Source: a virus | Lineage: Duplodnaviria; Heunggongvirae; Uroviricota; Caudoviricetes | Virus record (IMG/VR): IMGVR_UViG_2877948078_000002 | Strand: one strand, 5' to 3' | Length of the DNA: 46,331 bases | Shown here: positions 1 to 46,331 of the stretch, piece by piece | Layout of the letters: each line of letters begins with the position of its first letter | Position numbering within the stretch: the stretch's first letter is position 1 | The notes under the pieces: model-generated | What the model was told of the DNA's origin: nothing | The model's database searches: none | The model's input: only the letters and a program-made list of their open reading frames with translations | Made by a program: the position numbers and the translations under genes

Positions 1-19
1 CTATTTGATAAATATTAAA

Positions 20-1315
20 TTAATTTTTCATTGCTTCGTTATGGGGCATGGTTGGGGCAAACTCGCTTAACTGTGTATTTAACAAAGCTACCTGTGCATT
101 ATTGTTTTCAGACATCCATTTTCCGTATACCTGAAATACCATTTGCGCATCTGCATGGCCCATCTGGTTTGCTATAAATGCCGGGTTAGCACCAGCTGTC
201 AGCGACCAGCAGGCATAAGTATGTCTCGACTGATATGATTTTCGATGGCGGAGTCCGGCACGTTTTATCGCTGCGTCCCACATCTGCCTTATTGAGTCAA
301 CGGTAAAATGGTCACCATAATTTTTTACTCTCGCTGACACTTCAGGTTGAAAAACAAAGGTGCATTTTTGTTTTTCTGTTCTGCCATACTCTCTGAGGTG
401 AACATCAATGATATGCTCTTTGCTCAGTCTTGTTAATGTCATCTGACTCCAGAGAGCGTCGATTGCTGGCTTAATAAGATGAATGACCCGATTGGTTCCC
501 GCCTGTGTTTTTGGTACCGTGAAACGGTCTTTTGCTAAATTTCTCCTGATCATCATTGTTCCATTTTTCAGATCTATGTCCTCCCATCCAAGTGCACACA
601 GCTCACCAGGGCGAATGCCAGTATAAACAGAAACACACCATAAATTTTTTGCTTGCTGATTTCTGCACGCATCGATAAGACGGATAAATTCCTCCCGCGA
701 AAGAGGATCCGGAATGGTTCTTGATTCCTTTAATGGCGAGATCCCCTTAAACGGATTATCTGCCAGGTAACCGTTATCAACACCAAACTGGAACACGGCG
801 TTAAGATTTGTCATGTAATTATTTACAGTTACAGCCGATCTCCCTGGTTGTGTAACAATATAGTTACTTTTGGGGATCTGGTATCCAGTCAGTAGCTCTT
901 TACGAACCTCCAGTAATTTTTCTTTATTAATCGATGAGGCAAGATTTTTTTCACCGATTATGCTCAGGATATTTTTGATGACGGCACGGTATGTGTTGAG
1001 TGATGTTTTGGCGACTTCAGTTTCTTTCAGTGCCAGAAATTTTTCAGCCAGTTCTTTTATGGTTAAATCTTGTCGGGCCTCACCAAATTTTTCCAGATTG
1101 CGTGAGGAGGGAAACTGTTTTGCATAGTCGAAAACACCAGTTTTTATTGCGTAACAAACAGAGGAGCGTAGTTCACCTGCAACGCGCCTGTTTTTTGCTG
1201 TGTCAGGAACCCCCAGATTTTCCCTGACTCTTACGCCTTTATAAACAAACCAGATACGTAATTTCCCTCCATGGTTTTCCACGCCTGTCGGATATTTCAT
1301 TTCAACTTCTCTCAT
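20..1315 (-). CDS. int: Phage integrase, tyrosine recombinase (lambda Int family)
   Basis: 431-aa ORF; C-terminal catalytic region with conserved R...HxxR...Y pattern (…RHTYACWSLTAGANPAFIANQMGHADAQMVFQVYGKWM…); located at the prophage end next to an excisionase-like gene. Confidence 0.9.
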   Translation of the reverse strand: MREVEMKYPTGVENHGGKLRIWFVYKGVRVRENLGVPDTAKNRRVAGELRSSVCYAIKTGVFDYAKQFPSSRNLEKFGEARQDLTIKELAEKFLALKETEVAKTSLNTYRAVIKNILSIIGEKNLASSINKEKLLEVRKELLTGYQIPKSNYIVTQPGRSAVTVNNYMTNLNAVFQFGVDNGYLADNPFKGISPLKESRTIPDPLSREEFIRLIDACRNQQAKNLWCVSVYTGIRPGELCALGWEDIDLKNGTMMIRRNLAKDRFTVPKTQAGTNRVIHLIKPAIDALWSQMTLTRLSKEHIIDVHLREYGRTEKQKCTFVFQPEVSARVKNYGDHFTVDSIRQMWDAAIKRAGLRHRKSYQSRHTYACWSLTAGANPAFIANQMGHADAQMVFQVYGKWMSENNNAQVALLNTQLSEFAPTMPHNEAMKN

Positions 1316-1334
1316 TAGTTAGTGTGGCTTTTAG

Positions 1335-1586
1335 TCAAGTAAGATGACGTCTTGGTCTCGCTGATGCCTGGCGCTCAATCCAGCGATCAATTTCTTCCAG
1401 GTTGTAAAAGCATGGACTGTTATCCCATGGCATACCGTCATGAGCGACATGCTTATATTCCCTTCCTTCCATAAACGATTTTTCCCGGGCCTTTTTTAAC
1501 GTACCTTTTTTTATTCCTTTCAGCGCAATTAACTGCTCTTCGGATACCCATTTGCCGGGAGAGACAATCATGATTACTTCGCTCAT
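1335..1586 (-). CDS. xis: Excisionase-like protein (Xis)
   Basis: 83-aa ORF immediately upstream of int on the same strand; resembles Rac YdaQ/XisR as recalled (…VSPGKWVSEEQLIALKGIKKGTL…GREYKHV…). Confidence 0.65.
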   Translation of the reverse strand: MSEVIMIVSPGKWVSEEQLIALKGIKKGTLKKAREKSFMEGREYKHVAHDGMPWDNSPCFYNLEEIDRWIERQASARPRRHLT

Positions 1587-1658
1587 CGATTTCTTTATCT
1601 CTTACATCAGACGAGCGCCGGTTGCAGAATACCAGCCACAACCGGCGACAGTTGAACA

Positions 1659-4130
1659 TTAAGAATCAGCCTGACTCGGGATCAGTTTTTGCCAGATAAC
1701 TGAAACGTATTTTGCCTGGTAACGGGCGTCATCAAGTGCATTATGGCGCTCACCTTCGAATGGAATAGCCGTTCTGGCATCGAAGTCTATGGCTTTCCCC
1801 AGCTCAACGATTGTGCGTACATCGCGATCGTTGTAGTAACGCCACGGGCAGGGGATCCCCTGCCGTTCGTATGAACGGCGCAAAATCGTGTTGTCGAAGT
1901 TGGCTCCATTTCCCCAAACCTGAACAAAAAATTCACCGGAGTTTTCGTCGATAAATTCCCGCAATTGTAACAGTGCATCATCTAACGGGATTTCATCGGT
2001 CATAATGGCAGATTGCGCTTCGCGTGATTGCTTAAGCCACCATTTAATGGTGTCCCGATCAATGACTCCGCCAGCAGTTTCCAGATCGATAGTCTTACTA
2101 AATTCCGGTCCCATATCTCCGGTTTGCGGATCGAAAAATATTGCACCTATTGAGATGATCGGGGCATCAGGATTTTTTCCCATGGTTTCAAGGTCGATCA
2201 TTAGATGGTCACACGTCCTGCTGGTGGATGTGATTTCGTGATGACCGTTCACCTTAATTGGGTGATCTGCCGTCTCGCCAGTTTCATTATCGCTATTGTG
2301 ATGCTGATTGCCGCCAGTGTTCTCCTTGTGTGGATGTTCAGCGCCTTCCATTTCCTCCGGATCATCTTCCTGAACTTCAACCTGATACTCTTCATCGAAT
2401 GTTTCCTGGTATGTTGCGTCGCCCATCACCGCGCCACAATCAGGGCAGTTGCCGCCGCCGGTCTGACCGCAGGCGGTGCAGGCTTTTTCCACTTCCTGGT
2501 GCGCCACTGGTTCAGGCTGTTTCGTTTCTGGCTCGTTTTGTAACGCATTTGGACTGTTTTGTTCCGCTTTTTGGTAGTTCCGTTCCGATTCATGCTGGTT
2601 CTGGTTCACAGAATCGCGGGTCTGGATCCCCTTAACCCATTTCGGATCATTCGGGTCACTAATCCCTTCAACAAATTCACCACGTGATGCAGCAAGCAAC
2701 TTATCGGCGTCAGGCTGGCTGATATTGGCTGCCTGCATAATTTTGTTTACTTCGTCAGCAGTAACTTTTATCGGCTCTGGTTGTTCTGAATCTTCAGCGG
2801 TATCTACATTTTGCGGTAAGCCCGTGTATGTGCCATTTTTTCGGGCAAAATATTCTTCTTTTGTGATTTCAGTGGCGCCAGCAGCCAGTGCCTTATCCAG
2901 ACCAGAAAGTTTGTTTGCGCGACCGTATTTTTCTCCGTCCTTATCTGCGAAGAGGAAATAGAACGGCCCCTCACGCTCTACAGATGGTTCAGCTTCCGGC
3001 GCGGTTTCATTTTTTGGGATATCAGATACCTCAGTTTCCACTGCATCAGTTTGTGTTTCTGATGACTGGAGAACATCAACAGTGCCCAGGTCTGTTTCTT
3101 CATTTTCAAACACGCCCTTTGTCGTCAGGTATTCGCAGGTATATTTGTTCAGTGCTACGGGATCTTTGTGAATGTCGATCGGACGCTCACGGACAAGGCC
3201 AAAAATAGTTTGGCGGTCGTAGCGAAGGGCATCAGGCTGTTTGCGCATTGATGCCGAGATACGCTTCCAGTCTTCGCGGTCGTTGTCGATAACTTCTTTT
3301 TTTGCCCAGCGATGGATGCTGCCGTCAATGTTTCCGGCATCCACATCACCAGGCCAGAGAGCGTAGGCCAGTTCGTCATCCAGTGTTTTCCATGTCTGCT
3401 TGTATTCGCGATGAATGGCAGCAATGACCGGGCTGATTTTTCCTGTTGAATTTTCAGTGTACTGTTGATTGGCTCTGGCGCGGGCGAGATCAACAACAGA
3501 CGTGTATTTTCCGGTTTCCTTGCGTTCACCTTCGCGACGTTTTTTCCAGATGCGCATCTCTGCCTGAATTTCGGGCCATTTAGCACCAGGAATACATTTA
3601 TGCTTAACCCACCCAATGGCGTGCAACTTAAGCTCCGGATACATGGCGTTAACTTCTGGCATTTTCATCAACGCTTCAACGATATGTCCGTCGAATGTTG
3701 CCATGTCTTCCTGCAACAATTCCTGTGCGCTAATCACCATATCAACGGTGATGTTTTCACATGTGTCGAACTTAACCATGACAGCGTTCTGTACTTCAGG
3801 GGCCAGCTTGTCAAAAGTGACGTTCATCGGATCGGATTCAGTCTCAACCGGGACAAAAGAAGCAGACTCCTCATCCCAGCGGTTTTCCTGCATATATTCA
3901 GCATCCCATGAATCGAGGGCAGGGCGGGGTATGCCAGGTTTATCCTCGCAGACAATAAATTTATAAGCGCAGTCCTGAGCAGCCGGATAATGTTCCAGGA
4001 ATTGCCAGTGAAATTTTGCTCGAGCACGGCGTTCGTCGCCAGCTTCAATGGCTGTGGCTACAGCCACAGCGCCTTCTTCCCTTGTTGCCAGTTCGTCAGG
4101 AATAGCGGCGCAAATAAAGACTTTACTCAT
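1659..4130 (-). CDS. Large early protein with C-terminal DEDDh (DnaQ-like) 3'-5' exonuclease domain; annotated in relatives as exodeoxyribonuclease VIII-like; occupies the ydfE position
   Basis: 823-aa ORF; C-terminus shows three exonuclease motifs ([30 protein letters not shown]); acidic low-complexity linker and a CxxC…CxxC element mid-protein; no Bet/RecT-like partner gene nearby. Confidence 0.75.
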
Positions 4131-4223
4131 TTTGTTTTAACCTCATGACAGATTTAAGGATGAACAAATCCCTGCCATTGCTGGCATATAAGAATGAAAC
4201 CGGATATTTATTACGGAACTGTT

Positions 4224-4415
4224 TTAAAGACCTGCCGGGATTTCGATATTATCCTGGTGAATAACTTTATCGACCGGGTAACAGTTACCGGGAATTTTCT
4301 GTTCGGTTGCTGCAGTCATACACTCCTGCATTGTCCTGTGAACACTGACTGCAATATCAACTGGCACTCCGGGAACAAGAAAAACTGTCAGAACAAGCGC
4401 AAATGCTGAATTCAT
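4224..4415 (-). CDS. ydfD: YdfD-like small protein (63 aa) with hydrophobic N-terminus; K-12 homologue reported to cause lysis when overexpressed
   Basis: Internal ATG at 4413-4415 (minus) gives a 63-aa product MNSAFALVLTVFLVPGV…; start overlaps the dicB stop (ATGA); position downstream of dicB as in Qin. Confidence 0.55.
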   Translation of the reverse strand: MNSAFALVLTVFLVPGVPVDIAVSVHRTMQECMTAATEQKIPGNCYPVDKVIHQDNIEIPAGL

Positions 4416-4600
4416 TGTGCACATCCTTTTGGCATCAGACGTAAACGAGCCAGCATTGAAACAATGCATATTTTATTTAATAGCTCCCGTTCTTGTTTTC
4501 TCTTGTTAATGGCATCTTCAGTAAATACAGGGTTACTGATAGTGACACCAATTTCAAAACAACCTTCAGACGTATTAACGTTTGGTAATAACGTTTTCAT
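4412..4600 (-). CDS. dicB: Cell-division inhibitor DicB (MinC-activating)
   Basis: 62-aa product MKTLLPNVNTSEGCFEIGVTISNPVFTEDAINKRKQERELLNKICIVSMLARLRLMPKGCAQ matches DicB as recalled in sequence and length; lies just downstream of dicF. Confidence 0.85.
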   Translation of the reverse strand: MKTLLPNVNTSEGCFEIGVTISNPVFTEDAINKRKQERELLNKICIVSMLARLRLMPKGCAQ

Positions 4601-4769
4601 TATCGCGTCCTCAACAATGAATTTTGTGATGCAGTGCCTGGTGCCTCCAGGTGACGTTAACCAGTTAACAATTAACGTCGGATACAGAGAATCCACCCAT
4701 AACACTGTTTTTGGTTTTAACTGTTCCGCGTGCGCTTAGCCGCATTCACCGCATCACAAAATTCACTTT

Positions 4770-4827
4770 AAAAACGGCGGCAGAGCAGTCACGGAGTAAA
4801 ACTGATACCGCCAAACGTCACCAGAAA
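4770..4827 (-). ncRNA. dicF: DicF small RNA (ftsZ-targeting sRNA) with intrinsic terminator
   Basis: Reverse complement of 4775..4827 reads TTTCTGGTGACGTTTGGCGGTATCAGTTTTACTCCGTGACTGCTCTGCCGCC followed by a T-run, matching the recalled 53-nt DicF; sits between ydfA-side ORFs and dicB as in Qin. Confidence 0.8.
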
Positions 4828-5086
4828 ATTGATAACAGAGGGCGTTGCAGCGGGGTTGTCACTTAAGCGTATGGTCAACCTGACAACTCGGTGTCCTCAA
4901 CGGGGAAGGAATAACCCCGCCATACTTACCGCCGCGCCATTTTGCGGGTTGCCACAACCGGAAGCGCACGGTCGAATTAAATTTAACGACACCGTACAGT
5001 GAGACGAACTTCGCCGTGCGCTTTCGTGTTGTGTGCCTGCTTTTAACCACGTCAGGCGAGGTGGTATCCTTAAAATCACCACAGTT

Positions 5087-5662
5087 TTAAGGATTCATTA
5101 AGCAATGTCGCAACCACCAATAAATCCGCTTAAGAACATGAAAATTGATTACTGGTATAAAGCGCTTACAGTTGTTGGCGCTGCGTTGTTTGTCTTTAAT
5201 GGAACGTCTTTTTTTGACAGATATCCCGTTGTTCCATTGGGTTTTTTGTCCTCCGGCATCTTTTTTATTGGTTTGGGGGAGTGGATTAATCACCCTCTCA
5301 AAGTGAGATTTATTGATCCTGGAGTTTGGACTCGTGGATATAATCGTTCTTCGTGCGCACTCAGTATCATCTTCGACATACTTGGTTGTTTCCTGATTGT
5401 TACAGGAGTCGTCAAGTTCTTCTGATGTAAAACCGCAAATGGGGCACGTAACGGGAATTTTGAAAAGCGTTTCTCCGGGTTCCAGAACAAAATTTTCTGC
5501 GGTCTGATTTTGCTTCTCATATTTGTGCTCCGCGTCATTGTGAGAGCACATTCTTATTCTGAGTGCCTGTTTAAACTCACTGAAGCTGAGAGCTTCTTCG
5601 CCTTCGGCAAGGCCTTCGAAGTATTCTTCGTAAGCCTTTTCCATGATTGTGTCGAAATCCAT
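5087..5662 (-). CDS. Hypothetical early protein (191 aa from MDFDT…), acidic N-terminus with CxxC motif; possibly corresponds to ydfB/ydfC of K-12 in a longer open frame
   Basis: ATG at 5660-5662 (minus) lies 2 nt after the ydfA stop (TGAtATG) with a GGTGAG Shine-Dalgarno-like sequence; C-terminal half is K/R/N-rich and is exactly antisense to a plus-strand membrane-protein ORF, so the true extent is uncertain. Confidence 0.4.
   Translation of the reverse strand: MDFDTIMEKAYEEYFEGLAEGEEALSFSEFKQALRIRMCSHNDAEHKYEKQNQTAENFVLEPGETLFKIPVTCPICGFTSEELDDSCNNQETTKYVEDDTECARRTIISTSPNSRINKSHFERVINPLPQTNKKDAGGQKTQWNNGISVKKRRSIKDKQRSANNCKRFIPVINFHVLKRIYWWLRHCLMNP
5105..5425 (+). CDS. Putative small inner-membrane protein (SieB-like superinfection-exclusion candidate), antisense to the early-left operon
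   Basis: 106-aa ORF with AAGGA Shine-Dalgarno 10 nt upstream of the ATG; three hydrophobic segments (ALTVVGAALFVF; GFLSSGIFFIGLG; ALSIIFDILGCFLIVTGVV); opposite orientation to the surrounding genes, as sieB is in Rac (recalled). Confidence 0.3.
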   Translation: MSQPPINPLKNMKIDYWYKALTVVGAALFVFNGTSFFDRYPVVPLGFLSSGIFFIGLGEWINHPLKVRFIDPGVWTRGYNRSSCALSIIFDILGCFLIVTGVVKFF

Positions 5663-5663
5663 A

Positions 5664-5819
5664 TCACTCACCTGAGTTTCTTTCCAGCCAGCGACGGGCA
5701 CCATTTTCGGTTTTAAACGTTTTGCTTTTGGTATACGTCATCGCGGTGAACGTGCCGTCCTGGTTGGGGAACACGCCACATACCAGAGATTCGCTGTTGC
5801 CAAGATCGATAGTATCCAT
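5664..5819 (-). CDS. ydfA: YdfA-like small protein (51 aa)
   Basis: Internal ATG at 5817-5819 gives 51 aa MDTIDLGNSESLVCGVFPNQDGTFTAMTYTKSKTFKTENGARRWLERNSGE; first gene downstream of dicA on the same strand, as in Qin. Confidence 0.7.
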   Translation of the reverse strand: MDTIDLGNSESLVCGVFPNQDGTFTAMTYTKSKTFKTENGARRWLERNSGE

Positions 5820-5933
5820 GCTGACCTCATTTCCCCTTAACGCCGGGGTAGCGGAACTGTTTGCTGAGAACACCGTGCGGTGTCTTGATGGAAAGCAATT
5901 TAGAATAACCTAACATAAGAGGCAAGTGTTTTT

Positions 5934-5951
5934 TGTTAGATTAGTCTAACA
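5934..5951. promoter_or_regulatory. Palindromic operator TGTTAGA-N4-TCTAACA (putative DicA site) in the promoter region of the leftward ydfA…dicB operon
   Basis: Perfect 7-bp inverted repeat with 4-bp spacer (TGTTAGATTAGTCTAACA) between dicA stop and ydfA start; second copy of the same half-sites at 6445..6462. Confidence 0.6.
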
Positions 5952-5987
5952 AAAAGAGTGGGCGCAACTAATCACTTGAAAAGAATG

Positions 5988-6395
5988 TTATTTTATTGAT
6001 TTATTTTTACGCGCTTTAAGCATTTCTTCGAAGAGTTTGTTGAAGTTTTCTACTCTTGCGCGCATTTCAGACAGCAAGGCTTCCTGCTCGGAAGATGGAA
6101 GAGCATCGAATAATTCGATCAATTCTTTGTGGTTGGGAGTTAGCTCTGTTTCCACATGAAGTTCTTGTGCCGGCACTGGTGCCTTGTCTTCGTCACCAAA
6201 CATTAGCCATGTAGGTGAGCACTTCAGAGCATCCGCTAAAGCAAACAATCGTTTTCCGACTGGCTGGGTTTCGTCTCTTTCCCATTGTGAAATTGTGACG
6301 TGAGCAACCCCAGCGAGGCGCGCAGCTTCTCGTTGTGTTAAGCGTAATTCTTTTCGTCGCGCCAGAACTCGCTGGCCTAGGGTTCTTGTATCCAT
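5988..6395 (-). CDS. dicA: Prophage repressor DicA (XRE-family HTH, C2/cI-like)
   Basis: 135-aa product MDTRTLGQRVLARRKELRLTQREAARLAGVAHVTISQWERDETQP… with HTH motif; closely resembles DicA as recalled; divergent from a cro-like gene. Confidence 0.9.
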   Translation of the reverse strand: MDTRTLGQRVLARRKELRLTQREAARLAGVAHVTISQWERDETQPVGKRLFALADALKCSPTWLMFGDEDKAPVPAQELHVETELTPNHKELIELFDALPSSEQEALLSEMRARVENFNKLFEEMLKARKNKSIK

Positions 6396-6417
6396 AGTTA
6401 GGTAATTCTAATTTTTC

Positions 6418-6445
6418 TTGACTTAGGTATCCCGCGCACAATAAT
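6418..6445 (+). promoter_or_regulatory. Candidate sigma70 promoter for dicC (-35 TTGACT, about 16-17 nt spacer, -10 CATAAT/ATAATG) overlapping the operator
   Basis: TTGACT at 6418..6423, -10-like hexamer at 6440..6446, operator palindrome begins at 6445. Confidence 0.45.
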
Positions 6446-6462
6446 GTTAGAAAAGTCTAACA
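6445..6462. promoter_or_regulatory. Palindromic operator TGTTAGA-N4-TCTAACA in the dicA/dicC divergent intergenic region
   Basis: TGTTAGAAAAGTCTAACA; identical half-sites to the 5934..5951 copy; overlaps the -10/+1 of the dicC promoter candidate. Confidence 0.6.
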
Positions 6463-6475
6463 ATAGGAGGCTTTG

Positions 6476-6703
6476 ATGCTTAAAGCTGACGCAATTACTT
6501 TTTTTGGCAGCAAAACAAAGCTTGCCAATGCCGCAGGAGTGAGACTGGCAAGTGTTGCTGCTTGGGGGATACTGGTTCCTGAAGGTCGCGCGATGCGTCT
6601 ACAGGAGGCATCTGGCGGGGAGCTTCAGTATGATCCCAAAGTTTATGACGAATATCGTAAGACGAAGCGGGCGGGGCGATTGAACAATGAAAATCACTCC
6701 TGA
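6476..6703 (+). CDS. dicC: Cro-like regulator DicC
   Basis: About 75-aa product MLKADAITFFGSKTKLANAAGVRLASVAAWG…EGRAMRLQEASGGELQYDPKVYDEY…; AGGAGG Shine-Dalgarno 5 nt upstream of the ATG; divergent from dicA. Confidence 0.85.
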   Translation: MLKADAITFFGSKTKLANAAGVRLASVAAWGILVPEGRAMRLQEASGGELQYDPKVYDEYRKTKRAGRLNNENHS

Positions 6704-7208
6704 ACAGGCTCGTGAGGCTCTGGATGCCTGGATATGTCGACCAGGAATGACACAGGAGCAGGCGACGATATTAATCACTGAAGCATTCTGGGCTTTGAAA
6801 GAGCGCCCGAACATCGATGTTCAGCGTGTCACAGATGAAGGTGGCGCGGTTGATCAGCGAGCGCTTGGCGTTAATCGAGTGAAGATATTCGAACGCTGGA
6901 AGGCTATCGACACTAGGGATAAGCGTGAAAAGTTCACGGCGCTAGTGCCTGCAATTATGGAGGCTATCCGGATTAATGATTTCAGGTTGTATCGTGAAAT
7001 TAGTGACGGAAAAAGCATCACGTACATGATCGCCGGGTTAAACAAAGAATATGGCGATGTGGTGGAGTCCGGACTGCTTTTTGCTGATCCTGCCGTAGTG
7101 GATCGTGAAACTGACGAACTTATAGAAAAAGCAATTGCTTTCAAACTTGCGTATCGACTGCAATACCAACAAAAAGCTGGATGGAATTATGAGCCTTCTT
7201 TTTGCTGA
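6687..7208 (+). CDS. Hypothetical early protein immediately downstream of the cro-like gene (position of cII/YdaT-like regulators)
   Basis: 173-aa ORF overlapping the dicC end and the replication gene start; no motif I can assign with confidence. Confidence 0.55.
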   Translation: MKITPEQAREALDAWICRPGMTQEQATILITEAFWALKERPNIDVQRVTDEGGAVDQRALGVNRVKIFERWKAIDTRDKREKFTALVPAIMEAIRINDFRLYREISDGKSITYMIAGLNKEYGDVVESGLLFADPAVVDRETDELIEKAIAFKLAYRLQYQQKAGWNYEPSFC

Positions 7209-8154
7209 ACGCCCACTGGTTATAAACACACAGCTTGCGATGAAGATTGGCTTAAATGAAGCCATTGTGTTGCAGCAGTTGCATTACTGGTTGAGAGATA
7301 CCAATTCCGGCATGGAATGTGATGGTGTTCGCTGGATTTACAACACAACGGAACAATGGCTGGAACAGTTCCCATTCTGGTCAGAGTCAACGTTAAAGCG
7401 CGCGTTTGCAAGTCTGAAAACGCTGGGGCTTTTGCGTTGTGAAAAGCTCAATAAATCAAAGCGCGATATGACCAATTTCTACACGATCAACTATGGGAGC
7501 GAGCTTTTAGATGGTGGCAAATTGAACGAATCCATCGGTTCAAAATGCGCCGCTCCATCAGGTCAAAATGACACGATGGAAGAGGTCAAAATGAAACGCT
7601 CCATTGGTTCAAAACGACCCAATGTCATCGGGTCAAAATGGCCTGATGATCTTACAGAGAATACAACAGAGATTACTACAGAGAATAAAAACACTTTTCG
7701 TCCGGAAGCTTCGCAACCGGACCCGCAGACCGCTGAACAGGATTTTTTAACCCGGAACCCCGACGCGGTTGTGTTTAGTGCGAAAAAACGCCAGTGGGGT
7801 AGCAGGGAGGATTTGGCGTGTGCGCAGTGGATTTGGGGGCGGATCGTGAACCTTTACGAACAGGCTGCCAGCGACGATGGAGAGATCATGCGACCAAAAG
7901 AGCCTAACTGGACAGCCTGGGCCAATGACGTGCGCACAATGCGGATGCTGGATGGCAGAAGCCACAGACAAATTTGCGAAATGTTTGGTCGGGTACAGCG
8001 AGATCCATTCTGGGTAAAAAACATCATGAGCCCGTCAAAACTCCGCGAAAAATGGGACGAACTGGTCATCCGCTTGGGACGTTCACCTGTACAGCGTTGT
8101 GTGAATCATATTTCTGAACCGGATACAGAAATTCCGCCTGGTTTCAGGGGATAA
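7189..8154 (+). CDS. Replication initiator / replisome organizer (helix-turn-helix N-terminus, DnaT-like C-terminus); contains the iteron array
   Basis: About 320-aa product; N-terminal region resembles phage replisome organizers; internal SIGSK peptide repeats are encoded by the DNA iterons at 7531..7640, as in lambda O. Confidence 0.75.
   Translation: MSLLFAERPLVINTQLAMKIGLNEAIVLQQLHYWLRDTNSGMECDGVRWIYNTTEQWLEQFPFWSESTLKRAFASLKTLGLLRCEKLNKSKRDMTNFYTINYGSELLDGGKLNESIGSKCAAPSGQNDTMEEVKMKRSIGSKRPNVIGSKWPDDLTENTTEITTENKNTFRPEASQPDPQTAEQDFLTRNPDAVVFSAKKRQWGSREDLACAQWIWGRIVNLYEQAASDDGEIMRPKEPNWTAWANDVRTMRMLDGRSHRQICEMFGRVQRDPFWVKNIMSPSKLREKWDELVIRLGRSPVQRCVNHISEPDTEIPPGFRG
7531..7640. repeat. 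Iteron array (5 direct repeats of about 17 bp, tccatcGGTCAAAATG, period about 23-24 bp) followed by an AT-rich tract: putative origin of replication
   Basis: Repeats at 7531-7547, 7554-7570, 7579-7593, 7599-7616, 7624-7640; downstream 7641..7690 carries three ACAGAGAAT(T)A repeats and is AT-rich. Confidence 0.65.
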
Positions 8155-8194
8155 GTGTTGATTTCAGGTCATGAGGTAATTTTAAGGAGGACTT

Positions 8195-8617
8195 GTGGCA
8201 AAAGTTTTTACACAGGAAGAGCGGGAAAAAATTAAAGAGCAGGTGGTCGAACTTGTGCGCCAGAGCGGTCGCGAGACATTACGACAGTTGGAAGCTAAAA
8301 CAGGTGCGACAAGATATCTGATGAGCATTCTTGCCAGAGAGCTGGTTGCCAGTGGTTATGTATACAACTCCGGCTACGGGTTATTCCCGTCTGAACAGGC
8401 ACGAAAGGACTGGCAAAATGCCCGCAAAAAACTCTCTAGGGCGAAGGTGAAGAAACCCGCTGTGGTTGATCCGGACCTTATCTGGTCACTACCTGATGGA
8501 GAAATACGTCGCTACGACAGTCGTCTAAACATAATCTGTCGCGAGTGCCGGAAGAGCGAAGTTATGCAGCGCATATTGTCGTTTTATCAGGGAAATGTTC
8601 GGTATCTATTTAAGTGA
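8195..8617 (+). CDS. Hypothetical protein (140 aa), possible winged-helix DNA-binding protein
   Basis: GTG start with AAGGAGG Shine-Dalgarno 4 nt upstream; G+C content similar to phage backbone; sits between the replication gene and the AT-rich accessory locus. Confidence 0.6.
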   Translation: MAKVFTQEEREKIKEQVVELVRQSGRETLRQLEAKTGATRYLMSILARELVASGYVYNSGYGLFPSEQARKDWQNARKKLSRAKVKKPAVVDPDLIWSLPDGEIRRYDSRLNIICRECRKSEVMQRILSFYQGNVRYLFK

Positions 8618-8866
8618 CGAGATTAAAGTGCATTAGTTAAGATGTAAATTGACATTTTCATGGCATAGGGTAGAGGTAGCGTGGTTGTCTGCTTTGTGCC
8701 ATGAACTGATGTCGCTTGTGTGCGTGGCAATTAGTGTATAACGGATATCATCAGACTCCAGCAGTAGCATTGCTTGAGCATACTAACATATGAAATCTTT
8801 AGTTAACGTAAGATAAATTAGATTTAGTATTTTTTTGAGTATGAGCTCATAAATAATCAAAAAAAC

Positions 8867-8896
8867 TTGATACGCCATATGACTTTGATTTATTTT
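8867..8896 (+). promoter_or_regulatory. Candidate sigma70 promoter for the P-loop NTPase gene (TTGATA, 18 nt spacer, TATTTT)
   Basis: Hexamers at 8867..8872 and 8891..8896 within a roughly 300-bp very AT-rich intergenic region; by inspection only. Confidence 0.3.
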
Positions 8897-8934
8897 GGAA
8901 AAACATAAAGGTAATGTAATGTAAAGAGGAAAAT

Positions 8935-10422
8935 GTGGACATTAGAGACTGGCTACCAGAATTTCAAGTTTCAGCAGAAACAGATCGGGACTTACAGACC
9001 TATTTTTTTAAGCTACCGGCGATAAAGGATATTATTGAAAGTAGGGCTTGGTTGGTTCTTGGAAGAAAAGGTACTGGTAAAACAGCCATTTATGAACACC
9101 TTAGAAGAGGAAAACCAGCCAATCTCAACGGGTTTTACTCAGTATGTCTAAATTTTAGTGACTATCCATGGCCAGCCCATCAACTTTACAAGGATGCAAT
9201 GGCTGGAGAACTTTCCGCTTATCAAAAAAGTTGGATGTATCTTTTTTATATTAAGGCATTATCTAAACTTATTGAAATAAAAAATGATGCTGGAGAGACT
9301 TTAAACAAAGATCTAACGTGGGCACATAATTATATCAAAACTATCTTTGGTAGTCCCGACCCAACTCTTAGGGAGGTTTTGTTTTCAAAAATAACTAGAT
9401 TAAAAACCATAAAAGGGCCCAGTGCTGGTCTTAATGAAGTATCATTGGACGCAGGTGAAATTTCGTTAGAGGAAGTTGCTGAGAATGCTCAGCTAAAGCA
9501 AAAGCTAAGAGCTAATGCTTTCACATTGCTTACGTATTTTGAAAAAATTTTTAAAGATAACATTGGTAATGAAAAAATAATTATCGCCCTTGACCAATTA
9601 GACGAAAACTGGCTAGAGGGGCAAATTGAAGAATATAGTAAGGTTTTAATAAATCTGCTAAATGTCTGTAGAAACATAGCATCTGATGAACGCCTCAATG
9701 ATAAATTAAAAGTCATTCCCTTCCTACGAACGGATATTTATCATTCTTTGAAATTCAATGATAAAAACAAATTATTGCAAGATAGTGCTATCATAATCTC
9801 ATGGAATGAAAATAATCTAAACGATATGTATTATGAGAGGATAAAGAAATACAAACCTAATGATCTCATATTAGATGACGAAAAGGACAGATCTGGGAAA
9901 GTATTTGAGGTTTCATTCGTTAGGCAGGGGACTCCTCCATTTAAATATATATGTCGCCGTTCTTTCTTTAGGCCTAGGGATATTATTGTCTACTTCAACA
10001 AAATTAGGGCATGTCATAAAAATAATGTCTCAGGTCTTTACACTTCCAATGAGCTTTATGAAGCTGACCGTGAAGCATCTATAAGTGTGTACAATGAGGT
10101 GATTGATGAATGGTCCAACCAATTCCCTGAAATTGAGAACTTACTAACTGTTCTTCAAACTATCCAAGTAGAAACATTCGATTTTAATGATTTCTCCGAG
10201 AAGTGCCGTAATGAATTTGCAGGTATTTCTGATGGGGTGATACGTCAATATATCAACTTCCTGTTTGATAACTCACTTATCGGACAAAAAAAACAAGGTA
10301 GATGGGAATACGTAAGTAGTTTGCCTAACTTAAAAATTAATCTACAAAATGAGTTTAGGACACATCATGCTTTAAAATACAGGTTGCATTTAATAGAAAG
10401 CAGACCGAGCCAAAATATTTAG
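8935..10422 (+). CDS. Uncharacterized P-loop NTPase (495 aa): Walker A GRKGTGKT at residues 43-50, Walker B-like IIIALDQLDE at 215-224, uncharacterized C-terminal half of about 270 aa; candidate defence or exclusion gene
   Basis: GTG start with AAGAGGA Shine-Dalgarno; gene and upstream region visibly AT-rich compared with flanking phage genes (estimate by eye, roughly 35-40% versus about 50% G+C); occupies the slot that holds relBE next to hokD in K-12 Qin as recalled. Confidence 0.85.
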   Translation: MDIRDWLPEFQVSAETDRDLQTYFFKLPAIKDIIESRAWLVLGRKGTGKTAIYEHLRRGKPANLNGFYSVCLNFSDYPWPAHQLYKDAMAGELSAYQKSWMYLFYIKALSKLIEIKNDAGETLNKDLTWAHNYIKTIFGSPDPTLREVLFSKITRLKTIKGPSAGLNEVSLDAGEISLEEVAENAQLKQKLRANAFTLLTYFEKIFKDNIGNEKIIIALDQLDENWLEGQIEEYSKVLINLLNVCRNIASDERLNDKLKVIPFLRTDIYHSLKFNDKNKLLQDSAIIISWNENNLNDMYYERIKKYKPNDLILDDEKDRSGKVFEVSFVRQGTPPFKYICRRSFFRPRDIIVYFNKIRACHKNNVSGLYTSNELYEADREASISVYNEVIDEWSNQFPEIENLLTVLQTIQVETFDFNDFSEKCRNEFAGISDGVIRQYINFLFDNSLIGQKKQGRWEYVSSLPNLKINLQNEFRTHHALKYRLHLIESRPSQNI

Positions 10423-10439
10423 CTTACATCCATCTCCAT

Positions 10440-10694
10440 TAAGAAATCTTGCTATTGTTCTTATGGATCGTCTTTCTGACTGATTTCATATTGGCGAGGT
10501 AAAGGTAGTTAAGTAGAATGGCTGCGGGTGCTTGAGGCTATCTGCCTCGGGCATGAACACCAAAGGCAGATAGAGAAAAGCCCCAGTTAACATTACGCGT
10601 CCTGCAAGACGCTTAACATTAATCTGAGGCCAATTTCATGCTAGACACATGTAGGTTAGCCTCTTACGTGCCGAAAGGCAAGGAGAAGCAGTCT
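10440..10694. promoter_or_regulatory. hok mRNA leader / putative sok antisense RNA region with stable stem-loops
   Basis: Perfect 10-bp inverted repeat CTATCTGCCT…AGGCAGATAG (10538-10547 / 10564-10573), a second hairpin GCGTC…GACGC and direct repeats TTAACATTA around 10586..10625; in-frame upstream extension of hok (mok-like reading frame). Confidence 0.45.
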
Positions 10695-10850
10695 ATGAAG
10701 CAGCAAAAGGCGATGTTAATCGCCCTGATCGTCATCTGTTTAACCGTCATAGTGACGGCACTGGTAACGAGGAAAGACCTCTGCGAGGTACGAATCCGAA
10801 CCGGCCAGACGGAGGTCGCTGTCTTCACAGCTTACGAACCTGAGGAGTAA
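10695..10850 (+). CDS. hokD: Hok-family type I toxin (HokD/RelF-like, 51 aa)
   Basis: MKQQKAMLIALIVICLTVIVTALVTRKDLCEVRIRTGQTEVAVFTAYEPEE matches HokD/RelF as recalled; single transmembrane helix; AGGAG Shine-Dalgarno 9 nt upstream. Confidence 0.85.
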   Translation: MKQQKAMLIALIVICLTVIVTALVTRKDLCEVRIRTGQTEVAVFTAYEPEE

Positions 10851-10918
10851 GAGACCCGGCGAGGGAGAAATCCCTCGCCACCTCTGATGTGTCAGGCATC
10901 CTCAACGCACCCGCACTT

Positions 10919-10945
10919 AACCCGCTTCGGCGGGTTTTTGTTTTT
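10919..10945 (+). terminator. Intrinsic terminator at the hok mRNA 3' end
   Basis: GC stem CCCGC-TTCG-GCGGG followed by TTTTTGTTTTT; preceded by a second hairpin (CGGCGAGGGAGAAATCCCTCGCC). Confidence 0.6.
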
Positions 10946-11066
10946 ATTTTCAACGCGTTTGAAGTTCTGGACGGTGCCGGAATAGAATCAAAAATACTTA
11001 AGTAGCGCGCAGGGATAAGAGGGATGGTCCCTTAAAGGGGAGAGCTAATTATCCGGAAGGATTCTG

Positions 11067-11318
11067 ATGATGAACATCGAAGAACTGCGTAAAATTTTTT
11101 GTGAAGATGGCCTCTATGCTGTGTGCGTTGAAAATGGAAATCTTGTTAGTCATTACCGCATTATGTGTTTGCAAAAGAATGGGGCTGCGTTAATTAATTT
11201 TGTGGATGGTCGAGTGACAGACAGATTTATCTTGCGCGAAGGTGAGTTTGTCACTTCATTACAGGCACTGAAAGAGATCGGAATAAAAGCAGGCTTTTCA
11301 GCTTTTGCAGAAGAATAA
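11067..11318 (+). CDS. Hypothetical small protein (83 aa); same length and position as K-12 Rem
   Basis: 83-aa ORF between hok and ydfU; assignment to rem is by position and length only. Confidence 0.5.
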   Translation: MMNIEELRKIFCEDGLYAVCVENGNLVSHYRIMCLQKNGAALINFVDGRVTDRFILREGEFVTSLQALKEIGIKAGFSAFAEE

Positions 11319-11384
11319 ACTCATCTACAATCTTGCGCGGGGCTGAACTCCCGCTGAGTAACACCGTGCCACCGGAGAAAACCG

Positions 11385-11663
11385 ATGGCACGCAACGTAA
11401 AATATTACAATTCTGATAATTCGCCCGTTCTTGCCTGCACGCACGAGCGGTATTCTCACGCATTCAAGTCTGAATGGTTCCAACACCCTCCATGCACTGA
11501 AGAGCAGGCTGAATGGATAATTCAGTGTTACCGCAGGCGCGGATACGAGGTTAAGAAAGCCCTTAGTCTCGACTACCGTCACTGGATAATCTCAGTCAGA
11601 TTGCCTTACTCCGAACGCCCACCACGTGCGTCCCGCACTTTCCAGCAACGGATCTGGAGGTAA
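11385..11663 (+). CDS. Hypothetical protein (92 aa)
   Basis: ORF ending 2 nt before the ydfU GTG start; no recognisable motif. Confidence 0.4.
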   Translation: MARNVKYYNSDNSPVLACTHERYSHAFKSEWFQHPPCTEEQAEWIIQCYRRRGYEVKKALSLDYRHWIISVRLPYSERPPRASRTFQQRIWR

Positions 11664-11664
11664 C

Positions 11665-12714
11665 GTGCGGGTATTACTTAGACCTGTTCTGGTGCCTGAG
11701 CTTGGGCTGGTGGTCCTTAAGCCGGGCCGTGAATCCATACAGATATTTCATAATCCTCGAGTGCTGGTGGAACCGGAACCAAAAAGCATGCGTAATCTGC
11801 CATCCGGAGTCGTTCCTGCCGTTGGCCAGCCGCTGGCGGAAGACAAAACATTGCTGCCGTTTTTTAGTAACGAACGGGTGATTCGTGCTGCTGGCGGCGT
11901 TGGCTCATTGTCTGACTGGCTATTACGTCATGTTACATCCTGCCAGTGGCCTAATGGCGATTACCATCACACTGAAACAGTCATTCACCGTTATGGTACC
12001 GGCGCAATGGTGTTGTGTTGGCACTGCGACAACCAACTGCGTGACCAGACATCGGAATCACTGGAGCTGCTTGCTCAACAAAATCTGACAGCATGGGTGA
12101 TTGACGTCATCCGTCACGCAATAAGCGGTACGCAGGAGCGGGAATTATCTTTGGCTGAATTATCCTGGTGGGCGGTCTGCAATCAGGTGGTGGATGCACT
12201 ACCTGAGGCTGTATCGCGTCGTTCGCTGGGATTACCAGCGGAAAAAATCTGCTCGGTGTACCGCGAAAGCGACATCGTACCGGGAGAGCAGACCGCCACC
12301 AGCATATTGAAACAACGCACAAAAAATCTTGCACCGTTGCCTTACGCCCACCAGCAACAAAAACTACCACAGGAAAAGACGGTGGTAAGCATCACCGTTG
12401 ATCCAGAGTCTCCGGAATCTTTCATGAAGCTGCCTAAACGTCGCCGCTGGGTTAAGGAGAAATACACACGTTGGGTTAAGACACAGCCGTGTGCTTGCTG
12501 CGGTATGCCAGCCGACGATCCGCATCATCTGATTGGTCACGGGCAGGGCGGAATGGGAACAAAAGCACATGATCTCTTTGTGTTGCCTTTGTGCAGAAAG
12601 CATCACAACGAGCTGCATACGGATACAGTGGCATTTGAAGAGAAGTATGGCTCCCAACTGGAGCTGATATTTCGTTTTATCGATCGCGCGCTGGCAATTG
12701 GCGTACTGGCGTAA
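11665..12714 (+). CDS. ydfU: YdfU (DUF968) protein with C-terminal Cys/His HNH-like zinc motif
   Basis: GTG at 11665 with GGAGG Shine-Dalgarno gives 349 aa, the length recalled for K-12 YdfU; C-terminus CACCGMPADDPHHLIGHGQGG…CRKHHNELH. Confidence 0.75.
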   Translation: MRVLLRPVLVPELGLVVLKPGRESIQIFHNPRVLVEPEPKSMRNLPSGVVPAVGQPLAEDKTLLPFFSNERVIRAAGGVGSLSDWLLRHVTSCQWPNGDYHHTETVIHRYGTGAMVLCWHCDNQLRDQTSESLELLAQQNLTAWVIDVIRHAISGTQERELSLAELSWWAVCNQVVDALPEAVSRRSLGLPAEKICSVYRESDIVPGEQTATSILKQRTKNLAPLPYAHQQQKLPQEKTVVSITVDPESPESFMKLPKRRRWVKEKYTRWVKTQPCACCGMPADDPHHLIGHGQGGMGTKAHDLFVLPLCRKHHNELHTDTVAFEEKYGSQLELIFRFIDRALAIGVLA

Positions 12715-12727
12715 GTGGAGAACGAGC

Positions 12728-13480
12728 ATGAACCTTGAAGCCTTACCAAAATATTACTCCCCAAAATCTCCAAAATTGAGCGATGACGCTCCAGCGACAG
12801 GCACCGGTTGTTTAACAATTACGGATGTAATGGCAGCGCAGGGGATGGTGCAGTCGAAAGCACCACTTGGGTTGGCCTTATTTCTGGCAAAAGTTGGTGT
12901 TCAGGACCCTCAGTTTGCGATTGAAGGCCTGCTAAATTACGCGATGGCACTGGATAACCCGACATTGAACAAATTGAGTGAAGAAATCCGGTTACAGATT
13001 ATTCCTTACCTCGTGAGTTTTGCCTTTGCTGATTACTCCAGGTCTGCGGCAAGTAAGGCTCGCTGTGAGCATTGTTCAGGTACGGGATTTTATAATGTAT
13101 TGCGCGAAGTGGTGAAACACTACAGACGCGGGGAATCTGTAATCAAGGAAGAATGGGTGAAGGAACTATGTCAGCATTGCCATGGTAAGGGCGAAGCCAG
13201 CACAGCGTGCAGAGGGTGTAAGGGTAAAGGGATTGTTCTGGATGAAAAAAGAACCCGGTTTCATGGCGTACCGGTATATAAGATTTGTGGGCGTTGTAAT
13301 GGAAACCGGTTTAGTCGTTTACCGACCACGCTGGCACGACGTCATGTCCAGAAGCTGGTACCAGACCTGACCGATTATCAGTGGTATAAGGGGTATGCGG
13401 ACGTCATTGGTAAACTGGTAACAAAGTGCTGGCAGGAAGAAGCATACGCGGAAGCGCAATTGAGGAAGGTGACGAGATAA
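12728..13480 (+). CDS. quuQ: Late-gene antiterminator Q
   Basis: 250-aa product MNLEALPKYYSPKSPKLSDDAPATG… with CxxC…CxxC zinc motifs; matches QuuQ as recalled; followed by a promoter plus terminator arrangement typical of pR'/tR'. Confidence 0.85.
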   Translation: MNLEALPKYYSPKSPKLSDDAPATGTGCLTITDVMAAQGMVQSKAPLGLALFLAKVGVQDPQFAIEGLLNYAMALDNPTLNKLSEEIRLQIIPYLVSFAFADYSRSAASKARCEHCSGTGFYNVLREVVKHYRRGESVIKEEWVKELCQHCHGKGEASTACRGCKGKGIVLDEKRTRFHGVPVYKICGRCNGNRFSRLPTTLARRHVQKLVPDLTDYQWYKGYADVIGKLVTKCWQEEAYAEAQLRKVTR

Positions 13481-13511
13481 ATGATTTTTGCTGAAGATGG
13501 CGACATGATGT

Positions 13512-13540
13512 TTGCATTTTTCAAAAAATATGGATAAAAT
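13512..13540 (+). promoter_or_regulatory. Candidate late promoter pR' (TTGCAT, 17 nt spacer, TAAAAT)
   Basis: Hexamers at 13512..13517 and 13535..13540, 30-60 nt downstream of Q; by inspection only. Confidence 0.45.
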
Positions 13541-13585
13541 TTTTTCAACGATGGGCTTTGTATACCCGACGTTAAGAAAAAGTAG

Positions 13586-13612
13586 AAAACCCGCTGATGA
13601 GCGGGTTTTGTG
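13586..13612 (+). terminator. Intrinsic terminator downstream of pR' (tR'-like, Q-antitermination target)
   Basis: Hairpin ACCCGC-TGATGA-GCGGGT followed by TTTTG. Confidence 0.55.
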
Positions 13613-13901
13613 CTTTAAATGGGGCAATGGTAATGTTGAATCTCATCCCGGGACTCATGTCTGTTAACTTATTATTTAGCTGGTGACTTGGTTATTTGCC
13701 TGATGTTTAAAATGTTTTCTTCCAGTACAATGTCCCTAAACACAATGAGTCTGCTTATTATATTATTAGCAGAGCTATTACGGCCAAAGTACAGCATAAG
13801 CTTTTAAAGCCAATCAACCAGTCATCAAGACAGACGGGGTTATTCATAAAAACTCTCCATGTGTGATCCGATGGGGCCTGAAATTAAAGCTTTAATATAG
13901 C

Positions 13902-14114
13902 TCATGAAAGGTAAACATTGGCAGCTGAAGGGCCACGCAGACCATTTATCCGGCAAAATTCCACGCGTAATCCGGTGGTAATTTCTTCTGCATCGCGGAG
14001 ATTGAGCGCTGAAACATGAAGCTGGACATCGATACGACCATCGGATGGGGTGATAAGACCCTTGCCGCTTTTGCCGTCAAAGGTTTTGACAATTCCTGTC
14101 ATTTTACGGGACAA
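13902..14114 (-). CDS. cspF: Cold-shock protein family member CspF-like
   Basis: 70-aa product [38 protein letters not shown]…; CspF/CspH subfamily, adjacent to cspB as in Qin. Confidence 0.8.
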
Positions 14115-14414
14115 AAAAATTCCTTAATACTGATAACTTGGCGCACTATACACACGTTCCTGAAGAAAGCTATAGTTTTTTGATGGGGTTGAAGATGGCT
14201 GGATGTCTAAAATAAACATTGCTTCATATGTTCAACTATGCGTTAATGATTGCGTCGGTTTGAAGAACAGACGATATACGAAGTAGTTTACTAAAGCAGT
14301 TCTCATTTCAGGTGTTATTCACTTATTCCTTCTTTGAGTCTCTCCAATTAAGTACGAAGTCGTTTCTGTTATGCAAACCATTTATGCCGAAAGGCTCAAG
14401 TTAAGGAATGTAGA

Positions 14415-14630
14415 ATGTCAAATAAAATGACTGGTTTAGTAAAATGGTTTAACGCTGATAAAGGTTTCGGCTTTATTTCTCCTGTTGATGGTAGTAAAGA
14501 TGTGTTTGTGCATTTTTCTGCGATTCAGAATGATAATTATCGAACCTTATTTGAAGGTCAAAAGGTTACCTTCTCTATAGAGAGTGGTGCTAAAGGTCCT
14601 GCAGCAGCAAATGTCATCATTACTGATTAA
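14415..14630 (+). CDS. cspB: Cold-shock protein CspB
   Basis: 71-aa product [71 protein letters not shown] with RNP1/RNP2 motifs; long 5' leader upstream. Confidence 0.9.
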
Positions 14631-14911
14631 AATTCATCGCTCGTCTGTATACGATAACGAAGAAGGCTGATGCCTGAGTAGAGATACGGACAGAGTAGTG
14701 AATATTGGATTTCTTTAATAAAAATTAAGGAGGTCCAATACATGAAACAATGGCCAGCATATTTGGCAAAATCTTAATCAGGAAAAGTATGCTAACCATT
14801 GTGGTGAAGTGCAGGTTTGCTGCATGAATAGTTTTACAGCAGAAGCTAACTGCTGGCATGGCAAAACAAAGTGCGTAAGTGGATGACTCCCACAAAAAGC
14901 ACCACAATCTC

Positions 14912-14937
14912 AAACCCGCTCAGGCGGGTTTTTTATT
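14912..14937 (+). terminator. Intrinsic terminator
   Basis: Hairpin AAACCCGC-TCAG-GCGGGTTT followed by TTTTTAT. Confidence 0.5.
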
Positions 14938-14993
14938 ATCTGCTTTAAATATATTATTAAAATATAAAAAATACTTGTTACTAATAAAATCAA

Positions 14994-15215
14994 TCAGGCT
15001 ACAGCTTTAAGATTTGTCTGGAATACTTTGTTGCAATGAGGGCAGATCAAAAGGGCACCTTTTTGTACTCTTGAAAAACTGTGTTCTGACTCTTGGGTGC
15101 AGTTTGGGCAGGAACATTTAACGAGATAATTACGGCGTGATTTTGAGTCTTTACGTTCTGACATAGGCTTTTCCTGTATAAATGGCCGTATACAGTACAC
15201 TAAATATGAAAACAT
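14994..15215 (-). CDS. Hypothetical small zinc-ribbon protein
   Basis: 73-aa ORF with CxxC…CxxC (CPNC…CPHC) motif; start may be the internal Met (MSERKDS…). Confidence 0.45.
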   Translation of the reverse strand: MFSYLVYCIRPFIQEKPMSERKDSKSRRNYLVKCSCPNCTQESEHSFSRVQKGALLICPHCNKVFQTNLKAVA

Positions 15216-15383
15216 TTCTCGTATTATTATTTTATATATGACTTTCTTTCAAAATAATTACTCACATTTTTAATGTGTATGTTTCTTTAGCGCCGTTGAG
15301 AACAGCGTGTGCTGTCAAAACTACCCCGTAGACTCCGATCTTTTCAAACATATTGCACCATCCGTGTACATCGGGGTGAGGAT

Positions 15384-15599
15384 ATGAAATCAATGGATAA
15401 GTTAACAACAGGTGTTGCCTATGGCACATCGGCGGGTAATGCTGGTTTCTGGGCATTGCAGTTACTCGATAAAGTAACTCCGTCACAGTGGGCTGCAATC
15501 GGTGTGCTGGGTAGCCTGGTTTTTGGCCTGCTGACGTATCTGACAAATCTTTATTTCAAGATTAAAGAAGACAGGCGTAAGGCTGCGAGAGGAGAGTAA
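15384..15599 (+). CDS. essQ: Holin (class II-like, EssQ-like)
   Basis: 71-aa product [71 protein letters not shown] with transmembrane segments and a charged C-terminus; immediately upstream of the endolysin. Confidence 0.8.
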
Positions 15600-15603
15600 T
15601 CCA

Positions 15604-15911
15604 ATGACTCAAGACTATGAACTGGTTGTGAAAGGAGTCCGTAATTTTGAGAATAAAGTTACGGTAACTGTAGCCTTACAGGACAAAGAACGCTTTGACG
15701 GTGAAATTTTTGACCTGGATGTCGCCATGGACCGTGTTGAAGGAGCTGCGCTGGAGTTTTATGAGGCAGCAGCCAGAAGGAGCGTCCGGCAAGTCTTCCT
15801 GGAAGTAGCAGAAAAATTGTCAGAAAAAGTTGAGTCTTATCTGCAGCATCAGTACTCCTTTAAGATTGAAAATCCTGCCAATAAGCACGAGCGTCCTCAT
15901 CATAAATATAT

Positions 15912-15915
<4 letters not shown>
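15604..15915 (+). CDS. ydfR: YdfR-like protein (103 aa) between holin and endolysin
   Basis: 103-aa ORF; position and length match YdfR of Qin as recalled; stop overlaps the endolysin start (ATGA). Confidence 0.65.
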
Positions 15916-16939
<1,024 letters not shown>

Positions 16940-17302
16940 GGTAATATTAAATCGGAACATTTACATCGCGGAATGTAAAATTTAAATAAAAAGGACTCTT
17001 CCATGAGCCAAAATTCCTGAAATCTTAAGGGTAAGATAAAAGGTCTTAATCAGAATGACACGTTATTATTAATAAATAAAGCTATTCTTTCATTGCTGTG
17101 TTTTTCTTTACAAAAGTAATCCTTGCTATGGGTGGTTAATCATGCGTTAATGGTGTTCTGGTTTGTTACAAATTTATCTGAAGCAGTCATTGTTATAATT
17201 TTATTATTTGTACCTCTTGAGATTTCCTTGTTGGTTTTTCTCTCTGATATTTTTTTTCGGACCATTCTGCCCAAGGGCTAATTTCTTCAAAAGGTAATAA
17301 TT

Positions 17303-17515
17303 ATGTCTAACAAAATGACTGGTTTAGTGAAATGGTTTAACCCTGAAAAAGGTTTTGGTTTCATCACGCCGAAAGATGGCAGCAAAGATGTGTTTGTCCA
17401 TTTCTCAGCAATTCAGAGCAACGATTTCAAAACATTAACTGAGAATCAGGAAGTTGAATTTGGTATTGAGAACGGACCTAAAGGTCCTGCCGCTGTTCAT
17501 GTAGTGGCGCTTTGA
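17303..17515 (+). CDS. cspI: Cold-shock protein CspI
   Basis: 70-aa product [70 protein letters not shown]; long AT-rich 5' leader. Confidence 0.9.
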
Positions 17516-17719
17516 GGTAGACAATATTACAAACCATATTCACTTTAGATGCCCGTGTTGTCATGGTTCCCAGTATAGAACATCATCTTTTGATGTTTCT
17601 GACATGAATCCTTTCGGGGCAAAATGTATCTTTTGTAAATCAATGATGATTACATTTGATAATATTTCACAATACTTAAATGCCAGCCGTCTGTCGTTGG
17701 ATTTAAAAAAGTGAAAATG

Positions 17720-17745
17720 AAGGCTCCTTCGGGAGCTTTTTTGCT
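17720..17745 (+). terminator. Intrinsic terminator
   Basis: Hairpin GGCTCC-TTCG-GGAGCT followed by TTTTTTG. Confidence 0.55.
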
Positions 17746-17785
17746 TGGTATCTATTCGATGGATACTCACATACTACGGTAACAT

Positions 17786-18017
17786 CATGAAAAAAATCAT
17801 AGTTTTTTTTAACTCTGAACCAGCAGTGGTAGTGCCAGCGATGACTGGAGTTAACACCATCATGCGTGAATATCCAAATGGCGAAAAAACACACCTTACT
17901 GTAATGGCCGCAGGGTTTCCATCTCTGACCGGAGATCATAAAGTCATTTATGTAGCCGCGGATCGACATGTTACTTCAGAAGAAATTCTGGAAGCAGCAA
18001 TAAGGCTCTTGAGTTGA
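17786..18017 (+). CDS. Hypothetical small protein (76 aa)
   Basis: Internal ATG of ORF 17745..18017 (MKKIIVFFNSEP…); no recognisable motif. Confidence 0.4.
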
Positions 18018-18188
18018 TTTGATGCTATTGTATTGATAATTCAGGAAAATTCTCTCTGTCTGTTTGTGTAAAATTTAGACTATCGTATGTTGATTATTGC
18101 GATGTTTCATCTTATCTTTTACACGTTTGCACCATATAATCGACTTACTGTGTAACTGGAAAGTCATAACAGACTAAAAGAGGAAATG

Positions 18189-18362
18189 ATGAATATTGAA
18201 AACTTAAAAACAAAAGCAGAAGCAGATATTTCTGAATATATAACAAAAAAAATTATTGAACTTAAGAAAAAGACCGGGAAAGAAGTTACCAGTATTCAGT
18301 TTACCGCACGGGAAAAAATGACGGGTCTTGAAAGCTATGATGTCAAGATTAATTTAATCTGA
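18189..18362 (+). CDS. gnsB: GnsB-like small protein (57 aa)
   Basis: Not in the ORF track (under 60 aa); translation MNIENLKTKAEADISEYITKKIIELKKKTGKEVTSIQFTAREKMTGLESYDVKINLI resembles GnsA/GnsB as recalled; AGGAA Shine-Dalgarno upstream. Confidence 0.65.
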   Translation: MNIENLKTKAEADISEYITKKIIELKKKTGKEVTSIQFTAREKMTGLESYDVKINLI

Positions 18363-18513
18363 TGTATTCAATAATAAAATTTATCCATAAACCTCGTTTT
18401 TACGGGGTTTTGTTATATTTGAATGGTTCCGAATATCTAAATCACAATTGTTGATGGTTTTTATTAAACCAATGCAGTCCGGCTCAGGAGTGAGAGAAGC
18501 CGGACGTTATGGT

Positions 18514-28802: not shown

Positions 28803-28814
28803 CAGGTGGAGAAC

Positions 28815-29204
28815 ATGATGTTTCTGAAACAGGGCACGTTTAATTATGAAAAGCAGTCCGTGGTGCTCAGTGAGCTGTCCGGGCTGCAGAGAATTGAATA
28901 TCTGGCGTTTGTTCAGCAGCGAACGGCAAAGTTTGATGCCGAAGAGGGAGAACTGCCGGAGGCTGAACGACAGATTGCTTTTCTGCGGATGGGGATGGAT
29001 ATCAATGCCTGGCTGGTTTCCCGCTCACTGTGGAATGCGGAACAGTCTCAGGATGTTGAGACGCTTTGCGCATCCGTTATTACAACATGGTCGTATGATG
29101 CCCTGGGAGCGGGGGCGGAGATGGTTCTGTCGCTGAGCGGTATGGGAGCCATTGAGAATGCCGGGGATTTGGAGCATGAGGTGCTGACGCCGGAAAAGTC
29201 CTGA
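28815..29204 (+). CDS. Tail assembly chaperone (lambda gpG-like)
   Basis: About 130-aa ORF directly upstream of the tape-measure gene, followed by a -1 frame ORF (gpT-like). Confidence 0.75.
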   Translation: MMFLKQGTFNYEKQSVVLSELSGLQRIEYLAFVQQRTAKFDAEEGELPEAERQIAFLRMGMDINAWLVSRSLWNAEQSQDVETLCASVITTWSYDALGAGAEMVLSLSGMGAIENAGDLEHEVLTPEKS

Positions 29205-29542
29205 CGCGGGAAATGCAGTTTGTCATGCGGCTTGCCCGGGAGTTCAGGCGGGCAGACTGGCGGCGGATGCTGTCGGAAATGTCGGCCACTGAGCTTGGTG
29301 AGTGGGGCGATTATTTCCGGATGCAGAGCTTCAGTGATGTGTGGATGGATGCGCAGTTTGCCTCGCTGAAGGCATTGATCGTGAGAATGGTGTCCGGTAG
29401 CAGTGATGCTGCGGTGGCTGATTTCAGCCTTTTACCGGAAGAGAACGGGATACCGGAGCGAACGGACGAAGAACTGATGCATCTTGGGGAAGGTATTTCC
29501 GGAGGTGTGCGTTATGGACCAGATAGCCAACCTGGTCATTGA
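29180..29542 (+). CDS. gpT-like segment, probably expressed as a G-T fusion by -1 programmed frameshift
   Basis: -1 frame is open from 29180 and overlaps the end of G; candidate slip region CCGGAAAAG at 29190..29198 resembles lambda GGGAAAG; ends overlapping the tape-measure start. Confidence 0.55.
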   Translation, partial: GADAGKVLTREMQFVMRLAREFRRADWRRMLSEMSATELGEWGDYFRMQSFSDVWMDAQFASLKALIVRMVSGSSDAAVADFSLLPEENGIPERTDEELMHLGEGISGGVRYGPDSQPGH

Positions 29543-32500
29543 TTTGGGGATTGATGCGGCAGAGTTTAAAAATGAAATTCCCCGTATCAAAAACCTTCTG
29601 AATGGTGCAGCCAGCGATGCAGAACGGTCTTCTGCCCGTATGCAGCGTTTTATGGAGCGTCAGACTCAGGCCGCCCGGCAGACAACGCAGGCGGCTTCTT
29701 CGGCTGCAACAGCCGCATCCGTCCATGCGCAGACGGTGGAGAAGAACGCACAGGCTCATGAACGCATGGCCCGCGAGGTGGAGAAAACCCGCCAGCGCAT
29801 GGAGGCACTGAGCCAGAAAATGCGTGAGGAACAGGCGCAGGCCATGGCTCTGGCGGAGGCTCAGGATAAAGCGGCTGCTGCGTTTTATCGTCAGATTGAC
29901 AGTGTGAAACAGGCCAGTGCGGGGCTGCAGGAATTACAGCGTATTCAGCAGCAGGTCCGACAGGCCAGAAACAGTGGCGGGATTGGTCAGCAGGATTATC
30001 TGGCGCTGATTTCTGAGGTTACGGCGAAAACCCGTGTTCTTACACAGGCTGAGGAAGAGGCTACCCGACAGAAAGTGGCGTTTATCCGTCAGCTTAAAGA
30101 GCAGGCAACCCGCCAGAATCTTTCATCTTCTGAGTTGCTTCGTGCCAGGGCAGCCCAGCTGGGGGTAAGCAGTGCTGCAGAAGTGTATATCCGCAAAATG
30201 GAGCAGGCAGGAAAAGCCACGCATTCGCTGGGTCTGAAAAGTGCAGCAGCCCGCCAGGAGATAGGCGTTCTGATAGGTGAACTGGCCCGTGGCAATTTAG
30301 GAGCGCTGAGGGGAACCGGGATAACGCTGGCTAACCGTGCCGGATGGATAGACACACTGATGTCACCGAAAGGCATGATGCTGGGCGGGGTTATTGGCGG
30401 TATTGCCGCGGCCGTCTATGGTCTGGGTAAAGCCTGGTATGACGGTCAGAAGGAGGGGGAAGAATTTAACCGCCAGCTGTCACTGACGGGGCATTATGCC
30501 GGAGTCACTGCCGGGCAGCTGTGGACGCTCAGTCGTGCTATTTCCGGGAATGGTATCACGCAACATGCTGCAGCCGGTGCGCTGGCTCAGGTGGTGGGGA
30601 GTGGTGCATTTCGTGGAAACGATATCGGTATGGTGGCGAGAGCTGCCGCACAGATGGAGCGATCGGTTGGCCAGTCGGTCAGCGATACCATAAATCAGTT
30701 TAAGCGGCTGAAGGATGATCCTGTAAATGCCGCGAAGGCTCTGGACAATGAGCTGCATTTTCTTACTGCCACTCAGCTTGAGCAGATACGCGTCCTTGGG
30801 GATCAGGGGCGGTCCAGTGATGCGGCACGGATAGCCATGTCTGCACTGGCAGAGGAAACCGGTCGGCGTACTGCGGATATTGATAATAACCTCAATGCGC
30901 TGGGCAGTACGCTGAAGTATCTGTCTGATTTATGGAGTCGTTTCTGGGATGCGGCCATGAATATTGGTCGTGAAGACTCGCTGGATGAACAGATTGCCGC
31001 TTTACAGGAGAAAGTGTCGCGGGCGAAAAGACTCCCCTGGACGGCATCATCTTCTCAGGTTGAATACGATCAGCAGCGTCTTAACGATCTTCAGGAGAAA
31101 AAACGCCAGAAGGATTTGCAGGATGCAAAAGAGCAGGCAGAGCGGAATTATCAGGAGCAACAGAAACGCCGTAATGCTGAAAATGCTGCACTGAACCGGA
31201 TGAATGAAACGGAAGCAGCACGACATCAGCGTGAAATTGCGCGTATTAATGCCATGCAGTACGCCGATCAGGCTGTCAGGGATGCGGCGATACAACGTGA
31301 AAATGAACGTTACGAGAAAGCCCTGGCATCCGGTAAGAAAAAAACACGCGAAACCCGTAATGATGAGGCCACCCGGTTATTGCTGCAGTACAGTCAGCAA
31401 CAGGCACAGGTGGAAGGACAGATTGCTGCTGCCAGACAGTCAGCAGGCATTGCCACGGAAAGGATGACAGAAGCGCATAAACAGCTTCTGGCTCTGCAGC
31501 AGCGCATCAGCGACCTGGACGGGAAAAAACTGACGACAGATGAAAAGAGTGTACTGGCCCGTAAAGATGAACTGATTCAGGCACTGACGCTGCTGGATGT
31601 AAAACAGCAGGAGCTTCAGAAACAGACGGCACTCAACGAGCTGAAGAAAAAAACAATTCAGCTGACCAGTCAACTGGCTGAAGAAGAGCGCGCTCAGCGT
31701 CAGCAACATGACCTGGATATCGCCACGGTGGGTATGGGTGATCAGCAGCAGCAGCGATATCAGGTACAACTGAGTCTTCGCCAGAAATACCAGCAACAGC
31801 TGGAGCAGTTGAGGCGGGATAGTGAGCAGAAAGGGACATATAACACGGATGACTACAGAAAGGCCGAGCAGGCGCTGACGGAGAGCCTGAACCGACAACT
31901 GAATGAGAATCGCCGTTACTGGCAACAGCTTGAAGTTGTGCAGGGTAACTGGAAAAACGGAGTCCTGCGTGCATTTCAGGATTTTACCGTGGATGCAGAT
32001 AATACGGCAGGAACAGCAGAACAGGTGTTCTCGTCAGCCTTCAGCAACATGGGAAATGGCCTGGCAACTTTTGTCACTACCGGCAAACTCAATTTCAAAT
32101 CCTTCACCTCTTCTGTGCTGTCAGATATGGCGAAAATCCTGGCGCAGGCAACCATGATGAAATCGATAAAAGGGATTGGCAGTGTACTGGGATTTGATCT
32201 CAGCAGCCTTTCCCTGAATGCCAATGGGGGGATTTATCAGTCTGCTGATTTGAGTCGTTACAGTGGCACGGTGGTTAACCGTCCGACGTTTTTTGCTTTT
32301 GCAAAAGGCGCGGGTGTGATGGGGGAAGCTGGACCTGAAGCCATTCTGCCACTGCGTCGTGATGCTGACGGTAAGCTGGGGGTTGTGGCGGATATTGGTG
32401 GTTCAGGTATGGCGATGTTTGCCCCGCAGTACAACATAGAGATCAATAACGATGGCACGAACGGGCAGATAGGTCCGGCTGCCCTGAAGGTGGTTTATGA

Positions 32501-32579
32501 CCTCGGGAAAAAAGCAGCAGCGGACTTTATGCAACAGCAGGCCCGTGATGGTGGTCGGTTAAGTGGAGCATATCGGTAA
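29514..32579 (+). CDS. Tail tape-measure protein (lambda gpH-like)
   Basis: About 1020-aa ORF, alpha-helical Q/A/E/R-rich composition; GGAGG Shine-Dalgarno 8 nt upstream. Confidence 0.9.
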   Translation: MDQIANLVIDLGIDAAEFKNEIPRIKNLLNGAASDAERSSARMQRFMERQTQAARQTTQAASSAATAASVHAQTVEKNAQAHERMAREVEKTRQRMEALSQKMREEQAQAMALAEAQDKAAAAFYRQIDSVKQASAGLQELQRIQQQVRQARNSGGIGQQDYLALISEVTAKTRVLTQAEEEATRQKVAFIRQLKEQATRQNLSSSELLRARAAQLGVSSAAEVYIRKMEQAGKATHSLGLKSAAARQEIGVLIGELARGNLGALRGTGITLANRAGWIDTLMSPKGMMLGGVIGGIAAAVYGLGKAWYDGQKEGEEFNRQLSLTGHYAGVTAGQLWTLSRAISGNGITQHAAAGALAQVVGSGAFRGNDIGMVARAAAQMERSVGQSVSDTINQFKRLKDDPVNAAKALDNELHFLTATQLEQIRVLGDQGRSSDAARIAMSALAEETGRRTADIDNNLNALGSTLKYLSDLWSRFWDAAMNIGREDSLDEQIAALQEKVSRAKRLPWTASSSQVEYDQQRLNDLQEKKRQKDLQDAKEQAERNYQEQQKRRNAENAALNRMNETEAARHQREIARINAMQYADQAVRDAAIQRENERYEKALASGKKKTRETRNDEATRLLLQYSQQQAQVEGQIAAARQSAGIATERMTEAHKQLLALQQRISDLDGKKLTTDEKSVLARKDELIQALTLLDVKQQELQKQTALNELKKKTIQLTSQLAEEERAQRQQHDLDIATVGMGDQQQQRYQVQLSLRQKYQQQLEQLRRDSEQKGTYNTDDYRKAEQALTESLNRQLNENRRYWQQLEVVQGNWKNGVLRAFQDFTVDADNTAGTAEQVFSSAFSNMGNGLATFVTTGKLNFKSFTSSVLSDMAKILAQATMMKSIKGIGSVLGFDLSSLSLNANGGIYQSADLSRYSGTVVNRPTFFAFAKGAGVMGEAGPEAILPLRRDADGKLGVVADIGGSGMAMFAPQYNIEINNDGTNGQIGPAALKVVYDLGKKAAADFMQQQARDGGRLSGAYR

Positions 32580-32908
32580 TGGAGACGTTTCACTGGAAAG
32601 TGCGCCCGGATATGAATGTGGTATCAGAGCCGAAAGTGGTGACAGTGAAGCTGGGCGATGGTTATGAACAGCGTCGTGTGGCGGGACTGAATAACCAGTT
32701 GTCGACTTACAGCGTGACGATACGTGTTCGTAAATGTGAACACCCATCTTTAAAAGCCTTTCTGGAACGGCACGGTGGCGTCCGCGCATTTCAGTGGACG
32801 CCACCTTATGACTGGAAGCCGATCAGGGTGGTTTGTCGTAAATGGTCGGCGAGCGTAGGGGCGCTGTGGGTAACCATAACGGCAGATTTTGAACAGGTCG
32901 TGGCATAG
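32579..32908 (+). CDS. Minor tail protein (lambda gpM-like)
   Basis: 109 aa, same length as lambda gpM; start overlaps tape-measure stop (TAATG). Confidence 0.85.
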   Translation: METFHWKVRPDMNVVSEPKVVTVKLGDGYEQRRVAGLNNQLSTYSVTIRVRKCEHPSLKAFLERHGGVRAFQWTPPYDWKPIRVVCRKWSASVGALWVTITADFEQVVA

Positions 32909-32917
32909 GAGGCTCTG

Positions 32918-33616
32918 ATGCAGGATATTCCACAGGAAACACATCATGAGACGACACGCCTCACTCAGTCAGCCCTGGTGGTGCTCTGGGAAATCGATCT
33001 GACAGAGGTCGGTGGAGAACGTTATTTTTTCTGTAATGAGCAGAACGAAAAAGGTGAGCCGGTCACCTGGCAGGGGCGACAGTATCAGCCGTATCCCATT
33101 CAGGGGAGTGGTTTTGAACTGAATGGCAAAGGCACCAGTACGCGCCCCACGCTGACGGTTTCTAACCTGTACGGTATGGTCACCGGGATGGCGGAAGATC
33201 TGCAGAGTCTGGTCGGCGGAACGGTGGTCCGGCGTAAGGTTTACGCCCGTTTTCTGGATGCGGTGAACTTCGTCAACGGAAACAGTGACGCCGATCCGGA
33301 GCAGGAGGTGATCAGCCGCTGGCGCATCGAGCAGTGCAGCGAACTGAGCGCGGTCAGTGCCTCTTTTGTACTGTCCACGCCGACGGAAACGGACGGCGCT
33401 GTTTTTCCGGGACGTATCATGCTGGCCAACACCTGCACCTGGACCTATCGCGGTGATGAGTGCGGTTATCACGGTCCGGCAGTCGCGGATGAATATGATC
33501 AGCCGACGTCCGATATCACGAAGGATAAATGCAGCAAATGCCTGAGCGGTTGTAAGTTCCGCAATAACGTCGGCAACTTTGGCGGCTTCCTTTCCATTAA
33601 CAAACTTTCGCAGTAA
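32918..33616 (+). CDS. Minor tail protein (lambda gpL-like)
   Basis: 232 aa, same length as lambda gpL; cysteine cluster CTWTYRGDECGY…CSKCLSGC. Confidence 0.85.
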   Translation: MQDIPQETHHETTRLTQSALVVLWEIDLTEVGGERYFFCNEQNEKGEPVTWQGRQYQPYPIQGSGFELNGKGTSTRPTLTVSNLYGMVTGMAEDLQSLVGGTVVRRKVYARFLDAVNFVNGNSDADPEQEVISRWRIEQCSELSAVSASFVLSTPTETDGAVFPGRIMLANTCTWTYRGDECGYHGPAVADEYDQPTSDITKDKCSKCLSGCKFRNNVGNFGGFLSINKLSQ

Positions 33617-33621
33617 ATACC

Positions 33622-34365
33622 ATGACACAGACAGAATCAGCGATTCTGGCGCACGCCCGGCGATGTGCGCCAGCGGAGTCGTGCGGCTTCGTGGTAAGTA
33701 CGCCGGAGGGGGAAAGATATTTCCCCTGCGTGAATATCTCCGGTGAGCCGGAGGCGTATTTCCGTATGTCGCCGGAAGACTGGCTGCAGGCAGAAATGCA
33801 GGGTGAGATTATGGCGCTGGTCCACAGCCACCCCGGTGGTCTGCCCTGGCTGAGTGAGGCCGACCGGCGGCTGCAGGTGCAGAGTGATTTGCCGTGGTGG
33901 CTGGTCTGCCGGGGGACGATTCATAAGTTCCGCTGTGTGCCGCATCTCACCGGGCGGCGCTTTGAGCACGGGGTGACGGACTGTTACACGCTGTTCCGGG
34001 ATGCTTATCATCTGGCGGGGATTGAGATGCCGGATTTTCATCGCGGGGATGACTGGTGGCGTCACGGTCAGAATCTCTATCTGGATAATCTGGAGGCCAC
34101 AGGGCTGTATCAGGTGCCGTTGTCAGCGGCGCAGCCGGGCGATGTGCTGCTGTGCTGTTTTGGTTCATCGGTGCCGAATCATGCCGCCATTTACTGTGGT
34201 GACGGCGAGCTGCTGCACCATATTCCTGAACAACTGAGCAAACGAGAGAGGTATACCGACAAATGGCAGCGACGCACACACTCCCTCTGGCGTCACCGGG
34301 CATGGCACGCATCTGCCTTTACGGGGATTTACAACGATTTGGCCGCCGCATCGACCTTCGTGTGA
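33622..34365 (+). CDS. Tail assembly protein (lambda gpK-like, JAB/MPN plus NlpC/P60 domains)
   Basis: 247-aa ORF; JAMM-like motif ALVHSHPGG and a downstream Cys/His peptidase-like region. Confidence 0.85.
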   Translation: MTQTESAILAHARRCAPAESCGFVVSTPEGERYFPCVNISGEPEAYFRMSPEDWLQAEMQGEIMALVHSHPGGLPWLSEADRRLQVQSDLPWWLVCRGTIHKFRCVPHLTGRRFEHGVTDCYTLFRDAYHLAGIEMPDFHRGDDWWRHGQNLYLDNLEATGLYQVPLSAAQPGDVLLCCFGSSVPNHAAIYCGDGELLHHIPEQLSKRERYTDKWQRRTHSLWRHRAWHASAFTGIYNDLAAASTFV

Positions 34366-34910
34366 AAACGGGGGCTGAAGCCATCCGGGCGCTGGCCACA
34401 CAGCTTCCGTCGTTTCGCCAGAAACTGAATGAGGGCTGGTATCAGGTGCGCATTTCCGGGCGTGATGCAGGCGAAAATGAATTATCTGCCCGTCTTAATG
34501 AACCGCTGGCAAATGGTGCCGTGATCCACGTCGTTCCGCGTCTGGCGGGTGCCAAAAGTGGCGGTGTGTTTCAGGCGGTGCTGGGTGCGGCGCTGATTGC
34601 GGTGGCATGGTGGAACCCTGTTGGCTGGCTGGGGGCCGCGGCTGTATCGGGTATGTATGCAGCAGGGGCCAGTATGATCCTGGGTGGTGTGGCGCAGATG
34701 CTGGCACCGAAAGCCAGGACGCCCACGGCAGCCAGTACAGATAACGGCAAACAGAACACGTATTTCTCGTCACTGGATAACATGGTTGCCCAGGGCAATG
34801 TTCTGCCTGTTCTGTACGGGGAAATGCGCGTGGGATCACGTGTGGTTTCTCAGGAGATCAGCACGGCAGACGAAGGGGATGGTGGTCAGGTTGTGGTGAT
34901 TGGTCGCTGA
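34302..34910 (+). CDS. Tail assembly protein (lambda gpI-like)
   Basis: About 200-aa product overlapping the end of K; hydrophobic Gly/Ala-rich central segment; start codon choice uncertain (34263 or 34302). Confidence 0.75.
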   Translation: MARICLYGDLQRFGRRIDLRVKTGAEAIRALATQLPSFRQKLNEGWYQVRISGRDAGENELSARLNEPLANGAVIHVVPRLAGAKSGGVFQAVLGAALIAVAWWNPVGWLGAAAVSGMYAAGASMILGGVAQMLAPKARTPTAASTDNGKQNTYFSSLDNMVAQGNVLPVLYGEMRVGSRVVSQEISTADEGDGGQVVVIGR

Positions 34911-34928
34911 TGCAAAACATTTTATGTG

Positions 34929-34951
34929 AAACCGCCTGCGGGCGGTTTTGT
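34929..34951 (+). terminator. Hairpin with T-run between I and J (possible attenuator/terminator)
   Basis: AAACCGCC-TGCG-GGCGGTTTTG. Confidence 0.35.
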
Positions 34952-34967
34952 CGTTTATGGAGCGTGA

Positions 34968-38369
<3,402 letters not shown>

Positions 38370-38387
38370 ATTTTATAACCCAGAACG

Positions 38388-38412
38388 GGCGTCAGAAATG
38401 ACGCCTTTTTTA
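38388..38412 (+). terminator. Intrinsic terminator after J
   Basis: Hairpin GGCGTCA-GAAA-TGACGCC followed by TTTTTTATT. Confidence 0.6.
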
Positions 38413-38435
38413 TTGCAGAAAAGCGAGAGGTAATT

Positions 38436-39035
38436 ATGCGTAAACTTTATGCCGCCATTTTGTCCGCAGCCATTTGTCTGGCCGTATCCGGTGCGCCTGC
38501 ATGGGCGTCTGAACATCAGTCCACGCTGAGCGCGGGGTATCTTCATGCCCGGACGAACGTTCCCGGCAGTGATGATCTGAACGGGATTAACGTGAAATAC
38601 CGTTATGAGTTTACGGACACACTGGGGATGGTGACGTCGTTCAGCTATGCAGGAGACAAGAATCGCCAGATTACCCGTTACAGCGATACCCGCTGGCATG
38701 AAGATTCCGTTCGTAACCGCTGGTTCAGCGTAATGGCGGGGCCGTCTGTGCGCGTGAATGAATGGTTCAGCGCGTATGCGATGGCGGGTGTGGCTTACAG
38801 CCGTGTGTCGACTTTCTCCGGGGATTATCTCCGCGTAACTGACAACAAGGGGAAAAAGCACGATGTGCTGACCGGAAGTGATGACGGTCGCCACAGCAAC
38901 ACGTCTCTGGCGTGGGGAGCTGGCGTGCAGTTTAACCCGACCGAATCCGTGGCCATTGATGTCGCTTATGAAGGCTCCGGCAGTGGTGACTGGCGCACTG
39001 ACGGGTTCATCGTGGGTGTTGGTTATAAATTCTGA
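38436..39035 (+). CDS. lom: Lom-like outer-membrane beta-barrel protein (Ail/Lom/PagC family)
   Basis: 199-aa product with signal peptide ([24 protein letters not shown]) and C-terminal aromatic residue (…GVGYKF); position after J as in lambda. Confidence 0.85.
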
Positions 39036-39061
39036 TTAGCCAGGTAACACAGTGTTATGAC

Positions 39062-39088
39062 AGCCCGCCGGTTCAGGCGGGCTTTTTT
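39062..39088 (+). terminator. Intrinsic terminator after lom
   Basis: Hairpin AGCCCGCC-GGTTCAG-GCGGGCT followed by TTTTTTG. Confidence 0.65.
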
Positions 39089-39099
39089 GTGGGGTGAAT

Positions 39100-42000
39100 A
39101 TGGCAGTAAAAATTTCAGGTGTACTGAAAGACGGCACAGGAAAACCGGTACAGAACTGCACAATCCAGCTGAAAGCAAAACGTAACAGCACCACGGTGGT
39201 GGTGAACACGCTGGCCTCAGAAAATCCGGATGAAGCCGGGCGTTACAGCATGGACGTTGAGTACGGTCAGTACAGCGTTATTCTGTTGGTGGAAGGATTC
39301 CCGCCGTCACATGCCGGGACCATCACCGTGTATGAAGATTCCCGACCCGGTACGCTGAATGATTTTCTCGGTGCCATGACGGAGGATGATGCCCGTCCGG
39401 AGGCACTGCGCCGTTTTGAGCTGATGGTGGAAGAGGTGGCGCGTAACGCGTCCGCGGTGGCACAGAACACGGCAGCCGCGAAGAAGTCAGCCAGTGATGC
39501 CGGCACATCTGCCAGTGAGGCGGCAACCCATGCGACTGATGCTGCAGGCTCAGCGCGTGCAGCCAGCACGTCAGCCGGACAGGCCGCGACGTCGGCTCAG
39601 GAGGCGTCTTCCAGCGCAGGAACAGCATCAACAAAGGCCACAGAAGCATCAAAAAGTGCTGCCGCTGCAGAGTCCTCAAAAAGCGCGGCGGCCACCAGTG
39701 CCGGTGCCGCGAAAACGTCAGAAACGAATGCTGCAGCGTCACAAAAATCAGCAGCCACTTCTGCATCCACTGCGACGACGAAAGCGTCAGAAGCCGCCAC
39801 TTCAGCCAGAGATGCGGCGGCCTCCAAAGAGGCGGCAAAATCATCAGAAACGAACGCCTCCACAAGCGCCAGCAGTGCAGCCTCCTCGGCAACGGCGGCA
39901 GGAAATTCCGTGAAGGCGGCAAAAACGTCCGAGACGAATGCTAAGTCTTCTGAAACGGCAGCGGAACAGAGCGCCTCAGCTGCGGCAGACTCTGAGACAG
40001 CAGCTGCATCATCGGCCCGTGAGGCGTCCATTAAGGCAGAGGAGGCAGCAGTCAGTGCCACCGCCGCCGGAAAATCGGCAGAAAGCGCCGCATCATCCGC
40101 TTCAACAGCCACAACGAAGGCTGGCGAAGCCACTGAACAGGCCAGCGCAGCAGCGAGGTCTGCTTCCGCAGCGAAGACATCCGAAACGAACGCGAAAGCG
40201 TCGGAAACCAGCGCAGAATCCTCAAAAACGGCTGCCGCATCGTCCGCCAGTTCGGCGGCGTCATCGGCATCATCTGCGTCTGCTTCAAAAGATGAGGCGA
40301 CCAGACAGGCGTCAGCAGCGAAGGGCAGCGCCACGACAGCATCCACGAAGGCGACAGAGGCAGCTGGCAGTGCGACGGCGGCAGCACAGAGCAAAAGTAC
40401 GGCGGAATCCGCGGCAACGCGCGCCGAGACAGCAGCTAAACGGGCAGAGGATATTGCATCCGCCGTGGCGCTTGAGGATGCAAGTACGACGAAAAAGGGG
40501 ATAGTACAGCTCAGCAGTGCGACCAACAGTACGTCTGAAACGCTGGCGGCAACGCCAAAGGCAGTAAAATCAGCCTATGACAATGCAGAGAAACGTCTGC
40601 AGAAAGACCAGAACGGCGCTGATATACCCGATAAGGGACGCTTCCTGAACAACATTAACGCGGTCAGTAAAACAGACTTTGCTGATAAGCGTGGTATGCG
40701 TTATGTGCGGGTTAACGCTCCTGCAGGTGCAACATCTGGAAAATATTACCCTGTTGTTGTTATGCGTTCTGCTGGCTCAGTAAGCGAACTGGCATCAAGG
40801 GTCATTATCACCACGGCACCGCGAACCGCAGGCGATCCGATGAATAACTGCGAGTTTAACGGATTTGTTATGCCTGGTGGCTGGACTGACAGGGGGCGTT
40901 ATGCTTATGGAATGTTCTGGCAATATCAAAACAATGAACGAGCCATCCACTCAATAATGATGAGTAATAAGGGCGATGATTTGCGCTCTGTGTTCTATGT
41001 TGATGGCGCTGCTTTCCCTGTTTTTGCGTTTATCGAAGATGGCCTGTCAATATCCGCACCTGGTGCTGATCTCGTTGTTAATGATACGACCTATAAGTTT
41101 GGGGCAACAAATCCAGCGACTGAATGTATCGCGGCGGACGTTATCCTTGATTTTAAGAGTGGGCGTGGTTTTTATGAGTCTCATTCGTTAATCGTTAACG
41201 ATAACTTGTCGTGCAAAAAACTTTTTGCCACAGACGAAATTGTAGCGCGTGGTGGTAATCAGATTCGAATGATAGGTGGGGAGTATGGTGCATTATGGCG
41301 TAATGATGGCGCTAAAACTTACCTGCTGCTTACCAATCAAGGTGATGTTTATGGTGGCTGGAATACATTAAGACCGTTTGCTATTGATAACGCAACCGGC
41401 GAACTGGTTATTGGAACCAAACTGTCCGCAAGTCTGAACGGTAATGCATTAACAGCAACAAAGCTGCAAACGCCAAGACTGGTTTCTGGTGTTGAGTTTG
41501 ATGGTTCCAAAGATATTACTTTAACCGCCGCGCATGTGGCTGCTTTTGCCAGAAGGGCAACGGATACATATGCCGATGCGGATGGTGGCGTTCCCTGGAA
41601 TGCCGAATCAGGCGCTTACAATGTCACCCGCTCTGGCAACAGCTATATTCTGGTTAACTTCTATACCGGAGTCGGAAGTTGCCGGACATTGCAGATGAAG
41701 GCGCATTACAGAAATGGAGGTCTGTTCTACCGTTCCTCAAGAGATGGCTATGGTTTTGAAGAAGACTGGGCAGAAGTTTATACCTCGAAAAATCTTCCAC
41801 CAGAAAGCTACCCAGTCGGTGCACCAATCCCGTGGCCATCAGATACCGTTCCGTCTGGTTATGCCCTGATGCAGGGGCAGACTTTTGACAAATCTGCTTA
41901 CCCGAAACTTGCAGCCGCTTATCCGTCAGGCGTGATCCCTGATATGCGTGGCTGGACGATTAAGGGCAAACCTGCCAGTGGTCGAGCCGTATTATCTCAG

Positions 42001-42450
42001 GAACAGGACGGCATTAAATCGCACACCCACAGCGCCAGCGCATCCAGTACGGATTTGGGGACGAAAACCACATCGTCGTTTGATTACGGCACTAAATCCA
42101 CGAATAACACCGGGGCGCATACCCATAGTGTTAGCGGTACGGCTGCTTCAGCCGGTGCACATACCCATTCGATAACATTTGTTTCAGGTGGCACCAAAGG
42201 TGCTCCGGGAAGTGGATCACCTGATTATTCTAAATACAGTGTTAACACTTCTTCTGCAGGCGCTCATACGCACTCTGTATCGGGTACTGCTGCAAGCGCA
42301 GGTGCACACGCACATACTGTAGGTATTGGTGCGCATACGCACTCGGTTGCGATTGGTTCACATGGACACACCATCACCGTTAACGCTGCTGGTAACGCGG
42401 AAAACACCGTCAAAAACATCGCATTTAACTATATTGTGAGGCTTGCATAA
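39100..42450 (+). CDS. stf: Side tail fibre protein (Stf) with long Ala/Ser/Thr-rich repeat region and C-terminal His-rich repeats
   Basis: About 1116-aa product beginning [27 protein letters not shown]…; low-complexity repeats ([17 protein letters not shown]…) across about 39480..40500; C-terminal GAHTHS repeats; stop overlaps the tfa start. Confidence 0.85.
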
Positions 42451-43025
42451 TGGCATTCAGAATGAGTGAACAACCACGGACCATAAAAATTTATAATCTG
42501 CTGGCCGGAACTAATGAATTTATTGGTGAAGGTGATGCATATATTCCGCCTCATACAGGTCTGCCAGCAAACAGTACCGATATTGCACCGCCAGATATTC
42601 CGGCTGGCTTCGTGGCTGTTTTCAACAGTGATGAGTCATCGTGGCATCTCGTTGAAGATCATCGGGGTAAAACGGTTTATGACGTGGCTTCCGGCGACGC
42701 GTTATTTATTTCTGAACTCGGTCCGTTACCGGAAAATGTTACCTGGTTATCGCCGGAAGGGGAGTTTCAGAAGTGGAACGGCACAGCCTGGGTGAAGGAT
42801 ACGGAAGCAGAAAAACTGTTCCGGATCCGGGAGGCGGAAGAAACAAAAAACAACCTGATGCAGGTAGCCAGTGAGCATATTGCGCCGCTTCAGGATGCTG
42901 CAGATCTGGAAATTGCAACGGAGGAAGAAATCTCGTTGCTGGAAGCATGGAAAAAGTATCGGGTATTGCTGAACCGTGTTGATACGTCAACTGCACAGGA
43001 TATTGAATGGCCAGCACTGCCGTAG
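42450..43025 (+). CDS. tfa: Tail fibre assembly protein (Tfa)
   Basis: 191-aa ORF immediately after stf (TAATG overlap); size and position of lambdoid Tfa. Confidence 0.85.
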
Positions 43026-43122
43026 GGTAAAACATATAAATTCTATAATTAGATGTATCTTTCCATTTACGGCAAGGAAGGGGGCTTGGAAGACGTAAAG
43101 CATCTCACACCGAGATTATTTT

Positions 43123-43713
43123 TTATATGTCAGGTGTCTGAAGTTTTGCTTTGGCTCTTAAAATGGTTTGCCGCGAGGTTTTGAATTCCCGGGCAATGGC
43201 ACTTATACTTACACTTGACTTAATTCGTTCGAATACCACCTGTTTCTGTTCTTCATTTAACACAGGTGGTCGACCAAAACGTTTCCCTGCGCCGCGGGCT
43301 CTTACTATCCCGGAATGAGTGCGTTCAAGTAAAAGGTCTCGTTCAAATTCAGCAACTGCTGAAATTACTTGCATCATCATTTTTCCTGTTGGACTGGTCA
43401 AGTCAATGCCCCCCAATGCTAAGCAATGCACTCTGATACCTGTTTCGGTCAGTTGTTCCACTGTTTTCCTGATATCCATTGCATTACAACCAAGGCGATC
43501 CAGTTTTGTCACAATCAATTGATCACCACATTTCAGGCGAGCAAGCAACCGGTTAAAACTAGGACGCTCACTGGTTGCTGCTGAGCCGCTAATGTGTTCT
43601 TCGATTATTTGCTGAGGTTTGATTTTAAAACCTGCACTTTCGATTTCCCGGCGTTGATTTTCGGTGGTCTGATCCAGCGTTGATATCCGACAGTAAGCAA
43701 AAATTCGAGACAT
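43123..43713 (-). CDS. pin: Serine recombinase DNA invertase (Pin/Gin/Hin family)
   Basis: 196-aa product [20 protein letters not shown]… with catalytic Ser in the N-terminal motif and a C-terminal HTH; convergent with tfa. Confidence 0.9.
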
Positions 43714-44029
43714 AGTGAGACTCTATACGAAATTGGTGTTCATATCATAATGCATCTCAGAAAATAATTTTGATTATTTTTGTGCATATTTGTATGTACA
43801 CGTTCGAAAATAAACGAATGCGTATGCAACCCCGTAATTTTGGTGAGACCCAAAATCGATTTTGTGAAAAATGGCTTTAACTCGGTTTGTTTTTCGAGTT
43901 CTGGGCGGACTCAAGGAAGAAGAATAGTGTTTCGTGTTATTTTAACCAGATTTTAAGTTGTTTGGTCGTGGAAAAGTGGAGCAAAATGTTGTTAAAGTGG
44001 AAAAATGATAAAAAAGTAAGTTTATTATA

Positions 44030-44263
44030 TTACATTTTACCATTTAAATTTTGGTTGTCTTTAAGAACTGATATCGCTGTTTGTAATAATTCTTTGTTAT
44101 CCAGCCATGATTTTTTCTTTATGTTTCCTTCAATGTAATCAAGCAATGTTCTGGTATTGATAGGTCTTCCCTGTTTTGCTACTTCCACTACAGCATCCCC
44201 TAGGATAATTCTTACTTCAGGAAGCTGCGCAGGGAACCACTTTAGGGTGTCTTTTGATTTCAT
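44030..44263 (-). CDS. ydfK: YdfK-like small protein (77 aa)
   Basis: Internal ATG with AAGGAA Shine-Dalgarno gives 77 aa MKSKDTLKWFPAQLPEVRIILGDAVVEVAKQGRPINTRTLLDYIEG…, matching YdfK/YnaE as recalled. Confidence 0.6.
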   Translation of the reverse strand: MKSKDTLKWFPAQLPEVRIILGDAVVEVAKQGRPINTRTLLDYIEGNIKKKSWLDNKELLQTAISVLKDNQNLNGKM

Positions 44264-45047
44264 GAAGATATTCCTTAAAATATTATTGATTTTCATTGCG
44301 ATATTGTATGTCTGATTCAGGATATGTTGACTTATACATCGGTTTTGTCTGGGTTATTGGATATGCCAATCCCTAATTTTATTAGGGCATGACTAAAAAT
44401 GCTGAATATGATAAGGAGAGAAGTGATTATCAGTATGCTGTTCATATAGCCTCGAATTAGTAATGTGTTATATATGATATAGTTGACAATTTTTATCTTG
44501 GGTGTTCTTAAAGTTCGTAGATAAACATTGTCGTTTCAGGTATACAGGAATGCTAACAGGTGGCAGCAAAAATCAGGCGGTTATGGCGCAAGCTGAAGCG
44601 GCAACTGCAAACTATCTTATGCAGAGACTCTACACGGATTGGGTTTAAAAGTATACATAGATAACAGTTTTTATCTGAAAAAGAAAAATATCAAGGTGAT
44701 ATAGCCTATATGCCTTTGATGCGGAGGAATGAATGTGATGGGAGTGATGTATCTGAATAGTTGAAAAACCGCAGACACGCCTTATGCAAGAACGTGCTGC
44801 GGTTGGCTGGTAAATTTTTCGATAGTGTGAGTATTGAATGATTTCCAGCCGTTCTTGATTTTACGCATAAATCCATGAAAAAACTACTTATCTGTTGGGG
44901 AGTTTTTTTGGGGCATATATGGGACAGAAATAGGCCCCAGATAGACACTGAGATCGAACTTAGGATGCTTTTTAAAAAATGCAACTATCTGAAAAAACCT
45001 AGAAAACGCCAAGGAAACCACAGGATGGGAAAAAACACCTGTGAATT

Positions 45048-46331
45048 ATGGATTTCCAGTTATATTCGCTCGGCGCAGCGTTGGTGTTTCATGAAATATT
45101 TTTTCCTGAATCATCAACGGCAATGGCGTTAATTCTGGCAATGGGAACCTACGGTGCAGGTTATGTCGCGCGTATTGTCGGAGCATTTATTTTCGGCAAA
45201 ATGGGCGACAGAATAGGGCGTAAAAAAGTGCTCTTTATTACCATCACCATGATGGGGATCTGTACCACCTTAATTGGTGTGTTACCGACCTATGCACAGA
45301 TTGGTGTTTTTGCCCCCATCTTGCTGGTGACGCTGCGTATTATTCAGGGGTTGGGTGCAGGTGCGGAAATTTCCGGTGCCGGTACGATGCTGGCGGAATA
45401 TGCACCAAAAGGTAAGCGCGGAATTATCTCCTCATTTGTAGCTATGGGAACTAACTGCGGAACCTTGAGCGCAACGGCAATCTGGGCCTTTATGTTCTTC
45501 ATTCTCAGTAAAGAGGAACTGCTGGCGTGGGGATGGCGTATACCGTTCCTGGCGAGCGTTGTCGTGATGGTCTTTGCTATCTGGTTACGTATGAATCTGA
45601 AAGAAAGCCCGGTCTTTGAGAAGGTTAATGACAGCAACCAACCCACAGCAAAACCTGCACCTGCTGGTAGCATGTTCCAGAGCAAATCCTTCTGGCTGGC
45701 AACAGGGCTGCGTTTTGGTCAGGCGGGTAACTCCGGGTTAATTCAGACTTTCCTTGCAGGCTATTTAGTGCAGACGTTATTGTTTAACAAAGCAATTCCA
45801 ACAGATGCATTGATGATTAGTTCGATTCTCGGCTTTATGACCATTCCGTTCCTTGGTTGGTTATCCGATAAAATTGGTCGCCGGATCCCGTATATTATTA
45901 TGAATACCTCCGCGATTGTGCTGGCATGGCCAATGCTTTCTATCATTGTAGATAAAAGCTATGCCCCGAGCACCATTATGGTTGCACTGATTGTGATTCA
46001 TAACTGTGCGGTGCTGGGATTATTTGCTCTGGAAAACATTACCATGGCAGAAATGTTCGGCTGTAAAAACCGCTTTACCCGGATGGCTATTTCTAAAGAA
46101 ATTGGTGGTCTTATCGCTTCCGGTTTTGGTCCTATCCTGGCGGGTATTTTCTGCACCATGACGGAATCCTGGTATCCGATCGCCATTATGATCATGGCAT
46201 ATTCAGTAATTGGTTTAATCTCTGCGCTGAAAATGCCAGAGGTGAAAGACCGTGATTTAAGTGCGCTGGAAGACGCTGCGGAAGATCAACCGCGTGTTGT
46301 AAGAGCTGCGCAACCTTCCAGAAGTCTGTAA
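45048..46331 (+). CDS. ydfJ: MFS transporter YdfJ (metabolite:proton symporter family), probably N-terminally truncated by the prophage insertion
   Basis: 427-aa ORF with multiple transmembrane segments and MFS signature GKMGDRIGRKK; begins inside the conserved first transmembrane region with a stop codon directly upstream of the ATG. Confidence 0.8.
   Translation: MDFQLYSLGAALVFHEIFFPESSTAMALILAMGTYGAGYVARIVGAFIFGKMGDRIGRKKVLFITITMMGICTTLIGVLPTYAQIGVFAPILLVTLRIIQGLGAGAEISGAGTMLAEYAPKGKRGIISSFVAMGTNCGTLSATAIWAFMFFILSKEELLAWGWRIPFLASVVVMVFAIWLRMNLKESPVFEKVNDSNQPTAKPAPAGSMFQSKSFWLATGLRFGQAGNSGLIQTFLAGYLVQTLLFNKAIPTDALMISSILGFMTIPFLGWLSDKIGRRIPYIIMNTSAIVLAWPMLSIIVDKSYAPSTIMVALIVIHNCAVLGLFALENITMAEMFGCKNRFTRMAISKEIGGLIASGFGPILAGIFCTMTESWYPIAIMIMAYSVIGLISALKMPEVKDRDLSALEDAAEDQPRVVRAAQPSRSL

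Follow-up and report, generated by a model that had tools for sequence, protein, structure and literature searches.

An intact YdfE-type prophage protein that joins a RecE-like N-terminal scaffold to a predicted DEDDh 3'-5' exonuclease domain

Introduction

What is the role of a protein of 823 residues that is encoded at the end of a prophage early operon, resembles RecE over its middle region, carries a nuclease domain of another family at its C-terminus and has no annealing protein as a partner? This question is raised by a gene found in a 46,331-nucleotide stretch of viral DNA (from here on, the window). Recombineering relies heavily on RecE/RecT, but what the N-terminal two-thirds of RecE does has yet to be explained; a single clue points to a stimulation of linear-linear recombination by this part of the protein (review PMC11611040). 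A search of the literature by gene name, domain family and operon context retrieved nothing on the 823-aa protein. RefSeq already labels the gene 'exonuclease' or '3'-5' exonuclease', and the label '3'-5' exoribonuclease' is also frequent.

Genomic context and conservation of the gene

The gene and its neighbours are as follows:

20-1315, minus strand, integrase gene (int), at the prophage end (open reading frame)
1335-1586, minus strand, excisionase gene (xis), directly downstream of the 823-aa gene (PHROG 539)
1659-4130, minus strand, the 823-aa gene, an intact gene of the YdfE type (open reading frame, ATG start, TAA stop)
4224-4415, minus strand, ydfD homologue (DUF1482), next upstream gene of the operon (PHROG 1092)
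4412-4600, minus strand, dicB, cell-division inhibitor of 62 aa (PHROG 1251 and RefSeq annotation)
4775-4826, minus strand, DicF small RNA (Rfam RF00039, 72.5 bits, E = 3.5e-14)
5988-6395, minus strand, DicA-type repressor gene at the head of the operon (Pfam HTH_3)

A Shine-Dalgarno sequence, GAGG, is located 10 nt 5' of the ATG of the 823-aa gene, and no gene lies between this gene and xis. The RefSeq context of a related locus (L001) places int beside rspB, the Qin attachment locus; likewise, in a near-identical locus the ydfD homologue is named 'lysis protein YdfD'. The gene order is that of K-12, i.e., dicA, ydfA-C, dicF, dicB, ydfD and ydfE. The prophage is lambdoid and sits at the Qin site; its dicB early operon is controlled by DicA and ends with the 823-aa gene. 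A crude consensus scan, which leaves room for expression in the prophage state, detected no promoter-like site on the minus strand between positions 1200 and 6600, and terminator-like matches in a consensus scan occurred at chance level only.

The counterpart of this gene in K-12 is the pseudogene ydfE (b1577) of the Qin prophage, which occupies the same locus with the same operon order. The 256 residues of K-12 YdfE are identical to residues 1–256 of the 823-aa protein (256/256); however, IS2E interrupts the K-12 gene after codon 256, so that the RecE-like region and the exonuclease are missing, whereas the gene in the window is intact. The same is true of 66 of the 66 IMG/VR viral-contig copies with an open reading frame that could be read through to the stop codon, and the gene is also intact in a degraded Qin remnant without structural genes and immunity region; the copy in Shigella flexneri appears fragmented. 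The exonuclease cassette is present in 4069 of 5426 complete E. coli genomes (approx. 75%), in up to seven copies, and RecE/RecT in 1750. The pN/pS values for the three modules described below are 0.16, 0.43 (module B) and 0.28 (module C), revealing that all of them are under purifying selection. Given its integrity in every readable copy, these low ratios and the spread of its exonuclease part, the open reading frame at 1659-4130 is a real gene, far beyond chance.

Architecture of the protein

PHROG 2082 ('exonuclease') covers the protein over its full length, in which three parts can be distinguished: an N-terminal scaffold, a RecE-like middle region and a DEDDh exonuclease.

3525-4130, minus strand, module A (aa 1–202), Pfam YdfE_N/YdfE_C, two folded domains
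2250-3347, minus strand, module B (aa 262–627), RecE-like middle region (BLASTP, NCBIfam, tblastn)
2436-2480, minus strand, zinc-ribbon-like element CTAC-x7-CPDC (aa 551–565; motif scan)
2331-2450, minus strand, acidic tract (aa 561–600), with 14 D/E and 0 K/R (composition)
1692-2207, minus strand, module C (aa 642–813), DEDDh 3'-5' exonuclease domain of the Rv2179c/DexA family (Pfam PF16473 and alignment to T4 DexA)

Module A comprises an alpha/beta domain (aa 1–100) and a helical domain (aa 105–202); these were assigned as YdfE_N (PF27430) and YdfE_C (PF27432) from the records of a 92%-identical representative (P0010) and of the hybrids described below. Module B includes a helical piece (aa 245–343), conserved islands and disordered acidic linkers. 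BLASTP aligned residues 262–627 with residues 278–592 of K-12 RecE (39% identity, E = 4e-61), the two proteins being near-identical from aa 473 onwards; tblastn mapped RecE to positions 3347-2250 of the window, and the NCBIfam RecE equivalog (NF007259) matched aa 246–623 with its model positions 271–600. The score of this match, 277.8 bits, is below the cutoff of 1269, so that the protein does not qualify as a full-length RecE. The folded parts of the scaffold found no match among solved structures. An earlier note on this DNA had described the N-terminal 600 residues or so as uncharacterized, which has to be revised in view of the identity of aa 1–256 with YdfE and the homology of aa 262–627 with RecE 278–592. 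Its description of an acidic linker and a zinc-ribbon-like element is borne out by the two features listed above, both of which are shared with RecE. The zinc-ribbon-like element, conserved in K-12 RecE, was found in only 7 of 50 long family representatives and, judging from this distribution, is an optional insert.

Regarding the C-terminus, PF16473 (Rv2179c-like 3'-5' exoribonuclease domain) matches aa 642–813 with an E value of 2.4e-67 and 226.5 bits (cutoff 27), and module C covers model positions 2–177 of 177. In the alignment to T4 DexA a full catalytic set is present, since D646, E648, D746, H796 and D801 pair with D7, E9, D119, H186 and D191 of DexA, respectively; these residues lie in the motifs MIDLETMG (Exo I, D-x-E; D646 and E648), GANFD (Exo II; D746) and HNALDD (Exo III; H796 and D801, spaced as H-x4-D). 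A search of PDB sequences with the full protein returned T4 DexA (8kel) as the sole match, to module C (E = 1.6e-6), and the only match in PADLOC was a generic Cas-associated DEDDh protein (E = 1.8e-5). The C-terminus is thus assigned by its sequence to the DEDDh 3'-5' exonuclease family, in agreement with the earlier note, all three of whose motifs are present. A PD-(D/E)XK fold, which would have spoken against that proposal, was not detected: the protein has no Pfam match to the C-terminal nuclease domain of that class (PF12684), and it can be aligned with RecE-type proteins only up to aa 627.

Module C shares the family and the five catalytic residues with DexA (exonuclease A) and with Rv2179c of M. 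tuberculosis, but it is only 27-28% identical to DexA, and both of these are standalone proteins of approx. 170-230 aa without a scaffold. Both DNA and RNA exonucleases belong to the family (T4 DexA and Rv2179c, respectively), and the sequence does not tell the substrate. Lambdoid and P22-like phages also possess standalone DEDDh genes, such as the one for a 190-aa protein in phage 1720a-02; the products are 60% identical to module C along its whole length. These genes too are near xis/int, in the accessory region, but they are not fused to any scaffold.

Absence of an annealing protein

No annealase was detected among the open reading frames of the early region with Pfam and PHROG scans. A six-frame tblastn search of the 46-kb window with RecT, lambda Bet, P22 Erf and Rad52-like proteins gave no match, and the same result was obtained with a Rad52-domain profile. 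Annealase, Gam and Abc were absent from the window and from the 98.9% identical phage HannyBb; likewise, RecT, Bet, Erf and Rad52 were absent from 73 DEDDh loci in IMG/VR viral contigs and from three GTDB loci with the DEDDh domain. The earlier note had stated that no annealase lies between int and the dicB module, and this statement can now be extended to the whole 46-kb prophage, where a search for RecT, Erf, Sak and Bet also revealed no adjacent annealase that had been overlooked. A 205-aa open reading frame at 5087-5704 was considered as a hidden annealase and rejected, given that it has no Pfam match and its PHROG families are all of unknown function.

In contrast with the two-component recombinases Red and RecET, there is no adjacent gene for an annealing protein in the window; since no annealase is encoded, the protein would not be able to function as one half of a classic exonuclease-plus-annealase pair. 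In addition, the exonuclease of Red and RecET proceeds 5'-3' and leaves 3' tails, while module C is predicted to belong to a 3'-5' family.

A natural domain swap

The 823-aa gene occupies the same slot as recE of Rac, an early-left operon upstream of xis-int, and its residues 262–627 are homologous to RecE 278–592 with the zinc ribbon and the acidic tract included. It differs from recE as follows: the first 260 residues are of the YdfE type instead of the PF06630 Exonuc_VIII domain of K-12 RecE; the nuclease domain is DEDDh (3'-5') instead of PD-(D/E)XK (5'-3') as in RecE (exonuclease VIII); and no recT follows downstream. The point of exchange could be located:

2250-2264, no strand assigned, mosaic junction at about codons 622–627, just before the nuclease domain (blastn and protein alignment)

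When the window was compared by blastn with a locus encoding a 900-aa RecE-type protein (L007), homology extended from position 5044 to 2264 and then ended. K-12 recE gave the same breakpoint, at about 2264, and the protein alignment to a RecE-type representative (P0113) stopped at aa 627. The same residues 1–627, at 89-97% identity, are also found fused to the RecE PD-(D/E)XK nuclease (PF12684) in E. coli proteins of 900 aa; in these hybrids recT overlaps downstream, and the context is likewise dicB-ydfD. In E. coli, the alternatives are therefore the scaffold with a PD-(D/E)XK 5'-3' exonuclease followed by recT, or the scaffold with the DEDDh domain followed by xis-int. Among the representatives of clusters at 50% identity, all four combinations of N-terminus (YdfE- or RecE-type) and nuclease (DEDDh or PD-(D/E)XK) exist, the DEDDh cassette behind the other type of N-terminus being found in P0130 and others. 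In Enterobacter, Pantoea, Citrobacter and Klebsiella the scaffold is joined to a Rad52-family annealase.

As read from these alignments, modules A and B (aa 1–627) make up a scaffold to which different effectors are freely joined at the C-terminus by recombination, and the exchange point maps to the acidic linker immediately before the effector. Given that the same scaffold bears different effectors, the gene is one cassette of a modular family of proteins of the phage recombination slot. With the N-terminal region of RecE joined to an exonuclease of opposite polarity, and without an annealing partner, it represents a domain swap made in nature and not a system of a new kind. The protein had been set apart from Rac recE/recT in the earlier note; this holds for the absence of an annealase, but the scaffold is that of RecE, with the nuclease domain and recT swapped out. 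With an N-terminus composed of YdfE and a homologue of RecE 278–592, the protein is not simply unlike recE/recT.

Possible role of the protein

The best explanation, in which we have moderate confidence, is that the gene encodes an intact, three-module YdfE whose scaffold would target a DEDDh 3'-5' exonuclease to the site where RecE acts, trimming 3' ends without an annealase. Once the operon is derepressed, the protein would be produced early, and it would be active as a metal-dependent 3'-5' exonuclease. The shared scaffold may bring the DEDDh domain to where RecE and the fused annealases act, possibly double-strand DNA ends or intermediates of replication or recombination, and 3' ends would be trimmed there, the protein having to act alone or with host functions. 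Targeting by the scaffold is something that we infer from the shared architecture only. A direct role in favour of recombination is not obvious, since a 3'-5' exonuclease would destroy the 3' tails used by annealases and RecA; candidate pay-offs that can be named are recombination, end protection, scavenging and exclusion.

An unlikely alternative, although one with a precedent, is that the protein serves prophage defence or superinfection exclusion in the manner of HREX/EcD, the DEDDh domain degrading incoming phage DNA, e.g., the 5hmC-modified DNA of T-even phages, and so protecting the lysogen. EcD, an E. coli homologue of DexA, is reported to degrade T4 DNA while sparing unmodified DNA, and to make cells resistant to T4 (Kang et al., NAR 2025, PMC12153337). 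It belongs to the same domain family, is found on mobile elements and is 38% identical to module C; the abundance of the gene in E. coli, the purifying selection and its preservation in the degraded Qin remnant also speak for this alternative. Nevertheless, EcD is a standalone protein of 189 aa (MIDTET...TPFLNI), while module C sits on a 627-aa scaffold that is common to recombination proteins (RecE, Rad52 fusions) and not to known defence proteins. The signature described in PMC12153337 consists of a Trp and an acidic residue kept at DexA positions 152 and 169, and the loss of the tetramer residue Asp90. In module C the residues of 5hmC contact and tetramer formation do not follow this pattern: W152 is replaced by Y766, D169 by A780 (in a region where the alignment is uncertain), and D90 is retained as D718, whereas in EcD the Trp is conserved and Ala stands in place of D90. 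Moreover, the gene ends a repressor-controlled operon without a promoter-like site of its own, and it is probably silent in lysogens; the PADLOC match was a generic one. The possibility that EcD is itself the C-terminus of the 823-aa protein was rejected, given that the primers of that paper recover a separate 189-aa protein in viral contigs.

It is less probable still that the protein is an RNA-directed 3'-5' exoribonuclease like Rv2179c, acting on host or phage RNA, or on nucleic-acid parts of host immunity, during early lytic growth. The names of the Pfam family and of many RefSeq entries point in this direction, and the same operon produces the regulatory RNA DicF; however, the nearest characterised phage relatives, DexA and EcD, are DNA exonucleases, the scaffold elsewhere bears effectors of DNA recombination, and no sign of an RNA target was seen in the window. 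Finally, the gene could be a functionless relic that hitch-hikes in prophages, born from an in-frame deletion that fused what was left of recE to an accessory DEDDh gene located downstream. Such an origin of the fusion is plausible because other E. coli phages carry standalone homologues (approx. 190 aa, 60% identity) in their accessory 'ea' region, and the IS2-disrupted K-12 pseudogene and the fragmented-looking S. flexneri copy would fit with decay. As an account of the present gene it is very improbable, against the pN/pS values, the intact open reading frames (66/66) and the 4069 genomes that carry the cassette; furthermore, the presence of the same DEDDh cassette behind both types of N-terminus speaks of repeated retention of the fused state. 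On balance, 3'-end DNA processing at the site of RecE is our best guess for the role of the protein, with defence as the weaker rival.

A broader and more tentative proposal, which we regard as possible but rather doubtful, is that the recombination systems of enterobacterial phages would use the YdfE/RecE N-terminal scaffold as a general adaptor. Through it, interchangeable effectors (5'-3' nuclease, 3'-5' nuclease or Rad52-type annealase) would be delivered to one common target, which could be a DNA end structure or a protein of the host; the DEDDh version would in that case represent an annealase-independent pathway of phage 3'-end processing not yet described. The three natural fusions of one scaffold, with the nuclease of RecE, with one of opposite polarity and with an annealase, offer a ready-made comparative system for what the scaffold binds, and if the adaptor proposal is true, comparing them would reveal the role of the N-terminal two-thirds of RecE. 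The version of opposite polarity is the commonest in E. coli, which flags a very abundant prophage enzyme as a candidate for a role in phage growth or host protection. As regards annotation, many database entries for proteins of this kind read 'exodeoxyribonuclease VIII' despite a different nuclease or none.

The exonuclease and its RecE-type scaffold

The gene is preceded by a GAGG ribosome-binding site 10 nt 5' of its start, and 72 bp separate its stop codon from the start of the excisionase gene.

1659-4130, minus strand: open reading frame of 823 codons, ATG to TAA (ORF call)

The earlier note had proposed a C-terminal DEDDh exonuclease, and this was confirmed: residues 642–813 match Pfam PF16473 (Rv2179c-like 3'-5' exoribonuclease domain, E=2.4e-67), with RNase_T as an additional weak match. 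The sole solved relative in a PDB sequence search was the 227-residue exodeoxyribonuclease 8kel/8ken, i.e., T4 DexA. Alignment with DexA and a 190-residue E. coli phage homologue revealed a complete DEDDh set (D646, E648, D746, H796 and D801), all within the motifs quoted in that note. Its zinc-ribbon-like element and acidic linker were also recovered, as CTAC-x7-CPDC at residues 551–565 and a tract at 561–600 with 14 D/E and 0 K/R.

The description of the N-terminal 600 or so residues as uncharacterized has to be amended. Residues 1–256 agree at every position with those encoded by the K-12 pseudogene ydfE, a gene of the cryptic Qin prophage that an IS2E insertion disrupts, and residues 262–627 align by BLASTP with residues 278–592 of K-12 RecE (39% identity); this alignment is near-identical from residue 473 onward and takes in the zinc ribbon and the acidic tract. 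The NCBIfam RecE equivalog also matches residues 246–623 (model positions 271–600), far under its cutoff.

A protein search with residues 1–640 found the same N-terminus, at 86–97% identity, in two architectures: proteins of 812–826 residues with PF16473 (one cluster has 23,183 member sequences), and proteins of approx. 900 residues with PF12684, the RecE-type PD-(D/E)XK domain. Two contigs with the 900-residue form carry, at the Rac site, dicB, DUF1482 (ydfD), the 900-residue gene, recT, lar, xis and int; on both, recT overlaps the end of the 900-residue gene. P0113, a database protein of this RecE type, is 89% identical over residues 1–627, where the protein alignment ends; likewise, DNA homology to the RecE-type locus runs from window position 5044 down to 2264 and then ends, and comparison with K-12 recE gives the same end point, 2264. 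Therefore, whereas the RecE/RecT cassette has a PD-(D/E)XK nuclease, recT and accessory genes, the window gene has the DEDDh domain in their stead. The swap junction lies in the acidic linker.

Operon and prophage setting

The window spans a complete lambdoid prophage, 98.9% identical to phage HannyBb over the first 8.6 kb, the part compared. The gene order of the K-12 dicB operon is reproduced around the exonuclease gene:

5988-6395: DicA-type repressor, at the head of the dicB-type operon order
after the repressor and before DicF: DUF1391 gene (ydfA-like)
4775-4826: DicF RNA (Rfam, 72.5 bits)
after DicF: dicB, then ydfD, then the 823-residue exonuclease gene
after the exonuclease gene: xis, then int, at the prophage end beside rspB

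A consensus scan, which is weak evidence, found no sigma-70-like site in the minus-strand interval 1200-6600. Most simply, the exonuclease gene is the last gene of a repressor-controlled early operon. The position of the short K-12 genes ydfB and ydfC is occupied by an ORF of 205 residues (5087-5704, minus strand) without Pfam match, whose PHROG matches are confined to families with no assigned function; towards its 3' end it comes close to the DicF region, and its coding extent is putative. A degraded Qin remnant in E. coli MRE162 (L001, 2280-6860) keeps int, xis, ydfD, dicB and an intact exonuclease gene, 99.9% identical to that of the window, and lacks the dicA/dicC immunity region, dicF, and the replication and structural genes.

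Absence of an annealase

That the exonuclease has no annealase partner, as previously claimed, holds across the window. When the early ORFs were scanned with Pfam and PHROG, the products recognised were regulators, a replication initiator, DUF977, a P-loop ATPase, a DUF968/HNH protein and Q; none was an annealase. Six-frame tblastn with RecT, Bet, Erf, lambda Exo, Gam and Abc1/2 returned only the RecE middle region, and Rad52-like proteins, a Rad52-domain profile, and GamL and Gp157 proteins had no match in the window. No RecBCD inhibitor recognisable as lambda Gam, P22 Abc1/Abc2 or GamL occurs in any frame of the whole window. RecT, Bet, Erf and Rad52-like proteins had no match in HannyBb either. 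Among viral contigs, all 73 loci extending beyond the scaffold have the DEDDh domain, and none of these 73 has RecT; in GTDB the DEDDh fusion occurs at three loci (E. ruysiae, E. albertii and S. flexneri), and at these RecT, Bet, Erf and Rad52 are absent within 10 kb.

The DUF968 (YdfU-type) protein, at 11626-12714 (plus strand), has an HNH-like C-terminus and resembles, below threshold, the RecA-dependent nucleases of PF16786 (E=0.0026); it could have a bearing on recombination in this phage, which lacks an annealase.

A modular family of scaffold fusions

Residues 1–627 were searched exhaustively against 1.84 billion cluster representatives and gave only 242 clusters, whose 50 long representatives were dissected by domain queries. 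The RecE-like middle module is joined to a YdfE-type or a K-12 RecE-type N-terminus (the latter is Pfam Exonuc_VIII), and is followed by DEDDh, PD-(D/E)XK or C-terminal regions without Pfam match; all four combinations of N-terminus and nuclease were found. The largest Pfam-unassigned class, called 'exodeoxyribonuclease VIII' by NCBI, comes from Enterobacter, Klebsiella aerogenes, Citrobacter, Pantoea and Kosakonia, and shows the conserved motif KKSLTDAxKKALSxLGFSADV. Pfam Rad52_Rad22 matches it at E=0.01 only, and PDB-sequence, Erf and Foldseek tests were all negative; nevertheless, a profile of this domain matches standalone proteins of approx. 243 residues (E ~1e-58, 42–45% identity), several of them named 'Rad52/Rad22 family DNA repair protein' by NCBI. 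These fusions lie 3' of kil and a Gam-like gene and 5' of a Gp157 gene, so that they again occupy the recombination slot. From the dissection, the Rad52 profile and this slot, it follows that natural fusions join the scaffold to one of three partners: a 5'-3' nuclease, a 3'-5' nuclease or an annealase.

Further fusions include the database proteins P0126, P0256 and P0264 (C-terminal regions of approx. 260 residues) and P0352. Among them, one class has a C-terminal region without Pfam match that belongs to PHROG 26058 (unknown function), and one protein has a ParB-type HTH domain (PF17762).

Prevalence and possible role

Of 5426 complete E. coli genomes, 4800 have a match to the whole gene. For the DEDDh part by itself the count is 4069 genomes (8098 sites, with as many as 7 in one genome), versus 1750 for the cassette of RecE nuclease plus recT. 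RefSeq already annotates the gene, as 'exonuclease' or '3'-5' exonuclease', and literature searches found no paper on the 823-residue protein; what is new is that it can be assigned to a RecE-scaffold family as one of several cassettes, and that the same scaffold carries Rad52-type annealases mislabelled exonuclease VIII.

The classic scheme of resection and annealing is a poor fit for a 3'-5' exonuclease. We cautiously lean towards an active 3'-5' exonuclease brought by the scaffold to the sites where RecE and the fused annealases act: the enzyme would trim 3' ends, the scaffold would target it to that same site, and it would work without a dedicated annealase. That the gene is a relic is very improbable; the ORF is intact in all 66 readable viral-contig copies and is under purifying selection, with pN/pS of 0.16, 0.43 and 0.28 for residues 1–260, 261–627 and 628–823 (pooled pairwise values from 54 distinct viral-contig alleles, hence not independent). 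On the other hand, the Shigella flexneri copy (L124, 10001-12441) does not align in one stretch but in several segments that overlap or are split, suggestive of frameshifts; it is probably a pseudogene.

A role in defence, of the EcD/HREX type, is a live though rather unlikely alternative. Kang et al. (NAR 2025, PMC12153337) reported substrate switching by T4 DexA, as well as digestion of 5hmC DNA and protection against T4 by EcD, an E. coli homologue. EcD, as recovered from the primers of that paper, is a standalone protein of 189 residues in viral contigs, with a MIDTET start, a TPFLNI end and Ala78. It is 38% identical to the DEDDh domain of the exonuclease. Of the positions highlighted in that study, DexA W152 and D169 correspond to Y766 and A780, while D90 is kept as D718 and is Ala in EcD; thus, the published defence result is not simply transferable. 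A role of the exonuclease on RNA, as in the name of PF16473, is given a small chance. The EcD gene is found on the predicted viral contigs L097, L102, L112, L113, L115 and L118, and the reverse primer in the supplement of Kang et al. has one extra A relative to the recovered sequences.

Other elements of the prophage

Between the replication genes and hok/sok, where GC content is low (0.34), lies the gene for a P-loop ATPase of 495 residues (8935-10422, plus strand), named 'Sll1717 family' in RefSeq. Pfam gives nothing for this protein and PADLOC only a weak candidate (PDC-M28C, E=4e-5); it looks like an accessory or defence-type insert. Rfam also detected four RNAs, which are the sok antitoxin RNA (adjoining hok), two cspA-type thermoregulator leaders and an IS009 RNA:

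10526-10697, plus strand: Rfam RNA
14254-14646, plus strand: Rfam RNA
17157-17542, plus strand: Rfam RNA
42793-42991, plus strand: Rfam RNA

Follow-up and report, generated by a model that had tools for sequence, protein, structure and literature searches.

The window analysed here, a stretch of DNA of 46,331 nucleotides, very probably carries the canonical dicBF operon, which occupies the early-left (pL-equivalent) position in a lambdoid prophage of the mEp460 type at ydfJ. As its DicF RNA and its DicB protein are essentially identical to the molecules studied in E. coli K-12, the mechanisms worked out in K-12 offer the best explanation of what this module would do. The three elements of the module, i.e. 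dicF, dicB and ydfD, all lie on the minus strand, a detail that was absent from the earlier note on this DNA, and their near-identity to experimentally studied genes rules out chance or mis-called open reading frames (ORFs). The system is an already known one in its ordinary context. The positions of the features discussed below are collected in Table 1.

Table 1. Features of the window, with the evidence on which each assignment is based
Feature	Position	Strand	Evidence
Tyrosine integrase, intact	20-1300	-	Pfam Arm-DNA-bind_2 and Phage_integrase
Excisionase	1335-1586	-	83/83 aa identical to mEp460_ev081 Xis
Exonuclease, 823 aa, downstream of ydfD	1659-4130	-	Pfam Rv2179c-like 3'-5' exonuclease domain; full-length match to mEp460_ev081 gene
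ydfD, 63 aa, DUF1482 (Pfam PF07358) lysis protein	4224-4415	-	K-12 alignment, Pfam
dicB, 62 aa, MinC-dependent division inhibitor by identity to the K-12 protein	4412-4600	-	K-12 alignment, Pfam, NCBIfam
dicF sRNA, 53 nt	4775-4827	-	Rfam RF00039 and K-12 alignment; U-run at 4770-4774
DicF 190-nt precursor, 5' part	4828-4964	-	135/137 nt identical to K-12
ydfB-like ORF	5087-5662	-	First ~34 codons match K-12 ydfB; remainder crosses cassette
Small membrane protein gene, 106 aa, antisense inside the operon, between ydfB and dicF	5105-5425	+	Protein homologues
ydfA, 51 aa, DUF1391, first gene of the operon	5664-5819	-	K-12 ydfA alignment; phrog_751 match
dicBp-like promoter with two TGTTAG-N6-CTAACA operators	5898-5951	-	Aligns with K-12 dicBp
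DicA-type repressor, 135 aa	5988-6395	-	NCBIfam DicA, 224.7 bits (cut-off 101)
Operator, perfect palindrome, dicA/dicC intergenic	6445-6462		Operator search
DicC/Cro-like regulator, 76 aa, divergent	6473-6703	+	Pfam P22_Cro, 47.8 bits (cut-off 30.2)
P-loop ATPase, 495 aa, Sll1717 family	8935-10422	+	NCBIfam, 250.4 bits
hokD/sok type I toxin-antitoxin locus, intact	10526-10850	+	Rfam sok, 116.3 bits
rem, homologue of the Qin antirepressor of DicA	11067-11318	+	78/83 aa identical to K-12 Rem
cspA-type 5'-UTR thermoregulator matches (two)	14254-14646, 17157-17542	+	158.8 and 112.8 bits
Rfam IS009 match	42793-42991	+	220.9 bits
att core TTATGGATTTC at the ydfJ end of the prophage	45046-45056		Same 11-bp repeat bounding K-12 Qin

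A scan of the whole window with Rfam returned a single DicF match (RF00039, positions 4775-4826), which covers the full model (1-52 of 52) and scores 72.5 bits (E 3.5e-14) against a gathering score of 48. In the alignment with the Qin region of K-12 MG1655, the gene agrees with b1574 at 52 of 53 nt, the sole difference being the last base (C to G), which lies between the terminator stem and the U-run; nucleotides 1-52 are identical to those of the experimentally validated K-12 RNA. The DicF that the earlier note had described as exact-looking, with its terminator, is therefore present but near-exact. The MFE fold of the RNA consists of a single-stranded 5' part, a terminator hairpin at nt 16-52 and a following GUUUUU. 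Within a polycistronic operon, the gene precedes dicB, in the same position as in K-12, and the spacer between dicF and dicB is identical to that of K-12 at 171 of 174 nt. In K-12, the precursor region contains the sites at which RNase III and RNase E act (PMC10448788), and the precursor in the window is likewise expected to be processed by these two enzymes. The predicted pairing of DicF with the ftsZ leader, which was that of K-12 and not that of the strain of the window, reached -38.9 kcal/mol in RNAduplex, while shuffled sequences gave -32.2 +/- 4.2 kcal/mol and 32 of 500 of them paired equally well; as it was only marginally better than the shuffles, this pairing was set aside as evidence.

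DicB is identical to its K-12 counterpart over all 62 amino acids, with one synonymous change in the gene, and matches Pfam PF05358 with 136.8 bits (cut-off 27) and NCBIfam NF049927 with 132.8 bits (cut-off 100). The K-12 protein blocks the Z-ring in a MinC-dependent manner and inhibits ManYZ, which leads to resistance to lambda-type phages (PMC6832061); judged from the identity, DicB of the window would exert the same MinC-dependent block of the Z-ring and the same block of ManYZ. The ATG of ydfD overlaps the stop codon of dicB as ATGA. Both the 62-aa DicB and the overlapping 63-aa YdfD-like peptide proposed in the earlier note were thus found, and the two comparisons that it had suggested as checks, with the Rfam DicF model and with K-12, are in favour of its identifications: the former gave the score reported above, and the latter left nt 1-52 of dicF unchanged, the DicB frame intact and YdfD identical at 60 of 63 amino acids, the changes being V6A, S15P and E17V.

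All three substitutions in YdfD fall within residues 1-28, the N-terminal domain that binds IspG (PMC8835842), and small truncations at either end of the protein are known to abolish lysis (PMC8835842). S15P (codon 15, window position 4373) is absent from all five aligned YdfD relatives, and we count its location in the reported IspG-binding domain against the best explanation. When a 751-bp module query was searched against 5426 complete E. coli genomes, none of them contained a 100% match, and the one mismatch that separates the query from the best matches is probably due to S15P. These changes could have weakened or inactivated the YdfD allele, such that DicF and DicB would be active and the outcome would be division arrest only. 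We consider such a loss of YdfD function improbable, as the reading frame, the two conserved cysteines (C32 and C45, both invariant) and the whole C-terminal domain are intact, DUF1482 is still matched with 86.5 bits (cut-off 25), and V6A and E17V also occur in four and one of the five compared relatives, respectively.

The promoter region of the operon in the window aligns with that of K-12. Of the two operators at the dicBp-like promoter, the one at 5934-5951 is a perfect palindrome, and the other, at 5898-5915, is a copy with 2 mismatches located between the -35 and -10 elements. In Pfam, the DicA-type repressor contains an HTH domain only, with no peptidase S24 domain, and in BLASTP comparisons it is just 57% identical to K-12 DicA, a point against the best explanation, while the divergent DicC-like regulator is 86% identical to K-12 DicC. 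A short HTH repressor, a Cro-like gene running in the opposite direction and a palindromic operator at each of the two promoters make the immunity region recognizable from its sequence as one of the DicA/DicC type. The operator half-sites TGTTAG/CTAACA are those of K-12, although the repressor has diverged to the extent given above. A consensus promoter and terminator scan of positions 3900-6800 was discarded, because its counts were at chance level and it missed both dicBp and the dicF terminator.

In K-12, dicF, dicB and ydfD are co-transcribed from the DicA-repressed promoter (PMC10448788), and conservation of the window relative to K-12 extends over the promoter with its operators, the precursor region and the junctions between the genes, which argues for the co-expression of the module genes that had been proposed earlier. 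No transcript past ydfD was detected in K-12 (PMC10448788), and this we count against the best explanation, as exo, xis and int follow ydfD in the window; no N-like antiterminator was noticed in passing downstream of dicBp. A weak terminator-like hairpin is located at 4173-4186 on the minus strand, between ydfD and the exonuclease gene, in a spacer identical to that of K-12 at 92 of 93 nt.

The operon departs from that of K-12 between ydfB and dicF, where a cassette of ~500 bp takes the place of the ydfC segment of K-12, and homology to K-12 resumes ~170 nt upstream of dicF. Beyond its first ~34 codons, the ydfB-like ORF runs through this cassette and is probably not coding on the minus strand; PGAP annotates ydfB as a truncated pseudogene in near-identical genomes. 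On the opposite strand, the cassette contains an ORF of 106 aa, which is preceded by an AAGGA ribosome-binding site and encodes three hydrophobic segments. Homologues of its product (100-110 aa, 35-56% identity) were found in Yersinia, Herminiimonas and Reinekea, and further ones in phage mEp390, Burkholderia phage Bcep176 (gp33) and metagenomes, and the motifs DYWYK and G-GEW-NHP are invariant across the homologues. These comparisons mark the ORF as a real conserved gene. The protein matched no family in Pfam, PHROGs, NCBIfam or PADLOC, PGAP leaves the gene unannotated in both of the near-identical RefSeq genomes that were examined, and an overlapping minus-strand ORF has been called in its place by phage annotators. 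The gene context of the Herminiimonas and Reinekea homologues was uninformative, the neighbours being ordinary chromosomal or unannotated genes. This member of a DYWYK/GLGEWINHP family, antisense between the DicA-controlled promoter and dicF, might be a moron expressed in the lysogen, e.g. for superinfection exclusion, or its convergent transcription might tune the output of DicF, DicB and YdfD on derepression; we offer this proposal as a speculative one with a low probability.

A convergent gene between the promoter and dicF could reduce read-through, which is a further point against the best explanation. In the extreme case, convergent transcription from this gene, or termination within the cassette, would largely uncouple dicF and dicB from dicBp, and the two would be poorly expressed even when the promoter is derepressed. 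Such uncoupling would fit the presence of a real conserved gene on the opposite strand between ydfB and dicF, in a cassette that stands in for ydfC of K-12. Nevertheless, we hold it to be very unlikely, as 796 genomes and phage HannyBb have the complete cassette, and dicF, dicB and ydfD are intact downstream of it in every case, which argues for selection on the downstream genes; furthermore, the consensus scan of positions 3900-6800, which also missed dicBp, gave no promoter for the antisense gene.

On the right, the window ends with ydfJ, a host gene that borders Qin in K-12, and an att core lies at this end of the prophage; the second core, which is there in K-12 and NRG 857C, is expected ~19 nt past the left edge of the window, and its position outside the window is counted against the best explanation. 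The window can be assigned to an mEp460-like lambdoid prophage at the Qin (ydfJ) site of K-12. Its integrase, which is a pseudogene in K-12, is 98.8% identical to that of mEp460_ev081 over 426 of 426 aa, and its exonuclease is the intact form of the K-12 truncated pseudogene ydfE. For a test of completeness, the 51 principal annotated genes of mEp460_ev081 were translated and searched against the window. Single end-to-end matches, mostly at 90-100%, were obtained for the terminase large subunit, the adapter, the portal, the protease/capsid and head-tail proteins and the whole lambda-like tail set. Also matched singly from end to end were Lom, Tfa, Pin, Int, Xis, the exonuclease, the YdaT-like protein, the O-like replication protein, DUF977, hok, rem, ydfU, holin, lysozyme and Rz. 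The side tail fibre (Stf) is mosaic, with a two-piece match over an intact 1118-aa ORF, and the small terminase subunit (residues 11-154 of 164) together with the first 20 residues of the large subunit represents a divergent allele. The repressor, Q and the terminase small subunit are other alleles than those of mEp460_ev081, as expected in mosaic lambdoid phages; PHROGs assigns the terminase small subunit, Q and the O-like replication protein. The mEp460_ev081 genes without a counterpart in the window are accessory only.

Since none of the head, tail, lysis, replication and integration genes of mEp460_ev081 lacks a full-length counterpart in the window, the prophage appears complete at the sequence level, which bears out the earlier description of an apparently complete phage. 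Moreover, at least 80% of the first 25 kb of the window is common to 394 complete E. coli genomes, among which NRG 857C covers 100% of it at 98.5% identity with the same layout, and at least 80% of the late region is common to 873 complete E. coli genomes.

How the operon would be switched on is suggested by the genes around it. In K-12, the dicBF operon is reported not to respond to SOS inducers (PMC5069750). No CTGT-N8-ACAG LexA site occurs in the window, and of its 14 CTG-N10-CAG sites the best fits the 20-nt LexA consensus at 13 positions, with none lying upstream of rem. An SOS-controlled route is therefore unsupported, with no LexA box found in the window and a repressor consisting of an HTH domain only, and the word 'inducible' in the earlier note goes further than the sequence warrants. 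Repression by DicA of K-12 is reported to be lifted by the Rem antirepressor, by urea or high temperature, and through a bistable switch that depends on DicC (PMC10448788). By homology, derepression of the operon in the window would need either the Rem antirepressor or the DicA/DicC switch, and the Rem route is plausible because the window carries a rem gene whose product is identical to K-12 Rem at 78 of 83 aa, although Rem would have to act on a repressor only 57% identical to K-12 DicA.

A complete-looking prophage might still be cryptic or non-inducible, in which case the module would not be part of a lytic programme, and would instead serve the host through ManYZ-based phage exclusion and stress-linked division arrest, as has been proposed for K-12 Qin. 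The lack of a RecA-cleavable domain in the repressor and of a LexA box in the window would agree with such a role, as would the K-12 observations that the operon is not SOS-induced and that the natural signal for Rem is not known (PMC5069750, PMC10448788), and the fact that 4655 of 5426 genomes have kept the module, for the most part within prophages of varied context. However, all essential phage genes of the window are full length, nearly the same modules and layouts are found in deposited phage genomes, and mEp460_ev081 has been described as a functional temperate phage (PMC10448788). We thus regard a cryptic prophage as unlikely.

Under the preferred reading, i.e. a canonical dicBF operon on an mEp460-like prophage, the operon would be kept off during lysogeny by the DicA-type repressor acting on the TGTTAG-N6-CTAACA operators at dicBp and in the dicA/dicC promoter region. 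Once derepression through Rem or the bistable switch had taken place, a single transcript would cover ydfA, ydfB, the variable cassette, dicF, dicB and ydfD, from which RNase III and RNase E, as shown in K-12, would release DicF species of 190 nt and 53 nt. In K-12, the 3' region of DicF pairs with the ribosome-binding site of ftsZ with the assistance of Hfq, and the 5' region regulates xylR (PMC5069750); the RNA of the window would accordingly be predicted to block ftsZ translation together with Hfq, and to repress pykA and manX in addition to xylR, as the K-12 RNA does. DicB would bind MinC, direct it to the septum and stop Z-ring formation, and it would also block ManYZ and thereby exclude phages that inject through ManYZ, both of which have been shown in K-12. 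YdfD, which in K-12 binds IspG and lyses dividing cells, would be masked as long as DicB blocks division, since co-expression of DicB is reported to prevent the lysis (PMC8835842). The earlier reading of the module, in which derepression would co-express two FtsZ-directed inhibitors and a lysis-associated peptide, therefore holds for the identities of DicF, DicB and YdfD, and is overstated with regard to lysis: because DicB is reported to suppress lysis by YdfD (PMC8835842), co-expression does not simply add lysis to division arrest.

The closest known system is the dicBF region of K-12 Qin (ydfABC-dicF-dicB-ydfDE with DicA/DicC and Rem), which shares with the window the ydfJ site, the gene order and the type of promoter and operator, and which differs from it by no more than one nucleotide in dicF, three residues in YdfD and five in Rem, with DicB identical and DicC at 86%. 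The K-12 prophage, in contrast, is cryptic and has lost most phage genes, whereas the window keeps int, xis, the exonuclease and the replication and structural genes. The two also differ in the repressor, which is only 57% identical, in the replacement of ydfC by the cassette with its antisense membrane-protein gene, and in the relBE-ydfV-flxA region of K-12, in place of which the window has a P-loop ATPase gene.

Of 5426 complete E. coli genomes, 4655 carry the 751-bp module, and the median copy number among these carriers is two; the module is also found in 38 phage records, of which 8 cover at least 80% of the query. The mEp460-like phages mEp460_ev081 (LR597641), Tritos (OV696610), HannyBb (PP925841) and PhiR42_1 (PV340562) share the overall genome layout with the window and carry the module at 96.7-99.6% identity, although these are deposited phage genomes and the window is an integrated prophage with a host flank. 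The structural proteins of mEp460_ev081 are mostly 95-100% identical to those of the window, while its repressor (52%), Q (40%) and terminase small subunit (42%) are different, and its rusA and three other accessory genes are absent from the window. In the record of Tritos, a 'DicF antisense sRNA, inhibits ftsZ', DicB and YdfD are annotated beside the same exonuclease, excisionase and integrase. As late as 2016, dicBF was viewed as confined to defective prophages (PMC5069750); in 2023, Ragunathan et al., from the same laboratory, reported that the functional phage mEp460_ev081 carries dicB, dicF, dicAC and rem (PMC10448788). The novelty implied earlier for the module on an intact phage thus does not stand, as it had already been published for mEp460_ev081 (PMC10448788) and is visible in GenBank phage records.

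The Gifsy GfoR/GfoA pairs of Salmonella also combine a short repressor lacking a RecA cleavage site with a small antirepressor, and this model has been proposed for DicA and Rem (PMC10448788). The Gifsy antirepressors, however, are LexA-controlled, whereas no LexA box was found in the window. The module is comparable by function alone to two further prophage systems. Lambda Kil and Rac KilR are small products of pL-type operons that block FtsZ-ring assembly on prophage derepression, and Kil acts on FtsZ in a ZipA-dependent manner; DicB, in contrast, acts via MinC, and DicF is an RNA.

The window adds little to what is known of the module, since few prophage products of E. coli have been studied as well as DicF, DicB and YdfD, and the occurrence of these three on full-length prophages and on a functional phage has been published and annotated. 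A strain with this prophage may nonetheless be a natural system in which to study the role of the module for the phage, such as its effects on burst size, lysis timing and the exclusion of ManYZ-dependent phages, though mEp460_ev081 already offers that.

Several other genes of the prophage deserve mention. The 495-aa P-loop ATPase gene lies between the replication module and hok/sok, and its weak PADLOC match to PDC-M28C (E 4e-5) makes a defence-type accessory gene possible. The hokD/sok locus itself is located just upstream of rem. Beside pinQ, we looked for an invertible tail-fibre segment, and rejected it because the inverted repeats seen there were all short and imperfect, such as chance alone would produce. 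The IS009 match lies within the tail-fibre assembly gene (42450-43025), and may reflect conserved coding sequence and not a separate RNA. The two thermoregulator matches belong to the cold-shock genes cspB and cspI, which are located in the late/lysis region of the prophage.

What the first reader, a model, noticed from the sequence alone, without database searches (positions are those of the whole stretch)
5087..5704. Two mutually antisense candidate genes: a 191-aa early ORF and a membrane-protein ORF on the opposite strand
The minus-strand frame starting at 5660-5662 stays open for 191 codons, whereas K-12 is recalled to have short ydfB and ydfC here. Its C-terminal half is exactly antisense to a plus-strand 106-aa ORF (5105..5425) that has a good Shine-Dalgarno and three hydrophobic segments, like a small membrane protein such as SieB. 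Hydrophobic ORFs produce open hydrophilic antisense frames as an artefact, so only one may be real; a lysogen-expressed exclusion gene antisense to early genes would be notable.
Basis: seen in the sequence. Interest (0 to 1): 0.4.

Follow-up and report, generated by a model that had tools for sequence, protein, structure and literature searches.

The report
Membrane-protein gene nested antisense inside early gene
In this E. coli prophage a small, widely conserved membrane-protein gene lies entirely inside, and on the opposite strand of, an early-operon gene, and comparison with many related phages indicates that both reading frames are genuinely maintained by selection, which is rare and has gone unannotated.

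Summary
A 106-aa plus-strand ORF (X, 5105-5425) lies wholly inside a 191-aa minus-strand ORF (Y, 5087-5662).

X is a real gene:
- It belongs to an unnamed ~100-110-aa family with DYWYK and GLGEWINHP motifs, found across Proteobacteria.
- Substitutions concentrate at its third codon positions.
- Its AlphaFold model is confident: three helices plus a hairpin.

Y is not a mere shadow frame:
- In 13 X lineages sharing less than 70% identity, all from temperate-phage early operons, the complementary frame has zero stops where about 43 are expected.
- Homologues that are not embedded carry 1-17 stops.
- The part of Y outside the overlap encodes a conserved hairpin/CxxC peptide with mostly synonymous variation.
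- Y starts coupled to ydfA and stops in X's ribosome-binding site.

Inside the overlap, Y's amino acids drift freely and are predicted disordered. Only the openness of the frame is selected.

Best reading: X is a SieB-like, lysogen-side moron nested antisense in an early gene that must be translated through it. X's function, and the reason Y must stay open, are inferred rather than shown. A possible reason is avoidance of transcriptional polarity.

The parts
5105..5425 (+). Gene X: 106-aa small membrane protein with three helices and a beta-hairpin. Member of an unnamed DYWYK...GLGEWINHP family.
   Evidence: ORF. 58 homologues of 100-110 aa at 35-98% identity, with invariant W17 Y18 K19 G56 G58 E59 W60 N62 H63 P64. 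Third-position-biased divergence (window vs L123, 12/8/35). AF2 pLDDT 86.9.
5089..5093 (+). Shine-Dalgarno-like AAGGA for X. It overlaps the stop codon of Y (TAA on the minus strand, 5087-5089).
   Evidence: Sequence. TTTAAGGA/TTTAAAGA is conserved in alignment A2. Y ends 5-12 codons beyond X's start in nearly all lineages.
5027..5075 (+). Conserved non-coding element upstream of X. It contains TGgTATCCT (5062-5070, extended -10-like) and a weak -35, TTTAAC (5042-5047). Candidate promoter of X.
   Evidence: Near-invariant in lineages whose X proteins are only 50-56% identical. The same element (100% identical over 5020-5071) precedes a different plus-strand gene in strain DL21. The strict sigma-70 scan found nothing, so the promoter call is an inference.
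5087..5662 (-). Gene Y: 191-aa early-operon ORF that contains X in antisense. An upstream in-frame ATG at 5704 would give 205 aa but overlaps ydfA.
   Evidence: ATG 5660-5662 lies 1 nt after the ydfA stop codon TGA 5664-5666. PGAP annotates it either as a 191-aa hypothetical protein (WP_000344958.1) or as a ydfB pseudogene. PHROG 35040.
5563..5662 (-). YdfB-derived N-terminal ~33 codons of Y, shared with K-12 Qin.
   Evidence: K-12 homology covers window 5562-5750 only. phrog_2061 matches residues 1-34.
5426..5562 (-). Y-specific non-overlapping segment. Its core, 5426-5482, encodes EPGETLFKIPVTCPICGFT (hairpin plus CxxC knuckle).
   Evidence: Codons vary at Y third positions while the peptide is kept: ATT/ATC/ATA, CCC/CCA/CCG/CCT, TGC/TGT, GGT/GGA, TTT/TTC. 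Differences by position are 314/242/441. CxxC is invariant in distant Y relatives.
5087..5425 (-). Tail of Y, encoded exactly antisense to X. It is stop-free but not constrained in sequence.
   Evidence: Zero stops in 13 lineages against about 43 expected. Amino-acid differences, window vs L123: X 19, Y 43. No bias towards changes that are conservative in Y. AF2 pLDDT below 50 for residues 45-138 of the 154-aa core.
5664..5819 (-). ydfA (DUF1391), the first gene of the dicB-type early-left operon. Translationally coupled to Y.
   Evidence: Pfam PF07151, E 2e-27. PGAP annotation of the identical sequence. The operon transcript starts upstream of ydfA in K-12 (PMC10448788).
4775..4826 (-). DicF sRNA, downstream of Y on the same early transcript.
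   Evidence: Rfam RF00039, 72.5 bits, E 1.7e-15.
5988..6395 (-). DicA/CI-like repressor gene, convergent with X. The cro-like gene follows at 6473-6703 (+).
   Evidence: ORFs. PGAP annotation of near-identical loci.

Best explanation
The region holds a nested sense-antisense gene pair.

X (5105-5425, +) is an accessory ('moron') gene for a small three-helix inner-membrane protein. It has its own promoter-like element and reads against the early-left (dicB-type) operon. It is most likely made in the lysogen as an exclusion or abortive-infection-type factor, as sieB is in lambda and P22.

Y (5087-5662, -) is an early-operon gene. It is translationally coupled to ydfA and has a short conserved N-terminal hairpin/CxxC module. 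Its reading frame then runs through the whole complement of X and stops in X's ribosome-binding site.

In the overlap, selection acts on X's amino acids. On Y it acts only to keep the frame free of stops. The most likely reason is that ribosomes must keep translating the early transcript across the roughly 320-nt antisense insert, either to avoid Rho-dependent polarity or to preserve coupling to downstream genes. Alternatively, the N-terminal module may need a long hydrophilic tail.

Shown: X is a real gene, Y's N-terminal part codes for protein, and the stop-free tail is selected. Inferred: expression of X in lysogens, its exclusion function, and the reason the tail must stay open.
For: X is real:
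- Family of 58 clusters with invariant motifs.
- Homologues in non-phage, co-directional contexts whose antisense frame has 1-17 stops.
- Divergence concentrated at X third positions, and 4/4/9 variable sites in 83 near-identical loci.
- AF2 pLDDT 86.9.

Y is real:
- 13 of 15 lineages have 0 frame-0 stops against 1.7-4.8 expected each (sum log10 P = -21.6). The other two antisense frames carry 1-7 and 5-17 stops.
- The N-terminal non-overlapping segment keeps its peptide with synonymous codon turnover in four clades.
- The CxxC is invariant in relatives down to 27% identity.
- Y starts 1 nt after the ydfA stop. In mEp390-type phages it fills the cro-cII gap.

The tail is unconstrained.

Positional analogy to sieB. 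An antisense gene pair next to a repressor, with exclusion activity, is documented in phage Fc02 (PMC9936078). Opposite-strand loci are typical prophage accessory genes (PMC7067206).
Against: - There are no expression data. The promoter call rests only on conservation, and the strict scan found none.
- Rare alleles truncate Y with X intact (L109, L135, L138; TGA in L124), so Y's tail is dispensable at least in the short term.
- Burkholderia-type phage copies are also antisense-embedded but carry 3-6 stops.
- In strain DL21 a different moron sits behind the same upstream element and has no covering antisense ORF. This weakens a general anti-polarity requirement.
- The lineages are not fully independent, so 1e-21 overstates the significance. 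Even at a quarter of the codons, P is about 1e-5.
- The Y structure model used only 9 sequences.
Confidence: 0.7

Rival explanations
1. Only X is a gene. The 191-aa minus ORF is a truncated ydfB fused by recombination to the 'shadow' frame that any hydrophobic gene produces, and its product has no significance.
For: PGAP calls it a ydfB pseudogene in some genomes. The homology junction with K-12 lies inside ydfB. Y's overlap evolves about as fast as neutral sequence and is predicted disordered. Y-truncating alleles exist with X intact. For this window alone, P(no stop) is about 0.06.
Against: Zero stops in 13 divergent lineages against about 43 expected, while non-embedded homologues of similar GC content have stops. 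The non-overlapping N-terminal part of Y shows protein-level conservation with synonymous turnover in four clades. Start and stop placement is consistent: coupled to the upstream gene, ending in X's SD.
Confidence: 0.15
2. Both proteins are functional over their whole length. Y's hydrophilic tail, whose hydropathy mirrors X, has its own function, for example binding or neutralising X when the prophage is induced (an Esc-like antidote to a SieB-like protein).
For: The frame is kept open over all 106 codons in many lineages. Y always spans X exactly. P22 escapes its own SieB through the Esc polypeptide and an antisense RNA of the same locus (PMC12197685). In Fc02 both antisense partners have exclusion activity.
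Against: There is no amino-acid-level constraint on the tail beyond what X imposes. Confidence in the fold is very low. Truncated Y alleles persist.
Confidence: 0.12
3. Only the minus-strand ORF is a gene, and the plus-strand hydrophobic ORF is the artefact.
For: Phage annotators and PHROGs hold only the minus ORF (phrog_35040, mEp390 gp39). It is the longer ORF.
Against: X homologues occur in many bacteria where the complementary frame is full of stops. X's amino acids are roughly twice as conserved as Y's in the overlap. X's fold is predicted with high confidence. Bcep176 gp33 is annotated in the X frame.
Confidence: 0.02

Closest known systems
sieB of phages lambda, P22 and the Rac prophage (superinfection exclusion / abortive infection)
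   Same: A membrane-associated accessory gene on the strand opposite to the early-left operon, embedded a few genes from the immunity region. Lambda sieB lies at 34482-35036 (+) between N and ral, both on the minus strand. The early transcript is antisense to it, and in P22 an antisense RNA (sas) modulates sieB translation (PMC12197685; PMC7067206).
   Different: No sequence relationship: no Pfam SieB hit and no tblastn hit to lambda or P22. X is 106 aa, against 184 codons for the annotated lambda sieB. The complement of lambda sieB has 9/4/15 stops and no overlapping gene, whereas X is covered by a stop-free early ORF.
olg1 / gene 10 antisense pair of Pseudomonas phage Fc02 (B3-like), PMC9936078
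   Same: A lysogen-side gene upstream of, and co-directional with, the repressor overlaps in antisense the early gene that follows the cro/ner homologue. This is the same architecture as the mEp390-type copies of X/Y (cI - cro - Y/X - cII). Both Fc02 partners were shown to be translated and to exclude phages.
   Different: No detectable homology: the tblastn search with X found only five phage records. In Fc02 the early-strand partner is the insoluble one. Here there is comparative, not experimental, evidence.
YdfB / YdfC of the K-12 Qin dicBF operon
   Same: Same operon position after ydfA. The first ~33 residues of Y are YdfB.
   Different: From about 5562 leftwards the sequence is unrelated to K-12. 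ydfC is absent and is replaced by the X/Y module.
Antisense overlapping genes reported in E. coli O157:H7 (for example ano, and the three genes of PMC9927249; bioRxiv 10.1101/2020.11.18.388249)
   Same: A long ORF on the complementary strand of another gene.
   Different: As far as I read these reports, they rest on RNA-seq and ribosome profiling (abstracts). Here both partners are conserved over many divergent lineages, and the embedded gene is the older, better-conserved one.

Membership tests
X family (unnamed; DYWYK...GLGEWINHP small membrane proteins) | Full-length similarity and the invariant residues W17 Y18 K19 G56 G58 E59 W60 N62 H63 P64 | tested here: met
   58 clusters at 35-98% identity over 90-100% of the length. 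All invariant columns are present in the window protein.
X family (unnamed; DYWYK...GLGEWINHP small membrane proteins) | Three hydrophobic helices with a hairpin after the GLGEWINHP motif | tested here: met
   H17-32, H42-62, E65-71/E74-79, H85-105; pLDDT 86.9.
SieB (superinfection exclusion protein B) | Sequence homology to SieB | tested here: not met
   No Pfam, PHROG, NCBIfam or PADLOC family for X. tblastn against 50,697 phage records hits only HannyBb, mEp390 and Bcep176.
SieB (superinfection exclusion protein B) | Gene embedded antisense in the early-left operon near the immunity region | tested here: met
   Window layout compared with lambda.
SieB (superinfection exclusion protein B) | Expressed from the prophage and aborts or excludes superinfecting phage | not testable with these tools
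   Needs plaque assays and strand-specific RNA data.
YdfB | Homology to K-12 YdfB over its whole 42 aa | tested here: not met
   Only residues 1-34 match (phrog_2061; DNA homology ends at 5562). PGAP flags 'missing C-terminus'.
Conserved antisense overlapping gene pair | Both frames stay open in divergent relatives beyond chance | tested here: met
   13 of 15 lineages have 0 stops against about 43 expected in total. X is intact in all of them.
Conserved antisense overlapping gene pair | Purifying selection on each protein | tested here: inconclusive
   Met for X and for Y's non-overlapping part. Not met for Y's amino acids within the overlap.
Conserved antisense overlapping gene pair | Transcription and translation of both strands | not testable with these tools
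   No expression data for this module were found.
Zinc-ribbon / zinc-knuckle proteins (for Y's N-terminal module) | Four conserved metal ligands (two CxxC/H pairs) | tested here: inconclusive
   One CxxC is invariant in the zinc-knuckle clades. No second pair is conserved. The mEp390-type clade replaces it with PGSV...GW. There is only a weak Lar-like PHROG hit, E 0.38.

The most novel reading that the evidence does not exclude
X/Y is an evolutionarily conserved, fully nested sense-antisense coding module of temperate phages. The early-operon partner exists in order to be translated across the lysogen-side gene. This translation would either shield the early transcript from Rho while it silences X by antisense transcription, or produce a hydropathy-complementary protein that neutralises X on induction. 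If so, it would be one of the best comparatively supported antisense overlapping gene pairs in bacteria or their phages. It would also give a functional reason why such a frame is kept open without constraint on its sequence.
Probability: 0.3. Interest if true: 0.85.

Novelty: new variant of a known kind. Interest (0 to 1): 0.66.

Why it matters
Long antisense overlapping genes in bacteria and phages are disputed. Most candidates rest on expression data alone, and annotation pipelines forbid them. In this case the comparative signal is strong and runs in both directions, and the pair sits in the best-studied type of regulatory region.

- It exposes a systematic annotation gap. X is absent from the Pfam, PHROGs, NCBIfam and PADLOC libraries searched. 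In the phage records and in the two near-identical E. coli records inspected, the longer complementary ORF (or a ydfB pseudogene) is annotated instead.
- It identifies an uncharacterised membrane-protein family as a candidate prophage exclusion factor.
- It offers a tractable system, present in 793 complete E. coli genomes. Single changes that are synonymous in X can test why a reading frame is kept open without its amino acids being conserved.

Tried and rejected
- Pfam, PHROGs, NCBIfam and PADLOC searches with X gave nothing.
- Foldseek searches of the X model against viral (BFVD) and PDB structures gave no match with E below 0.05. The AFDB library was unavailable.
- The strict sigma-70 and terminator scan found no promoter and only one weak terminator-like site, inside Y.
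- Rfam found only DicF, plus a sub-threshold STnc100 hit.
- I first concluded that mEp390 gp39 was annotated on the wrong strand. I withdrew this once its N-terminal part proved to be conserved coding sequence: gp39 is Y, and X is simply unannotated there.
- Comparing codon identity at conserved X residues between phage and non-phage pairs is confounded by shared codon usage, so I did not use it as evidence.
- A BLOSUM-based test for selection on Y's tail was negative.
- A literature search found no description of this module.

Full report
**Setting.** The window is a dicB/Qin-type lambdoid prophage of E. coli. Around the finding, the minus strand carries exonuclease, ydfD, dicB (Pfam DicB), DicF sRNA (4775-4826), the long ORF in question, ydfA (5664-5819, DUF1391) and a DicA/CI-like repressor (5988-6395). 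The plus strand then carries cro-like and YdaT genes. In K-12 the dicBF transcript starts upstream of ydfA and runs through ydfABC-dicF-dicB (PMC10448788). Minus-strand early transcription must therefore cross the finding.

- The minus ORF runs from 5704 (205 aa), or from the ATG at 5660-5662 (191 aa), down to 5087. The plus ORF is 5105-5425, 106 aa.
- The ATG at 5660 lies one base after the ydfA stop codon (TGA at 5664-5666). The 191-aa form is therefore translationally coupled to ydfA, as ydfB is in K-12.
- The two ORFs share codon boundaries. X position 3 is Y position 1, so Y acquires a stop only where X uses TTA, CTA or TCA.
- K-12 homology covers only 5562-5750. The first 33 residues of the minus ORF are YdfB (phrog_2061), and everything from about 5072 to 5562 is a different module.
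- That module is present full-length in 793 of 5426 complete E. coli genomes. In the two near-identical records I inspected, PGAP annotates either a ydfB pseudogene or a 191-aa hypothetical protein, and not the plus ORF.

**X is a real gene.**
- A tblastn search found it in phage mEp390 (38% identity) and as Burkholderia phage Bcep176 gp33.
- The protein search found 58 clusters of 100-110 aa from Escherichia, Yersinia, Herminiimonas, Reinekea and many metagenomes. They share invariant WYK and G-GEW-NHP motifs.
- In distant homologues the gene is co-directional with its neighbours. There the complementary frame contains 1-17 stops, apart from three GC-rich cases.
- Between the window and an 82%-identical relative, nucleotide differences at X codon positions 1, 2 and 3 are 12, 8 and 35. 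Amino-acid differences are 19 in X and 43 in the complementary frame.
- In 83 near-identical loci the 17 variable sites in X split 4/4/9, with no indels.
- AlphaFold gives pLDDT 86.9: three helices and a hairpin.
- No Pfam, PHROG, NCBIfam or PADLOC family matches X, and no solved or viral predicted structure does either.

**The minus ORF (Y) is also real, which I did not expect.** Every enterobacterial or phage-borne X examined has zero stops in the complementary frame that shares its codon boundaries. The other two complementary frames have 1-7 and 5-17 stops.
- I clustered X at 70% identity, which gave 15 lineages. Thirteen have no stop where local codon usage predicts 1.7-4.8 each, about 43 in total (sum log10 P = -21.6).
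- The two lineages with stops have 6 and 3, as expected.
- The lineages share ancestry, so this figure is an upper bound on significance. Even with only a quarter of the codons treated as independent, P is about 1e-5.

**The part of Y outside the overlap is conserved as protein.**
- In window-type lineages the peptide I-P-x-x-C-P-[IV]-C-G-F is kept while its codons change synonymously: ATT/ATC/ATA, CCC/CCA/CCG/CCT, TGC/TGT, GGT/GGA, TTT/TTC.
- In mEp390-type lineages the peptide is M[DN]YEFFERL..PGSVxIDxENSTVxLxGW.
- Differences summed by Y codon position are 314/242/441, 126/115/267, 36/33/70 and 48/48/136 in four clades.
- A full HMMER scan found 14 relatives of Y. The full-length relatives, down to 27% identity, have the CxxC knuckle followed immediately by the complement of X.
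- In nearly all lineages Y ends 5-12 codons past X's start. In the window-type lineages aligned, this places the stop in the conserved TTTAAGGA that also serves as X's Shine-Dalgarno sequence.

**What is and is not selected in the overlap.**
- Y's amino acids change about twice as fast as X's.
- Changes that are synonymous in X show no bias towards conservative replacements in Y: of 518 informative transversions, 137 were better and 183 worse.
- AlphaFold predicts Y's tail as disordered, with mean pLDDT 44 from a shallow alignment.
- Among 156 window-type loci (some contigs were fetched in both scans and are counted twice), X is intact in 154 and Y in 150. Three haplotypes (L109, L135, L138) have a premature stop in Y and an intact X. 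L124 has TGA inside the CPVCG motif. The reverse, X broken with Y intact, was not seen.
- Selection in the tail is therefore for openness only, and it is not absolute.

**Genomic contexts.** The X/Y module occupies two places, both next to the immunity region and both with Y in an early operon.
- Left of the repressor, in the early-left operon. This is the layout in the window, in the L116-L124 and L130-L133 loci, in the Yersinia loci and in L236.
- Between cro and a CP76-type cII gene, with X co-directional with cI. This is the layout in mEp390 and in the L206-L235 loci I checked.
- In mEp390 the annotated gp39 is Y. X is unannotated there, even though the record's note cites Bcep176 gp33, which is in the X frame.

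**How it most likely works.** X has the layout of lambda sieB, an opposite-strand gene nested in the pL operon. It also carries a conserved upstream element with an extended -10-like TGgTATCCT. That same element drives a different plus-strand gene in strain DL21. I infer that X is a lysogen-expressed membrane moron, probably acting in exclusion or abortive infection.

Y is an early gene whose N-terminal module has some function of its own. Its translation must continue across X. The most economical reason is to keep ribosomes on the early transcript, so that Rho-dependent polarity does not cut off the downstream genes: dicF, dicB and exo here, cII and the replication genes in the cro-cII class.

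Three observations argue against a general anti-polarity requirement:
- Burkholderia-type copies are embedded yet contain stops.
- The DL21 moron has no covering ORF.
- About 260 untranslated nucleotides follow Y before DicF.

A rival reading is that Y's hydrophilic tail acts on X itself.

**Comparison with known systems.** X is not a SieB homologue, but it is arranged like one. The nearest documented architecture is the olg1/gene 10 antisense pair next to the repressor of Pseudomonas phage Fc02, where both partners exclude phages (PMC9936078). No homology to it was detected. I found no description of this X/Y module in the literature searched.

**Verdict.**
- The expectation that only one frame is real is not supported.
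- Confidence that X is a gene is about 0.95.
- Confidence that Y is a genuine translated early gene spanning X is about 0.8.
- Confidence in the anti-polarity rationale is about 0.35, and in an exclusion function for X about 0.4.

Noticed in passing
window 5027-5075: A non-coding element (GTGTTGTGTGCCTGCTTTTAACCACGTCAGGCGAGGTGGTATCCTTAAAA) is better conserved than the X coding sequence itself across lineages. It contains an extended -10-like TGgTATCCT and two mutually overlapping inverted repeats: GCCTG/CAGGC and ACCAC/GTGGT. It could be a portable promoter for opposite-strand morons, or an RNA element on either strand.
   Followed up: partly
L007 1521-1804 (E. coli DL21, NZ_CP079747.1): The same upstream element, 100% identical over window 5020-5071, precedes a different plus-strand gene: a 66-aa soluble protein (WP_000159335.1, phrog_34441). 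That gene is convergent with a 121-aa minus-strand gene and has no covering antisense ORF. Homology to the window ends right after TATCCT.
   Followed up: partly
L004 2456-2911 (phage mEp390 gp39): The annotated gp39 is the Y-type ORF. Its record note says it is similar to Bcep176 gp33, but gp33 is in the X frame. gp39 shows no protein similarity to gp33 (E 0.53), whereas the unannotated complementary ORF does (E 2e-17).
   Followed up: yes
L131 2692-3531, L133 1020-1856; proteins P0065, P0066, P0068: In some window-like relatives that appear to lack the dicF region, Y has no stop at X's ribosome-binding site. It reads on through the conserved element and in frame into the next gene (MQKREPVIIAPD...), giving 245-271-aa ORFs.
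   Followed up: no
window 5441-5444 (GGGG run); proteins P0071-P0077: Several database proteins are frameshifted forms of Y. They switch after 'VTCP' into the frame of the 5290-5538 minus ORF. The shift lies in or near a G run just outside X. I did not determine whether these are sequencing errors or real alleles.
   Followed up: no
L019, L020, L021 (Arcobacter sp. Pygsuia-1 chromosome): Three X-homologue matches with the same identity and E-value at three separate places in one chromosome. This suggests the gene rides on a repeated mobile element there.
   Followed up: no
L032 (Shigella flexneri SFBU0723) 3929-4282: The upstream element is present, but X is disrupted: the ORF ends after MSQPPINPLRT and the segment is about 114 nt shorter. 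This looks like a decayed copy.
   Followed up: no
window 4568-4777 (-): A sub-threshold Rfam match to STnc100 (33.5 bits against a gathering score of 47) overlaps the 5' end of dicB and the region just downstream of DicF.
   Followed up: no
L125 5001-6179 (Herminiimonas aquatilis): In a chromosomal, non-phage context the X homologue is followed, on the same strand, by a DUF5677 protein. Other non-phage copies sit in runs of small same-strand hypothetical genes (L126-L128).
   Followed up: no

Follow-up and report, generated by a model that had tools for sequence, protein, structure and literature searches.

The closest described system is the immunity region of the Qin prophage of Escherichia coli K-12. 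There, DicA binds the operator Oc, TTGTTAGTCATAACTAACAA, in vivo (Yun et al. 2012; PMC3441716). Oc overlaps the -10 element of the dicC promoter (dicCp), and one A-to-C substitution in an arm abolishes binding (PMC3441716). When bound there, DicA acts as a repressor of dicC and as an activator of dicA; two further sites predicted from sequence, Oa and Om, showed no DicA binding in vivo (PMC3441716). The start site of dicCp was mapped by 5' RACE (PMC3441716), and Oc is annotated at -8 to +12 of this promoter. The second promoter of the switch, dicBp, is derepressed 22-fold upon deletion of dicA and is induced 165-fold by Rem (Ragunathan et al. 2023; PMC10448788). Operator-like sequences on both sides of dicA, towards dicC as well as towards dicBp, are attributed to Bejar et al. 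(1988) in the restatement given in PMC10448788. A 2024 preprint places the strongest ChIP-seq signal of K-12 DicC on the flanks of dicA and reports the palindromic motif TT(A/C/T)G..C(G/A/T)AA (PMC11430063). In the Reg-Seq paper, the DicA site for dicB is of low evidence, with its binding location listed as unknown. On the structural side, a further reference is the C2 repressor of phage P22. Its operator has 18 bp (ATTTAAGATATCTTAAAT); V33 packs on TTAA, and the central 4 bp are uncontacted.

The DNA analysed here, a stretch of 46,331 bases (called "the window" below), is an E. coli Qin-like lambdoid prophage with dicA, dicC, ydfA, DicF, dicB and rem (Table 1). Some part of the region 5600..6750 is matched by 3,876 of 5,426 complete E. 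coli genomes, and at least 80% of the region is matched in 563. In the best-matching genome, the locus adjoins rspB and lies behind an integrase; replication-type, lysis, head and tail genes follow. This setting, beside rspB and an integrase and with this phage gene content, marks the locus as that of a Qin-like lambdoid prophage which occupies the Qin site. An earlier note on this DNA, made from the letters alone, had described a divergent dicA/dicC pair and a ydfA-dicB operon downstream of dicA, and domain matches, identities to the K-12 proteins and the DicF RNA all agree with this. The pair of a ~135-aa HTH repressor and a divergently encoded P22-Cro-like protein of ~76 aa, which belongs to the Qin-type module, is present. 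The operon downstream of dicA is on the minus strand and consists of ydfA, DicF, dicB and ydfD (Pfam, Rfam, translation and RefSeq annotation).

Table 1. Features of the immunity region and associated genes (window coordinates; promoters and operators are predicted).
Feature	Position	Strand	Basis and remarks
dicB, cell-division inhibitor, 62 aa	4412..4600	-	translation; RefSeq annotation of a near-identical genome
DicF sRNA	4775..4826	-	Rfam RF00039, 72.5 bits (gathering score 48)
ydfA (DUF1391), first gene of the repressed operon	5664..5819	-	Pfam E 9e-28; RefSeq annotation of a near-identical genome
dicBp (promoter of ydfA-dicF-dicB)	5897..5925	-	-35 TTGCCT at 5925..5920, 17-nt spacer, -10 TAAATT at 5902..5897; read from the minus-strand sequence
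proximal dicBp operator, minus strand TGTTAGGTTATTCTAAAT	5898..5915		fills the -35/-10 spacer; 2 arm mismatches
distal dicBp operator, perfect palindrome TGTTAGATTAGTCTAACA	5934..5951		36 bp past the dicA stop codon, 8 bp upstream of the -35 element
dicA-like repressor, 135 aa	5988..6395	-	Pfam HTH_3 E 1.5e-14; 57% identical to K-12 DicA
Oa-type weak operator AGTTAGGTAATTCTAATT	6396..6413		abuts the dicA start codon; 3 arm mismatches
dicC promoter	6418..6445	+	-35 TTGACT at 6418-6423, 16-nt spacer, -10 AATAAT at 6440-6445; promoter scan 10/12
Oc-type operator, perfect 18-bp palindrome TGTTAGAAAAGTCTAACA	6445..6462		position and half-sites of K-12 Oc
dicC, Cro-like regulator, 75 aa	6476..6703	+	Pfam P22_Cro E 1.1e-12; 86% identical to K-12 DicC
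rem homologue, 83-aa ORF	11067..11318	+	annotated as Rem in a near-identical genome; anti-repressor role by analogy with K-12

The resemblance to K-12 Qin extends over the gene order (dicC and dicA divergent, then ydfA, DicF, dicB and ydfD, with rem to the right), the chromosomal site by rspB, the length and architecture of the repressor, the half-sites TGTTAG/CTAACA with a 6-bp centre, an Oc that lies over the dicC -10 and +1, and a pair of dicBp sites spaced by 35-36 bp. There are also differences. DicA is only 57% identical, the operator centres differ, and the distal dicBp site is perfect in the window but has 2 arm mismatches in K-12. Unlike the cryptic K-12 Qin prophage, the window prophage retains head, tail and lysis genes. 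The window thus carries a different DicA allele of a known family, for which the switch logic and the half-site have already been published. The DicA/DicC switch, Oc and the control of dicBp by DicA are textbook-level for E. coli K-12, and the locus offers little as a discovery. The gain is modest: comparison places one dicBp operator within the -35/-10 spacer and the other directly ahead of -35.

The analysis started from a palindrome, TGTTAGA-N4-TCTAACA, which the earlier note had reported as occurring twice and which it had proposed as the operator of a DicA/DicC immunity switch. An exact pattern search over the 46,331 bases of the window returns these two copies only (TGTTAGATTAGTCTAACA at 5934..5951 and TGTTAGAAAAGTCTAACA at 6445..6462). 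No exact match occurs in 100 dinucleotide-preserving shuffles of the window (expected number 0.00), so that this part of the proposal holds. A repeat finder, run independently, recovers the same palindrome family (members 36 and 511 bp apart) and extends the arms of the 5934 copy to 11 bp (5930..5955). A motif search of the window for further copies, which had also been suggested, yields no third exact copy and two weaker ones that the earlier note did not list, at 5898..5915 (2 of 12 arm positions mismatched) and at 6396..6413 (3 of 12). At up to 2 mismatches, three imperfect matches are found in the window, compared to 1.44 expected by chance. One of them is the 5898 copy. The others, at 8771 and 18768, were taken as chance; their context is without functional support. 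Our reading is that both perfect palindromes are operators of a lambdoid immunity switch of the DicA/DicC type (Qin-type, P22-like); based on sequence comparison, we consider this highly probable (about 0.85).

On the dicC side, the predicted promoter aligns with K-12 dicCp. The 6445 palindrome begins at the last base of the -10 element AATAAT and also overlaps the predicted +1. In the alignment, it has the half-sites of K-12 Oc (TTGTTAG-N6-CTAACAA) and the same place relative to the -35 element TTGACT and the -10 element. By position and sequence, it is the Oc counterpart of K-12, and its claimed overlap with the dicC promoter extends over -10 and +1, as is the case for K-12 Oc. Recognisable sites number two on each side of dicA, 49 bp apart on the dicC side and 36 bp apart on the dicB side; at the middle site of dicCp, only one half matches.

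The weak site on the dicC side covers a candidate -10 element for dicA (TAGAAT, on the dicA strand), which ends 10 nt before the ATG. No Shine-Dalgarno sequence is found ahead of the dicA ATG. The dicA mRNA may be nearly leaderless, in analogy to that of lambda cI when transcribed from PRM. Because Oa and Om of K-12 are not bound by DicA in vivo, 6396..6413 may not be a DicA site. It is a candidate site that may serve DicC or may be a high-occupancy site.

On the other side of dicA, the minus strand between the dicA stop codon and ydfA reads ...TTTTTGTTAGACTAATCTAACAAAAAACAC-TTGCCT-CTTATGTTAGGTTATTC-TAAATT-GCTTTCCATCAAG... The pattern TTGnnn-17-TAAnnT-(7-9)-CATCAA is kept in all immunity types examined, while the spacer sequence changes. 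Due to this conservation, the two hexamers are taken as the -35 and -10 elements of dicBp. They score 8/12, which is under the threshold of the promoter scan, and the predicted start, near 5890, rests on conservation. An alternative promoter over the distal palindrome (TTGCGC-18-TAATCT) was rejected, being weak and without conservation in K-12. As a side observation, the coordinate of the K-12 RNase III cleavage (813/814) would put +1 within about 5 nt of the predicted dicBp start, provided that its numbering begins at the transcript 5' end.

The right half of the proximal operator merges with the dicBp -10 element. This accounts for the imperfection of the site: its right half must also spell TAAATT. 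The earlier note had placed the 5934 palindrome in the promoter region of the ydfA-dicB operon. It does lie beside this promoter, but upstream of -35, so that the core is not covered. Two aspects of this geometry count against our reading. A repressor on the distal palindrome, whose centre is at about -52 from the predicted dicBp start, would not be placed so as to occlude RNA polymerase. The two dicBp sites are 35-36 bp apart from centre to centre, corresponding to ~3.4 helical turns, and side-by-side cooperativity is thus not obviously favoured.

Conservation was analyzed at two levels. A protein-based scan, with one genome per species, resulted in 57 DicA-family loci. Twelve of these have the helix (V/I)(A/S)HV(T/S)(I/V)SQWE together with TGTTAG-type operators; with the window, they make up a set of 13 loci from different enterobacterial species. 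In these 13 loci, all four sites occur at fixed offsets (-67/-68 and -18 from the dicA ATG, +35..41 and +70..77 after the dicA stop codon). The spacing between the distal and the proximal dicBp site is 34-36 bp throughout; the arms are kept and the centres vary.

For close relatives, a palindrome-based scan of phage contigs had been made, in which ~80 of 120 contigs with the exact palindrome have no DicA homologue nearby. Such a scan is biased since it selects for the motif, and it was replaced by protein-ascertained loci. These are 80 phage contigs, gathered blind to the DNA motif via a DicA that is at least 99% identical. The 6-bp arms are perfect in 79 of the 80 contigs at Oc, and the same number (79/80) applies to the distal dicBp site. 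At Oc, the central 6 bp occur in 6 variants, at the distal site in 11, and the flanking intergenic DNA is polymorphic. The weak site 6396..6413 is identical in all 80 contigs, and the proximal dicBp site is almost invariant. This pattern is a clean phylogenetic footprint. The absence of the palindromes from prophages with a near-identical dicA had been named as a finding that would speak against the proposal; what is found is that the arms are perfect in all but one contig at either strong site.

The conserved operator unit is 6-N6-6 and not 7-N4-7. The latter corresponds to the P22 frame, yet conservation fixes only 6+6 positions. Of the concrete operator consensus that had been put forward for this immunity type, the half-sites shared by both promoters stand; the 7-N4-7 unit does not. 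Nor is the consensus new, since the half-site TGTTAG is that of K-12 Oc.

Natural variation in the repressor provides a further line of evidence. Among E. coli strains, mosaics exist that agree in the ydfA leader and in the C-terminus of DicC but carry another dicA allele, and in these the half-sites differ at all sites together. The allele with the helix VSGSSISLWE comes with ATTGAG-N4-CTCAAT, CTTGAG..CTCAT and AATGAG..CTAAAT, and another dicA allele with CCTTAG..CTAAGG, GCTTAG.. and TCTTAG..CTAAAT. The sequence of the proximal dicBp site co-varies with the immunity type in these mosaics. Further classes in other species have TGTTGAG, ATAAC/GTTAT, CTTAAC or, in a distant family member (L038), the P22-like ATTAAAG-N4-CTTAAAT. 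A permutation test was made with seven immunity classes, each represented by one Oc that was chosen from upstream regions only and by eye, which limits the test; automatic picking (the most self-complementary 18-mer) failed for several divergent classes. When each Oc is paired with the downstream region of its own class, 40 mismatches result, compared to a permutation mean of 70, and no other of the 5040 permutations does as well. At both promoters, the half-sites thus change jointly with the recognition helix of the repressor. What this analysis shows is that the sites exist, where they lie, that they are conserved and that they co-vary with the repressor. That a single repressor controls both promoters, as the earlier note had proposed, has been published for K-12 (PMC10448788), and the conserved and co-varying half-sites point to the same for the window allele.

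The variation also delimits the exchanged unit. In DicC, the N-terminal ~32 residues vary by immunity type and the C-terminal part is invariant; the exchanged immunity cassette spans from dicC codon ~33 to the dicBp -10 element. Being swapped as units, DicA-like cassettes represent natural operator/repressor pairs for specificity tests. The window and K-12 types differ in the operator centre, which is YYATRR in 12 of 12 strong sites of the K-12 type and which begins with a purine and is otherwise free in the window type. At position 7, window-type sites have a purine and K-12-type sites a pyrimidine. Position 7 and the centre may be a specificity difference between the two types of alleles.

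The N-terminal 70 residues of DicA match the DNA-binding domain of P22 C2 (phmmer E 1.3e-18 to 1adr). In an AF2 model of DicA (pLDDT 85), the N-terminal domain superimposes on 3jxb/2r1j at 0.6-0.8 A, with 49-50% identity and a Foldseek TM of 0.97. Two residues that have been discussed in connection with recognition of the P22 operator, V33 and Q37, do not vary within the DicA family. In the 18-bp P22 frame, TTAG of the DicA sites is in register with the V33-contacted TTAA of P22. Thus, the two systems have V33/Q37 in common, as well as an 18-bp operator with two-fold symmetry, in which the T-T-A cores coincide in register and the central bases are not read individually. They differ in the half-sites (ATTTAAG-N4-CTTAAAT in P22 operators, TGTTAG-N6-CTAACA in the window), so that the window sites deviate from the P22 consensus. 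They also differ in the C-terminal part. P22 C2 has a self-cleaving, RecA-dependent domain there, whereas DicA has a helical C-terminus of ~50 residues and, by analogy, would be released by an anti-repressor. The 135-aa DicA has no Pfam match to Peptidase_S24 or another peptidase domain; residues 87-134 form two helices in the AF2 model. According to the literature, DicA is without an Ala-Gly cleavage site (PMC10448788).

From homology and from the positions of the sites, we infer how the switch may operate; this applies to binding by the DicA allele of the window, to any cooperative action of the sites and to what the distal and the ATG-proximal site do. A DicA dimer with its P22 C2-like HTH would read TGTTAG/CTAACA, separated by 6 weakly constrained bp. 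Bound to Oc, it would cover -10 and +1 of dicCp and would block dicC as well as the early genes transcribed rightward; if K-12 is a guide, it would also stimulate dicA. At dicBp, DicA on the proximal site would occlude RNA polymerase, and the perfect distal site could serve as a high-affinity anchor from which the proximal one is loaded more readily. In this way, the promoter that drives ydfA-DicF-dicB-ydfD would be silenced via its two sites. The weak site 6396..6413, which lies over the likely -10 element and start of dicA, probably serves for shut-off of dicA by DicC or by excess DicA, comparable to OR3. The Cro-like DicC most probably shares the DicA sites. Release of DicA would fall to Rem, whose gene lies 5 kb to the right.

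The alternative that survives best concerns the distal palindrome only. Rather than being a promoter operator, it may keep dicA transcripts out of the toxic ydfA-dicB operon, either as an RNA element or as a roadblock formed by bound protein. This would fit with its location upstream of -35, off the core promoter. It would also fit with the window and K-12 types, which lack an intrinsic terminator between the dicA stop codon and the palindrome; in several other members of the family, a GC-rich hairpin and a T-run are clearly present after dicA. RNA of the distal palindrome would fold as an 11-bp hairpin (z = -2.4), but with an AT-rich stem and an A-run after it. An intrinsic terminator as the main role was rejected because of this AT-rich composition and the absence of a U-tract on either strand. 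Among the 80 contigs, there are no compensatory arm changes; the arms are simply invariant. A hairpin leaves unexplained that the arms are identical to those of Oc and that they co-vary with the recognition helix. We therefore consider it improbable that this function replaces that of an operator. The roadblock version is, however, compatible with the operator reading as an added role.

Even less probable is that the palindromes are primarily DicC sites and that DicA acts elsewhere, or only indirectly at the dicB promoter. The ChIP-seq signal of K-12 DicC is indeed strongest on either side of dicA, with a motif of the form TTNG..CNAA (PMC11430063). In addition, the location of DicA at dicBp was never mapped in K-12, and the N-terminal HTH part of DicC likewise changes with the immunity class. 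However, it is DicA that occupies Oc in K-12 in vivo, with binding lost upon a single arm mutation (PMC3441716), and DicA-dependent repression of dicBp is seen in a K-12 background devoid of dicC (PMC10448788). One natural allele (locus L063) separates the two proteins. Its half-sites are altered, and the N-terminus of its DicC is still 93% identical to that of the window, but its DicA differs in the N-terminal arm and in helix 2. The operator change thus tracks DicA in this case. In lambdoid phages, repressor and Cro share operators as a rule. Binding by DicC therefore complements the DicA model and is not an alternative to it.

That the two copies reflect chance or a historical duplication without function is barely conceivable: short AT-rich palindromes are generally frequent, and many of the phage contigs in the palindrome-based scan lack a nearby DicA homologue, but the absence of matches in shuffled sequence, the fixed offsets, the invariant arms amid variable centres and flanks, and the co-varying half-sites contradict it.

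Returning to the operator reading, some extensions can be considered which we regard, taken together, as rather unlikely. DicA on the distal operator could act as a roadblock that keeps the dicA transcript from entering the lethal dicBF operon. In addition, the distal operator and Oc, which are 511 bp apart, may be bridged by the repressor, resulting in a loop around dicA, as a miniature analogue of OL-OR looping in lambda. Finally, the K-12 and window repressors share the contacted half-sites, and position 7/12 together with the non-contacted centre may be all that tells them apart. Indirect readout would then determine heteroimmunity between co-resident Qin-like prophages.

The comparison can be extended to more distant switches. 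With lambda, the locus shares divergent repressor and cro promoters, a leftward PL-like promoter on the far side of the repressor gene, one repressor at both and the layout of a bistable switch. It differs in that three adjacent 17-bp sites are not recognisable. Instead, the window has one strong site with a weak site 49 bp away, and two sites at dicBp. A second likeness is to SinR/SinI and to phi106 (arbitrium; AimX), which also combine an HTH domain with a helical C-terminus; matches are to 1b0n, 9sf2 and 9iaq at E ~1e-3. The full-length rmsd is 9-11 A, so that the likeness of the C-terminus is architectural only. A small releasing protein is a further point in common with SinR and phi106 and their small anti-repressors: in K-12, repression is lifted by the small protein Rem (PMC10448788).

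The operators of the loci carrying a dicA of the type found in the E. coli K-12 Qin prophage (L011, L012, L014 and L015) were compared with those of the window and of the loci L003-L007. The contacted half-sites are common to the repressors of both types, and the operator centres differ. The centre reads YYATRR in all 12 strong sites of the K-12-type operators, whereas in the window-type operators the first base is a purine and the rest is variable. It is possible that the operator centre is the determinant of heteroimmunity between K-12-type and window-type repressors.

The exchangeable immunity cassette of the window (ca. 5897..6575) has sharp mosaic edges when compared with L060-L063 and L001. 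One edge is located around codon 33 of dicC, the other at the -10 box of dicBp, the promoter of the ydfA-dicF-dicB operon. Beyond these edges, the ydfA leader and the C-terminus of DicC are near-identical across immunity types.

No Shine-Dalgarno sequence precedes dicA in the window (start at 6395), and the weak operator (6396..6413) contains a TAGAAT hexamer whose end is 10 nt away from the ATG on its upstream side. Together, these features suggest that the dicA mRNA is almost leaderless, which would resemble the lambda cI mRNA transcribed from PRM. The arrangement of TAGAAT hexamer, weak operator and dicA start is kept in all 80 related contigs.

In the closest genome, that of E. coli TUM14759 (L002/L064; 99.7% identity), the equivalent of dicA (window 5988..6395) is annotated as frameshifted, and despite this annotation dicB and DicF are intact. 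Either a sequencing error accounts for the frameshift, or another DicA-type prophage provides repression in trans.

An AT-rich phage contig (L074, IMGVR_UViG_3300012020_000462) carries, at 2120..2230, at least four tandem copies of ATGTTAGA-N4-(T/A)CTAACAA with a period of ca. 23 bp. The palindrome is identical to that of the window, its surroundings being unrelated, and a tblastn search found no DicA homologue in this contig. These repeats may be operators or iterons that belong to another regulator.

Further genes and RNAs of the prophage are listed in the table. The body of the YdfB-fusion ORF holds a CxxC motif (PICGF); this ORF matches PHROG 35040 (unknown function) with an E-value of 3e-140, and a Pfam search gave no match. 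The RefSeq annotation of a near-identical genome shows no more than a truncated ydfB pseudogene at the equivalent position. The P-loop ATPase gene, which is flanked by a DUF977 gene and the hok/sok module and is not present in K-12 Qin, may have an accessory or defence function.

Additional genes and RNAs of the prophage (window coordinates)
Feature	Position	Strand	Remarks
YdfB-fusion ORF, 191 aa	5087..5662	-	residues 1-34 are YdfB, followed by a longer body
P-loop ATPase, 495 aa	8935..10422	+	Sll1717 family in RefSeq; PHROG of unknown function
sok RNA	10526..10697		part of hok/sok module
cspA-type thermoregulator leader	14254..14646	+	upstream of cspB homologue
cspA-type thermoregulator leader	17157..17542	+	upstream of cspI homologue
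IS009 RNA-family match	42793..42991	+	near pinQ, within the prophage

Follow-up and report, generated by a model that had tools for sequence, protein, structure and literature searches.

How does a lambdoid prophage that encodes an O-like initiator and no helicase loader start its replication, and where? The question is raised by a gene with internal repeats in the 46,331-nt stretch of viral DNA analysed here (IMG/VR record IMGVR_UViG_2877948078_000002; hereafter the window). Our answer to the second part is that positions 7533-7690, in the middle of the initiator gene, would be the origin from which an intact Qin-like lambdoid prophage of E. coli replicates vegetatively, a reading to which we give a probability of roughly 0.8. 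Since an origin located inside the initiator gene is a textbook arrangement, the finding as first noted is an ordinary one, and it is the context that matters. The origin is of a known kind, in a loader-less variant, and we infer from sequence comparison both its function in replication and the role of the initiator's C-terminal tail.

The gene containing the putative origin (7189-8154, plus strand) encodes a protein of 321 amino acids that PGAP annotates as a 'hypothetical protein' (WP_000054493.1), the name also carried by nearly all of its 4296 database relatives. The protein matches phrog_391, 'replication initiation O-like', with an E-value of 2.8e-93. No Pfam family was matched at E<=0.01, and searches with the N- and C-terminal halves gave nothing useful even at E<=10. 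In particular, the Phage_rep_O domain (PF04492) anticipated by the first-pass annotation did not turn up in the HMM search even at E<=10, in a run in which lambda O itself scored 5.7e-36, and there was no match to the Pfam families RepA_N or DnaD_N at E<=10. The AF2 model of the whole initiator has a mean pLDDT of only 56.7, and it was used solely for domain boundaries and for the winged-helix call. The N-terminal domain (aa 1-113; 7189-7527, plus strand), a predicted winged-helix domain that is presumably the iteron-binding module, is modelled as a pattern of helices and strands with pLDDT of about 60-78, and 10,315 cluster representatives share it at E<=0.001. Its top Foldseek matches in the PDB are the N-terminal domains of RepA_N-type Rep proteins, 4pql and 5kbj (a Rep-DNA complex), both weak (E 6e-3 and 2e-2, TM about 0.55 on the target, for a moderate-confidence model), and the remaining matches are mostly wHTH DNA-binding proteins. 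The iterons and 12-mers described below encode aa 115-168, within a linker that is predicted to be disordered (aa 110-175, pLDDT <30). Beyond the linker lies a helical C-terminal domain (aa 183-296; 7735-8076, plus strand; pLDDT 66-85) with homology to that of lambda O, BLASTP aligning aa 147-294 with residues 135-270 of O at 34% identity over 148 residues (E 5e-28). In lambda, this domain of O binds P, and the lack of a P protein in this phage counts against the reading.

The repeats themselves consist of five near-palindromic 23-bp iterons at 7533-7648, with the consensus CATCGGGTCA-AAA-TGACCCGATG and, in the repeat search, start-to-start spacings of 23, 23, 23 and 24 bp. None is assigned a strand. 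Iterons 2 (7556-7578, CATCAGGTCAAAATGACACGATG), 4 (7602-7624, CATTGGTTCAAAACGACCCAATG) and 5 (7626-7648, CATCGGGTCAAAATGGCCTGATG, then GATC at 7648) are palindromic, being self-complementary at 16 of 23 positions when both members of each pair are counted. Iterons 1 (7533-7555, CATCGGTTCAAAATGCGCCGCTC, with a degenerate right arm) and 3 (7579-7601, GAAGAGGTCAAAATGAAACGCTC, the most diverged of the five copies) are half-degenerate as palindromes. Tandem Repeats Finder reported arrays with periods of 23 nt (7531-7604) and 12 nt (7654-7687), a lag-autocorrelation scan gave lag 23 at about 7500-7620 as the strongest periodicity of the entire window, and a vectorised partner-count scan had its global maximum at the iteron positions; none of the three found a second comparable repeat cluster in the 46-kb window. 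The five repeats noted within 7531-7690 by the first-pass annotation are real, having been found by three independent tools, but their unit is the 23-bp near-palindrome and not a 17-bp direct repeat. When CATCGGGTCAAAATG was searched for with up to three mismatches, nine matches were obtained against 1.96 expected, a number reached in none of 100 shuffles; four of the nine are clustered iterons, copy 3 being too diverged to match. No DnaA box was found inside the initiator gene, and one box-like site is present at 8206. As to the idea that the repeats encode SIGSK peptides, it applies to copies 1, 4 and 5, which specify (S)IGSK, and fails for copies 2 and 3, which are read in the other two frames (as PSGQND and EEVKMK) because 23 is not divisible by 3. 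Since the 23-nt period puts the copies in different frames, selection acts on the DNA.

On the 3′ side of the iterons, where lambda has its AT-rich region, the three short repeats that had been noted were borne out as tandem 12-nt units (7653-7690, plus strand; TACAGAGAATAC, AACAGAGATTAC and TACAGAGAATAA) of the form (T/A)ACAGAGAWTAC, presumably an unwinding or helicase-entry element. Positions 7651-7691 form the least stable 40-nt duplex of the gene: their dG is -45.6 kcal/mol, whereas the gene averages -56.5 (sd 3.6), a difference of about 3 sd. The A+T content of this tract, earlier described as AT-rich, is nevertheless just about 63%. The codons of the 12-mers are fixed: threonine is ACA in 62 of 62 cases as against 19% elsewhere in the same ORFs, and glutamate is GAG in 62 of 62 as against 51%. 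Such an array follows the iterons in 32 of 76 homologous loci, from Enterobacterales and Geobacillus/Anoxybacillus, and is kept nucleotide for nucleotide between prophages of Enterobacterales and Bacillota. It is also found in at least 120 IMG/VR contigs, after three unrelated classes of initiator N-domain, and Stx-phage O genes, though unrelated in the rest of their sequence, match it at 97.5% identity. The 12-mers keep to a single reading frame throughout, T-E-N/I-T (TExT), and a role at the peptide level is therefore formally possible. It could also be that they are a mere recombination junction between modules, an explanation that we rejected as it leaves the identity with Geobacillus prophages unexplained, although this may be an additional role. 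Nothing relevant was found in the literature on ACAGAGAATAC or TENTTE motifs.

Whether the repeats are conserved in homologous initiator genes was examined in 75 diverse loci from GTDB species representatives, in which the 310 nt after the N-domain were scanned. A repeat family of at least four copies was present in 39 of the 75 loci (52%) as compared with 19 of 1261 background windows (1.5%), and one of at least three copies in 77% of loci as compared with 11% of background windows. The arrays are spaced at 21-24 bp, with peaks at 23 (69 cases), 22, 24, 21, 42 and 46, and 48 of 58 have the core CAAWWTG between variable palindromic arms that differ by lineage. Iterons directly after the N-domain thus recur across phyla and are kept in most homologues, whether or not a loader is encoded, with spacing and position maintained while the encoded peptides change completely, the reverse of the outcome that the first-pass annotation would have taken as a refutation. 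An N-domain search of IMG/VR returned only loci of 99-100% identity, with minor iteron polymorphism. Mosaic genes suggest that the iterons are coupled to the N-domain: a Klebsiella phage has the same N-domain and GGTCAAA iterons with a different C-domain (Phg_2220_C), and SfII has the same C-domain with another N-domain and repeats spaced 15 bp.

In a control on lambda, the same repeat search recovered the annotated iterons, at spacings of 20, 24 and 23 and from about codon 117 of O. Together with the homologue arrays, this control supports the earlier view of the locus as a probable iteron-type origin inside the initiator gene with a lambda-like layout. The lambda origin inside gene O, with its O-some and O/P system, is known also from Stx-phage variants (PMC7466680). 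Both origins have dyad iterons at about 23-bp spacing that start at a similar codon (about 117 in lambda, 115 here) and resemble each other at the centre (TCAAAATGA in this phage, TCAAAACGA in lambda), and in both the segment that comes next is A-rich and the least stable; the initiators share the homologous C-terminal domain and a position in an early operon with cI, cro and cII-like genes. The differences are an N-domain that is not Phage_rep_O, five iterons of 23 bp instead of four of 18-19 bp, a conserved 12-mer array instead of an A-rich tract, the absence of a P gene and an added DnaT-like tail at the C-terminus.

The closest structural parallels to the N-domain, weak as they are (E 6e-3), point to the RepA_N plasmid initiators. 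In pSK41 Rep, the repeats bound by the N-domain are central in its own gene (PMC5703833), and the three-part layout of such proteins (4pql, 5kbj) resembles the one predicted here, with a presumed iteron-binding N-domain of about 110-120 aa, an origin-encoded linker and a helical C-domain. In Staphylococcus and Bacillus phages, proteins related to the N-domain carry DnaD-like annotations, a point in common with the DnaD-like phage replisome organisers. The initiator differs from both groups in lacking the corresponding Pfam matches and in its lambda-O-like C-domain, and its host is a gamma-proteobacterium without the DnaD/DnaB(Bsu)/DnaI system. The 12-mer array is comparable to the 13-mers of the oriC DUE and to the DUEs of iteron plasmids as a set of short tandem repeats in a low-stability segment beside initiator sites, and differs from them in its 12-nt period and in the composition of ACAGAGAWTAC, which is rich in purines on the coding strand and has only a moderate A+T content. 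Rep proteins of iteron plasmids bind single-stranded DNA sequence-specifically at the DUE (PMC4081077). Since the 12-mers are common to initiators with unrelated N- and C-domains, such a contact with a cognate Rep is less obvious here.

The prophage lacks a recognisable loader. Its PGAP annotation contains no loader or helicase gene up to about position 28,700 of the window, and comparison of the six-frame ORFs of the whole window with a DnaC/DnaB/P panel gave no credible match, the sole match being a 45-aa alignment with E 0.002. Annotation and panel search thus agree, for the window, with the earlier remark that no DnaC/P-like loader gene is evident. With no protein of the P, DnaC or DnaB type encoded by the prophage, loading must rely on the host. 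Directly 3′ of the initiator is a DUF977 gene of 140 aa (8195-8617, plus strand; PF06163, E 9.1e-29) that belongs to phrog_142, 'Ren-like exclusion protein', and is not recognisable as a loader.

What the initiator does have is a C-terminal tail, VQRCVNHISEPDTEIPPGFRG (8089-8151, plus strand), which closely copies the final 21 residues of DnaT (primosomal protein i), a restart protein of the E. coli host, with about 70% identity over these residues and an identical terminal IPPGFRG; VNHISEPDTEIPPGFRG fits the conserved DnaT end ...SEPDxxIPPGFRG. In a phmmer search against the PDB, the DnaT chains 2ru8, 6aep and 9zbt were matched by the tail only, and in NCBIfam the match was likewise confined to the tail (model positions 160-179 of 179), with a score of 16.3 bits for the full-length DnaT model NF002770, whose cut-off is 201. 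Of the rest of DnaT, neither the N-terminal oligomerisation domain nor the acidic linker nor the three-helix ssDNA-binding bundle was detected in the initiator. The likeness to DnaT that had been perceived in the C-terminal part therefore exists, while the DnaT-like domain does not, the resemblance being limited to the last 21 residues. The same kind of tail, predicted to be disordered here by AF2, also ends unrelated initiators. A DnaC-, DnaB- or P-like gene lies downstream in one of 24 tail-bearing loci and in 34 of 69 loci without the tail (Fisher p 4.8e-5; 1/15 against 8/18, p 0.02, in the Enterobacterales/Pseudomonas subset), an association that is confounded by host taxonomy and in which tails were called by a regex that misses variant tails. 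POCJ13, with both a tail and a DnaC-like gene, is the exception. These counts lend comparative support to the suggestion that a loader is recruited through the DnaT-like end, a role that we infer; the first-pass annotation had named a DnaT-like domain or host factors as possible means. In the literature on DnaT structure, the role of residues 154-179 is undescribed beyond a contribution to cooperative ssDNA binding, the DnaT papers found do not say what the last 20 residues bind, and nothing relevant was found on PGFRG/PAGFRG motifs.

Other explanations of the locus have to be weighed. If the repeats had no function as DNA and reflected only a peptide (SIGSK, TENT) that recurs along a flexible linker, one would understand that iterons 1, 4 and 5 share (S)IGSK and that the 12-mers keep their T-E-N/I-T frame. 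One would not understand why the period is not a multiple of 3 and puts copies 2 and 3 in other frames, why the units are palindromes, why homologues keep the spacing and position of the array while changing the peptides completely, or why the ACA and GAG codons of the 12-mers are invariant, and the encoded segment is moreover predicted to be disordered. A peptide repeat without a DNA role was rejected on the frame and codon data and has next to no chance of being correct. The iterons could instead be binding sites through which the initiator chiefly regulates its own gene, controls copy number or excludes related phages, while replication begins at another place or, with no defined origin, by recombination-dependent restart. 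Plasmid iterons are indeed known to mediate handcuffing and autorepression as well, and the DnaT-like tail points to the restart machinery. Replication of the O-only lambdoid phages is, besides, described as not understood in the relevant passages of PMC12315714. We nevertheless find this improbable, since the array adjoins the least stable duplex of the gene with its conserved 12-mers, as in the lambda origin, since the 46-kb window has no other comparable repeat cluster, and since the layout is family-wide with or without an encoded loader.

Another possibility is that the prophage is defective, as Qin is in E. coli K-12, and its origin a relic that no longer fires. The prophage does sit at the Qin locus, with rspB and ynfA alongside, its genes include dicB, hokD, rem and the csp genes, and natural variants exist in which a 93-nt deletion (7533-7625) has removed four of the five iterons. 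Here, however, the gene is full length with all five iterons, integrase, excisionase, terminase, portal, capsid and tail genes are annotated, and at least 80% of the 2.3-kb module is present in 1384 of 5426 complete E. coli genomes. The same gene in the deposited genome of phage mEp460_ev081 differs at 7 nt (99.3% identity), one of them in an iteron, so that the origin, earlier suggested to be intact, is so to the same degree as in this plaque-forming phage, and we give the relic only a small probability. Equally unlikely in our judgement is that the small protein encoded downstream, which is DUF977 here and PerC-like in relatives, acts as a helicase loader or adaptor of a new type and that the DnaT-like tail plays no part in loading. 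In favour of this, 22 of 24 tail-bearing loci have a gene of some 140 aa directly 3′ of the initiator, and small loaders exist, such as B of phage P2. Yet the PHROG of DUF977 is annotated as Ren-like, and lambda ren has the same post-replication position; POCJ13 has a gene annotated as 'Ren-like exclusion protein' (the phrog_142 product name, by annotation only) downstream of its DnaC-like loader; and the PerC-like genes match 'transcriptional activator' families, their proteins and DUF977 falling into separate BLAST clusters (E<=1e-6).

Taking 7533-7690 as the probable origin, one can propose how it would work. The gene order is cI (minus strand), cro, a YdaT/cII-like gene and the initiator, and upstream of cro lies a predicted pR-like sigma-70 promoter, TTGACT-16-AATAAT (6418-6445, plus strand; 10 of 12 consensus positions), from which rightward transcription would cross the origin. 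The initiator would be made from this pR-like early operon, dimers of its N-domain would bind the iterons and build an O-some-like complex, and the complex, aided by transcription across the region, would melt the adjacent 12-mer array, where host DnaB helicase would then be loaded. The most likely handle for DnaB loading would be the DnaT-like tail: as a copy of the conserved DnaT end, it would link the initiator to whatever the DnaT tail binds in the PriA/PriB/DnaT-DnaB/DnaC pathway. Beyond this locus, we tentatively advance a joint proposal, with the odds somewhat against it, namely that D-x-x-[IV]-P-x-G-F-R-G may be a portable host-DnaT motif docking loader-less initiators onto PriA/PriB, DnaC or DnaB, and that (T/A)ACAGAGAWTAC may be a so far undescribed unwinding or helicase-entry element, cross-phylum, independent of the initiator and conserved at the DNA level.

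Single O-type genes without a phage helicase or loader are also the hallmark of the 'O-only' modules reported for phage LLS and 34 of 314 lambdoid phages, the replication of which is described as not yet understood (Genome Res 2025, PMC12315714); the passages of that paper on 'O-only' modules say nothing of iterons, of a 12-mer array or of a tail like that of DnaT, and the term 'DnaT' did not come up in a search of the paper. No paper using the term 'initiator-solo' was found. A very common family of 'hypothetical proteins' without a Pfam model is now given a candidate origin and a map of its domains, together with an iteron grammar that holds across the family, and the 12-mer array becomes a candidate general origin element. 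The tail copied from DnaT and its strong negative association with phage-encoded loaders turn the question of 'O-only' replication into one for direct experiments, from which a function for the conserved DnaT end could emerge as well. If the proposal is true, a portable tail motif would explain how 'O-only' phages load DnaB and would reveal the job of the DnaT tail.

The 321-aa initiator gene (7189-8154, + strand) contains five copies of an iteron unit, starting at 7533, 7556, 7579, 7602 and 7626 with spacings of 23, 23, 23 and 24 bp. Several repeat scans agree on this array (7533-7648): lag-23 self-identity at the iterons is the top periodic signal of the 46-kb window, the partner-count scan has its global maximum there, and Tandem Repeats Finder recovered both the iterons and the 12-nt units that follow them. 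Searching with a 15-nt consensus at up to three mismatches gave 9 matches against 1.96 expected, a number reached in 0/100 shuffles. The first-pass annotation was right in placing five repeats at 23-24 bp spacing inside the gene, but what it took for direct repeats of a 17-bp unit is a near-palindrome, the five-copy consensus CATCGGGTCA-AAA-TGACCCGATG having perfect inverted 10-bp arms that flank AAA. Copies 2, 4 and 5 are clearly palindromic, and the arms of copies 1 and 3 are degenerate. The claim that the repeats encode SIGSK applies to copies 1 and 4 (VIGSK in copy 5) but not to copies 2 and 3, which read PSGQND and EEVKMK. Since 23 cannot be divided by three, the copies are spread over all three reading frames, and the repeat is therefore maintained as DNA rather than as peptide. 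Natural 290-aa variants of the initiator (P0016-P0022) lack exactly 31 aa, or 93 nt (7533-7625 in the window), corresponding to iterons 1-4. The deletion looks like the outcome of recombination between iterons 1 and 5, and inter-iteron deletions of such a kind are familiar from lambda ori mutants; the variants probably mark prophages with a defective origin.

Far from being unconserved in homologous initiators, which the first-pass annotation had named as counting against an origin, such repeats recur throughout the N-domain family, for which 10,315 cluster representatives were found at E<=0.001. Phage homologs of the N-domain from Klebsiella ST147-VIM1phi7.2, Providencia PSTCR8lys and Erwinia PEp14 each have an array positioned as in the window, with 23/24-bp or doubled spacing and differing sequences. 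Using an alignment of 19 diverse N-domains as query, we collected 80 loci from species-representative genomes (Enterobacterales, Pseudomonas, Comamonas, Moraxella, Bacillus, Geobacillus, Anoxybacillus, Staphylococcus and lactobacilli), 75 of them usable. A repeat family of at least four copies lies within 310 nt past the N-domain in 39/75 loci (52%), compared with 19/1261 background windows taken from the same loci (1.5%); for at least three copies the figures are 77% and 11%. The spacing distribution has a sharp maximum at 23 (69 cases), followed by 22, 24, 21, 42 and 46, and in about 38/76 loci no other repeat family across the whole 6-kb locus is as strong as this array. The consensus units are palindromes of 21-23 bp which share the centre CAAWWTG in 48/58 arrays and have lineage-specific arms (GATGAGGGCAAATTGCCCTCATC in Pantoea, GATAAGGACAATTTGTCCCAATC in Mixta, CGACTGTTCAAAATGAACAGTCG in Anoxybacillus, AATTACCCAAAATGGGTAAAT in Moraxella). 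The Klebsiella phage combines the N-domain and GGTCAAA iterons of the window with a Phg_2220_C C-domain, while SfII combines the window's C-domain with an HTH_36 N-domain and 15-bp-spaced repeats, mosaics showing that the iterons move together with the N-domain rather than the C-domain.

The SfII locus (L007, 2344-2466) has six TCAAAATCTGAC units spaced 15 nt, and that of Evi (L008, 2381-2463) has GTCACGAAATGTCACG repeats followed by three 12-nt units, ACAGATAAAGAT; both initiator classes follow the same plan, built from different parts. Five loci from public assemblies (L092, L093, L132, L150, L154) are probable contaminants: E. coli prophage sequence with 98-100% identity to the window occurs in MAGs named as Veillonella parvula, Bacillota bacterium and Collinsella, and contigs of one and the same length (41,200 nt), filed under Nocardioides sp. 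and Micromonospora sp., carry a matching initiator, iteron array and spacing, with a Staphylococcus-phage-like iteron core.

Directly after the iterons, the repeat search and Tandem Repeats Finder both place three 12-nt units (7653-7690), as had been noticed at first pass, and 7651-7691 is the least stable 40-nt duplex of the gene (-45.6 kcal/mol against a mean of -56.5, sd 3.6). The motif (T/A)ACAGAGAWTAC occurs in 2-5 tandem copies 3' of the iterons in 32/76 loci, including Geobacillus and Anoxybacillus prophages. In the repeated T-E-x-T peptide that it encodes, the first Thr codon is ACA in 62/62 cases (19% elsewhere in the same ORFs) and the Glu codon is GAG in 62/62 (51% elsewhere), which argues for a constraint on DNA. 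A 40-nt stretch is 97.5% identical in Stx-phage O genes with unrelated flanks, and the 23-nt pattern ACAGAGAWTACWACAGAGAWTAC, with about 20 specified bases and an estimated chance expectation of essentially zero, was found in at least 120 IMG/VR contigs, in genes of three N-terminal classes mutually without BLAST similarity. No mention of the motif was found in the literature searched. The array might act by intrinsic melting, through a strand-specific contact, or as an entry signal for helicase or primase. A GATC (7648-7651) lies exactly at the junction of iteron 5 and the 12-mer array, as it does in several homologs, and a perfect DnaA-box-like TTTTACACA is present at 8206-8214, at the start of the DUF977 gene.

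The proposed likeness to the lambda origin in gene O was well borne out. With lambda as a positive control, the same search recovered its four annotated iterons (spacing 20, 24, 23), beginning 348 nt into the gene as against 344 nt in the window. The lambda iteron, ATCCCTCAAAACGAGGGAT, follows the same plan, with arms flanking TCAAAAYGA, and the 12-mer array takes the position of lambda's A-rich unwinding region. Residues 147-294 of the initiator align with lambda O 135-270 (34% identity, E 5e-28), from directly past the iterons in both proteins. The suggested search for Phage_rep_O, however, separates the two: lambda O matches at 5.7e-36, whereas the N-terminal domain of the initiator is without a match even at E<=10. 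An AF2 model built on a shallow alignment, though of low confidence overall (mean pLDDT 56.7), delimits the domains clearly: aa 8-85 show the helix/strand pattern expected of a winged helix (pLDDT 60-78), aa 110-175, encoded by the iterons and 12-mers, are disordered (below 30), aa 183-296 are helical (66-85), and aa 298-321 are again disordered. Its best matches in the PDB, themselves weak, are N-terminal domains from plasmid initiators of the RepA_N type (4pql, and the Rep-DNA complex 5kbj), and the remaining ones are mostly winged-helix DNA-binding proteins. The three-part design recurs in pSK41 Rep, whose gene has the Rep boxes at its centre and whose linker the ori encodes (PMC5703833).

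Over the 2.3 kb surrounding the iterons, the window shares 99.9% identity with an E. coli NRG 857C prophage inserted next to rspB and ynfA, i.e. at the Qin locus; among 5426 complete E. coli genomes, 1384 contain at least 80% of this module. By annotation, the prophage initiator (a 321-aa 'hypothetical protein') is preceded by integrase, excisionase, exonuclease, dicB, a cI-like repressor, a cro/DicC-like gene and YdaT (cII-like), and followed by DUF977, an Sll1717-type ATPase, hokD, rem and a Q-like antiterminator, with lysis, terminase, portal, capsid and tail genes further on. The deposited phage genome mEp460_ev081 has an initiator gene 99.3% identical to that of the window, and another gene in place of the ATPase. 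This 495-aa P-loop ATPase (Sll1717 family; NF047389, E 3.8e-74; phrog_13260) is encoded in a low-GC island (8640-10422, GC 0.22-0.40) between the replication module and hokD, and resembles moron or defence cargo. There is a 20-nt overlap (7189-7208) between the YdaT-like gene and the initiator; database entries joining them into 448-aa proteins (P0002-P0004) are probably frameshifts or gene-calling artefacts. Other tandem repeats of the window lie at 19751-19785 (8 nt x 4.2, GTCAGGCT), 18750-18791 (21 nt x 2), 37896-37938 (19 nt x 2.3) and 4572-4596 (13 nt x 1.9), and stretches of 21-nt periodicity at about 2481-2620 and 40161-40290 probably reflect peptide repeats of exonuclease and tail genes.

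The earlier remark that no helicase loader is evident held over a wider search: P-, DnaC- or DnaB-like genes are absent from the PGAP annotation of the prophage, which covers the window to about 28,700, and six-frame ORFs of the whole window gave no credible match (the sole one, 45 aa, at E 0.002). The 140-aa gene downstream of the initiator belongs to DUF977 (phrog_142, 'Ren-like exclusion protein'); POCJ13 has a gene annotated with this product name downstream of a DnaC-like loader. A DnaT-like C-terminal domain had been suggested, and the final 21 residues, VQRCVNHISEPDTEIPPGFRG, do match the final 21 of E. coli DnaT, but the similarity is confined to them, the rest of DnaT being undetected in the initiator. 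Initiators whose domains are unrelated (those of SfII, Evi, POCJ13 and the Klebsiella phage) also end in [IV]PxGFR[GS], which lambda O, Stx O, PEp14 and the Providencia protein lack. Over the last 60 nt, tail-bearing genes (window 8089-8151; ends of L007, L008, L009 and L002) are 90-98% identical and otherwise unrelated, and the ending is a portable module.

Among 101 initiators non-redundant at 90% identity, 93 loci had at least 1.5 kb downstream, and their first ORFs were compared with Pfam. The 53 ORFs downstream of tail-bearing initiators included no DnaB_C, one IstB/DnaC-like (POCJ13) and no lambda-P match; the 128 at tail-less loci included 22, 21 and 2, respectively. A loader or helicase was present at 1/24 loci with the tail and 34/69 without it (Fisher p 4.8e-5), counts based on a regular expression that missed variant tails at several loci scored as lacking both tail and loader, so that the true negative association is stronger; within Enterobacterales and Pseudomonas the proportions were 1/15 and 8/18 (p 0.02). 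The missing loader, the DnaT-like tail and this survey together suggest that the tail may link the initiator to the host PriA/PriB/DnaT-DnaB/DnaC pathway. DnaT papers, including the 2026 preprimosome structures, do not state a binding partner for the last ~20 residues; in one study, DnaT without residues 154-179 showed weaker cooperative ssDNA binding. In Pantoea-type prophages (L102-L122, L171-L249), the genes after a tail-bearing initiator are first a PerC-like one (~144 aa, phrog_1324, 'transcriptional activator') and then a ParB-like one (~450 aa, phrog_1033), the three forming a conserved set without a known replication role. According to a 2025 survey (PMC12315714), 34 of 314 lambdoid phages have an O gene only, and their replication 'is not yet understood'.

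Strong comparative evidence thus supports an origin of the lambda type within the initiator gene, with a replication function predicted from sequence. The element is of a known kind, and its variant features are an N-domain family that no Pfam model covers, a 12-mer array kept at the DNA level in different phyla, and an initiator module that lacks a loader gene and carries a tail copied from DnaT.

Follow-up and report, generated by a model that had tools for sequence, protein, structure and literature searches.

The gene fun(Z) of phage P2 is among the oldest recorded prophage exclusion genes. The P2 record (NC_001895) lists it as non-essential, with the note 'cloned gene blocks growth of T5; lysogenic conversion', and adds that it confers FUdR sensitivity; both the T5 block and the FUdR effect are known here from this database note alone. 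We found no mechanism for its product (NP_046777.1, 528 aa), which is absent from PADLOC v2 as well as from the P2-hotspot paper. A second single-gene system, DS-41 ('AAA2', WP_033812887.1), is a 502-aa E. coli protein from DefensePredictor; it was validated against BASEL phages in 2026 and protects as a single cloned gene (PMC13092281). Among larger groups, the STAND NTPases were sorted into 589 clades in a 2026 census (PMC13581612). Finally, P2 Old and Tin, relBE, AbiU-like proteins and PDC-S39 occupy the same types of prophage hotspots as the gene described below and are, like it, single, AT-rich and exchangeable cargo, whereas their folds and mechanisms are unrelated to it.

We analyzed a stretch of 46,331 nucleotides (the window) from a tailed phage genome, IMG/VR record IMGVR_UViG_2877948078_000002. 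It carries, in a Qin-type E. coli prophage, an AT-rich gene for a P-loop ATPase of 495 aa, which joins a known, poorly characterized family; judging from its relatives, a role in defence is likely.

Family membership and closest relatives

Over its full length, the window protein falls into NCBIfam NF047389, 'P-loop ATPase, Sll1717 family': it scored 250.4 bits (E 3.8e-74) against a curated cutoff of 75 bits, with residues 13-484 aligned to positions 5-454 of the 454-position model. PHROG 13260, from a collection without curated cutoffs, was matched at 7.6e-34 (residues 14-485; profile positions 14-490 of 497). RefSeq already labels an identical gene 'P-loop ATPase, Sll1717 family'. The preliminary description, made from the sequence without database searches, had called the family unknown; this has to be replaced, as the family is named and holds an experimentally described exclusion gene, fun(Z).

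P2 Fun(Z) belongs to the same two families (NF047389, 209 bits; PHROG 13260, 1.9e-211). An hhalign comparison of the family profile with Fun(Z) gave a probability of 99.7% and E of 2.9e-25 over 470 columns; direct BLASTP of the two proteins gave E of 5e-7 at 18% identity. The alignment runs the full length and keeps in register the AE motif at the N terminus, Walker A and B, the putative sensor-1 Arg, F-N-x-K, RPRD and the C-terminal helix. Both genes are single, non-essential, AT-rich prophage cargo with ∼33-35% GC in genomes of ∼50% GC; in P2, old and tin are, like fun(Z), AT-richer than their surroundings. An orthologue of the window gene (89% identity) adjoins tail-fibre genes of a P2-like prophage, a location resembling that of fun(Z) in P2. 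There are differences too: the carrier is lambdoid rather than P2, the slot is another one, and the window subfamily is found in many phyla; by contrast, among 5426 E. coli genomes 13 contained DNA of P2 fun(Z). With identity to Fun(Z) of only 18%, target range and mode of action may therefore differ.

DS-41 is a more distant homologue than Fun(Z) (hhalign probability 97.7%, E 2e-12, 329 columns). At ∼500 aa both proteins are bare P-loop ATPases that lack an effector domain, and they have in common the N-terminal motif, Walker A and B, FN.K and PR(D/E). In contrast, DS-41 belongs to another NCBIfam, NF053860, and its sensor-1 arginine is missing in the alignment. The window protein did not match the NF053860 equivalog (cutoff 370 bits) even at E ≤ 1, and other family members scored only 31-58 bits; the kinship with DS-41 is seen at profile level only, and the phage range of DS-41 need not carry over to the window protein.

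Searches of other collections added little. Nothing in Pfam was above threshold for the window protein; among STAND models AAA_16 gave 14.9 bits against a cutoff of 32.6, and matches of family members to nSTAND1, nSTAND3 and NPHP3_N were all sub-threshold. No named system of PADLOC-DB v2.0.0 was matched; the sole hit was the candidate PDC-M28C (4.1e-5), weak and partial, over residues 212-304. In the PDB, searches by sequence with either family profile, close or broad, returned P-loop-motif matches only, viral structures in BFVD gave nothing below 1e-3, and the literature on Sll1717, DUF977 and PDC-M28 yielded nothing useful. A KAP NTPase was considered and rejected because there are no transmembrane helices: the top 19-residue Kyte-Doolittle window reached 0.83, far below ∼1.6, and no Pfam KAP match was present.

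The cassette, its slot and its distribution

Features of the locus are collected in the table. The reading frame is intact and opens with GTG; RefSeq annotates the identical start in genomes 99.9% identical to this one. GC content is 35.0% in the gene and 33.4% in the 317-bp upstream spacer versus 49.2% in the rest of the window, which bears out the AT-richness reported earlier for gene and upstream region alike; among sliding windows of the same length the gene falls into the lowest 2.5%. In comparison with five prophages carrying other cargo, backbone homology stops at 8701 and restarts at 10447; the right junction was the same in all five, while the left one lay at 8657 and 8704 in two of them. 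The leader is not kept in relatives at 79-82% DNA identity, where homology comprises the ORF alone. It contains a candidate −35/−10 pair at 8867-8896; as the scan for promoters and terminators gave no signal above chance (10 promoter-like sites found, 7.1 expected), we do not claim a promoter.

Table. Coordinates of the ATPase gene, its cassette and the flanking genes in the window
Feature	Position	Strand	Remarks
DUF977 gene	8195..8617	+	left backbone flank, end of replication module; outside cassette
Variable cargo cassette	8702..10446		DUF977-hokD slot of Qin-type prophage; 1745 bp, 34.4% GC
AT-rich leader	8702..8934	+	presumed promoter region; inside cassette; accompanies gene in E. coli
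Shine-Dalgarno AAGAGG	8924..8929	+	5 nt ahead of GTG start; read off sequence
CDS, P-loop ATPase	8935..10422	+	Sll1717 / Fun(Z) family (NF047389; PHROG 13260); 495 aa
Walker A GRKGTGKT	9061..9084	+	aa 43-50; G43, K45, G46, G48, K49 invariant
Helical insertion, ∼105 aa	9169..9483	+	aa 79-183; between strand beta2 and helix preceding Walker B
Walker B IIIALDQLDE	9577..9606	+	aa 215-224; D220, D223 invariant; model strand aa 214-220
R265, end of strand beta4 (FLRTD)	9727..9729	+	invariant in 41 members; strand aa 258-265 in model
AAA+ lid	9805..10029	+	aa 291-365; helical bundle in AF2 model
RPRD motif in lid	9970-9981	+	aa 346-349; P347, R348 invariant; R346, D349 nearly invariant
C-terminal winged-helix domain	10132..10404	+	about aa 400-490
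hok/sok locus	10526..10850	+	right backbone flank; outside cassette
sok RNA	10526-10697		Rfam match, 116 bits
hokD CDS	10695-10850	+	
Terminator listed beyond hokD	10919-10936		from scan in which no terminator signal exceeded chance

Annotation confirmed that the gene sits between the replication module and hok, at the place held by relBE in K-12: in K-12 Qin, hokD is immediately preceded by relB-relE, and in the window hokD is followed by rem, ydfU and the Q-like ydfT. Most Qin-like prophages carry different cargo in this slot, including an AbiU-like AIPR protein, PDC-S39, relBE and three uncharacterized proteins, namely a HEPN protein, one with DUF5677 and a hypothetical one of 340 aa. The slot is thus a variable hotspot with defence-type genes among its other occupants.

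The gene was present in 43 of 5426 complete E. coli genomes, with the ORF ≥99% identical wherever it occurred; seven E. coli records at 90-95% identity were matches of flanking sequence only. A few copies in E. coli are damaged, by truncation or by IS3, which disrupts the gene in two STEC strains. Outside E. coli we saw orthologues of 70-89% identity in Serratia, Klebsiella, Proteus and Vibrio: the Serratia copy lies beside the portal gene in the P2 gpA-portal (old/tin) hotspot, the Klebsiella copy (89%) between tail operons of a P2-like prophage, the Proteus copy next to an integrase, and the V. cholerae copy after a filamentous prophage. A relative at 29% identity on an IncF plasmid adjoins pifC and a PifA-like gene. 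In all 16 of the 16 other host backgrounds the gene was AT-richer than its flanks. Self-contained, sharply delimited and sporadic, it is the horizontally acquired moron that had been proposed.

One could ask whether such an ATPase serves its carrier, as a DNA-bound factor of ORC/Cdc6, DnaC or TnsC type acting in replication, partition or target selection of the mobile element. We consider this highly unlikely. The same prophage backbone does without the gene, holding other cargo; a search of 50,697 phage genomes returned one weak match; the insertion sites vary (among tail genes, beside a portal gene, outside an integrase, alone in a chromosome); P2 fun(Z) is annotated as dispensable; and the STEC copies broken by IS3 point the same way. 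On this distribution the reading as helicase loader or replication factor was rejected, and with it a housekeeping phage function conserved in the slot; moreover, DnaC/IstB models found no match in Pfam, NCBIfam or PHROGs.

The truncated and interrupted copies could also hint at a decaying passenger ORF with no function. Given the conservation data this is very unlikely, close to negligible: the frame is intact, and ∼150 residues are invariant over 40 sequences from many phyla, with every catalytic motif kept.

Across 18 loci from many phyla no conserved partner gene was present, and a multi-gene system was rejected for this reason. The adjacent hok/sok locus, to which the preliminary description had attached meaning, is indeed adjacent. 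The hok gene is conserved backbone that stays while the cargo changes, and it does not accompany the gene in Serratia, Klebsiella, Vibrio or Shewanella. Functional coupling was rejected on these grounds, and the adjacency looks incidental.

Motifs and predicted fold

The ORF and both Walker motifs given earlier proved real; invariance of motif residues was judged over 41 family members of 21-55% identity. The C-terminal half, formerly described as uncharacterized, consists in the AF2 model of an AAA+ lid and a winged helix. Overall the fold is predicted to be that of an AAA+ ATPase of the ORC/Cdc6-STAND type; it comprises a lid and a winged helix but no effector domain. From its position, R265 may be a sensor-1 arginine. 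In the alignments, the counterparts of the lid's RPRD motif are YRPRD in P2 Fun(Z) and SPRE in DS-41. In the winged-helix domain both the wing (GQKKQGRWEY) and the tail (RTHHALKYRL) are basic.

The helical insertion starts at a conserved motif, YPWP..H, and Y77, W79 and W100 are conserved family-wide; otherwise the insertion is the least conserved segment of the protein and includes a loop of low model confidence (pLDDT) at residues 139-175. It sets the protein apart from ORC/Cdc6-type AAA+ proteins, the archaeal PAB2304 and SSO1545, and BREX BrxC, to which sequence identity is 9-16%. In further contrast to the ORC/Cdc6 group, the window gene lies outside any replication-origin context and is not a conserved gene of its carrier phage.

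The order of domains, NTPase followed by helical domain and winged helix, agrees with that of STAND NTPases, and there is structural resemblance to CED-4, Avs5, Avs3 and plant NLRs. The STAND NTPases Avs and bNACHT, however, possess a C-terminal repeat sensor and an N-terminal effector, which the window protein lacks, and the latter is strongly conserved throughout, with no diversifying sensor. No nuclease, protease, NADase or membrane domain was found in the protein, and neither the AF2 model nor Pfam indicated an additional domain past the winged helix, with which the protein ends at residue 495. In distant family members GT4-conflict and EAD7 domains are fused to the ATPase; these modules are predicted to serve as effectors and adaptors in conflict systems.

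These observations raise the question whether the window protein forms just the sensing or switching half of a STAND-like system, with its effector encoded elsewhere, by the host, by another prophage gene or by the adjacent hok toxin gene. The STAND-like fold, the missing effector domain, the fusion of some distant members to EAD7 (a predicted effector-recruiting adaptor) or to a GT4 effector, and the lack of a terminator between the gene and hok are all compatible with this. We nevertheless regard it as unlikely: no gene co-occurs over the 18 loci, hok is backbone and missing in other taxa as described above, the equally bare DS-41 protects alone when cloned, and Fun(Z), according to the P2 record, works as a cloned single gene.

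Possible role in the lysogen

We think that this member of the Fun(Z)/Sll1717 family is probably a stand-alone, horizontally mobile lysogenic-conversion gene that protects the lysogen against other phages. As its family includes P2 fun(Z), a recorded T5 blocker, an anti-phage gene carried by a prophage is the most likely identity; the defence or exclusion role suggested in the preliminary description thus gains backing from homology to Fun(Z) and DS-41, at the level of sequence comparison.

A role in host physiology, for instance in nucleotide or DNA metabolism, would be another form of lysogenic conversion, with exclusion either incidental or missing from this subfamily. The FUdR sensitivity recorded for fun(Z) is a host-metabolism phenotype, the very high conservation between phyla would fit a universally conserved cellular target, and some loci, such as that in Shewanella, have no mobile or defence genes nearby. 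Still, we find this rather improbable, as the gene or its orthologues reside in two validated or classical P2-type exclusion hotspots in addition to a slot used by Abi-type genes, anti-phage phenotypes have been reported for two relatives, and the sporadic distribution at strain level is typical of defence cargo.

If the gene protects the lysogen, one could speculate about the following course of events. The protein would act as a bare ATP-driven switch of ORC/Cdc6-STAND type, its catalytic residues being intact (K49; D220, D223, E224; R265). Produced in the lysogen, it would sense a ligand supplied by the phage (its DNA, on entry or during replication, or a conserved protein), with contact made through the winged helix, the insertion or both. 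ATP-dependent assembly would follow, and an early step of infection would be blocked, with a target occupied or sequestered or DNA metabolism disturbed, and no catalytic effector involved. The ligand, the oligomerization and the stage blocked are, like the anti-phage phenotype itself, what we infer.

The whole protein is 62-72% identical across phyla, from E. coli to Bacteroidota, Campylobacterota, Bdellovibrionota and Patescibacteria. Such uniform conservation is atypical for fast-evolving phage sensors and speaks against the anti-phage reading, as does the surrounding of non-prophage loci, where contexts were mixed and no rigorous enrichment in defence genes was seen.

A bolder proposal, possible in our view but doubtful, is that the subfamily represents an effector-less immune ATPase with a mechanism new to defence systems. 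ATP-dependent assembly of the ORC/Cdc6 kind, on invading or replicating phage DNA or on a universally conserved component of replication, would block infection with no catalytic effector; a target invariant across bacteria and phages would then account for conservation of the whole protein, the basic winged helix included. Should this hold, Fun(Z), DS-41 and ∼1,400 related clusters would form one large, unrecognized class of minimal ORC-like antiviral switches.

In sum, the gene in the Qin slot, P2 Fun(Z), the label 'Sll1717 family' and, more distantly, DS-41 fall into one ORC/STAND-like ATPase superfamily. This link gives a testable function to a gene annotated by family name only, and ties ∼1,400 uncharacterized protein clusters to anti-phage biology. 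The subfamily is well suited for mechanistic work: one protein of 495 aa, lacking an effector domain, extremely conserved, and carried by at least three unrelated types of temperate phages. The DUF977-hokD slot, in turn, is a sharp-edged hotspot whose HEPN, DUF5677 and 340-aa hypothetical proteins are further candidates for defence genes.

Relation to Fun(Z) and DS-41

The window protein had been placed in no known family, an assignment that has to be withdrawn: NCBIfam NF047389, 'P-loop ATPase, Sll1717 family' (250 bits; cutoff, 75 bits), and PHROG 13260 (7.6e-34) both match it end to end, and the RefSeq product name of its gene is the NCBIfam name. The remaining profile collections gave less: nothing above threshold in Pfam and, in PADLOC v2, a sole weak and partial match to candidate PDC-M28C. 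The label 'FunZ' on distant homologues from Bacillus plasmids led to Fun(Z) of phage P2, a protein of 528 aa annotated 'cloned gene blocks growth of T5; nonessential; lysogenic conversion; confers sensitivity to FUdR'. Fun(Z) itself matches both models (NF047389, 209 bits; PHROG 13260, 1.9e-211); also, PGAP gives fun(Z) copies of P2 in E. coli a product name identical to that of the window gene. Alignment of the family profile to Fun(Z) spanned 470 columns (probability 99.7%, E 2.9e-25); in pairwise BLASTP, Fun(Z) and the window protein had 18% identity (E 5e-7). Motifs correspond as follows (window protein/Fun(Z)): GRKGTGKTA/GEKGTGKTA, IIIALDQLDE/ILFIDGIDIR, FLRTDIY/LIRPDIF, FNDKNKLLQDS/LQNQNAKIRDNS and FFRPRDII/YYRPRDIL.

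Members of the Sll1717 family have weak matches to NF053860, 'DS41_1_antiphage', a model not reached by the window protein itself. DS-41 ('AAA2', WP_033812887.1), a single gene (502 aa), was validated against BASEL phages in the DefensePredictor study, with protection of, for example, ∼3.6 log (Bas63) and 2.3 log (Bas19) (PMC13092281). At the profile level DS-41 and the Sll1717 family are homologous (probability 97.7%, E 2e-12). The sources accessible to us made no connection between Fun(Z), the Sll1717 label and DS-41; in the literature we found neither experimental data on the window subfamily nor a description of mechanism for any member of the Sll1717/Fun(Z) family. The window gene is a further example of a known, poorly characterized kind, preceded by the RefSeq family name and by P2 Fun(Z).

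The 495-aa ORF with Walker A and a Walker B-like element was correctly recognized in the preliminary description: G43, K45, G46, G48, K49, D220 and D223 are invariant among 41 family members (21–55% identity). Its start is the same in the RefSeq annotation of 99.9%-identical genomes. A dead gene is excluded by conservation. The C-terminal half, previously called uncharacterized, folds as lid and winged helix in an AlphaFold2 model based on 40 homologues (pLDDT 77, pTM 0.74; parts in the table). Sub-threshold Pfam matches were to ORC-CDC6-like in 21 of 41 family members and to AAA_16, likewise in 21 of 41. No segment of the subfamily is more conserved than the wing and tail, which are basic (pI 10.3). 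Neither transmembrane segments nor a recognizable effector domain were present in the window protein.

Four distant relatives (P0164, P0170, P0249 and P0253) are fusions to a C-terminal GT4-conflict glycosyltransferase, an inserted EAD7 adaptor or an N-terminal cold-shock domain; the GT4-conflict and EAD7 fusions, the two types tested, exceed the NF047389 cutoff. As the fusions show, the Sll1717 module is also the switch in conflict systems that carry effectors (PMC8195603, PMC7159879); the fusions moreover hint at nucleic-acid binding.

Features of the window, of the window protein and of compared loci
Feature	Location	Strand	Remarks
ATPase CDS	8935..10422	+	495 aa, GTG start
Ribosome-binding site	5 nt before GTG	+	AAGAGG
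Model part 1	N-terminal		segment, strand beta1, Walker A
Walker A	residues 43-50		GRKGTGKT
Model part 2	residues 79-183		∼105-aa helical insertion after beta2; low-confidence loop 139-175
Walker B	residues 215-224		IIIALDQLDE
Model part 3	strand 214-220		Walker B
Model part 4	R265		invariant arginine, end of beta4
Model part 5	P347-R348		helical lid; RPRD motif, invariant P-R
Model part 6	C-terminal		winged helix
Wing and tail	residues 446-495
Cassette	8702..10446
YdaT-family 'toxin' gene	6687-7208		overlaps start of next gene
Replication protein gene	7135-8154		339 aa
sok (Rfam, 116 bits)	10526-10697	+	overlaps ORF 10638-10850
Leader segment	10447-10680		missing from K-12 hokD
AT-rich zone	∼17000-19500		35% GC; csp/ynf/gnsB accessory region 3′ of lysis genes
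AT-rich zone	∼43000-45500		38-39% GC; past tail-fibre genes
HEPN cargo	L023 1952-2884		310 aa, no PADLOC match
Hypothetical cargo	L026 1962-2984		340 aa, no PADLOC match
DUF5677 cargo	L027 1057-2082		341 aa, no PADLOC match
Unannotated stretches	L023 2885-3318; L024 3769-4194; L025 3883-4312; L026 2985-3807; L027 2083-2420		E. coli loci with other cargo
Klebsiella variicola plasmid pKGB1a	L043 1372-7536		513-aa relative and neighbours
Vibrio cholerae locus	L046 1-10485		orthologue at distal end of filamentous prophage (Rep_trans, DUF1293, Zot)

The Qin slot as a hotspot

The window spans a whole lambdoid prophage of Qin type, integrase through tail fibres. Annotation bore out the proposed location between the replication module and hok: the order is DUF977 gene (replication module), ATPase gene, hok/sok, rem, ydfU and Q-like ydfT, and K-12 Qin has relB-relE immediately 5′ of hokD, in the equivalent place. 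The label of the 339-aa protein varies by genome (replication protein O, replisome organiser or hypothetical). The AT-richness noted for the gene and its upstream region was also found on computation: 35.0% GC in the gene (lowest 2.5% of sliding windows of equal length) and 33.4% in the 317-bp upstream spacer versus 49.2% in the remaining window. The two other AT-rich zones probably carry other cargo genes.

The slot is a variable hotspot: in a joint search with flank, cargo and flank, many Qin-like prophages shared the backbone but held other cargo, as do the five compared. Backbone homology ends at 8701 in these five (8657 and 8704 in two) and restarts at 10447 in every one, which delimits the cassette to 8702..10446. 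In relatives of 79–82% DNA identity homology covers exactly the ATPase ORF and nothing beyond. Alternative cargos, besides those in the table, are a DUF4209 protein (PADLOC candidate PDC-S39, 1e-102), an AIPR protein (AbiU match, 7e-24), methyltransferase and QueH sets and, in K-12, relBE. By position, the HEPN, 340-aa hypothetical and DUF5677 cargos are candidate defence genes. Between cargo gene and right junction the alternative-cargo loci have 340–820 unannotated bp, possibly with small genes or RNAs; in the window this distance is only 24 bp.

The Rfam sok match lies on the hokD strand, although an antisense orientation relative to the hok leader would be expected of Sok. K-12 homology restarts at 10681.

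Distribution and genomic settings

Full-length close homologues (62–72% identity) occur in Vibrio, Shewanella, Marinobacter, Methylococcaceae and Nitrosomonas, in Arcobacteraceae and Sulfuricurvum, in Bdellovibrionaceae, in Flavobacteriia and in Patescibacteria. Exhaustive search at E≤1e-3 gave 1373 representative clusters, nearly all of ∼480–520 aa. Of 5426 complete E. coli genomes, 43 have the window ORF, always with at least 99% identity, and a few of the copies are truncated; IS3 interrupts the ATPase gene in two STEC strains, E. coli STEC313 and STEC367. Among 50 697 phage genomes there was one weak match to the window protein. This distribution contradicts a role as a replication or target-selection factor.

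Orthologues were seen in other hotspots. The Serratia marcescens gene (81%) is in a P2-like prophage between gpA and ogr/portal, the old/tin hotspot validated by Rousset et al. (PMC9122126); that of Klebsiella pneumoniae (89%) lies between two tail operons of a P2-like prophage, adjoining tail-fibre genes, a site resembling that of fun(Z) in P2. The Proteus orthologue (88%) is just outside a lambdoid prophage integrase, and the Shewanella one (70%) is a lone insertion between pst and phoBR genes. In V. cholerae (71%) it follows a filamentous prophage inserted beside rtxA, upstream of matP. On the IncF plasmid pKGB1a a 29%-identical relative (261 bits on NF047389) adjoins pifC and a 735-aa PifA-like P-loop protein, near a RepB replicon; related plasmids have in the same place a 557-aa 'DNA repair protein' of partial similarity, beside a ParD antitoxin.

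When all neighbours in 18 loci and the window were clustered, no ORF family apart from the ATPase occurred in more than four loci. In each of 16 loci the ATPase gene had a lower GC content than its flanks, for instance 41% versus 69% in a Pseudomonas genome. The same signature is seen in P2, where fun(Z) (32.8% GC), old and tin stand out as AT-rich against a genome of 50% GC.

Proposed role

The window protein is an intact AAA+ switch with lid and basic winged helix, without effector or partner gene; its gene travels as a single ORF among unrelated temperate phages and occupies slots reserved for exclusion genes. We consider a defence role probable. By analogy with Fun(Z) and DS-41, the protein probably guards the lysogen against other phages. 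It could possibly be a sensor requiring a trans-acting effector; however, one cloned gene suffices for DS-41 in plaque assays and, according to its database record, for Fun(Z). A conversion gene acting on host physiology is a less probable alternative.

The specific mechanism is far less certain than the defence role. Judging from architecture, the window protein would recognize a phage ligand (DNA or a conserved protein) in an ATP-dependent manner, would assemble once bound, and the assembly might stop an early step of infection by occupancy or sequestration, not by catalysis. As a lead, the FUdR note on Fun(Z) suggests interference with DNA metabolism. The outcome does not amount to a new category; it gives a solid defence candidate that can be tested, and usefully unites Fun(Z), Sll1717 and DS-41.

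Follow-up and report, generated by a model that had tools for sequence, protein, structure and literature searches.

The hok/sok (parB) locus of plasmid R1 is the mechanistic archetype of the systems discussed here. It is plasmid-borne, its post-segregational killing is proven, and the names tac, fbi, ucb and dcb for elements of its mRNA are used below as they were defined for R1 (PMC9841398). The hokW-mokW-sokW system has been described in the Stx2 phages 933W and Sakai prophage 5 (Sp5) (Plunkett 1999 annotation; Takada et al. 2021, PMC8621323). The study by Takada et al. determined experimentally that hokW-sokW is a toxin system under the control of Sok, with a partial dependence on RNase III and Hfq, in which sokW is a 71-nt complementary RNA. 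The system is derepressed after mitomycin C and aids lysis and phage release after prophage induction; HokW is made after mitomycin C in a RecA-dependent manner, and deletion of hokW-sokW halves phage release (PMC8621323). A third relative, hokD (relF) in the Qin prophage of E. coli K-12, is a textbook gene whose product is among the previously characterised toxic controls of a recent survey (bioRxiv 10.1101/2025.08.07.668861), and A-to-I editing of hokD has been reported (PMC5630033).

We analysed the hok locus in a 46,331-nt stretch of Caudoviricetes DNA (IMG/VR record IMGVR_UViG_2877948078_000002), referred to here as the window. The locus is a complete hok/sok cassette, a toxin-antitoxin module of type I and of the HokD/RelF kind, carrying the hokD allele, since the protein, RNA-family, architecture and synteny tests agree. 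It is very probable that 10491..10945 is a complete, self-contained hok/mok/sok cassette that works by a mechanism of the R1 and hokW-sokW type. The cassette as such is already known, as the corresponding locus of E. coli NRG857c has been published and the phage version has been annotated and characterised. The NRG857c locus carries the listing 'Hok-4, homologous to hokD' and counts among the loci that were described as apparently intact, with no IS element (PMC7232551).

The toxin gene and its described relatives

The 51-aa product of the window hokD (Table 1) is 100% identical to E. coli K-12 HokD/RelF, as a first-pass annotation of the window had proposed, and it matches the Pfam profile PF01848 (HOK_GEF) from end to end (profile 1-42/42) with an E value of 1.2e-23 and a score of 82.9 bits against a cut-off of 22. 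It thereby falls among the Hok/Gef-domain toxins, which are proteins of about 50 aa with an N-terminal transmembrane helix and a conserved cysteine. The NCBIfam Hok-family and HokA models gave weaker matches that fall under their curated cut-offs, and the RefSeq label for DNA identical to the window locus is hokD. Neither mok nor hok is interrupted by a stop codon or frameshift, and the in-frame mok-like extension noticed in the first pass is a 70-aa ORF that ends at the hok stop.

The 511-bp interval originally assigned to the locus (10440-10950) matches E. coli MRE162 at 100% identity and NRG857c at 99.8%. In MRE162, a Qin-like prophage by rspB carries, in order, a DUF977 gene, a gene for a P-loop ATPase (Sll1717 family), hokD, rem, ydfU, ydfT, cspF and cspB, and the K-12 gene order is the same except that relB-relE stand before hokD. 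The prophage that hosts the cassette is Qin-like and lambdoid, and the cassette is flanked in it by a variable cargo gene on one side and rem-ydfU-ydfT on the other; with an identical protein and an equal genomic position, the cassette gene is the hokD orthologue at the Qin prophage locus. The K-12 DNA is 98% identical to the window from 10681 through rem, and it continues into ydfU, ydfT, cspF, cspB and the rspB-adjoining site as the window prophage does.

Upstream of this shared region the two loci differ. In a three-way alignment, the homology of K-12 is limited to the sequence right of a point about 13 nt 5' of the hok ATG, with the BLAST breakpoint at 10681. K-12 hokD is without the hok promoter, tac, ucb, the mok start, the Sok RNA and the Sok -10 box; relBE stands in place of the leader, with relE ending 71 nt 5' of hokD. 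Because K-12 keeps only the sequence from 10681 rightwards, its leader having been replaced by relBE, the window holds the intact form. The first-pass annotation had rightly pointed out that relBE, which hokD follows in K-12, is absent from the window. The K-12-type truncation occurs in only 3 of 80 viral contigs, and E. coli commonly carries the intact form. The window cassette shows the state of K-12 hokD before relBE displaced the leader, and offers a natural intact template for activity tests of HokD-type prophage cassettes.

The hokW-mokW-sokW cassette of 933W and Sp5 is co-linear with the window and shares ~93% nucleotide identity with it from the promoter region (10498) to a point just short of the terminator stem (10922). 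Its leader, tac, ucb, dcb and fbi are as in the window, its mok is in frame and has 70 codons, and both cassettes are carried by a lambdoid (pro)phage with the 71-nt Sok gene equally placed. The 933W annotation lists hokW, mokW and a 71-nt sokW misc_RNA, the offset of which puts it at 10646 to 10576 of the window minus strand. HokW differs from the window HokD by four amino acids at the toxin C-terminus (read from the alignment), and six of the seven differences between sokW and the window Sok lie within the 16-nt recognition tail. Because the differences concentrate in this tail, cross-neutralisation of the two Sok RNAs is uncertain. The 3' end of the 933W cassette is unlike that of the window, with no homology past ~10922, and its phage-genome location and neighbours are different.

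The order of elements in R1 hok/sok is as in the window. The R1-type hok locus used for comparison was one fetched from an IncFII plasmid, and several R1 boxes are nearly identical to those of the window; they comprise GG.GCUUGAGGCU at the 5' end, AGCCCC, GAGGC, AG.UAGCCUCUUAC, GCAAGGAGAAG and GCUUACGAA. In contrast, the toxins are only ~44% identical, and mok of R1 is in a different frame from hok, whereas the two are in frame in the window. The window copy also differs from the R1 locus in that it lies in a prophage and is known here from its sequence.

Table 1. Features assigned to the hok locus and the adjoining gene (window coordinates)
Feature	Position	Strand	Details and basis
P-loop ATPase gene, Sll1717 family	8935..10422	+	495 aa; NCBIfam, E 3.8e-74
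hok promoter	10491..10519	+	-35 TTGGCG 10491-10496, 17-nt spacer, -10 TAGAAT 10514-10519; consensus scan
Full-length hok (mok-hok) mRNA, ~420 nt	10526..10945	+	Start and end predicted from Rfam start, terminator and fold
tac element	10526..10537	+	GGGUGCUUGAGG; predicted partners fbi (full-length) and ucb (after 3' trimming)
Leader hairpin	10538..10573	+	10-bp perfect inverted repeat; helix 10538-10547 / 10564-10573; stem also in Rfam structure
Candidate Sok RNA, 71 nt	10576..10646	-	Predicted transcript; co-linearity with sokW, fold
ucb / anti-SD box	10578..10583	+	AGCCCC; predicted partner switch; element definitions from PMC9841398
mok Shine-Dalgarno	10626..10629	+	GAGG; 8 nt 5' of mok ATG
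mok frame, 70 codons	10638..10850	+	ORF list; in frame with hok, common stop
Sok promoter	10653..10681	-	-35 TTGCCT 10681 to 10676, 17-nt spacer, -10 TAACCT 10658 to 10653; hand-read
dcb box	10659..10663	+	GCCUC; pairs with mok SD region 10626-10630 in trimmed predicted folds
hok Shine-Dalgarno	10682..10685	+	GGAG; 9 nt 5' of hok ATG; paired in full-length predicted fold
hokD CDS	10695..10850	+	51 aa, putative membrane-depolarising toxin; Pfam HOK_GEF, K-12 HokD identity, RefSeq name
TACG motif at Tyr47	10833..10836	+	TadA A-to-I site (Tyr to Cys); invariant in 64 variants; predicted loop
3'-UTR hairpin, 9 bp	10858..10879	+	Predicted fold; likely protective 3' stem-loop of trimmed mRNA by R1 analogy (PMC9841398)
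fbi element	10900..10912	+	CCUCAACGCACCC; complementary to tac, one bulged base
Intrinsic hok mRNA terminator	10919..10945	+	7-bp GC-rich stem, TTCG loop, T-run; terminator scan

The hok mRNA fold and the Sok gene

The Rfam search that the first-pass annotation had proposed for a Sok/hok leader was carried out as a scan of the whole window, and RF01794 ('sok antitoxin'; hok/sok leader) matched at 10526..10697 on the plus strand from end to end (model 1-157/157), with 116.3 bits against a gathering score of 59 and an E value of 6e-26. The consensus of RF01794 starts with GGGUGCUUGAGGC and ends in the hok AUG on the sense strand of the hok mRNA, and the strand that the model represents is therefore that of the hok leader, whereas Sok itself runs antisense to a part of the model region. 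The hok promoter is sigma-70-like and ends 7 nt before 10526, the predicted transcript start being G10526. The stem at 10919-10936, with a T-run to 10945, is the sole terminator-like site that the terminator scan reported in the region.

Folding of the 420-nt transcript gave a minimum free energy (MFE) of -176 kcal/mol (z = -7.3), and none of 100 shuffles was as good. In both the MFE and the centroid folds, tac is clamped to fbi by 12 pairs (10526-10537 with 10900-10912) and ucb pairs with the mok SD region (10626-10630). A 5'-3' clamp is also present in the predicted full-length fold of the R1-type locus itself, and a comparison of this helix by eye gave two compensatory pairs, in which the window and the R1-type locus have both partners changed (G3-C vs C3-G and U4-A vs G4-C). 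The folding analysis had been suggested together with the claim of strong leader stem-loops, paired 3' hairpins and a terminator. The predicted fold bears this out, as the 10-bp perfect inverted repeat forms a helix and the 9-bp hairpin and the terminator follow at the 3' end.

The effect of 3' trimming was modelled in silico with ends at 10905, 10899, 10890 and 10880. With the end at 10905 or less, tac is predicted to switch from fbi to ucb. The mok SD is unpaired in the predicted fold that ends at 10899, and it pairs with dcb in those that end at 10890 or 10880. As predictions, these folds reproduce the closed-to-open switch that has been published for R1 (PMC9841398).

The candidate Sok RNA on the minus strand folds with -30.3 kcal/mol (z = -5.3) and is laid out as a 16-nt single-stranded 5' tail over the mok start and AUG, a long terminator hairpin and UUUU. 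The folding places the terminator-like hairpin at 10631 to 10581, directly followed by UUUU. A different outline of Sok, a 38-nt hairpin from 10663 to 10626 modelled after R1, was rejected by folding.

The hand-read Sok promoter predicts a start at G10646, which is the sokW start annotated in phage 933W. Its -10 box is weak (3 of 6 consensus positions) and was unreported by the promoter scan. Among the 64 cassette variants described below, the -35 box is invariant and the -10 box 96% conserved, with the flank at 10631-10652 hypervariable, and the R1-type locus has the hexamers TTGCGC-17-TATCCT at positions that align with the window promoter. The promoter scan itself reported another minus-strand candidate at 10719..10690 (TTAACA-18-TAGACT). 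This candidate was rejected as the Sok promoter because its -10 box needs a G-to-T change at 10691 that was found in 2 of 64 variants, because the Sok RNA would gain a 20-nt extra 5' end, and because the annotated sokW and the R1-type locus put the promoter at 10681..10653. The leader, mok, the tac-fbi clamp, the switch and the Sok gene are, in sequence and predicted folds, those of the hok/sok-type architecture that had been proposed at the outset.

Extent and variation of the cassette

The boundaries of the cassette were determined from 80 viral contigs that encode an identical HokD, with 82 loci compared in all. An ungapped leftward walk for homology breakpoints was misled by 1-2-nt indels, and BLAST was used instead. 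Homology to the window starts between 10447 and 10526 in all but 3 of the 80 viral contigs, and the onset lies at 10490-10514 in many phage copies; in those 3 contigs and in the K-12 locus it lies at 10681. On the other side, homology ends at exactly 10945 in 28 of the 82 relatives and a few bases earlier, within the terminator (10932-10952), in most others; these terminator-bound ends hold for most contigs whose homology stops short of rem. The conserved cassette runs from ~10491 (10447 in some relatives) to 10945. The sequence from 10447 onwards is common to only ~18 of the 82 relatives and the rest of 10440-10490 to none, so that the interval first outlined does contain the cassette but its leftmost part, 10440-10490, is mostly outside. 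The inherited unit therefore extends from promoter to terminator, as expected of an autonomous module. The cassette is widespread: of 5426 complete E. coli genomes, 4728 have a match, which in 3848 of them covers at least 80% of the interval.

Variation was examined in 64 distinct cassette sequences that are 87-99% identical to the window. The tac element is invariant, and the tac-fbi helix is nearly invariant and paired in 100% of cells. The hok CDS has a mean column identity of 99.6%. In the 3'-UTR hairpin 99.5% of cells are paired, with G-U / A-U / G-C alternation at one pair, and in the leader hairpin one pair is doubly changed, from A-U to G-C, in 4 sequences. When all pairs were counted, 95.5% of cells were paired and double changes were seen at 7 pairs. 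Covariation within the family is weak because the variants are too similar and most helices never vary. What the analysis shows directly is the identity of all parts at the sequence level, the alternative folds predicted for them and how well these are conserved, and where the cassette begins and ends.

The mok region required separate treatment: since its alleles pair in different registers, a single alignment does not serve to score its helices, and folding the alleles singly was more informative. For nearly all 17 alleles, a GAGGC..GCCUC hairpin between the mok SD and dcb is predicted with a strength near -12 kcal/mol, the range being -8.4 to -14.3. The mok frame is that of hok in 56 of the 64 variants; in the other 8, mok is an ORF of 19 codons and stops 4 nt beyond the hok ATG. 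The mok translation frame reaches the hok start in all 64.

The stretch at 10631-10652, which holds the Sok tail and the mok start, is the single hypervariable part of the cassette. Its mean column identity is 0.785, with all other parts at or above 0.957 save the terminator (0.907). There are 12 Sok tail alleles among the 64 cassettes, all of which code for an identical toxin; the window, 933W and CATATCTATG types are examples of Sok tail alleles. A tentative and somewhat doubtful explanation is that 10631-10652 is under diversifying selection so that co-resident prophage cassettes do not cross-neutralise. If this is true, the diversity of Sok tails would amount to an RNA-level 'immunity type' system. 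Besides the tail alleles and the low column identity, this explanation draws on the enclosing hairpin, which stays near -12 kcal/mol, and on the copy number of the cassette in E. coli, which has a median of 2 and reaches 10 places per genome.

Predicted activity and role, and the neighbouring ATPase gene

By analogy with R1 and hokW-sokW, the hok promoter would yield a stable mRNA of ~420 nt in which tac is clamped to fbi and ucb hides the mok ribosome-binding site, so that the full-length RNA would be neither translated nor bound by Sok. Slow 3' trimming would then take off fbi, tac would capture ucb, and the mok ribosome-binding site would open. The unstable 71-nt Sok would pair through its 5' tail with the mok start region and stop translation of mok and, coupled to it, of hok, and the Sok-mRNA duplex would be cleaved by RNase III. 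When the supply of Sok ends, the 51-aa Hok would be made and the inner membrane depolarised. The supply may be ended by loss of the element, by shut-off of host transcription by an infecting phage, or by DNA damage and prophage induction, the last of which was shown for hokW. It is for the transcript ends, the processing, the action of Sok, toxicity in the strain and the biological role that we infer from these analogies.

As all regulatory elements are kept, unlike in K-12 hokD, the window copy is predicted to be a regulated and potentially toxic locus and not a decapitated relic. The opposite reading, that the locus is an inert relic like the K-12 chromosomal hok genes are believed to be, and that it gives no toxin output or is never derepressed, is in our judgement unlikely. 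It draws on the Qin-like character of the host prophage, the K-12 counterpart of which is annotated as cryptic, and on reports that K-12 hok loci are non-functional; a recent survey describes intact chromosomal hokA, hokB and hokC as being without post-segregational killing or rifampicin activation (bioRxiv 10.1101/2025.08.07.668861). Because these three intact genes failed the killing tests, activity of the window copy is an inference, and intact architecture does not guarantee a killing phenotype. At 10691, which is 4 nt 5' of the hok ATG, the window also has a private change from G to T, found in only 1 of the 63 other variants.

Against an inert relic stands the presence of every element, each pairing as expected in the predicted folds, together with open mok and hok frames. 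The (near) invariance of tac, fbi and the Sok -35 box in the 64 variants and the identical protein in 80 loci imply purifying selection, and the 93%-identical hokW-sokW is functional. Additionally, of six near-identical ATPase-hok loci on viral contigs, two have an IS element inserted in hok, at the ATG in one (L096) and after about codon 28 in the other (L089). These knock-outs in sister loci fit a gene that is costly when intact.

With the cassette taken as a regulated and potentially toxic locus, a further question concerns its role and not its identity. The cassette may mainly serve as a lysis helper or stabiliser of the prophage, as has been proposed for hokW-sokW, and not as an abortive-infection device of the host; we consider this a real possibility, at somewhat less than even probability. 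The halved phage release of the hokW-sokW deletion and the RecA-dependent production of HokW after mitomycin C (PMC8621323) speak for a lysis helper, as does the presence of the cassette at an equal place in many lambdoid (pro)phages. However, a role in lysis timing may be moot for a Qin-like element with a cryptic K-12 counterpart, and R1 hok/sok has been implicated in phage defence by exclusion of T4, according to a study cited in PMC8621323. The sequence itself fits a lysis helper and an abortive-infection device equally.

The first-pass annotation had placed the locus immediately downstream of an NTPase gene, and indeed the ATPase gene ends at 10422, with 68 nt between its stop and the hok -35 box. 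It had also posed functional cooperation between the two as an open question, and cooperation finds no support here. The window ATPase is named only by NCBIfam; a Pfam search of the protein returned no match. Its identification as a known defence gene was rejected, the PADLOC match being marginal (PDC-M28C, E 4e-5).

In the most explicit form of the idea, hok/sok and the ATPase would together form a single defence module of two genes, in which the ATPase acts as the sensor and Hok as the membrane effector. The two genes are adjacent on the same strand, the ATPase gene adjoins hokD in every E. coli genome found in both match lists, and a second, distantly related KAP-like NTPase (28% identity) lies 61 nt 5' of the cassette in another viral locus (L030). 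The remaining evidence makes such a module very improbable. The ATPase gene occurs in 43 of the 5426 E. coli genomes, in every case with an identity of at least 99%, which suggests that it was acquired once and recently, whereas the cassette match occurs in 4728. None of the 80 viral loci with an identical HokD carries the window ATPase. Relatives of the ATPase were found at 89-92% amino-acid identity in three viral contigs and at 63-70% in three non-enteric bacteria (Methylophaga, a Bathymodiolus symbiont and a Bdellovibrionaceae MAG); homology is confined to the ORF in each, and no hok was found within 3 kb of any of these six relatives. Conserved co-occurrence of the ATPase and Hok across lineages was not observed. 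Finally, GC content is 30-37% across the ATPase gene against 50% in hok, and hok has its own promoter and terminator.

Because of its GC content, its rarity, its absence from the other HokD loci and its hok-less relatives, the ATPase gene is regarded as separate from hok. It is a rare, low-GC, independent cargo in a hypervariable slot and not a hok partner, and it is best studied as such. Like the hypervariable Sok tails, a hotspot of defence genes immediately 5' of the cassette is a side observation of this analysis. The cassette may form the constant flank of this hotspot in lambdoid prophages, which would be a weaker corollary of the proposed diversifying selection on the Sok tail. At least 27 different genes occupy the slot directly 5' of the cassette in the 80 HokD viral loci, and they include genes for KwaB, a PD-Lambda-2_C/Beta protein, a PD-T4-6-type kinase, PDC-S15, PDC-S39 and a KAP-like NTPase; in K-12, the slot is taken by relBE.

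The slot upstream of the hok/sok cassette

A cargo hotspot is located directly 5' of the hok/sok cassette (window 8640-10490; in the viral-contig loci L004-L083, just before the hok promoter). Among the 80 viral contigs that encode a HokD identical to that of the window, at least 27 different genes were found as the upstream neighbour of the cassette. The most common of these encodes a DUF551 phage protein (33 of the 80 contigs), and the others include KwaB, a PD-Lambda-2_C/Beta protein, a PD-T4-6-type Ser/Thr kinase, PDC-S15 (FRG), PDC-S39 (DUF4209) and a KAP-like NTPase. In K-12 the slot before hokD is occupied by relBE, and in the window by an ATPase of the Sll1717 family.

No match was returned when this ATPase was searched against Pfam. 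The GC content across the gene is 30-37%, and the gene is rare in E. coli (43 of 5426 genomes). Relatives with 63-70% identity are encoded by Methylophaga, a Bathymodiolus symbiont and a Bdellovibrionaceae MAG, and the sequence likeness between the ATPase and these relatives ends at the ORF borders. The gene looks like a self-contained single-gene unit that moves horizontally, and it is possibly a defence gene.

Two sister loci, L096 (4761-6300) and L089 (4845-5060), have the same ATPase-hok arrangement as the window, and in both of them hok is broken by insertion sequences. In L096 homology ends at the hok ATG and is followed by a transposase ORF of 446 aa. In L089 the hok coding sequence is broken after approximately codon 28, at a sequence beginning TGATCCTACCCACG, which resembles an IS3-type terminus.

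Conserved and variable sites of the cassette

The only hypervariable stretch of the cassette is 10631-10652, which comprises the Sok 5' tail and the mok start region. Across the 64 distinct cassette variants the mean column identity in this stretch is 0.785, and it is at least 0.957 in all other parts of the cassette except the terminator (0.907). Twelve alleles of the Sok tail occur among these variants with an identical toxin in all of them, and the hairpin enclosing the stretch is predicted to stay at about -12 kcal/mol in nearly all alleles despite the changes in the tail. Six of the seven differences between the Sok of the window and SokW of phage 933W are likewise within the tail. The variability may reflect specificity divergence between co-resident copies of the cassette.

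TadA A-to-I editing that converts Tyr to Cys has been reported for hokD (PMC5630033), and the TACG motif at Tyr47 corresponds to this site. The motif is unchanged in 64 of 64 variants, and R1-type hok likewise carries it.

A G-to-T change is present at 10691, 4 nt 5' of the hok ATG, and is shared with only one of the 63 other variants (L020). This change creates the minus-strand TAGACT hexamer that was picked up by the promoter scan.

Other features of the window

Beyond the cassette, the Rfam matches above the gathering score are those given in the table below. The cold-shock genes cspB and cspI are found at roughly matching positions in strain MRE162, and this fits a Qin-like prophage. K-12 is nearly identical to the window across the promoter-like stretch that follows the hok terminator.

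Positions of features in the window
Feature	Position	Strand	Remark
DicF sRNA	4775-4826	-	Rfam
P-loop ATPase gene, 495 aa	8935-10422		NCBIfam Sll1717 family
TACG motif at hokD Tyr47	10833-10836		inside predicted loop (CUUACGAAC)
Promoter-like site TTGAAG-18-TAGAAT	10959-10988		just past hok terminator, 5' of rem (11067..11318)
cspA-type thermoregulator leader, first of two	14254-14646	+	Rfam
cspA-type thermoregulator leader, second of two	17157-17542	+	Rfam
IS009	42793-42991	+	Rfam

Follow-up and report, generated by a model that had tools for sequence, protein, structure and literature searches.

The gene at 39094..42450 on the plus strand of a 46,331-nucleotide stretch of caudoviral DNA (IMG/VR record IMGVR_UViG_2877948078_000002; the whole stretch is hereafter the window) almost certainly encodes the side tail fibre (Stf, of the StfR/StfQ type) of a lambda-like prophage, with an alanine-cored coiled coil as its shaft and a T4 gp37-type needle as its tip. 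Both features have been described before, the coiled-coil shaft in lambda and the gp37-type HxH iron needle in T4. Nothing that we found contradicts the assignment to Stf, and from homology we infer its trimeric state, iron binding and receptor.

Identity and genomic context of the fibre gene

The stf open reading frame begins at GTG 39094 or ATG 39100 and ends at 42450, giving a product of 1118 or 1116 aa. The ATG, used by lambda Stf and in the annotation of K-12 stfR, is probably the true start; residue numbers throughout are counted from 39094. The gene lies downstream of J and lom and immediately upstream of tfa, the same order as in K-12 Rac and lambda, and the start of tfa overlaps the stf stop codon (42450). 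The complete order, J-lom-stf-tfa-pin, is canonical for Rac/Qin-type lambdoid prophages and matches that of Rac of K-12:

34971-38369: J
38436-39035: lom
39094..42450, plus strand: stf, side tail fibre gene, 1118/1116 aa
42450..43025, plus strand: tfa, assembly chaperone, 191 aa (PF02413, E = 3.6e-43)
43123-43713, minus strand: serine invertase gene (Resolvase/HTH_7) in the pin position, by profile match; it occupies the place of pinR in K-12 Rac

A preliminary description of this DNA, made without database searches, had named the product Stf. This identification is borne out by the match of its N-terminus to PF08400 (E = 1.6e-71; score 239 bits, cutoff 26.6) and to the lambda Stf collar structures 9E7M/9MGH (E = 2e-51; with 9E7M, 94 residues, 3-96, E = 2.1e-51), by its full-length identity of 94.8% to K-12 StfR, and by the presence of tfa directly 3' of the gene. 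Identity to the fibre of phage 2H10 is 96.8%, and Tfa shares 99.5% of its residues with TfaR and 95.3% with lambda Tfa. Of 5426 complete E. coli genomes, 5171 contain a match to stf, as do 934 phage records.

Domain architecture of Stf

Profile, structure-based and pairwise comparisons resolve the protein and its gene into the following features:

39100..39381, plus strand, residues 3-96: StfN collar domain, predicted to anchor the fibre to the tail (PF08400, E = 1.6e-71; PDB 9E7M/9MGH)
39400..40470, plus strand, residues 103-459: Ala-cored coiled-coil shaft of 51 heptads (Fourier analysis and register, AF2 helix, collinearity with lambda Stf)
40009..40323, plus strand, residues 306-410: 105-residue (15-heptad) segment, a single clean gap against lambda Stf, present in K-12 StfR too
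40420..40662, plus strand, residues 443-523: conserved post-coil junction, similar to Mu tail fibre S (PDB 8JU3/5YVQ) and kept in lambda Stf
41086..41385, plus strand, residues 665-764: T4 gp34-type trimerisation domain (PF21446, E = 3.4e-27; PDB 4UXE/5NXF)
41536..41820, plus strand, residues 815-909: second Mu S-like segment (PDB 8JU3 domain 3, 76 bits)
41803..42447, plus strand, residues 904-1118: T4 gp37-type collar and needle (PDB 2XGF, E = 2.7e-88, 69.7% identity; PF07484, PF03335)
42022..42369, plus strand: span of seven HxH motifs, putatively iron-coordinating (motif positions aligned to 2XGF; PMC6957217)
42172..42249, plus strand, residues ~1027-1052: hypervariable tip loop (column conservation; counterpart of T4 gp37 932-959)
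39597..40526, minus strand: longest of the spurious antisense ORFs (309 aa), restricted to the coil region, where GC is high and stops are few

The collar domain of Stf has been described in the Ur-lambda study, where the region of lambda Stf collinear with the shaft is a coiled coil and the gp37 homology is also noted (PMC12617516).

The biased stretch is a heptad coiled coil

Alanine makes up 37% of residues 117-462, serine 22%, threonine 12%, glutamate 8% and lysine 7%. The preliminary description had put the low-complexity region at about 340 residues, in good agreement with the ~345-357 residues of the biased stretch, and the string that it quoted is found at residues 197-213; its starting point, 39480, falls within the gene, near the onset of the stretch. 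The Fourier power of alanine positions reaches 45.8 at a period of 3.5 and 19.8 at a period of 7.0, whereas none of 200 shuffles exceeded 8.6, and the heptad phase is unchanged from residue ~105 to ~445. In total, 51 heptads with the consensus [T/S]-S-A-[S/T]-x-A-x follow one another without interruption (residues ~103-459), with Ala at 34 of 50 positions in column 3 and 47 of 50 in column 6, and Ser at 36 of 50 in column 2. The apparent low complexity in Ala, Ser and Thr arises because the heptad is built on Ala and Ser. Of the 'repeat array' claimed earlier, the strongly non-random A/S/T stretch is real, but it represents a heptad coiled coil and not a tandem DNA repeat.

The AF2 monomer model places helices at residues 100-271 and 286-476 (pLDDT 70-84), folded back on each other in antiparallel fashion around a low-confidence break at residues ~272-285. 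The fold-back and the break are probably artefacts of modelling a monomer, and the authors of the Ur-lambda study met the same artefact in their full-length Stf prediction (PMC12617516). In the model, the break could also mark a hinge. At 0.148 nm per residue, the shaft would be ~53 nm long.

Alternative readings of the stretch and of the gene

An intrinsically disordered, mucin-like flexible linker would fit the extreme composition (A+S+T = 71%), the masking of the stretch by the BLAST low-complexity filter, as suggested by a coverage of 70% in otherwise full-length matches, and the remark in published work that StfR stands out for its low-complexity regions. We nevertheless regard such a linker as very improbable: an unbroken register of 51 heptads with 47 of 50 alanines in a core column is unexpected for disorder, AF2 predicts a continuous helix, in the cryo-ET and modelling work on Ur-lambda the collinear segment of lambda Stf is taken to be a rigid coiled coil (PMC12617516), and the length differences of 105, 84 and 28 residues, all multiples of seven, are consistent with a maintained register. 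There is hardly any chance that the stretch is instead a hypermutable DNA tandem repeat, that is, a contingency locus subject to slippage, or an assembly artefact of one. Although the coil differs in length among homologues (277-466 residues) and many stf entries in databases are fragments at contig ends, Tandem Repeats Finder detected no array in the coil, only a trivial 19-nt match with a score of 31, and the longest direct DNA repeats in the coil are 28 nt at 75-82% identity, so that the head-to-tail nucleotide repeats of high identity that the proposed tandem-repeat analysis might have revealed are absent. Nor did any higher-order protein repeat rise above heptad composition when shifts of 1-29 heptads and the best 4-heptad blocks were compared with a null obtained by shuffling within heptad columns (z <= 2.3; best block 20/28, equal to the 95th percentile of the null), and a recent internal duplication of the coil is rejected on the same grounds. 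Moreover, the span is identical in 90 of 122 homologue clusters, 1231 complete genomes contain a match over at least 80% of the gene, and the contig breaks are better explained by the presence of several stf paralogues in one genome, at a median of 3 places and as many as 16. The biased stretch is not prone to slippage or assembly error as a tandem DNA repeat would be and, in annotation, should not be taken as disorder, a VNTR or an assembly error.

Another possibility, which concerns the expression of the coiled-coil fibre and not the identity of the protein, is that stf looks intact but is a relic within a cryptic prophage, providing its host with no functional fibre and serving only as a recombination reservoir for incoming lambdoid phages. 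The prophage that carries K-12 stfR is indeed defective, stfR recombines with lambda, and the stf-tfa-pin-ydfK end of the window is shared with Rac of K-12. However, we consider this unlikely, because the window, unlike Rac, holds intact J and lom and long upstream tail and head ORFs, stf and tfa are free of frameshifts, and near-identical fibres occur in viable isolated phages, among them 2H10, mEp332 and ev099.

Overlapping reading frames within the coil

The part of stf encoding the coil is overlapped by ORFs of 309 aa (39597..40526, minus strand), 199 aa and 121 aa, and the remaining plus-strand frames hold ORFs of 139 aa and 188 aa. Its GC content is 61.6%, compared with 48.6% in the remainder of the gene, and three of the five non-coding frames contain only 1, 2 and 4 stops over its 1071 nt, compared with 19-55 per frame in the other 1977 nt. 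Stops are scarce because the heptad imposes a bias toward GCN, TCN and ACN codons, and spurious ORFs are the result. When the four largest of these ORFs (139-309 aa) were compared with Pfam, no match exceeded a family threshold, and there was one sub-threshold chance match. The long antisense ORFs had been suspected of being by-products of composition; high GC content, few stops and the lack of a Pfam family in the scan bear this out, and overlapping ORFs in the coil should not be called as genes.

Length of the coil and its variation

Since a homologue search with the N-terminal domain alone yielded little but short, incomplete proteins from the ends of contigs, coil lengths were collected with the full-length query. 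Measured between anchor motifs, the coil spans 361 residues here, in K-12 StfR and in phage 2H10. The same span is found in 90 of 122 clusters of close homologues, and the others range from 277 to 466 residues. Pairwise alignment with lambda Stf shows one clean insertion of 105 residues (15 heptads) here, and differences of 84 and 28 residues separate other homologues; expressed in heptads, the variants among close homologues are +15, -12 and +/-4. The suggestion that repeat number may vary between strains therefore holds in that lambda Stf is 15 heptads shorter and homologues span 277-466 residues, but most clusters (90/122) have the same length. As for the proposed effect on fibre length or receptor binding, the coil plausibly sets the length of the fibre, whereas receptor specificity is likely to reside in the hypervariable tip loop (1027-1052) rather than in the coil, judging from conservation. 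One may speculate, though we think it doubtful, that coil length is a selected ruler, in which heptad-quantised modules tune the reach of the tip beyond the tail tip to fit the thickness of the O-antigen or capsule. The 15-heptad block corresponds to ~15.5 nm and, were the ruler reading true, coil length and tip allele would co-vary with the type of host surface.

The C-terminal needle and its tip loop

The last 215 residues of Stf match the crystal structure of the T4 gp37 needle (2XGF) with E = 2.7e-88 and ~70% identity, and the tail collar domain PF07484 is recognised at residues 909-956. Seven HxH motifs are present, at residues 977, 1009, 1023, 1058, 1072, 1081 and 1090 (His pairs 977/979, 1009/1011, 1023/1025, 1058/1060, 1072/1074, 1081/1083 and 1090/1092), four of them with the exact sequence GAHTHS. 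In the HMMER alignment they map one-to-one onto the seven iron-coordinating motifs of 2XGF, and all 14 histidines are invariant across 120 homologue clusters and T4. The gp37 needle is reported to contain seven iron atoms and a tip subdomain at 932-959 (PMC6957217). By homology, the HxH histidines of Stf would be iron-coordinating residues. The earlier mention of six or more GAHTHS-type motifs reminiscent of T4 was an understatement: there are seven HxH motifs, and this part of Stf is a direct homologue of the 2XGF needle. The AF2 monomer of the C-terminal 220 residues has a pLDDT of 55 and a pTM of 0.20, values that do not justify a search by fold. Such low confidence is expected of an intertwined trimer, so that the model speaks neither for nor against the needle, and we therefore rely on the sequence match to 2XGF.

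Between the third and fourth HxH motifs, column conservation drops to 0-30%, against more than 90% on both sides. This loop (~1027-1052), which differs from the tips of K-12, lambda and T4, is likely to be the receptor-binding tip. The receptor of T4 and lambda is OmpC and/or LPS. The allele of the tip loop is the part relevant to host-range prediction and to the engineering of chimeric Stf delivery particles.

Proposed architecture and role

We propose that Stf is a modular homotrimer of five parts. The N-terminal collar would dock the fibre on the tail, as expected from homology to the lambda cryo-EM structure, and the 51 heptads, with Ala at two core positions, would form a long alpha-helical coiled-coil shaft. 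The shaft would be followed by the conserved junction and a middle module resembling Mu S and T4 gp34. In the distal part, three needle chains, each with seven HxH motifs, are predicted to create seven octahedral His6 iron sites stacked on the axis, and the hypervariable loop at the extreme tip may touch the host receptor. As in other members of its family, Tfa is presumably required for folding and trimerising the distal part. The Stf fibre may accelerate reversible adsorption.

Comparison with known fibre systems

In invertase-switched fibres (Mu Gin, P1 Cin, e14 Pin), a serine invertase gene adjoins the fibre genes, as it does here. However, there is no second fibre/tfa cassette between tfa and pin, in contrast to the invertible S/S' cassette of Mu, no gix- or hix-like core was found near stf, and no convincing inverted repeats were detected there (the longest have arms of 22 nt with 73% complementarity, the best-matched arms of 14-18 nt with 83-93%). 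Crossover sites flanking an alternative C-terminal cassette, the other mark of this fibre type, were thus not found.

Phage Mu S (5YVQ, 8JU3) and the C-terminal trimerisation domain of T4 gp34 (PF21446) are homologous to Stf only in places, the former at residues 443-523 and 815-909 and the latter at 665-779, and represent modules in a mosaic. T4 gp37 (2XGF) aligns end to end over the last 215 residues of Stf, with the C-terminal 15 residues identical and His 883/885, 915/917, 929/931, 966/968, 980/982, 989/991 and 998/1000 in register with the seven HxH motifs. The gp37 tip subdomain (932-959) is, however, replaced by an unrelated 26-residue loop, the part of Stf N-terminal to the collar domain is instead lambdoid, Mu-like or gp34-like, and the chaperone gene is of the lambda Tfa type, whereas the T4 chaperone is gp38.

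Lambda Stf of (Ur-)lambda (774 aa; collar PDB 9E7M/9MGH) has the same collar, an A/S/T heptad coil ~90% identical where aligned, the same post-coil junction motif and a gp37-type needle, and its Tfa is 95% identical. It differs in having 15 heptads (105 residues) fewer, a shorter and unrelated middle module, eight HxH motifs instead of seven and a longer tip insert. The closest relatives are K-12 StfR (Rac), StfQ-type proteins and the fibre of phage 2H10, which are collinear over the full length and share the middle module, the seven HxH motifs and the neighbouring tfa and pin. In K-12 StfR, the loop between the third and fourth HxH motifs is another allele, LANVNTASANSGAGSASTRLSVVHNQNYA, and the prophage described here looks complete, unlike the Rac that surrounds K-12 StfR.

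The stf locus

The side tail fibre gene (stf) lies in a J-lom-stf-tfa-pin end as in Rac/Qin-type lambdoid prophages, composed of the following features.

34971-38369, J, host-specificity protein
38436-39035, lom
39094-42450, +, stf open reading frame from GTG, 1118 codons
42450-43025, +, tfa (fibre assembly chaperone), overlapping the stf stop codon
43123-43713, -, Pin-type serine invertase (Resolvase and HTH_7), directly past tfa
44030-44296, -, ydfK/ynaE-like small cold-shock-type gene, beyond the invertase
45048-46331, +, MFS transporter, 427 aa, beyond the invertase

Residues of Stf are numbered from codon 39094. The true start is probably the ATG at 39100, two codons past the GTG, giving a product of 1116 aa; it is favoured because lambda Stf in 9E7M opens with MAVKISG there and the K-12 stfR annotation agrees. 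A Shine-Dalgarno-like G-rich run is present just upstream of this ATG. Strong terminator-like hairpins flank lom on both sides (38387-38406 and 39062-39083, +), each with 8 pairs, 5 and 7 of them GC, respectively, and a T run behind. A hairpin-bracketed lom is the typical 'moron' arrangement. The second hairpin stops only ~10 nt short of the stf start, and late transcripts have to extend through it if stf is to be reached. The window ends exactly at the stop codon of the MFS transporter gene, and its ydfK-like/MFS end is presumably similar to the junction of the K-12 Qin prophage at ydfJ.

The domain composition of Stf and its homology to solved structures are as follows.

Matches of Stf to Pfam families and solved structures
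3-136, PF08400, prophage tail fibre N-terminal (Pfam)
3-96, lambda Stf collar, 9E7M/9MGH, E = 2.1e-51
443-523 and 815-909, phage Mu fibre S, 8JU3 and 5YVQ
665-764, PF21446, T4 gp34 trimerisation domain (Pfam)
708-779, T4 gp34 structure
904-1118, T4 gp37 needle, 2XGF, E = 2.7e-88
909-956, PF07484, tail collar (Pfam)
Within Stf, PF03335, phage fibre repeat (Pfam)

The Ala/Ser/Thr-rich stretch is a heptad repeat

Residues 117-462 consist of 37% Ala, 22% Ser, 12% Thr, 8% Glu and 7% Lys, and the stretch is highly ordered, beyond mere compositional bias. Fourier power of the Ala indicator reaches 45.8 for a period of 3.5 and 19.8 for one of 7.0, with a maximum of 8.6 in 200 shuffles. A single register is kept from about residue 103 to 459, that is, over 51 heptads without a stutter. 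The consensus is [T/S]-S-A-[S/T]-x-A-x, with Ser at position 2 in 36 of 50 heptads, and Ala at position 3 in 34 (the remainder mostly Glu or Lys) and at position 6 in 47. When the first core position is not Ala, it is nearly always Glu or Lys (12/50 heptads), often within a recurring heptad T-S-E-T-N-A-[AK] (e.g. 39715-39735, 39925-39945 and 40177-40197). Charged core residues are unusual in a trimeric coil; those of Stf may act as buried layers of ions or salt bridges, or else as flexible points.

Modelled as a monomer with AF2, residues 95-520 form predicted helices at 100-271 and 286-476 (pLDDT 70-84), joined by a low-confidence fold-back that is probably the usual artefact of treating one chain of a homo-oligomeric coiled coil on its own. 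The full-length AlphaFold model of lambda Stf likewise folds back unrealistically (PMC12617516). In lambda Stf, as described in the Ur-lambda study, the collar (residues 1-91) and a linker precede a proximal coiled coil starting at residue 102, beyond which come a hinge and a distal part with homology to T4 gp37 (PMC12617516). A disordered linker is rejected on the strength of the heptad register, the predicted helices and the findings on lambda.

The preliminary description of the stretch as a repeat array holds at the level of heptads but not as a tandem repeat in DNA. Within the coil DNA, TRF returned a sole match of 19 nt (score 31) and no nucleotide tandem repeat, while direct repeats reach at best 28 nt, at 75-82% identity and with a spacing in multiples of 21 nt. 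No higher-order protein repeat was found in the coil against a null preserving heptad-column composition (z <= 2.3); the best 4-heptad block (20/28) equals the 95th percentile of the null. With no tandem repeat in the DNA, an assembly artefact is a very unlikely origin of the region, and a slippage-prone repeat or such an artefact is rejected given this lack and the constancy of the coil span among homologues.

The long antisense ORFs noted at the outset are real as ORFs. Three of those overlapping the coil are on the minus strand (309, 199 and 121 aa), and two lie in the other plus-strand frames (139 and 188 aa). GC content is 61.6% in the coil vs 48.6% in the remainder of stf, and three of the five non-coding frames have only 1, 2 and 4 stops in the 1071 nt of the coil, vs 19-55 per frame in the other 1977 nt. 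The four largest of these ORFs reached no Pfam family threshold.

Coil length in lambda and close homologues

Aligned with the window protein, full-length lambda Stf (L002, 774 aa) has a collinear coil of about 90% identity, but lacks 105 residues opposite window residues 306-410, in one clean gap of exactly 15 heptads. At 0.148 nm per residue in coiled-coil geometry, the shaft would be ~53 nm long here vs ~37 nm in lambda.

Coil span was measured between fixed anchor motifs in 122 close homologues (cluster representatives, K-12 StfR and the query). Repeat number had been expected to vary, and heptad number indeed differs (spans of 277 to 466 residues), with the qualification that the modal span of 361 strongly predominates (90/122). 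Larger differences are mostly multiples of seven (+105, -84, +/-28, +/-7). Exceptions are the repeated loss of 3 residues at position 389 (ten clusters) and changes of +40, -60 and -12, which would bring stammers or stutters, or may be singleton sequence errors. The post-coil part ranges from 628 to 773 residues, and length variation in the family comes mostly from the middle and distal modules.

Needle and tip

A T4-like tip with six or more His motifs had been proposed from the sequence, and both points are borne out. Residues 904-1118 match the gp37 needle (69.7% identity by BLAST) with seven HxH motifs in register (977, 1009, 1023, 1058, 1072, 1081 and 1090), paired one-to-one with gp37 His 883/885, 915/917, 929/931, 966/968, 980/982, 989/991 and 998/1000. 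In T4, such histidines, H929 being named, hold seven iron atoms along the needle (PMC6957217). The tip fold was assigned through the match to 2XGF because the AF2 monomer prediction (pLDDT 55, pTM 0.20), a single chain of a presumed intertwined trimer, is uninformative.

Across 120 homologue clusters and T4, all 14 His columns are >=99% conserved and their flanks >90%, and conservation is 0-30% in the loop joining the third and fourth HxH (residues ~1027-1052). This loop is the counterpart of the T4 tip subdomain 932-959, which binds LPS and OmpC (PMC6957217). The allele in the window (24 residues, not shown) is unlike those of K-12 StfR, lambda and T4; an identical copy exists in other database entries.

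Distribution and database records

Near-identical full-length fibres occur in isolated phages, namely 2H10 (96.8%), then mEp332, ev099, Kati and PhiR34_1; the 70% coverage of these otherwise full-length matches would reflect masking of the coil by BLAST. Among 5426 complete E. coli genomes, 5171 have a stf match, spanning >=80% of the gene in 1231, with a best full-length DNA identity of 97.5% and a median of 3 stf-like places per genome (up to 16). A search with the N-terminal domain (39094-39501) returned nearly exclusively incomplete proteins (113-237 aa) located at contig ends. These, along with the multiple places per genome, suggest that stf is routinely broken in short-read assemblies owing to paralogous prophage copies, not to the heptad region. 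In NCBI/nr, many full-length homologues go by 'short-chain fatty acid transporter' and, in a few cases, by 'phage portal protein'. This looks like propagated annotation error, because these proteins share 90-97% identity with the window fibre and have the domains PF08400, PF21446 and PF07484.

Possible function and relation to known fibres

Stf itself combines the heptad register and domains described here with conserved histidines, a hypervariable tip and an adjacent chaperone gene. Judging from the respective families, it would be a homotrimer docked onto the tail collar by its N-terminal domain (StfN), with the Ala-cored coil as a rigid shaft and seven His6-iron sites stapling the needle. 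Tfa would drive folding of the distal part, and the tip loop would bind an outer-membrane receptor, speeding reversible adsorption. Lambda side fibres accelerate reversible adsorption on OmpC (PMC12617516).

The gene could possibly be a silent relic of a cryptic prophage, a reading that bears on expression alone, but the tail genes are intact in the window, unlike in Rac. An invertase-switched fibre system is ruled out by the missing second cassette and crossover sites: neither an alternative fibre/tfa cassette beside the invertase (43123-43713) nor a gix/hix-like crossover core near stf was found. The invertase looks orphaned, like pinR in K-12 Rac.

The 51-heptad unbroken register and the exact 15-heptad gap to lambda, both small details, are not explicit in the published accounts found. 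The coiled coil and collar of Stf were published in 2025 (PMC12617516), and Stf/gp37 homology has been documented since 1989. The feature as such is already known: StfR, 94.8% identical to the whole Stf, is a catalogued K-12 gene, which published work singles out as an outlier for low complexity and reports to recombine with lambda. The window Tfa shares 99.5% identity with TfaR and 95.3% with lambda Tfa, and the gene order in the window is that of K-12 Rac, stfR-tfaR-pinR-ydfK.
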